From: Candidatus Altiarchaeota archaeon
Lineage (GTDB): Archaea; Altiarchaeota; Altiarchaeia; IMC4; QMZM01
Direction of reading: 5' to 3'
Assembly: GCA_016931955.1 (NCBI GenBank)
Contig: JAFGDV010000005.1
Span: forward strand, 1 to 23,996
Length of the DNA stretch: 23,996 nt
Part shown: positions 1-23,996 of the stretch, piece after piece
Layout of the letters: the number at the start of each line of letters is the position of its first letter
How positions within the stretch are numbered: position 1 is the stretch's first letter
Program-made: the position numbers and the translations under genes
Notes under the pieces: model-generated
What the model saw: only the letters and a program-made list of their open reading frames with translations
Databases searched by the model: none
Told to the model about the DNA's origin: nothing

Positions 1-1
1 G

Positions 2-1240
2 ATAACATCATCACCAGCAATAGCAGACATAAACAACGACGGAAACACGGAAATAATAATAGGCTCAGAAGACGGAAACCTCTACATGCTAAGGAACCTG
101 AACAGGGTGGTCTGGAAGTATTCAATTGATAACCCGCTGCACTCCTCCCCGGCCATAGGGAACATAGATTCCAGCGGAGTCCTGGACATCGTAGTTGGCT
201 CAGACAACAATAATCTCTATGCTATAGACTACAGAAGACTCAAGGTGCTAACATACCAGACAAGTGATAGGATAACTTCAACCCCCGCATTAGATGATTT
301 CGACGGAGACGGCAGGATGGAGATAATCACGTGTTCTGCTGATGGAAGAATCTACAAGCTGACGTATTCAGAGTATTCAATAGAAAGGGACACATTGATG
401 TCCAAGCTGGCTTTGGTATGGAGTTATCAAACCGAGAAAGAGATAAGCTCATCACCTGCAATAGCCGACCTGGATGGCGACGGCAAAAAGGAGATAGTAG
501 TTGGCTCATACGACAGGAACCTCTACCTATTCGATGAATCCGGGAAAGTGATAAGGAAATACACGACAAACGGCAAAATACGTTCATCTCCTGCAATAGT
601 TGACTTGGACGGGGATAGGAGGAAGGAGATCATCTTCGGCTCAGATGATTCAGTACTCTACATCCTAGATTTTAGGGGATACGGGTGGTGGCATTATAAG
701 ACCAACGGATCAATCAGTTCATCGCCAGCAGTATCTGATCTGGACAACGACGGAAACCTTGAACTGATCGTAGGATCACAAGACGGAAACGTCTACGCAT
801 TCAGCATGGGCTCCATCCTAAATTCTGAGGAGAACACATCCAATGAAACAAAACCAAGTACTCCAGTAGAGACCAACGAAACAGTAGAAAAGACGAACAC
901 AACAATAGCGGATGAGACAAAGATAAGCACAACAGTGGCTTGGAGTGATACGACAACATCCACAATCTTAGAACAGGGCAACGAAACCAGACCCTCTGGA
1001 GATTCTGAGGAGATAGATGGAGAGGCTAACCCAACATCCATGCTCACCTTTATCCTTCCACTACTCTTTGTGCTCATCATAGCATTCGTCTTTGTTCAGG
1101 TAAGGCTTCACTCTGATGTCCGAACGAAACAAAAAAGAGAAAAAGAAACAGAAGAAAGCGTTGAACAGATAAAAAAGTTCTTAGAGGATGAGGTCGAATC
1201 AGACATTACTGAAACAGGGGGGAATCAATCTTCTGGGTAA
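2..1240 (+). CDS. FG-GAP/VCBS-repeat (beta-propeller) cell-surface protein with S/T-rich linker and C-terminal membrane anchor; 5' end lies outside the window
   Basis: The frame is open from position 2 (ITSSPAIADINNDGNTEIIIGSEDGNLYML...), so the ORF-track start at 86 is internal. Six repeats of the type SSPAIxDLDGDGxxEIxxGSxDxxLY are visible, followed by a T/S/E-rich linker (821-1039), a hydrophobic helix (MLTFILPLLFVLIIAFVFV) and a charged tail. Confidence 0.9.
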   Translation: MTSSPAIADINNDGNTEIIIGSEDGNLYMLRNLNRVVWKYSIDNPLHSSPAIGNIDSSGVLDIVVGSDNNNLYAIDYRRLKVLTYQTSDRITSTPALDDFDGDGRMEIITCSADGRIYKLTYSEYSIERDTLMSKLALVWSYQTEKEISSSPAIADLDGDGKKEIVVGSYDRNLYLFDESGKVIRKYTTNGKIRSSPAIVDLDGDRRKEIIFGSDDSVLYILDFRGYGWWHYKTNGSISSSPAVSDLDNDGNLELIVGSQDGNVYAFSMGSILNSEENTSNETKPSTPVETNETVEKTNTTIADETKISTTVAWSDTTTSTILEQGNETRPSGDSEEIDGEANPTSMLTFILPLLFVLIIAFVFVQVRLHSDVRTKQKREKETEESVEQIKKFLEDEVESDITETGGNQSSG

Positions 1241-4038
1241 TTGATCTCATATACCCTAACATATCCTCCAAAGGAGTAATCGTCTGTATCCCCAAGGAAT
1301 TCATCGACTAATTTGAAGTGCTCGAGCTTCTGCACCTCCGGGCCGCAGAGCCCCATCTGCTTGTATTCGTCCATGTGGTCTCCAAGATAGAGGGACGTCA
1401 TCATGTATCTGCTGAATTTCTCTGGCACGTAGACGAGGGAGGTGAAGGTTGGGAAATTGATGTAGTTACCTCTGTTCTCCTCATAGGCTATGGCGTTACT
1501 TAAGACGGACATCGGCGACTGTATCCCCAGTATCGAAGCATTATGCTCCTGCCTCCAAAGCTCCCATCTTACTGGGCTCCCCAGAGCATACTGGCCCTGC
1601 TTTATCGTTATGGGAGACACCTTCACGTCAAATTGCTCATCGTTTACTATCTCAAAGGATACTGCTCCAATGTATTCTCCATAGTCCTCTCCGCCGATAT
1701 TACAGACGAATGAGATAATCCTCTTCCTAACAAAGCCGCCCTGCCCATCTGATTCATACTTTGGCCCCAGTTGACTGTTCTTAGGCGAAAAAGTGCACTG
1801 ACCATAACCCATGTGCTCCCCCAAGCGGCGTGTGTCATTATAGGGGGCGGTCAGATTCGATGTGGCTATAAAGTGCGGAGCACCGCTCTTACCGATCATC
1901 GTATAGTCTATTATAACGTTGGTGGCATTATACTTTCTAGCAATCTCCAACGCCTCCGTTTCGTTTTCAATCAAGACATGAAACTTCGCCAAGTCCTGGA
2001 CAATAAAGCGATTCGCTTTCGTATTATCCGCTATACTGGTTTTGCGGGATACCGCTGCTATCCAGTGCCCATAGTCCCACCAAGTAAGGATCACCGTATT
2101 CTCTGGTTGAGTCTTAAGCCACTGCAGCGTCGGATCCCAATAGATGATGTCCTCAGGAACACCCATGTACATGACGCGCGAGCCACCAAATAAGTCAAAC
2201 ACGGGAACTCCGCCCAGTAAAAAATAGTAGTATAGTGGAAAGAGCAGGATTAGGATAGTGGGAATCACCCTCAAACCTTCAAGGTCCTTCTTCTTCATTA
2301 CAACCAATAATCCGATAGTAGATATTAAGGCAACTATTGGCACACTAGCCGTGAACTGATACTGGGATTTATTGATAACGCCCCAAACCATCGGCAGACT
2401 CCAGGACAAGACGAATATGGAACCAAGACTGCGCTTCGCTAGGCCAAGATAGGACAACATGATCACACAAAGGAGGAATATACCAAGACCGAAGAGAGGG
2501 GCCTTTGGAGCGATCCCGAAAGCATTAACCATATTACTGACGCACCCCATATCAAAGCCCGAACAAAGTGATGCCTGCTCCGCAGTGGTCATACCTATTA
2601 TTTCTTGCTGCTTCACCCCCATTATGCTCTCAAAAACAAAGCTAAGTATCTTGGTAGGATCAATCACGGTCAAAGAAAAAATCAGACCCAAGAGCACAAT
2701 AACGCCAGATATTGGGAGTATGTTCTCCTGTACGAACCTCTCCACCTTGTCTTCAATTCGATCACCCTCGACCTCTGCTTTACCAGACCTCCAAACCACC
2801 CTGATGAGCTCCAGTACAAAGGATGCGAACAGTGGAGCCGAAATCGACACAAGGATTAATGTTGAGGGTAGGGCAAAAACAGGAAGCCCCCCGCGAGAAT
2901 GCAGTATCAGAGGACTAAGAAGGCTCATTAATACCGGTATTATAAAGTAGGGAATAAGCTCTAAACAGTTCTTGTTATGTATGAAGTTAATGACTGCGTA
3001 GAGAGATGCGAAAACGCCGAAAACAGCTACCGCATAAACATAACCCGCCCAGGATATGTTCAACATCAAAAACGAAACCCCTGCGAGTAATGAGAACAGA
3101 TAGCTTCTCCTCCTGAAAGACAACGCAAATAGGAGGAATGAGGATATCACTAAGAACATGCCAAGGGTATCGTCTTCGCAGTTTGTTGCTATCGCTTTCA
3201 CAGCAAAGGCCGGGTTAAGCATCAGCATGAACGCCGCGAAAAGGCCAGCCAGATAGTTATAGGGCTTCATGTCAGCGAACAGATCCCTTACCAATAGGTA
3301 GACCAATAAAACCGAAAAGGCTGCGAAAACTGCTGGATAAATCATCGCCACATCATAAGTCGTGAAACCAAAATTTTTTAGGACCGTTGCTATGGAACCC
3401 ATCAACACAGAGACCATGAACGGGTTTGTGGAAAAATCAGGCGGATCCGTTGGATACACCAGTGTCTCATGGTCGGGTACGTGAGCGTTTTCGACAATAT
3501 AGTCAGCATGCCTGTAATAGAAGTACGGATCTAACGCGGAAAGGTATTTTCCGCTCCAGTCTACGCCCTCAATCCCACCAGCTGGTGCTAGATGAAAAAC
3601 CAAAGAACTTAGGAATATAGCGAACATTAATGCAACCCTCAGTTCCAGTATTTTATGGGTATATAAGGCATAGAAGAACAATGAGAACATAAAGAACAGG
3701 GCGAATGCATTAAGGTCCCTCAAAGCAAAACCGCTTTTCTGCGATGCATACCAGAAGGATATCGCCGTAGAAAATATCAGGAAGGGGATACCAAGCAACA
3801 AATAATTCTTCTTCCCCGCCTTAAAGTATAGGTATATGAAGTACAATGATGCAATACCCAACAAGACCATAAAGAAGGCAATTATCTCAAAGAAGCCCTT
3901 ACCAGTCACTGCACCAATGATTCCAACAAAGGAAGCAATTATTGAGACAAAAAAGAGGGGCTCTTCTATGTGCTCAGATATCCTGCCAATAGGGTCTCTT
4001 TCCCCGCTAATAATCTCTTTATCAGCCAACTTCAACAC
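1225..4038 (-). CDS. aglB: Oligosaccharyltransferase AglB (STT3 family)
   Basis: 937-aa polytopic membrane protein with DPYFYYR, TTAE (TIXE-like), WWDYGHW, ADN and DYTMIGK motifs. The start is GTG 4038 or an adjacent TTG (4035/4029); no ATG is nearby. Confidence 0.93.
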   Translation of the reverse strand: MLKLADKEIISGERDPIGRISEHIEEPLFFVSIIASFVGIIGAVTGKGFFEIIAFFMVLLGIASLYFIYLYFKAGKKNYLLLGIPFLIFSTAISFWYASQKSGFALRDLNAFALFFMFSLFFYALYTHKILELRVALMFAIFLSSLVFHLAPAGGIEGVDWSGKYLSALDPYFYYRHADYIVENAHVPDHETLVYPTDPPDFSTNPFMVSVLMGSIATVLKNFGFTTYDVAMIYPAVFAAFSVLLVYLLVRDLFADMKPYNYLAGLFAAFMLMLNPAFAVKAIATNCEDDTLGMFLVISSFLLFALSFRRRSYLFSLLAGVSFLMLNISWAGYVYAVAVFGVFASLYAVINFIHNKNCLELIPYFIIPVLMSLLSPLILHSRGGLPVFALPSTLILVSISAPLFASFVLELIRVVWRSGKAEVEGDRIEDKVERFVQENILPISGVIVLLGLIFSLTVIDPTKILSFVFESIMGVKQQEIIGMTTAEQASLCSGFDMGCVSNMVNAFGIAPKAPLFGLGIFLLCVIMLSYLGLAKRSLGSIFVLSWSLPMVWGVINKSQYQFTASVPIVALISTIGLLVVMKKKDLEGLRVIPTILILLFPLYYYFLLGGVPVFDLFGGSRVMYMGVPEDIIYWDPTLQWLKTQPENTVILTWWDYGHWIAAVSRKTSIADNTKANRFIVQDLAKFHVLIENETEALEIARKYNATNVIIDYTMIGKSGAPHFIATSNLTAPYNDTRRLGEHMGYGQCTFSPKNSQLGPKYESDGQGGFVRKRIISFVCNIGGEDYGEYIGAVSFEIVNDEQFDVKVSPITIKQGQYALGSPVRWELWRQEHNASILGIQSPMSVLSNAIAYEENRGNYINFPTFTSLVYVPEKFSRYMMTSLYLGDHMDEYKQMGLCGPEVQKLEHFKLVDEFLGDTDDYSFGGYVRVYEINYPED

Positions 4039-4058
4039 TCTATAAATTTAGGCTTATG

Positions 4059-4066
4059 TTAATAAA
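4059..4066 (-). promoter_or_regulatory. Putative TATA box for aglB
   Basis: TTTATTAA on the minus strand, 20-30 nt upstream of the candidate GTG/TTG starts. Confidence 0.45.
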
Positions 4067-4089
4067 TCTGGTTATAGAAAAGAAGTGGA

Positions 4090-4776
4090 CTATCTCCCAA
4101 ACCGTCTCTCCTTCCAACTAAAATCCTCTAAGATATCGGCTAGATCCTCCTTTTCCATCTCCTGCCAAAGCTTGTCTATGAAGTATATCTCAGAATAGGC
4201 TGACTGCCATAGTAAGAAGTTGCTGAGCCTGGACTCGGCAGTCCTTAGGATTATGTCCGGGTAACTACTGATCCAGAGATGCTTCCTCAGGTTTTCTTCA
4301 GTAAGCTCTGAACCAGACTTTATGAGCTCACTAAATGCATGCATTATCTCCTGCCTCCCACCATATGCTAACGCTATGTTCAACCTGAGGTCGCCATGGT
4401 CCTGCGTATTTTTCTCCAACCTCTCCATGCTCTCTACAACCCTCTTTCCAACAGGATTACCCACACTTAGTAGATGGTCTTTGTCACCGCAGAGGTTTAT
4501 CTTCACCCTGTTTTTGTGTATTTTTTCGTCGTTTAGAACATTCAAAGCATGTTCAGAGAAGAGATTAAGTAAGGTACTTACCTCCTCATAACTCCGATTT
4601 TGTATGTTCTCCAGGGATAAAGCATAGAGTGTGACCTCTCCCACTCCCAGATCAATGCACCACTCAAGGAATTGATGGAATTTGTCTATACCCATACAGT
4701 AGGATTCCACAAGGCTGACAATGTTATTCCGCCTCATGAACCGCCTGTTCCCGTCAGGTATAACACCAATGTGCAT
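4090..4776 (-). CDS. uppS: cis-prenyltransferase (polyprenyl/undecaprenyl diphosphate synthase)
   Basis: HIGVIPDGNRRF, YALSLEN, YGGRQEI, PDIILRT, RLSNFLLWQSAYSE and the C-terminal RRFG motif. Confidence 0.95.
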   Translation of the reverse strand: MHIGVIPDGNRRFMRRNNIVSLVESYCMGIDKFHQFLEWCIDLGVGEVTLYALSLENIQNRSYEEVSTLLNLFSEHALNVLNDEKIHKNRVKINLCGDKDHLLSVGNPVGKRVVESMERLEKNTQDHGDLRLNIALAYGGRQEIMHAFSELIKSGSELTEENLRKHLWISSYPDIILRTAESRLSNFLLWQSAYSEIYFIDKLWQEMEKEDLADILEDFSWKERRFGR

Positions 4777-4809
4777 TTTAAGGGATGTAAATAATTTGAT
4801 ATTAATGCA

Positions 4810-4816
4810 TATTTAT
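4810..4816 (+). promoter_or_regulatory. Putative TATA box in the uppS/rnp3 divergent gap
   Basis: TATTTAT lies 27 nt before ATG 4844. The same heptamer precedes several other genes in this window. Confidence 0.5.
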
Positions 4817-4843
4817 ATGTAATAGATTAAAATGAGGGATTAT

Positions 4844-5614
4844 ATGTTACAATACCATGACTTCCACGTGCACTCAAACGACATTGAGGACAAGGTAAAA
4901 ACGGCAGAACGCTTGGGTTGGAATGGCATATGCTTTACCCTAGACTACAATAAAACAGAGGATCTGAAAAAGATCCCTGATACACCGGCCCCCATCAAAA
5001 AAGGGGTTGAGGTCTTCTACGGTGTTGAGTTAGGTCCTGGCTCCCCTCAAACGCTGCAGAAGAATGCTAGAAGAGCCTTAGACTTGGCCGACTTTGTCCT
5101 GGTCAAAGGCGGAGTCGATGACATCAACAGGACAGCTATGGAGTTATGGGAAGTCGACATACTATGCCACCCCGAGAAGTCGGCTGGAAAAGACCTGATG
5201 AAGCAGAAGAACTCAGGACTCGACCAAGTAATGGTCAAACTCATGGCAGAGCACGGCATCGCCGTTGAATTCAATCTCTCAGAGATCCTCGACACATATG
5301 GAATGCTAAGATCACAGACCATCGCCAAGATGCATCAGAATCTGCAACTTGTGAGGAAATACGGCGCACTGTTTATTCTAACGTCAGGAGCCCAGGATAA
5401 GTGGGGTCTGCGAGCTCCCCATGACATGATTGCAGTGGGAAAGATGCTGGGGATGACTGACGCTGAAGCCAAGGCAGCGGTCTCCGACAATCCACTAAGC
5501 CTTATAGAGAAGTCAAGGAACAGGAAGAATCCGAACATCCTAACAAAAGGCTTAGAAGTCCTAGACTGGGGCGAACAAAAACCCCAGAAAAAGAGGATGT
5601 ATGGATGGTATTAA
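4844..5614 (+). CDS. rnp3: Ribonuclease P protein component 3 (Rpp30)
   Basis: PHP-like N-terminus YHDFHVH, AERLGW, GGxDxINR, VDILCHP, GLDQVMVKL, IAVEFN and SGAxxxxxLRAPHD match archaeal Rpp30. The ORF also opens at ATG 4832; 4844 fits TATA spacing better. Confidence 0.9.
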   Translation: MLQYHDFHVHSNDIEDKVKTAERLGWNGICFTLDYNKTEDLKKIPDTPAPIKKGVEVFYGVELGPGSPQTLQKNARRALDLADFVLVKGGVDDINRTAMELWEVDILCHPEKSAGKDLMKQKNSGLDQVMVKLMAEHGIAVEFNLSEILDTYGMLRSQTIAKMHQNLQLVRKYGALFILTSGAQDKWGLRAPHDMIAVGKMLGMTDAEAKAAVSDNPLSLIEKSRNRKNPNILTKGLEVLDWGEQKPQKKRMYGWY

Positions 5615-5660
5615 CTCAGCCCTTTTAGAAAACGCGCTGGCGGAAAATCAATTAAAGATA

Positions 5661-6464
5661 TCATATCCCCAGCACGTCGTTCATCCCGTAGAATCCTTTC
5701 TTACCTTCGATGAATCGCACGGCTTTGATTACCCCCCATATAAGCGCTGAACGGGAGTGGGCGATGTGGGTTATCTCAATCCGTTCACCAAGAGAGGTAT
5801 ACATCACAGTATGTTCTCCGACGATGTCGCCTCCGCGGACTGCATGGATTCCGATTTCTCCGGCTTTTCGTTCGGACATGCCTTTTCGACCGTAGACTGC
5901 TGCGTCAGATAGGTTCCTGCCAAGTTCTTTGGCGATTATGTCTGCGGTCTTCAATGCTGTTCCGGACGGTGAATCCTTCTTGAAGCGGTGGTGTTTCTCT
6001 ATGATTTCGACGTCGTAGTCTCTCAGATTTTTTGTAGCCTCCTTAATGATCTTCCAGAAGACATTAACGCCGACGCTCATGTTAGGGGAAACGACCAATC
6101 CAATATCGCATTTCTTCGCCTCCTTCCTCATGTCGCTCAACTGTTTGTCGCTTAAGCCGGTGGTGCCAACAACCATGTGGATGCCTTTTTTACAGATAAG
6201 CTTGAAGTTCCAGAAGCAGGCTTCCGCGTTAGTGAAGTCCACCACCACATCAGGCTTCGTCTTATCCAATGTGTCCTCTAAGTCGGCTGCGCTGGTGACG
6301 TCCACAGACAGTCTGTCTATGCCAGCAATCAAGCCAGCGTCCTTCCCCACTATTGGATTATCGGGCGAGTCTATTGCAGCCACGACCTCAAGGCCTTCCT
6401 TAACAGCCTCCGCAATAATACCTTTACCCATCCGTCCAACCCCAAGCATTGCAATCTTTGTCAT
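5661..6464 (-). CDS. dapB: 4-hydroxy-tetrahydrodipicolinate reductase
   Basis: GxGRMG Rossmann start, VDFT, VGTTG, PNMSVGVN, EKHHRFKKDSPSGTA and RGGDIVGEH. Start set at ATG 6464 (MTKIAMLG); the ORF-track extension to 6500 is probably not translated. Confidence 0.96.
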   Translation of the reverse strand: MTKIAMLGVGRMGKGIIAEAVKEGLEVVAAIDSPDNPIVGKDAGLIAGIDRLSVDVTSAADLEDTLDKTKPDVVVDFTNAEACFWNFKLICKKGIHMVVGTTGLSDKQLSDMRKEAKKCDIGLVVSPNMSVGVNVFWKIIKEATKNLRDYDVEIIEKHHRFKKDSPSGTALKTADIIAKELGRNLSDAAVYGRKGMSERKAGEIGIHAVRGGDIVGEHTVMYTSLGERIEITHIAHSRSALIWGVIKAVRFIEGKKGFYGMNDVLGI

Positions 6465-6496
6465 TCTTCTATAGATACATGAACTACCCCCTTTTA

Positions 6497-7678
6497 TCAT
6501 ACCCTCTGAGTAACGCAGGACAGGGAGCAGGTTTCATCGCCGTCTGCTATGCAGGTTTCCTCCTCTACAGCCCATTTTTTGCCTGTTGCGTTGTTCAAGC
6601 AGCCTTCGAGGATGCCTGCAAGGTAGATGCAGAGCTTCATCCCGATGTCCTCCACTCCATAGGAGAATAGGGACTCATCGACTGAAACATTGATCTTTTC
6701 CGGCTTATAGTTTACATCCAAAAATCCGACCTTAAGGTCCTCAAACAGCCTGCTCAGATGGTTCAAGGCGTTGGCTGCGCTCCCGAAGTTCATCCTCTGC
6801 GCTATCTTCCCACCCACAACCTTACCTGCATGTTTCACGAGGACCCTGTGTGGAGGAGACTGCGAGAGAAGAACGTAGTTGATGGCCTGAGTCATGTACA
6901 TGTGTCCATAATCGTTCACGTGATCCCTCCCCATATACTTTCTCCCGCTTAATGCGATATCCAGGTATTGATCAAGCACTGCTTCAGCCTCCTTATGGGA
7001 TACAGCTGGCATCTGGTGGATCACACTACCGCCATCCCTAAAAAGCTCTATAACACATCTATCATCACCCTTCGCAATGCATTTTGTTTCGATGCCGTCC
7101 CATGTTCCCCCCACGAGATACTCCAAGTGGCCGGAGATCACGCCCGCCTCAAAATAACATTGAGGGTTACTTACATTATGTATGGGAGAAGATGCTGTTT
7201 CTTTTATGGACACCACTATCTTTCCCTCCTTATTATCCACCCTATCAAAAGAGAGTATTCCACCCCCTGCCTCCAGCCAACCCTCGGCGAGTAAGTCCTG
7301 AATACTCTTGTCTTTAAGGGTCATCAGGGACAAGTTAGTCTTCTTTGCCAGGGGGAGAACAAGATCGGACAGATAGAAGGGGAGTACCTGATGTGCGCAG
7401 AAGTATCCGACAACCTTCCCCAACCGGTAGAGGTTTCTCACGAATAAGGGGGATATAGGAAGGAAGGAGTTGGTTATGACGTTAAGAAACGCCAGGTGAC
7501 TGTAGTCTCCAAGCCTTGGCCTGACAGGCTTCACCTTGCCCTCATCGACTGCGGCAAGGGTTCTAACAGAGGCAAAGTTTCGTTCAATGAATGCGCCTGT
7601 TTTGTCCCTCCCCACCAGAGGTTCTATCAGAACCCTGCCGACTTCTTCAACGTTAATTTCCGAATCATCAGCACCCAT
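6497..7678 (-). CDS. Tandem V4R (4-vinyl reductase) domain protein, putative small-molecule/hydrocarbon-binding
   Basis: Two copies of the V4R signature: CYFEAGVISG...ETKCIAKGDDRC and CIYLAGILEG...EETCIADGDETC, each preceded by an RxxxxDYxH segment. Confidence 0.85.
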   Translation of the reverse strand: MGADDSEINVEEVGRVLIEPLVGRDKTGAFIERNFASVRTLAAVDEGKVKPVRPRLGDYSHLAFLNVITNSFLPISPLFVRNLYRLGKVVGYFCAHQVLPFYLSDLVLPLAKKTNLSLMTLKDKSIQDLLAEGWLEAGGGILSFDRVDNKEGKIVVSIKETASSPIHNVSNPQCYFEAGVISGHLEYLVGGTWDGIETKCIAKGDDRCVIELFRDGGSVIHQMPAVSHKEAEAVLDQYLDIALSGRKYMGRDHVNDYGHMYMTQAINYVLLSQSPPHRVLVKHAGKVVGGKIAQRMNFGSAANALNHLSRLFEDLKVGFLDVNYKPEKINVSVDESLFSYGVEDIGMKLCIYLAGILEGCLNNATGKKWAVEEETCIADGDETCSLSCVTQRV

Positions 7679-7751
7679 TCTATCACTAAAGAAATGGTAA
7701 TACCTACTTAAAAGATGGACTTTTCTGTGTTTATTCCCTCATTCTTAAGCA

Positions 7752-9599
7752 ATGGATTTATTCCCATTCGAGCAGGTTCGGGAGGGTCAGCGGGAGTTCC
7801 TGGAGGATGCGAGGAATGCTATTCGGGAGAGATCGCATCTTGTGGCGCACGCGCCGACAGGAATAGGGAAGACCGCCGCAGCATTAAGTGCCGCCCTAGA
7901 GTATGCCATAGAAAACAACAAAACAGTCTTCTTTCTTACACCTAAGCATACACAACATACTATCGTGGTTGACACATTAAAGATGATAAAAAGGAGGTAT
8001 GGGATAGAGTTCGTCATGGTGGACATAATAGGCAAACAGTGGACCTGCCCACATAATGTCAGAGACCTCGATTCCAGGGAATTCAATGAATTCTGCAGGA
8101 CGATGAAGAAAGACGAACGCTGCAAATACTACAATAACGTGCGGAAGAGGAAACTGTCGAAGAATGCTAAGAGCATCATAGAAAGGATAAAAAAAGACAC
8201 TATGCACAATGAAGAGATAAGCAGGCTCTGCTCAGACAATATGCTATGCCCCTACGAAATCTGCGTGGAAGTCGGCAAAGACTCTACAGTAGTAGTATGC
8301 GACTACTTCCATATGTTTTCCCCCCCAGTGAGGAAGGCCTTCATGTCCAAATTGAATAAAACCCTGAATAACGCAGTTTTGATCATAGACGAAGCCCACA
8401 ACCTCCCGGATAGGATCAGAAAGCTCCTCAGCCATAAGCTAACAGAGTATTCGCTGAAGAAGGCGACAAAGGAGGCTAATTTCTTTGGATATGAGCATCT
8501 GAGCGACGCCTTCAGGGAGATGGTAAAGGTCTTCAAGAACCTGGGTAAAGGCATGCAGGAAGAGGAGAGACTGGTTAAGAGGGAGGAATTCATGGACTCA
8601 TTAAGGGATAATATTGATCTAGATTATGGGGATCTTGTAGAGACAAGCCGGGAACTGGGGGAGGAAGTCCTGAAGATACCGAACAGGCACCGCTCCTATT
8701 CAAAAACAATATCCCGGTTCCTGGAAAAGTGGCGGGGAGAGGACATGGGTTATGCGAGAATCCTTAAGAGAGAGGAGATTACTTCTTTAACATACACGTG
8801 CTTGGATCCCTCGCTTTCAAGCACTGAGATATTCAAGGAAGTCCATTCCTCCATATTCATGAGCGGCACACTTGTTCCCTTAAGCATGTACGCCGACGTC
8901 CTAGACCTGCAGCATGGTAGAACAATCATGAGAGAGTATTCATCCCCCTTTCCCAAAGAAAACCGCCTCACATTATTGGTCCCGGGGGTGACGACAAAGT
9001 ACTCCAAGAGGAGTGAATTCATGTATAGGAAGTATGCGAATCTCATAGCGAGTATCATCAGATTCATTCCCGGAAATGCCGCAGTATTCTTTCCATCATA
9101 TAGGATCCTTGAGACGATAAGATCTGGGTTAAGCACCTTAGGGCACGGGAAGAAGATCCTTGCGGAGAGGCAGGATATGAAGAAGGAGGATAGGACTCAA
9201 TTGTACAATCAACTGGTTAGCTCTCGAAAACCAGGAGTCTTGCTATTGGGTGTGCAAGCAGGCTCTATGTCAGAGGGCGTGGACTACGCGAACAACATAC
9301 TTGATGGGGTGATCGTGGTCGGCCTGCCGTTGGAGATACCTAATTTAGAGGTGAAATCCCTTATAGAATACTACGACTTCAAGTTCGAACGCGGCTGGGA
9401 CTACGGTTACATCTATCCAGCGATGAACCGCGCCCTCCAAGCCGCTGGCAGATGCATCCGCTCCGAAACAGACAAGGGCGTCATCGTCTTGATGGATGAG
9501 CGCTTCAACTGGAAGAACTACTCCAAGTGCCTCCCCCACGACTTCGAACCCACCATAACAGAGATGCCAGAAAAATACATAAAGAGGTTTTTCGGATGA
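7752..9599 (+). CDS. xpd: XPD/Rad3-family Fe-S SF2 DNA helicase
   Basis: Q motif REGQ, APTGIGKT, Fe-S cysteines (WTCP, FCR, RCKY, LCPYE), DEAH, MSGT, SEGVD and QAAGRCIR. Confidence 0.93.
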   Translation: MDLFPFEQVREGQREFLEDARNAIRERSHLVAHAPTGIGKTAAALSAALEYAIENNKTVFFLTPKHTQHTIVVDTLKMIKRRYGIEFVMVDIIGKQWTCPHNVRDLDSREFNEFCRTMKKDERCKYYNNVRKRKLSKNAKSIIERIKKDTMHNEEISRLCSDNMLCPYEICVEVGKDSTVVVCDYFHMFSPPVRKAFMSKLNKTLNNAVLIIDEAHNLPDRIRKLLSHKLTEYSLKKATKEANFFGYEHLSDAFREMVKVFKNLGKGMQEEERLVKREEFMDSLRDNIDLDYGDLVETSRELGEEVLKIPNRHRSYSKTISRFLEKWRGEDMGYARILKREEITSLTYTCLDPSLSSTEIFKEVHSSIFMSGTLVPLSMYADVLDLQHGRTIMREYSSPFPKENRLTLLVPGVTTKYSKRSEFMYRKYANLIASIIRFIPGNAAVFFPSYRILETIRSGLSTLGHGKKILAERQDMKKEDRTQLYNQLVSSRKPGVLLLGVQAGSMSEGVDYANNILDGVIVVGLPLEIPNLEVKSLIEYYDFKFERGWDYGYIYPAMNRALQAAGRCIRSETDKGVIVLMDERFNWKNYSKCLPHDFEPTITEMPEKYIKRFFG

Positions 9600-10828
9600 A
9601 AGAGATTTTTAGGAGGGATTTTGGTAATGGCCTGGTTTTGTTGGCTGAGGATAGACCGAATACTAAGAAGGCGGCTTTGTTTGTCGGCGTTGGGGTGGGC
9701 TCTGTCAACGAAGATGATAGATTGAATGGTGGATCGCACTTCAACGAGCATCTGCTGTTCAAGTCGAACCAGCACCGCACCGCCCGGGAGATAATCGAGG
9801 ATCTGGAGTACTCAGGCTCCATCGTGAACGCCTGCACCACGTGGAAGTATACTGGGTTCTATGCGAAGACACCACAAAAAAGCCTCCAAGAGGCGGTCCG
9901 CATACTCTTCGAGGCCGCGACGAACCTTGACTACGACGAAAAAGAATTCGAGCTCGAACGCCAGGTCATCCTGACAGAGATACAGAACTTCATCAATTCC
10001 CCGGAAAAACATGCCTTGACTGGCCTATTCATTCCGACGCTCTTCTCTGGGACTCCCCTGAAACGCAAGATAGAGGGCACTGTCGGATCAATGGGTAAGA
10101 TCAGAAAGAGGGAACTTGAATCATTCAAGAAGAGGTATTATGTTCCTAGTAACATGGTCATCGCAGTCTGCGGGAGATTCGACAGAAAAAAACTGGAGGA
10201 GATGGTTGGTTCAACCTTCGGAACATTAAAGAGGGGGCACGTTCCCCGGAAGGCGAAAATACAGATAGGTAATCGCCGCCGCTTCAAGGAGGAGAAACGC
10301 TCAGACATAAACCAATGCTATATGCACTTAGGCTACCGAGTTCCTGGCTTCTCTGGGAGGGACTTCTTCCCCTTGGAGATGCTGTCTTCACTGCTCTCCG
10401 AGGGTATGTCGTCGCGGATGTTCCATGAGCTGCGGGAGACGAGGGGGATAGGTTACTCAGTCGGCAACTTCTTCTACCCTAATGGGGATGAGGGCATGTT
10501 CATCTCCCACGCAGACGGCTTCGATCCTCGAAGGACTGAAGAAGCTAAGGACGTTATACTGACGATATTCGATGACCTGAAGAAGAACAAGGTGGGAAAG
10601 AGAGAATTCAATGGAACGAAGAAGCTCATGATCTCACACTACGACGACGTGTTGGAGAAGATAACCGAACGCTCGATGATGATGTTCTTATCCGAGTTCT
10701 TTAGGATACCGTTCGATTTCAGGGAGAAGGAGAAACACATCAAAGACGTTAGTAGAGAGGATATCCTGGAGGCTGCGAGGGAATACTTGTTGGGGGAATA
10801 CGTCCTGACTTTGCTGAGCCCAGGGTAA
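9596..10828 (+). CDS. M16 (pitrilysin/insulinase) family zinc peptidase
   Basis: Inverted zinc motif HFNEH, downstream ERQVILTE, YYVPSNM and C-domain SSRMFHELRE..GIGY. ATG 9596 overlaps the xpd TGA (ATGA). No signal peptide is visible. Confidence 0.92.
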   Translation: MKEIFRRDFGNGLVLLAEDRPNTKKAALFVGVGVGSVNEDDRLNGGSHFNEHLLFKSNQHRTAREIIEDLEYSGSIVNACTTWKYTGFYAKTPQKSLQEAVRILFEAATNLDYDEKEFELERQVILTEIQNFINSPEKHALTGLFIPTLFSGTPLKRKIEGTVGSMGKIRKRELESFKKRYYVPSNMVIAVCGRFDRKKLEEMVGSTFGTLKRGHVPRKAKIQIGNRRRFKEEKRSDINQCYMHLGYRVPGFSGRDFFPLEMLSSLLSEGMSSRMFHELRETRGIGYSVGNFFYPNGDEGMFISHADGFDPRRTEEAKDVILTIFDDLKKNKVGKREFNGTKKLMISHYDDVLEKITERSMMMFLSEFFRIPFDFREKEKHIKDVSREDILEAAREYLLGEYVLTLLSPG

Positions 10829-10895
10829 TTAATAAGGATAGAATACCCTATCGTATAAACTATAAGTCGCTTCTTCTCCAGTTATTTCAGCAGAA

Positions 10896-13484
10896 ATGAT
10901 AACCTTCCAAGAAGAGCCCTACCCAGACGATAGGACCTATGGGATACTATGCCCCCTGGTGAAGAGATGGTTTAAGGGGAAGTTCCGAGAGTTTGCCGTA
11001 CCCCAAAAGTACGCCCTGCTTAACATACACAATAGGCTTAACACATTGGTTTCCGCCCCAACTGGATCGGGTAAGACCCTCACTGCTTTTCTGTCCATAA
11101 TAAATGAGCTGGCGTCTCTCTCAGAGAAGAACATGCTGGAGGATAAGGTCTACTGCGTTTATATTTCCCCCCTAAAGGCATTAAACAACGACATAGAGAA
11201 GAACCTTAGAGAACCCCTGACTGAGATGGAGGAGCTCATAGGAAAGCCCATGGGCATCAGGGTCGTGGTTAGGACAGGCGACACACCCTCTTCCGCTAAG
11301 TCGAGGATGTTGGACAAACCGCCGCATATCCTGATAACAACACCTGAGACGCTATCCATCGTCCTGAATGCCCCGAAGTTCAGGCAACTCCTAAAGGACG
11401 TGAAATGGGTCATCGTAGACGAAATACATTCACTCGCCGAGAACAAGAGAGGAGTGCATCTGAGCCTTACATTGGAGAGGCTGCAGAATCTGGCTGGGAG
11501 GTTCACCCGGATTGGTTTATCTGCCACTATCTCCCCACTAGATAAAGTGGGTGAATTCCTCGTAGGCTACGAGAACGGGGAAGTGAGGGACTGCAGGATC
11601 ATAGATGTTCAGTTCCTCAAGAAACTGGACCTCAAGGTTCTGACTCCTGTAAAGAATATAATGGACACCACCCAAGATGAGCTCCAGAACTCCCTCTACA
11701 GGCTCATTGACGACCTGGTGTCCTCACACAAGACAACGCTGATCTTCACCAACACACGCAGCGGGACTGAGAGGGTGGTGCACAACCTCAAGAGCAGGTT
11801 TCCTAACAGATACAGCGACAACATCGGAGCCCATCACTCATCCCTCTCCAGGGAACACCGGGTTGCTGTTGAGAACAGCCTGAAGGAGGGCAGACTAAAG
11901 TGCGTTGTTTCCTCGACCAGCCTGGAGCTTGGGATCGACATAGGTTACATCGACTTGGTAATATTACTCGGTTCGCCGAAGTCTGTAGCAAGAGCCCTGC
12001 AGAGGGTGGGCAGGTCAGGGCACAGGCTTCATGAGACCGCAAAGGGTAGGATCATCGTAATGGATAGAGACGATCTGGTGGAATGCTCCGTACTATTGAA
12101 GAACGCACTCGAAGGGAACATAGATAAGATCCATATTCCAACAAATTGTTTGGATGTTCTCGCACAACAGATCTATGGGATCTGCATCGAGGAGAAACAG
12201 TACATAGAGAACATCTTCCACCTCGTTAGGAGGAGCTACTGCTACCATGACATCCTCAGACAAGACTTTGACTCGGTTTTGGACTACCTATCAGGTGAAT
12301 ACGTCGCCTTGGAGGAGAGGAGCGTCTACGCGAAGATATGGGTCGACCATATGACAGGGATGATGGGTAAACGCAGTAAACTCGCACGGGTCCTATACTC
12401 AACCAATGTGGGCACGATACCTGAGGAATCCTATGTGACGGTAAAGATCGGAACACAGAGGGTGGGCAAGGTAGAGGAGGGCTTCCTGGAGCGGCTGAAG
12501 AAGGGCGACATCTTCGTCTTAGGAGGTAACATATACCAGTTCAGATACGCCAGAGGCCAGACAGCCCAGGTATCCCCAGCAGTGGGTAGAGTCCCCACAG
12601 TCCCCTCATGGTTCTCAGAGCAGCTTCCTTTGAGCTTCGATCTGGCGTCGAGTGTGGGCAGATTCCGCCGCCTGATGGAGGAGAGGCTTGATATAGGAGA
12701 GGGAAAAGACGACATCGTTAAATTCATCCTAGACTTCCTCTACGTGGACGAGAACTCGGCTAATTCACTCTATGAGTACATTAGGGAGCAGTTCCTGTAT
12801 GCTGAGATCCCAACAGACAAGAGGGTTCTGGTCGAATTCTATCGGGGATTCAGGGGTGAAAAGTATGTCATATTTCACTCCCTGTACGGCAGGAGGGTGA
12901 ATGACGCACTATCCAGAGCCATAGCCTACGTCATATCCAAGCGCGAGAGACGGGACATCATGATATCCCTCACAGACAACGGCTTCTATCTCTCAGCCGG
13001 TTCCAGCGGAGTCAACGCGCTGCAGGCTCTCGAAGACATCAAGTCCCTAGATCTTAGGAAGACCCTGACTAAGGCAATCGACAGAACAGAGGTTCTAGCC
13101 CGCCGCTTCAGGCATTGCGCAACCCGCAGCCTCATGATCCTGCGAACCTATAAAGGACGTAGGAAGTCTATCGGCAGACAGCAGATCGGCTCCAAGGTCC
13201 TACTGAACTTCGTCAAAAAACTGCCTGGAGAGTTCCCTATCCTTAAGGAAGCGAGGCGTGAGGTCTTAGAGGATCTCATGGATGTCAGTAACGCTGAGAA
13301 GATACTCAACGGAATCAGGTCTGGCGAGATAAGGATTGAGGAGGTTTCCACCGAAATCCCGTCCCCTTTCGCATTGAACCTCATCGCTCAAGGCTACATG
13401 GATTACCTCAGATTAGAGGAGCGCCTTGAGTTCATAAAGAGAATGCATGAAGCTACTCTACGCAGGATCGGTCTGAAGAGATGA
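10896..13484 (+). CDS. lhr: Lhr-family SF2 ATP-dependent helicase
   Basis: [67 protein letters not shown] and a C-terminal PSPF; 862 aa. Confidence 0.95.
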
Positions 13485-14300
13485 TCATTTGGTTATCATC
13501 GTCCCATTGCCGCGCTCCGTTAGCAGTTCCCCGAGGATTGCGTGCTCTCCAGCCTTTATGATATGCACCTGCTCCACCCCCTGATCGATTGCCTTGATCC
13601 CGGACTCGAGTTTAGGTATCATCCCACCCGTCACTGTCTTGTTTTTTACGAGTTTTTTAGCCTCACTGACGCCTACCTTCCCTATCAGCCTGCCTTCTTT
13701 ATCCAGGACGCCTTCCACATTGGTCAGATTTATTATCTTTGTCGCATTCAATGCTTTTGCGAGCGCCCCTGCCGCCACATCTGCATTGATGTTCAGTAGC
13801 TGCCCTCCCCCATCCACGCCGATTGGATAGATCACCGGCATGTATTCGTTTTTCAGCATATCGTGTATTAGCCCCAGGTCTACATCCTCCACTTCACCAA
13901 CATACCCTAGCCCCCTCTTTTTCCTCTTCGCCCTAAACAAGCTCCCACCTAAGCCTAAAGCTATCGTTTTCTCCTTGTTCACCTTCCCTATTATCCTGTT
14001 GTTCACCTGATGCAGGCAGCTTACCACAACATCCAGCGTCTTTTCGTCGGTTATCCTCTCACCCCGTATAAAGCGCGGCTTCAATCCGAGTTTCTCCATC
14101 TTGGAGGATATCAAGGTGCCGGCGCCGTGCATGACTATTATCTTTATGCCAACATCATGCAATAGGATCAGGTCTAAGGCAATCGACTCCAGTACTTTCT
14201 CATCCGAGAGGATCTCCCCACTGAACTTTATTATGAACACCTGATCCTTGAATTTCTTGATGTAGTGGAGAGCCTCAATCAACTCCCTAGTATTCGCCAT
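13485..14300 (-). CDS. argB: Acetylglutamate kinase
   Basis: LIEALHYIKKF N-terminal helix, GERITD, GYVGEV, NINAD, LTNVEG, GGMIPK and ELLTERGNGT. Confidence 0.88.
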   Translation of the reverse strand: MANTRELIEALHYIKKFKDQVFIIKFSGEILSDEKVLESIALDLILLHDVGIKIIVMHGAGTLISSKMEKLGLKPRFIRGERITDEKTLDVVVSCLHQVNNRIIGKVNKEKTIALGLGGSLFRAKRKKRGLGYVGEVEDVDLGLIHDMLKNEYMPVIYPIGVDGGGQLLNINADVAAGALAKALNATKIINLTNVEGVLDKEGRLIGKVGVSEAKKLVKNKTVTGGMIPKLESGIKAIDQGVEQVHIIKAGEHAILGELLTERGNGTMITK

Positions 14301-14338
14301 CTTCCCTTAATTATGTATACTCTAGGGATAAAAACAGG

Positions 14339-14866
14339 TTAGAATAGTAGGGATAGAACCAAGGTCCATAGGAAAAAAAACAACAGAGTGAGGCTGACCC
14401 ACAGAAACAATCCCTTCAGTATCTTTACTACATAACCACCTCGCTTTCGCAACTCAAAAAACCAGAGCACCATGTAGGATGCCAGAATAGATGTTGATAG
14501 CACATAATAGACTATATCCGTCATCCTTGGGATGAAGTGGACACCAGAGGTTACTCCACCAAGAGACCTTTTTCCCATGTATTCCACGCACAATTCGTCC
14601 GTCGGAGCCATGGCATAATATAGTAGCGCGGGCAGCATGACCAACAGGATGAGAAAGACCATACCATCAGTGTTCTTTTTCAGGGAGAATAGACATGCGA
14701 TGGGATAACCCAGCAGCGAAAAAAAGATGGAAAAGAAAAAGTATCTCCAGAATTCATCAATGAACAACACAGGAATGAATACAAACAGCGAAAGATAGAT
14801 TGCAATAAGGACAAGGGAGATGATGACCCTTTTCCGGTCAGGCTTCAGTAGATTCCTCACCCACAT
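14339..14866 (-). CDS. Hypothetical integral membrane protein (about 5 TM helices)
   Basis: 175-aa ATG-started ORF with several long hydrophobic stretches that fills the gap between argB and the CAP gene. Confidence 0.75.
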   Translation of the reverse strand: MWVRNLLKPDRKRVIISLVLIAIYLSLFVFIPVLFIDEFWRYFFFSIFFSLLGYPIACLFSLKKNTDGMVFLILLVMLPALLYYAMAPTDELCVEYMGKRSLGGVTSGVHFIPRMTDIVYYVLSTSILASYMVLWFFELRKRGGYVVKILKGLFLWVSLTLLFFFLWTLVLSLLF

Positions 14867-14879
14867 CTTACATCAAAGA

Positions 14880-14886
14880 TATTTAT
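14880..14886 (+). promoter_or_regulatory. Putative TATA box for the CAP-domain gene
   Basis: TATTTAT 24 nt before GTG 14911. Confidence 0.5.
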
Positions 14887-14910
14887 TGTATACATCCTAG
14901 ATAAGTTACC

Positions 14911-15444
14911 GTGGATGACCCAGACTCTCTTCTAACACTGGTTTTAATAGCCATCATAGTGCTCATAGTAACCCGATACGACAGCAGGAGGGCGAATATC
15001 TCCTCCCTAGAATATAAGGTCTATTCTTGCGTGAACCTTGAGCGAACGCGGATGGGTCTGTCAGCCCTCGAATTAAACGATGCCATGTCGGACGTGGCTA
15101 GGAAGCACAGCAGGGACATGGCTCATAGATCCTATTTCTCCCACAAGAATCTAACAGGCGAATCACATTCAGAGAGGCTTGAAGGTGAGGACATACACGT
15201 AGAGGGGGTGTCGGCGGAAAACATAGCAAAGTATAGCATCGTCTCCTCCATAACACAACCAGATAACATAAAGTCCTACCGCTCCCTGGATGAGTTAGCG
15301 AAGGCAGTGGTGAGTGGATGGATGCACAGCACAGGCCACCGGAAGAACATAGGCAACGCTGATTTCAGGAATACGGGTATTGGAGTATCACTCGGCCTCG
15401 ACGGGGAAACATACTATTTCACTCAGGTCTTCACAGGCGGCTAG
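14911..15444 (+). CDS. CAP/SCP-domain protein with N-terminal membrane anchor
   Basis: VNLER..GL..L, ARKHSRDM...YFSH, AENIA, WMHSTGHRKNI, GIGV and YFTQVF, with a hydrophobic N-terminus. Confidence 0.92.
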   Translation: MDDPDSLLTLVLIAIIVLIVTRYDSRRANISSLEYKVYSCVNLERTRMGLSALELNDAMSDVARKHSRDMAHRSYFSHKNLTGESHSERLEGEDIHVEGVSAENIAKYSIVSSITQPDNIKSYRSLDELAKAVVSGWMHSTGHRKNIGNADFRNTGIGVSLGLDGETYYFTQVFTGG

Positions 15445-16391
15445 CTGCTCAGTATATGATCCACTTTCTCGATAAAACGCCAGCATATGATCAACTGCGC
15501 GAGGTTTGTTGAGGTGATGTATTCCCCCCCTTTGCTGAATAGGTGAGTTTCCTCCCTACCAGTATACGCGCTTATCTTCGCCTCAAGGCTCTCTACAACA
15601 TCCCTGTGAATCATCCCATCCATGGACAGTATCCCGACATTGTGTCCATAGTAGTCGTCTCTCTGGAACTCCAGGCTAAAGTTCTTCTTTGACAGTTGCA
15701 GGAGCGTTGATAAATCAATCGACAGGTTCATTTCACTCAACGGCACGTCCACTATCCTCTGCATAAGCCGTATAGAGTACACATCCGGCTCGGTATAACG
15801 AGATTCCTGGACCTGAATCAAGACCTCAGCGTATATCTTCTGAACGTCAACGTATTTCTCGTAGTCGGGCTCCCTTACCATCATCTCCTCCAGGACGTCT
15901 TCTTTTTTATGCCCCCTCTGCCCCACATCCCTTTTAATCTTCCACTTTCTCTTGACTCTGCGGTCAGGGTCGACGAAGATCTTAAAATCAGATAGTTCCC
16001 GCAATTCCTCGCTGAAGAAGGGATGCAGTCCTTCAATGATCACCACCTTTGTCGGCTTAAAGGGCACTGGTTCCCTGAATGTGCCGTCTGAGTGATCATA
16101 CACTGGCTTCATTATTTCACGGCCCCCCCTCAATTCGCCCAAATCTTGGACCAACCTGCCAAGATCGTTTGCCCCAGGATTCAGCGGCGTGACACCCTTC
16201 TCCTTCCTCTGTTTACGGTCAAGGGAGTGGTAGTCGTCCAGTGAAAAGGAGCTGACCAAGTCGTCACCAAGAATCCTTTTTATGCCTTCCACAAAAGTAG
16301 TCTTCCCCGACCCGCTGTCCCCAGCAACCCCCACAACAAATACCCTATCGGATCCAAACAGCCGTTCCTTAAAAGACATCCCATTAATCAT
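15441..16391 (-). CDS. prk: Phosphoribulokinase, archaeal type
   Basis: GVAGDSGSGKTT, LDDYHSLDR, TPLNP, KPVYDHSDG, EGLHP and KIKRDVGQRGH. DDYH..DR and EGLHP favour PRK over uridine kinase. Alternative start ATG 16379. Confidence 0.88.
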   Translation of the reverse strand: MINGMSFKERLFGSDRVFVVGVAGDSGSGKTTFVEGIKRILGDDLVSSFSLDDYHSLDRKQRKEKGVTPLNPGANDLGRLVQDLGELRGGREIMKPVYDHSDGTFREPVPFKPTKVVIIEGLHPFFSEELRELSDFKIFVDPDRRVKRKWKIKRDVGQRGHKKEDVLEEMMVREPDYEKYVDVQKIYAEVLIQVQESRYTEPDVYSIRLMQRIVDVPLSEMNLSIDLSTLLQLSKKNFSLEFQRDDYYGHNVGILSMDGMIHRDVVESLEAKISAYTGREETHLFSKGGEYITSTNLAQLIICWRFIEKVDHILSS

Positions 16392-16418
16392 TTACGTGAG
16401 ACAACATAAAACCAAGGG

Positions 16419-16425
16419 TATTTAT
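16419..16425. promoter_or_regulatory. TATA-like element in the prk / small-Cys-protein divergent gap
   Basis: Reads TATTTAT on + and ATAAATA on -; it is 27 nt from prk ATG 16391 and 36 nt from ATG 16462. Confidence 0.45.
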
Positions 16426-16448
16426 CCAAGCGTATCCATTAGTTAAGC

Positions 16449-16454
16449 GAGGTG
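16449..16454 (+). promoter_or_regulatory. Shine-Dalgarno site for the small 4-Cys ORF
   Basis: GAGGTG, 7 nt upstream of ATG 16462. Confidence 0.7.
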
Positions 16455-16461
16455 GTTTAGG

Positions 16462-16632
16462 ATGGATGTTGAGTACATCCTCAACGGCCCAGTTGGGGAG
16501 ACCTGCATCGACTGCGTTAATTTCAGGCATAACGTGGAGGATCCTTCCAAGGGGACATGCTTCGGCAGAGAGGTTGCCGCAACAGGCCGCTGCAAGTTTT
16601 TCAAGAAAAAAACAACTAGGGTTTCTCATTAA
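16462..16632 (+). CDS. Small (56 aa) four-cysteine putative metal/Fe-S-binding protein, not in the ORF track
   Basis: Hand translation: MDVEYILNGPVGETCIDCVNFRHNVEDPSKGTCFGREVAATGRCKFFKKKTTRVSH*. Pattern C15-x2-C18-x14-C33-x10-C44, strong SD, and it fills an otherwise empty 220-bp gap. Confidence 0.8.
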   Translation: MDVEYILNGPVGETCIDCVNFRHNVEDPSKGTCFGREVAATGRCKFFKKKTTRVSH

Positions 16633-16960
16633 GCGTGTAGCAGTTTCTGCCAGCATCTATTATGTAACCAACGTAGGGTTGATAGCTCAGCAGCGATAAT
16701 ATGAAAGAGGACCAGAAGCCTGCTTCAATCCCCCCAACCAGATCGTCTGCACACAACATCCCTTTCTCAGCCAATAGATGCCACACCTCCCTGATCCACT
16801 TGACATCGATGAACTCCGGCTCAGAGCTCTCCTTAGTCATCACAGAGACACCCTCATCAGAGAAATCCACTACAGTAACATCTCCGACTCCGCAGATCCT
16901 AACCACCTTATTAGCGGACAGAAAATCTTTTACATCACACCAAACATCCTGAAAATCCAT
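16616..16960 (-). CDS. Hypothetical protein (114 aa)
   Basis: Globular-looking ORF from ATG 16960 (MDFQDVW...), with TATTAATA 26 nt upstream. The ORF-track extension to 17062 would overlap the divergent gene. Confidence 0.7.
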   Translation of the reverse strand: MDFQDVWCDVKDFLSANKVVRICGVGDVTVVDFSDEGVSVMTKESSEPEFIDVKWIREVWHLLAEKGMLCADDLVGGIEAGFWSSFILSLLSYQPYVGYIIDAGRNCYTLNEKP

Positions 16961-16986
16961 GATATATAGAACAGGGGTTAAATAGG

Positions 16987-16994
16987 TATTAATA
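16987..16994. promoter_or_regulatory. Palindromic TATA box, possibly bidirectional
   Basis: TATTAATA is self-complementary and lies 26 nt from ATG 16960 (-) and 24 nt from ATG 17019 (+). Confidence 0.55.
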
Positions 16995-17018
16995 CAATTG
17001 ATTAACATGATCCACCCC

Positions 17019-17420
17019 ATGGGTGCGAATCTGCTGGCTCTGCTATGCATCACTGCAGGCATTCTGGGCCTGATAAGCGCATACTATGAGTGGAGCGGGG
17101 ATCCTAATGCACCAAGCTTCGTGAGAACAATACAGAACAAAGTCAACATAACAGCGTTGTGGAGTTTCATACTATCCATCCTACTCACCCTATTGGGTGT
17201 GGGCCTATGGCATATGGAGAGATGGGCTTGGAGCTTGGCCACCATAACAACACTAACAGGAGCCATCGGTTCCCTGGTAACCGCCAACGCAGGAACCTTC
17301 TTCATCAGCGTCTTCATCTTCCTCTACCTACTACATGCAAGGAAAGACTTCGAAATCCATGAAAGAAGCAGAGAAGACAAAAACGCCTGGGCAAACGCCC
17401 TAAAAAAACCCTACGAGTAA
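17019..17420 (+). CDS. Hypothetical membrane protein (about 4 TM helices)
   Basis: Hydrophobic helices with a GVGLWxxxxWAW segment; ends 7 nt before the glycosyltransferase. Start chosen by TATA spacing (alternative 17007). Confidence 0.75.
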   Translation: MGANLLALLCITAGILGLISAYYEWSGDPNAPSFVRTIQNKVNITALWSFILSILLTLLGVGLWHMERWAWSLATITTLTGAIGSLVTANAGTFFISVFIFLYLLHARKDFEIHERSREDKNAWANALKKPYE

Positions 17421-17427
17421 TAGGATC

Positions 17428-18381
17428 ATGCAACCAAAAGTCTCTATCATAATGCCATCACACAACGAAGGTAGGAACATCCACAACACGATAGAGAGCA
17501 TACTGAACAATACCGGATACGAAAACTATGAGGTAATTGTTGTCGATGATGGCTCAACGGATTCAAGCTGCGATCAACTGAACAAAGCGTATGTTAAGGC
17601 CTACAGGACAAACAGGTTAGGGGCTGCGAGGGCACGCAACTATGGAGCCTCTAAGGCAAAGGGGGAGATACTTATCTTCTTAGATGCCCACATGACCATA
17701 GGATCTAACTGGATGACGGAGATAGTTAACGAATTAGAGGAACACCCGGACAGCGTTGTTACAACAGCAGTATATAACACCAATAAGGAGACTTCACCTA
17801 TACGTCCCATAGAAGAGGATATGGGAAGGGCTTATGGAATCACCTTTGGCAACTGGCGTTTGGAGGCTGAATTCCTGCCGAAGAAAAAAGACGAGTCCTA
17901 TGAAGTTCCGATGGCTATAGGGCACTCTATTGTAGTAAGAAGGGATTTATTCAACAATGTTGGAGGATTCGACAATGGGCTTATCGTATGGAGTCTGGAG
18001 GATATAGAATTCTGCATGAGAATCTGGCTAATGGGTTTCTCTGTCCGAGTTATACCCTACGTGGAACTAGGACATAAGTTTGGGGCCTCATTCCCATACC
18101 ACATGAGTAGTTATGTAATTGATAGGAATACCCTGAGAATCGCTTTCTCCCATTTTAAACCGGAACGCTACAAGAAGGTCGTCGAGGCCTTGATGGTGGA
18201 TGACGGCTTCTGGCTTGCATACATCTCAAATCTGCTCAGCGATGTACACCTACACAGACACCAACTTCAGTCGAGAAGAAAACACAATGACGATTGGTTC
18301 TTTGAAAGATTCAACATGGAACCAAAGACCTTCGCGGAGTTATGGGAGCCCAAACCCGAGGAAGGACCCTACCTCTTGTAG
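17428..18381 (+). CDS. GT-A fold glycosyltransferase (GT2-like with ppGalNAc-T-like motifs)
   Basis: VSIIMPSHNE, VVDDGSTD, GAARARNYGA, FLDAH, GGFD..LIVWSLEDIEF..RIW..G, GHKF...FPY and RN.LR.A. Confidence 0.92.
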   Translation: MQPKVSIIMPSHNEGRNIHNTIESILNNTGYENYEVIVVDDGSTDSSCDQLNKAYVKAYRTNRLGAARARNYGASKAKGEILIFLDAHMTIGSNWMTEIVNELEEHPDSVVTTAVYNTNKETSPIRPIEEDMGRAYGITFGNWRLEAEFLPKKKDESYEVPMAIGHSIVVRRDLFNNVGGFDNGLIVWSLEDIEFCMRIWLMGFSVRVIPYVELGHKFGASFPYHMSSYVIDRNTLRIAFSHFKPERYKKVVEALMVDDGFWLAYISNLLSDVHLHRHQLQSRRKHNDDWFFERFNMEPKTFAELWEPKPEEGPYLL

Positions 18382-18863
18382 CCTATCTTTCTCAGAAAGC
18401 TTTTCCTGGCTTCCTTGTCTTTTTCGGATTCAATACCCTTCGGCTTCACTCCGTCTATCACGCCCAGGATGCCCCTACTATCACCCTTTTCGATGATCAC
18501 CACCTCCAATGGATTGGCGGTGGCTGCATAGATACGACAGACCTCGGGGACGGCTTTGATAGCATTCAATACATTGACTGGATAACAGTCTCTGAGGAAT
18601 ACTATGAAGGAGTGGCCTGCCCCTATCTTCTGCGCATTCTCCTCCGCCAGTTTCACAAGCTTGGGATCACTTCCATCTGAGCGTATAAGGCAGTCCCCTG
18701 ATGCCTCACAGAAAGCTAAACCGAACTTTATTCCTGGAACGGCTGTGACCAATGCCTCATAGATATCCTCCACCGATTTAATGAAGTGTGTCTGCCCTAG
18801 GATGACATTCAACTCAGCTGGTTTCTCCACTTCTACGGTGTCTATCTTGATGATCTTGACCAT
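18369..18863 (-). CDS. Adenosine-specific kinase family protein (DUF355)
   Basis: NVILGQTHFIKSVEDIYEAL, PGIKFGLAFCEASG, GAGHSF, YPVNVLNAIKAVPEV, ATANP, RGILGVIDG and IGYK. Confidence 0.9.
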   Translation of the reverse strand: MVKIIKIDTVEVEKPAELNVILGQTHFIKSVEDIYEALVTAVPGIKFGLAFCEASGDCLIRSDGSDPKLVKLAEENAQKIGAGHSFIVFLRDCYPVNVLNAIKAVPEVCRIYAATANPLEVVIIEKGDSRGILGVIDGVKPKGIESEKDKEARKSFLRKIGYKR

Positions 18864-18902
18864 GTAATAGATTGCAACGGGTTTCTTAAAAGACGATGAA
18901 AG

Positions 18903-18909
18903 TATTTAT
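18903..18909 (+). promoter_or_regulatory. Putative BRE/TATA for argH
   Basis: GAAAG followed by TATTTAT, 29 nt before ATG 18939. Confidence 0.55.
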
Positions 18910-18938
18910 TCCATGAAGTCGAATTCCTAAATAGGAAG

Positions 18939-20402
18939 ATGCTGAGGAAAAGATTCTCACGGGAAGTATCCGAGCTTATGAAGGATTTCAGCTCATCTAT
19001 TGAAGCAGACAAGGAGATGCTCTTAGATGATATCTGGGGCAGTCAGGCTCATGTGATAATGCTCTCAAAGCAGGGGATCATAGAGTGTAAAGACGCTAAA
19101 AACATATTGAAGGCTCTGGAGACGTTGAGGGAATACTGCATTCAGGGAAGATTCGAACTCGACCCCGCACTGGAAGACGTGCACATGAACCTGGAACGCT
19201 TTGTGGTAAAGGAAGTTGGGGAAAACGTCGGCGGAAGAATGCATACTGCCCGCTCCAGAAACGATCAAGTCGTCACAGATACTAGGATGAAGTTGAGGGT
19301 GCATATTTTGGGGATAGAGGAGTCCCTTTTTGACCTGGAGAAGACCCTTATCAGGATAGCTGAGAAGTCCACTGAAAAGATTATGCCAGGCTATACTCAC
19401 ACACAGCAGGCTCAGCCGATAACCCTCGCATATTGGGCAACTGCCTATGTTAGCATGCTGTCAAGAGACGCTAAAAGGCTGAAGAATTCTTACATTAGCG
19501 TGAACAAGAGCCCACTTGGCGCATGTGCCCTAGCAGGCACCTCTTTTCAGACGGACAGAAGGTTTACTGCAAAGCTCCTGGGCTTCGACGACACAGTAGA
19601 ACATGCGCTGGACGCGGTAAGCTCGCGAGACTTCATAGTCGAGACCCTTGCAGCGCTGTCCATTCTTATGTCAAATCTGTCAAGGCTCTCAGGGGAGCTT
19701 ATACTGTACAGCACAATAGAATATGGGATAGTTGAGCCCGGGGAGGGATACACTACTGGAAGCTCTATCATGCCCCAGAAGAAGAATCCTGACGCAGCTG
19801 AACTTGTTAGGGGTTTGACGGGACATGTTTATGGCGCATTAATCCAATCGCTGACCATCCTAAAGAGTCTACCCCTGGGATACAACCGCGACCTACAGGA
19901 GGATCGGGTTCTCTTGTGGAACTGCCTTAAGCGGGTGAACACCGCGCTTCAGGTATTGGCGGGAATGCTATCATCTTCCAAATTCAAGGAAGATAGGATG
20001 CTGGAGCTTGCTGGCAGGGGTTTCTCTACCGCGACCGAGTTAGCCAACTATCTAACCGAGGAAGGGATGCCCTTCAGAAAGGCTCATGAGTTAACCTCAA
20101 GAGTGGTCGGTGAACTCCACCGTAAGGGACGAGACTTCAGGGACTTTGAGCATACAATGGGGGTGTTGGAGAAACACCGGATCAAGGTGGATGGAAGAGT
20201 ACTTAAGGATATTCTCGACCCGGGAAGGGCTGTTGAGAGAAGCAGAAGCTTGGGCTGCACCTCGCCCAATGAGGTTAAGAGGTTGATTAAAGCCTTCAGG
20301 AGGGGGATGACTGAATCGGAGAGTGACCTGCGGAAGAGGAAAAACAAGCTGAAGAAGGCGAGAGAGCACACGGATAAGTTAATACGGGAGTTACTAGGAT
20401 AA
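18939..20402 (+). CDS. argH: Argininosuccinate lyase
   Basis: EDVH, HTARSRNDQV, MPGYTH.Q.AQP, PLGACALAG, GSSIMPQKKNPD, GYNRDLQE and MPFRKAH. Confidence 0.97.
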   Translation: MLRKRFSREVSELMKDFSSSIEADKEMLLDDIWGSQAHVIMLSKQGIIECKDAKNILKALETLREYCIQGRFELDPALEDVHMNLERFVVKEVGENVGGRMHTARSRNDQVVTDTRMKLRVHILGIEESLFDLEKTLIRIAEKSTEKIMPGYTHTQQAQPITLAYWATAYVSMLSRDAKRLKNSYISVNKSPLGACALAGTSFQTDRRFTAKLLGFDDTVEHALDAVSSRDFIVETLAALSILMSNLSRLSGELILYSTIEYGIVEPGEGYTTGSSIMPQKKNPDAAELVRGLTGHVYGALIQSLTILKSLPLGYNRDLQEDRVLLWNCLKRVNTALQVLAGMLSSSKFKEDRMLELAGRGFSTATELANYLTEEGMPFRKAHELTSRVVGELHRKGRDFRDFEHTMGVLEKHRIKVDGRVLKDILDPGRAVERSRSLGCTSPNEVKRLIKAFRRGMTESESDLRKRKNKLKKAREHTDKLIRELLG

Positions 20403-20864
20403 GAGCACTGGGGAGGATACCTCCCTCTCACAGTACTTGCAGCTTAGGATGAGTGGGTCCTTCTGTTTCACGATGAAGACGGATTCGATGGGCTCACGTT
20501 CCTTGTTTGTGATACACTGCGGGTTAGGGCATTTTATTATGCCCACTATCAGCTCGGGCAGAGAAACCCGTTCCTTGCTTATGACCCTATAGTCTTTTAT
20601 CTTGTTTATGGTAGCCTCCGGCGCGATAATCGCTATCTTGTTCACCTCGCTGCTGTCGATGTCCCTGTTCTCGACCTTAACTATGTCTTTCCTCCCCAAG
20701 TCCTTGCTGGGGACGTTCATCGCCAGTGTTACAGCATCCCGGAAGTTGCCATAAATCCCCAGAATCCGCAAAACGTCAAGGGCCCTCCCCTGCTTGATAT
20801 GGTCTATAACGATCCCATTCTTTATGGTCTTAATCTTAAGTCTCTGGTCTTTTTTATCGGCCAT
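20394..20864 (-). CDS. pyrI: Aspartate carbamoyltransferase regulatory chain
   Basis: IKNGIVIDHI, NVPS, KDIVKVE, APEATIN and zinc ligands CPNPQC...CKYC. SD-like GGGTGAG overlaps the pyrB stop. Alternative start GTG 20867. Confidence 0.96.
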   Translation of the reverse strand: MADKKDQRLKIKTIKNGIVIDHIKQGRALDVLRILGIYGNFRDAVTLAMNVPSKDLGRKDIVKVENRDIDSSEVNKIAIIAPEATINKIKDYRVISKERVSLPELIVGIIKCPNPQCITNKEREPIESVFIVKQKDPLILSCKYCEREVSSPVLLS

Positions 20865-20870
20865 CACCGC

Positions 20871-21797
20871 TCACCCGAATCCAATACCACAGACCAGACA
20901 AAGCAACGCCATCCTCACGGGTATGCCATTCCTGGCCTGCTCAAAATAGCGAGCATGCCTGGTCGAATCCACATCAGTGCAGATCTCCGAAACCCTTGGC
21001 AGAGGGTGCATGATTATCGCATTATCTTGGATTCCTTCAAGGCTTTTCCTGTTCAGTATGTAGGCGTCCTTAACTCGCTCATACTCCTGCTGATCGGGGA
21101 ACCTCTCCTTCTGGATTCTTGTGATGTAGACAACATCCGAGTCTCTTACGTTAAGCTTCGTCGTCTCCTTCACCTGCATGCCTTTCTCCGTCAGTGTTTT
21201 CACTATCTGCCTTGGAGCCCTTAGTTCCTGAGGGGATACAAACCTTATATTTACGTTGTAGTTTTCGAGGGCGCTCGTCAGGGAGTGCACAGTCCGCCCG
21301 TATTTGAGGTCGCCTACTATGCATATACTGAGTCCGTCTATGTCCTTGAACTCCTTCTTTATCGTGTACAGGTCGAGGAGGGTCTGGGTTGGGTGCTGGT
21401 TCGCTCCATCTCCCCCGTTTATGATCGGGGAATCACTGTATTCCGATGCCAGTCTAGCGGAACCCTCAACTGGGTGCCGGATCACTATAACGTCGGCGTA
21501 GCCTGAAACTATCCTTACAGTGTCGGCTATCGTCTCCCCCTTGACCTCAGATGTTATACCAGGGTGATCAAAGCCGATGGTAACCCCTCCAAGACGCTTC
21601 ATAGCCGCCTCAAAGGACATCCTGGTACGGGTAGAGGGCTCAAAGAAGAGGTTTGCCAGGATCTTACCGTTCATCAGAGAAGAGGTTCTACTGTCAAAGA
21701 GTTTCCCCTCCATGATGGCAGACTTCCTGAGGACGAAATCGATTTCCTCCCGAGAGAAGTCATTGATCGAAATAATGTGTTTTTTAGTCCACTTCAT
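20871..21797 (-). CDS. pyrB: Aspartate carbamoyltransferase catalytic chain
   Basis: FFEPSTRT, KGET, IRHP, HPTQ, GDLKYGRT, TRIQKERF and MHPLPR. Start set at ATG 21797 (MKWTKKHIISI). Confidence 0.97.
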   Translation of the reverse strand: MKWTKKHIISINDFSREEIDFVLRKSAIMEGKLFDSRTSSLMNGKILANLFFEPSTRTRMSFEAAMKRLGGVTIGFDHPGITSEVKGETIADTVRIVSGYADVIVIRHPVEGSARLASEYSDSPIINGGDGANQHPTQTLLDLYTIKKEFKDIDGLSICIVGDLKYGRTVHSLTSALENYNVNIRFVSPQELRAPRQIVKTLTEKGMQVKETTKLNVRDSDVVYITRIQKERFPDQQEYERVKDAYILNRKSLEGIQDNAIIMHPLPRVSEICTDVDSTRHARYFEQARNGIPVRMALLCLVCGIGFG

Positions 21798-21805
21798 ACT
21801 CGTCG

Positions 21806-21813
21806 TTATAAAT
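21806..21813 (+). promoter_or_regulatory. TATA box for the gene starting at 21839 (and possibly argG)
   Basis: TTATAAAT 25 nt before ATG 21839. Confidence 0.6.
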
Positions 21814-21826
21814 GTGGAGTTCACCA

Positions 21827-21833
21827 ATAAATA
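21827..21833 (-). promoter_or_regulatory. TATA box for pyrBI
   Basis: TATTTAT on the minus strand, 29 nt before ATG 21797. Confidence 0.55.
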
Positions 21834-21838
21834 CACGT

Positions 21839-22416
21839 ATGGTCGAAGACGAAGTATACTCCGTAGACACTTCCATTAAACGAAACCTGTGGTTAGTATA
21901 CATATCCACAATAGTTCTAATTGCCATATTTTTTGGGGTTTAAACCAGGGATTTGGGTGGGACCTTAAAGGCCCTCTCCTCCTTATGTGCATATATGCCT
22001 TGTGGAGCACTAAAAGAGCATATACACAAGCGCGTGAAACAGTAAGTAATCCTGTAATCCTAAAGGAGGATGCTTTGATATTAGACAACAAAGAGGTGCA
22101 TTTCAGAGACATAAACTCCGTAGGAAGAGCACTTATCTACGGATGGCTTAAAGCCGAATGCGGACGTGCTGCAATACGTCTGAGACATAATCAAGAAGAT
22201 CAATATATCATTTTATCTGCTGATAAAAACGAGAAGCTTACAGGTTATCGAGCTTATCAATCCTTTTGGGATACTAATAGACGGTTCATGAACAGTCTCG
22301 CGGAACATATAGAGAACGCAGGAATCCGAATAGAGAAGAAAATGAGCTGGGATAAACAAGAAATCAAGATCACTAACTTAGATAAGAAAAGCAGCATTAA
22401 AGTAGGTCTTACCTAA
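21839..22416 (+). pseudogene. Frameshifted hypothetical membrane protein (two N-terminal hydrophobic segments plus soluble domain); pseudogene or sequencing error
   Basis: 21839-21943 encodes MVEDEVYSVDTSIKRNLWLVYISTIVLIAIFFGV*. One extra base in the T6/G4 tract (21929-21938) joins it to the long ORF ending at 22416. Confidence 0.65.
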
Positions 22417-22427
22417 TAATTACTAAG

Positions 22428-23615
22428 ATGAAAACGGTACTCGCCTATTCTGGGGGCCTTGACACTTCGGTCTGCGTCAAGTGGCTGCAGGAAAACTACA
22501 AGACAGATGTTATCACATTAACGCTTGAACTGGGTCAGAACAGGAAGGACATGAAGGAGATAGAGGAGAGGGCGAAGGAACTCGGGGCAATAAAGACGTA
22601 CAGCATAGACGTCAGCCGCGAATTTATAGGAGAGTATGTTCATCCCGCGATAAAGGCCAACGCCCTTTATGAGGGAAAGTATCCGGTTGCGACCGCATTA
22701 TCCCGTCCACTGATAGGGAAGTGGCTGGTCAAGATAGCGGAAAAAGAGAAAGCCGATGCTGTATCGCACGGCTCAACTGGGAAGGGAAACGATCAGGCGA
22801 GGTTCGAGCTCACAGTAAGAGCCTTAAACCCCGAGCTGGAGATAATCGCCCCGGTCAGGGAGTGGAACATGACTCGAGACAAGGAAGTGGAGTACGCGAA
22901 AAAACACAGGATCCCGATTCCTCCGAAATCAAAATACAGCACAGACGAAAACCTCTGGGGGAGGAGCATCGAGGCAGGTCCGCTTGAGGACCCCATGAAG
23001 AAGCCGGAAGAAGATGCATTCGATTGGACCACACAACCTGAAAAAGCACCTGAGAAGGCGGAAAGGATCGAGATAGGGTTCAATTGGGGGGTCCCAGTAG
23101 GATTGAACAACAAGAAACTGGAGTCTGTAGAATTAATCAAGGAATTGAACAAGCTTGGAGGAAAACACGGCGTGGGGAGGATAGACATGATAGAGGACCG
23201 TCTTGTAGGGATAAAATCAAGGGAAGTCTATGAGTGCCCTGCAGCAACCATCCTATTGGAAGCACACCGCGAATTGGAGAGGCTTACACTCACCAGAGAG
23301 CAGAACCTGTTCAAGGAACATATTGACAGAAAATGGGCTCAACTCACCTACTTCGGGCAATGGTATGAGCCCCTGAGGGAGGACTTGGATGCGTTCATCA
23401 ATAAGACGCAGGAAGTTGTCTCAGGCATAGTGGTGATGGAGCTCTACAAGGGCAATGCCAGAGTCGTGGGCAGAAGCTCACCTAACTCCCTCTATGACCT
23501 GGGTCTTGCAACCTATGACAGAGGCGACAGATTCGACCACAAGCTCGCTGAAGGATTCCTTAGGCTGTGGGGGCTGCCCTCAGAGATCGCTGGGAGACGG
23601 AAGAGAAAACTCTAA
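22428..23615 (+). CDS. argG: Argininosuccinate synthase
   Basis: VLAYSGGLDTS, ALSRPLI, HGSTGKGNDQ.RF, YSTDENLWGRSIE and EDRLVGIKSREVYE. Confidence 0.98.
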   Translation: MKTVLAYSGGLDTSVCVKWLQENYKTDVITLTLELGQNRKDMKEIEERAKELGAIKTYSIDVSREFIGEYVHPAIKANALYEGKYPVATALSRPLIGKWLVKIAEKEKADAVSHGSTGKGNDQARFELTVRALNPELEIIAPVREWNMTRDKEVEYAKKHRIPIPPKSKYSTDENLWGRSIEAGPLEDPMKKPEEDAFDWTTQPEKAPEKAERIEIGFNWGVPVGLNNKKLESVELIKELNKLGGKHGVGRIDMIEDRLVGIKSREVYECPAATILLEAHRELERLTLTREQNLFKEHIDRKWAQLTYFGQWYEPLREDLDAFINKTQEVVSGIVVMELYKGNARVVGRSSPNSLYDLGLATYDRGDRFDHKLAEGFLRLWGLPSEIAGRRKRKL

Positions 23616-23857
23616 TTTCTTCTTTTCTCCCACACTACGTTTCCTTTCCTCAGTATTTTTCTTATCCTGTGCATTGGTATCTGGTTTTCTGCTGACTGGA
23701 AGAAGTCTCCTTGCAGTTGTATTTCTGTGAACCTGACTTCTCTTAGTTTTCCCCTGTCCAGGTACATGATGCTGTATTCCTCTGGCTTCAGTTTCCTGTC
23801 CCATCGGATGCGGTTCAACGCATCCTTTTCCATCACTTCCTTGTCGGATAATTCCAT
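23612..23857 (-). CDS. MJ1316/DUF504 domain protein (predicted RNA cyclic-end recognition)
   Basis: LNRIRWD, YLDR, IPMHRIRKI and VVWEKR. Alternative start ATG 23833. Confidence 0.88.
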   Translation of the reverse strand: MELSDKEVMEKDALNRIRWDRKLKPEEYSIMYLDRGKLREVRFTEIQLQGDFFQSAENQIPMHRIRKILRKGNVVWEKRRN

Positions 23858-23893
23858 TCCCTACAACCCCAGATATTATTTTTCTGCACAGAG

Positions 23894-23900
23894 AAAAAAA
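23894..23900 (-). terminator. Possible archaeal oligo-T terminator
   Basis: T7 run on the minus strand, about 40 nt downstream of the TAA at 23940-23942. Confidence 0.3.
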
Positions 23901-23933
23901 CCCTTTATTTCCAATCAGATAGGATAAGTAGAC

Positions 23934-23973
23934 AATAAATTATTCGACGACTTCAGTCGGCGGATTGTTTATT
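23934..23973. repeat. Imperfect inverted repeat (hairpin)
   Basis: AATAAATTATTCGACGACT-TC-AGTCGGCGGATTGTTTATT: over 19 positions there are 15 Watson-Crick pairs, 2 G:T and 2 mismatches. Confidence 0.6.
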
Positions 23974-23996
23974 ACAAAGTCGGCAGAATACAGCAA
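23940..23996 (-). CDS. Possible 3' end of a gene entering from the right edge
   Basis: Open frame ...LLYSADFVINNPPTEVVE* followed by an oligo-T tract; too short to confirm. Confidence 0.3.
   Translation of the reverse strand: MLYSADFVINNPPTEVVE

Follow-up and report, generated by a model that had tools for sequence, protein, structure and literature searches.

The 56-residue protein encoded head-to-head with the phosphoribulokinase gene (prk) of a Candidatus Altiarchaeota archaeon is probably a stand-alone, miniature and cytoplasmic member of the HiPIP superfamily, one that most likely holds a single [4Fe-4S] cluster and serves as a one-electron carrier, and whose gene lies beside prk as an isolated copy and by chance. 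The DNA that was analyzed (referred to below as the window) is the 23,996-nucleotide stretch at positions 1 to 23,996 of the forward strand of contig JAFGDV010000005.1, assembly GCA_016931955.1. The features that bear on the argument are the following (mini-gene and mini-protein refer to the last of these and to its product):

15441..16391, reverse strand: phosphoribulokinase gene, prk (PF00485, E 1.4e-47; NF005655, 311 bits against a cut-off of 236)
16419..16425, no strand assigned: TATTTAT, TATA-like, the sole AT-rich box in the spacer between the two genes (at 28-34 nt from the ATG of prk, and at 37-43 nt from that of the mini-gene)
16449..16454, forward strand: Shine-Dalgarno-like GAGGTG, 7 nt 5' of the mini-HiPIP ATG
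16462..16632, stop included, forward strand: mini-HiPIP open reading frame (ORF), 56 aa, with its ATG at 16462

The original prediction had pointed to this ORF, its GAGGTG Shine-Dalgarno (SD) site and its pattern of four cysteines, and direct reading of the window sequence bears out all three. The Cys spacing is C15-x2-C18-x14-C33-x10-C44 (in other words, CxxC-x14-C-x10-C), and GAGGTG presumably pairs with the 3' end of 16S rRNA. What had been described as one of the few clear SD sites is in fact the sole one: among the 23 window ORFs whose starts were checked, only the mini-HiPIP ORF has an SD match of at least 5 nt within 22 nt of its start. Most of the other ORFs in this set of 23 starts (for example those at 4832, 14911 and 18939) have no SD motif and are preceded, ~25-35 nt before the ATG, by an AT-rich TATA-like box, as expected of genes transcribed into leaderless archaeal mRNAs. 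The GC content of the mini-HiPIP ORF (0.49) is no different from that of the window (0.475).

An exhaustive phmmer search with the 56-residue window protein over 1.84 billion (1.84e9) representatives returned 41 matches at E<=1e-3, the best of which (P0002) stands at E 1.8e-16 and 65% identity. Thirty-eight of the 41 are small proteins (~50 aa; range 47-94 aa), and they cover query residues 1-50. This segment is the family-conserved core of the mini-protein; residues 51-56 are a basic, non-conserved tail. (The long matches P0031, P0033 and P0036 are repeat proteins of unrelated Pfam families, and were dropped.) The alignment of the window protein with its 38 small homologs (39 rows, designated A1, with P0031, P0033 and P0036 left out) has five columns that do not vary in any of the 39 rows, C15, C18, G31, C33 and C44, so that the four cysteines are kept without exception, and Y5, V38 and F47 are conserved in at least 90% of rows. 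A profile search with A1 extends the family to 86 proteins at E<=1e-3; a word-indexed protein search with the single window protein finds only the protein itself. Several of the profile matches are named by their sources as Chlorobiaceae or Chlorobaculum, one as Micrarchaeota and one as 'archaeon'. A subgroup of the family (P0018, P0041 and P0094, with one member source-named 'archaeon') has C-terminal tails of 10-45 residues that are rich in Lys, and the KKKTTRV tail of the window protein is similar to the beginning of that of P0094.

Judged by this conservation, the mini-HiPIP ORF is a real gene and a member of a family, because 38 small homologs share the invariant four-Cys pattern and the profile finds 86 proteins, some of them assigned by their sources to a cultured bacterium. 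That the ORF might be spurious, as its short length and the failure of the window protein itself to match any Pfam or NCBIfam model at E<=1 could suggest, is a reading that sequence conservation has already refuted in practice and that is practically out of the question.

Relationship of the mini-protein to HiPIPs

HiPIPs are known from textbooks as electron carriers in the periplasm of phototrophs and aerobes, and the typical HiPIP is made with a twin-arginine signal peptide that fits its periplasmic location. The relationship of the mini-protein to these proteins rests jointly on profile, fold and motif, since each of these lines is modest for a protein that is so short.

When the A1 profile is compared with the sequences of the PDB, the top places go to HiPIPs (1isu, E 1.9e-4; 1hlq, E 2.8e-4), followed by MasC (9o8u_C, E 0.015), more HiPIPs, PioC (E 0.09) and BssB (4pkf_B, E 0.6). 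All four cysteines align Cys-to-Cys with those of 1isu and 1hlq in these profile alignments, and Tyr5 of the family pairs with a Tyr in each of the three printed HiPIP alignments (1isu, 1hlq and 3h31). This aromatic residue ahead of the first Cys is the equivalent of Tyr19 in the Chromatium HiPIP numbering. Matches to Pfam models are weak: at E<=10, HIPIP (PF01355) is matched by 25 of the 39 A1 members with a best E of 5.4e-5, HPIP_like (PF18524) by 12, BssB_TutG (PF18512) by 4 and BssC_TutF (PF08201) by a single one. P0003 and P0045, at 14.7 and 15.3 bits, stay below the curated PF01355 cut-off of 22.

The AlphaFold2 model generated with A1 has a mean pLDDT of 86.2 and a pTM of 0.64. In a Foldseek search of the PDB with this predicted model, the ranks down to 21 are occupied entirely by HiPIPs or by the HiPIP-like small subunits of glycyl-radical enzymes. 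The leading match, 1isu_A, has prob 1.00, TMq 0.71, an rmsd of 1.9 over 53 columns and E 1.1e-2, Foldseek E-values here being only ~1e-2. VIA-align fits the predicted model to 1isu with an rmsd of 2.1 over 51 residues and Z 7.1, short of the 8 that VIA considers safe when models are short; the 19 chains that reach Z>=5 are, without exception, HiPIPs or BssB. Profile, predicted fold and motif are in agreement, and together they show the mini-protein to be a HiPIP-superfamily core with, as a predicted model, the HiPIP fold. The HiPIP-like four-Cys pattern that had been noticed in the letters alone is thereby upheld, as is its resemblance to the glycyl-radical-enzyme small subunits; when HiPIPs are weighed against those small subunits as matches, HiPIPs come out best.

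Only 4 residues precede the conserved Tyr in the chain of the mini-protein, which begins at the same position in 30 of 30 bacterial loci and consequently has no space for a leader of the Tat or Sec type. In contrast, an ordinary HiPIP found with the P0013 query in genome contigs (locus L008) bears a Tat leader, with the sequence RRKFL. (The other two loci from that search are spurious.) The absence of a signal peptide, which had been claimed for the window protein, can be extended to the family, no member of which has room for an export signal, and a cytoplasmic location would follow from it.

Comparison with known short HiPIPs brings out what is common and what is distinctive. The HiPIPs of Rhodocyclus tenuis (1isu, 62 aa), Rhodoferax fermentans (1hlq) and Rhodothermus marinus (3h31) have the same order of ligands, C-x2-C...C...C, and the same Tyr before the first Cys, and the predicted mini-protein fold fits the first of these well enough to give the TMq and Z values quoted above. 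On the other hand, the loop between Cys3 and Cys4 of the mini-protein is 3-4 residues shorter than in 1isu and 1hlq, the N-terminal segment as well as the Tat leader of the canonical proteins is missing (the mini-protein being presumably cytoplasmic), and the window protein lies below the level of detection by Pfam HIPIP. The hosts also differ: those of the mini-HiPIPs are anaerobes (an archaeon and green sulfur bacteria), whereas those of canonical HiPIPs are purple phototrophs or aerobes. PioC of Rhodopseudomonas palustris TIE-1 (6xyv), a minimal HiPIP of 54 residues, is similar in size to the mini-protein and matches its predicted fold with Z 4.0. PioC is exported, and is part of the pioABC operon for iron oxidation; the mini-HiPIP family, in contrast, is leaderless and has no conserved operon.

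In the explanation that is preferred here, C15, C18, C33 and C44 would be the ligands of one [4Fe-4S] cluster, Y5, F21, F34 and F46/F47 would shield it, and the mini-protein would act as a small soluble one-electron carrier, or a redox-active cluster protein, with a partner that is encoded elsewhere. Some considerations weigh against this explanation. The same four cysteines might accommodate a Zn site or some other cluster, and a high-potential cluster has no obvious job to do in the reducing cytoplasm of an anaerobe.

Distribution and gene context of the mini-gene

Some 860 genomes (~860) were sampled overall. Within the phylum of the window, searches with the single protein and with the profile find the mini-gene in 1 of 61 genomes, which is the window's own. 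It was not found in any of the other 60 (57-97% complete), in which a six-frame search with the single protein gave only chance-level matches (E 0.09-0.3), and it must therefore be dispensable there. The copy in the window is isolated and was probably acquired laterally.

Bacterial carriers come from 401 sampled genomes of the phylum to which a Bacteroidota MAG belongs: 42 of these, each of 2.0-3.3 Mb, have the mini-gene (E<=1e-5), and all 30 loci that were fetched from this sample encode Chlorobiaceae-type sequence. (The A1 profile has 0 matches at E<=1e-6 in 401 genomes of the Microbulbifer phylum, a result that is weak as a negative.) At 26 of the 30 bacterial loci uvrA lies divergently upstream of the mini-gene, and at 18 of the 30 a convergent gene for pyruvate-phosphate dikinase lies downstream; the neighbors in the remaining loci are a transposase, a PEP-CTERM protein, a methyltransferase, a solute-binding protein and a P-type ATPase. 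The adjacency to uvrA is limited to one class and can be explained by vertical inheritance. The bacterial mini-gene is, in short, monocistronic, held in place by descent, and without a conserved operon partner. Context outside this one bacterial class is provided by one metagenome contig and one fused protein. The contig, retrieved with the P0002 query, is 1.3 kb in length (short for context) and has the mini-gene after a Ser/Thr-kinase-like ORF; the fused protein, P0113, is considered below.

A promoter-like sequence, CTTTG ... TATATT, is conserved ~60-130 nt upstream of the mini-gene ATG in loci L014-L043, together with a long untranslated leader. A possible operator, the inverted repeat AAACTTT-N7-AAAGTTT, is seen in one bacterial subgroup, where it overlaps with the upstream hexamer.

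The fold and its ligand pattern are already known, and UniRef labels the Chlorobaculum parvum member of the family 'HiPIP'. A literature search at the level of titles and opening lines of abstracts turned up no paper that describes a free HiPIP of this size (~50 residues) and without a leader from green sulfur bacteria or archaea. What emerges is a leaderless, core-only HiPIP of ~50 residues that occurs mainly in green sulfur bacteria, has one fixed place in many genomes of that type and is sporadic in archaea; its gene can be skipped by gene callers because of its small size. If the interpretation is true, the HiPIP cluster environment is also put to use in the cytoplasm of strict anaerobes, a question that is testable since one member is assigned by its source to cultured Chlorobaculum parvum.

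A different function for the same mini-domain has to be considered. The mini-protein might be no carrier at all, and instead a domain stabilized by Zn or Fe-S that binds nucleic acid or a regulator by way of its basic tail, for example as a cluster-dependent sensor. The basic C-terminus (FFKKK...) and the long Lys-rich tails of P0018, P0041 and P0094 are consistent with this, but most members of the family are without such tails. The frequent divergence from uvrA (26/30) can also be cited for it, but is explained by descent within a single class. P0113 (379 aa, from one metagenome contig) consists of a YafY-type HTH-WYL-WCX regulator that is followed, in the same frame, by a complete mini-HiPIP, and thus joins a regulator to a full family member. 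However, this fusion amounts to one protein on one contig, and its mini-domain retains its own Met, so that it may be a case of two genes read as one, and not a true fusion. On balance the sensor function is unlikely.

Quite improbable, too, is a more ambitious construction, according to which the window protein is the archaeal outpost of a group of free cytoplasmic HiPIPs, the smallest stand-alone [4Fe-4S] proteins of this fold. These would have a fixed place in green-sulfur-bacterium-type genomes, would be scattered in DPANN-type and Altiarchaeota archaea, and would function in strict anaerobes as high-potential redox or oxidant sensors or as electron sinks; in the window, co-transcription with prk from a shared TATA element would tie the PRK-RuBisCO route to redox state.

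The mini-gene could also be cargo of a virus or mobile element, that is, a leaderless HiPIP of phage type that has become stranded in the chromosome. Two observations suggest this: the nearest clusters of the ESM Atlas (score 0.90, a lead only) are viral hypothetical proteins of 56-62 aa, and the mini-gene is both isolated (1/61 phylum genomes) and the sole SD-led gene of the window. Against it, tblastn finds no match in 50,697 phage records and 72,556 plasmids, four scans of viral contigs turned up one doubtful short ORF only (L059), neither the mini-protein nor its uncharacterized neighbors match a PHROG (weak PHROG matches are confined to 3 of the 39 A1 members), and the GC content of the ORF is that of its surroundings (0.49 vs 0.475). 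A viral origin is accordingly very improbable. The L059 ORF (4980-5138, + strand, of a 19.7-kb viral contig) has the pattern CxxC ... GNCF ... V ... C..F, and may be a distant phage relative.

The adjoining prk gene

The starts of prk and of the mini-gene are separated by a 70-bp spacer from which the two genes diverge on opposite strands. TATTTAT is placed between both ATGs and may therefore serve both directions, if it functions as a promoter element. The P-loop of the window PRK reads GDSGSGK, with Ser where plant PRK has its regulatory Cys. The sharing of a 70-bp divergent region with prk and the P-loop Ser had both been part of the original prediction, and both are confirmed in the sequence. 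What had been built upon them, namely that the mini-protein might be a redox or metal sensor or a partner of PRK in the manner of CP12, finds no support: none of the homologs in the loci examined is near prk, and the gene was not found in two relatives that have prk.

CP12 regulates PRK and GAPDH in plants and cyanobacteria, and is an intrinsically disordered protein with two disulfide pairs. As applied to the window, the analogy has the mini-protein sensing redox state or metal through its four cysteines and controlling a Cys-less archaeal PRK, in a role analogous to that of CP12 and with co-expression from the 70-bp region. The likeness lies in that both are small four-Cys proteins, and that the mini-gene here adjoins a PRK gene, head-to-head and with one TATA-like element in between. 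The replacement of the regulatory Cys of plant PRK and the presence, on another contig of the same genome (L056; G000:C17:4057-4890), of a gene for the RuBisCO large subunit can also be cited in its favor. The differences are more substantial. No CP12 family appears in the Pfam results (for the window protein at E<=1, or for A1 members at E<=10), and the fold matches of the mini-protein are HiPIPs; its predicted fold is a compact metal-cluster fold, and not that of a disordered CP12-like peptide.

Gene linkage speaks against the analogy. Marsh metagenome contigs of a ~95%-alike strain retain the start of prk, the spacer and the greater part of the mini-HiPIP ORF. (These come from metagenome runs X2-X5, in the form of short contigs of a 90-97%-alike relative, none of which covers the full stretch.) A ~95%-alike strain is at the same species level, however, so that it is not independent and carries no information on conserved linkage. 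Across the phylum, prk is present in 3 of 61 genomes and the mini-gene in only one. The genes found upstream of prk differ in the two relatives that were compared (their PRKs are 70-71% identical with that of the window): a genome of the same genus (73% complete) has a cupredoxin-like gene in place of the mini-gene, and a genome of the same family a nucleotidyltransferase-like gene. Conversely, a PRK-like gene is found at 0 of the 43 homolog context loci (283,617 bases, representing ~38 distinct gene places since five wide loci repeat narrow ones), in a search that recovered its positive controls L006 and L007, and no PRK over the curated NCBIfam cut-off is found in 5 carrier genomes. Because no homolog at these loci is near prk, the proposed link to PRK fails on synteny, which was among the checks that had been suggested for it.

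The adjacency to prk in the window thus looks like chance, and there is but a slight likelihood that the mini-protein controls PRK; adjacency alone gave rise to an idea that was attractive but unsupported. Chance placement of an isolated HiPIP-type carrier is accordingly the reading that is retained.

The cupredoxin-like gene of the same-genus genome (L007, 1782-2186, + strand) is divergent from prk; its product, of 134 aa, is a secreted protein that has a linker rich in Thr and a C-terminal motif that is, by eye, cupredoxin-like. It is thus a different small neighbor of redox type at the same place beside prk.

Glycyl-radical-enzyme subunits and flanking reading frames

The accessory small subunits of glycyl-radical enzymes (BssB/TutG, 4pkf_B; MasC, 9o8u_C; HpdC, 2y8n_B; also BssC) resemble the mini-protein in being leaderless and cytoplasmic, and in having a four-Cys fold of HiPIP type. 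That the mini-protein is itself such a subunit, BssB/BssC/MasC/HpdC-like, could be argued from the profile matches to MasC (E 0.015) and BssB (E 0.6), from the weak matches of A1 members to the corresponding Pfam models (HPIP_like, 12/39; BssB_TutG, 4/39; BssC_TutF, 1/39), and from fold matches with Z 5.2-5.3 to 4pkf_B and 9pzj_B. Nevertheless, canonical HiPIPs score better in every search, and the fold comparisons with BssB (Z 5.2-5.3) and with MasC and HpdC (Z 3.4-3.9) are weaker than those with true HiPIPs. Moreover, small subunits of this kind are obligate and are encoded beside their catalytic subunit, and the mini-gene has no such partner in the genomes examined. A PFL-like glycyl-radical catalytic subunit (PF02901) was found neither in the window's own genome (0/1, 92% complete) nor in the carrier genomes searched (0/5), and no gene for such an enzyme lies beside any copy of the mini-gene that was examined. 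Membership in this group of subunits is extremely unlikely, and a stand-alone HiPIP core continues to be the better description of the mini-protein.

Two reading frames flank the pair formed by prk and the mini-gene. The ORF at 16616-17062 (- strand) specifies 148 aa without a match in Pfam, NCBIfam or PHROG, and 17 nt at its 3' end are shared with the 3' end of the mini-gene. In a ~94%-alike contig from X5, two 1-nt insertions, at 16960 and 16964, lie beside the in-frame Met35 codon of this ORF, and its true start may therefore be at ~16960, for a protein of ~114 aa. On the other side, the ORF at 14911-15444 (+ strand) shares 4 nt with the 3' end of prk and specifies a CAP/SCP-domain protein (PF00188, E 5e-16) that also matches a PHROG designated 'sporulation protein' (E 2.9e-20).
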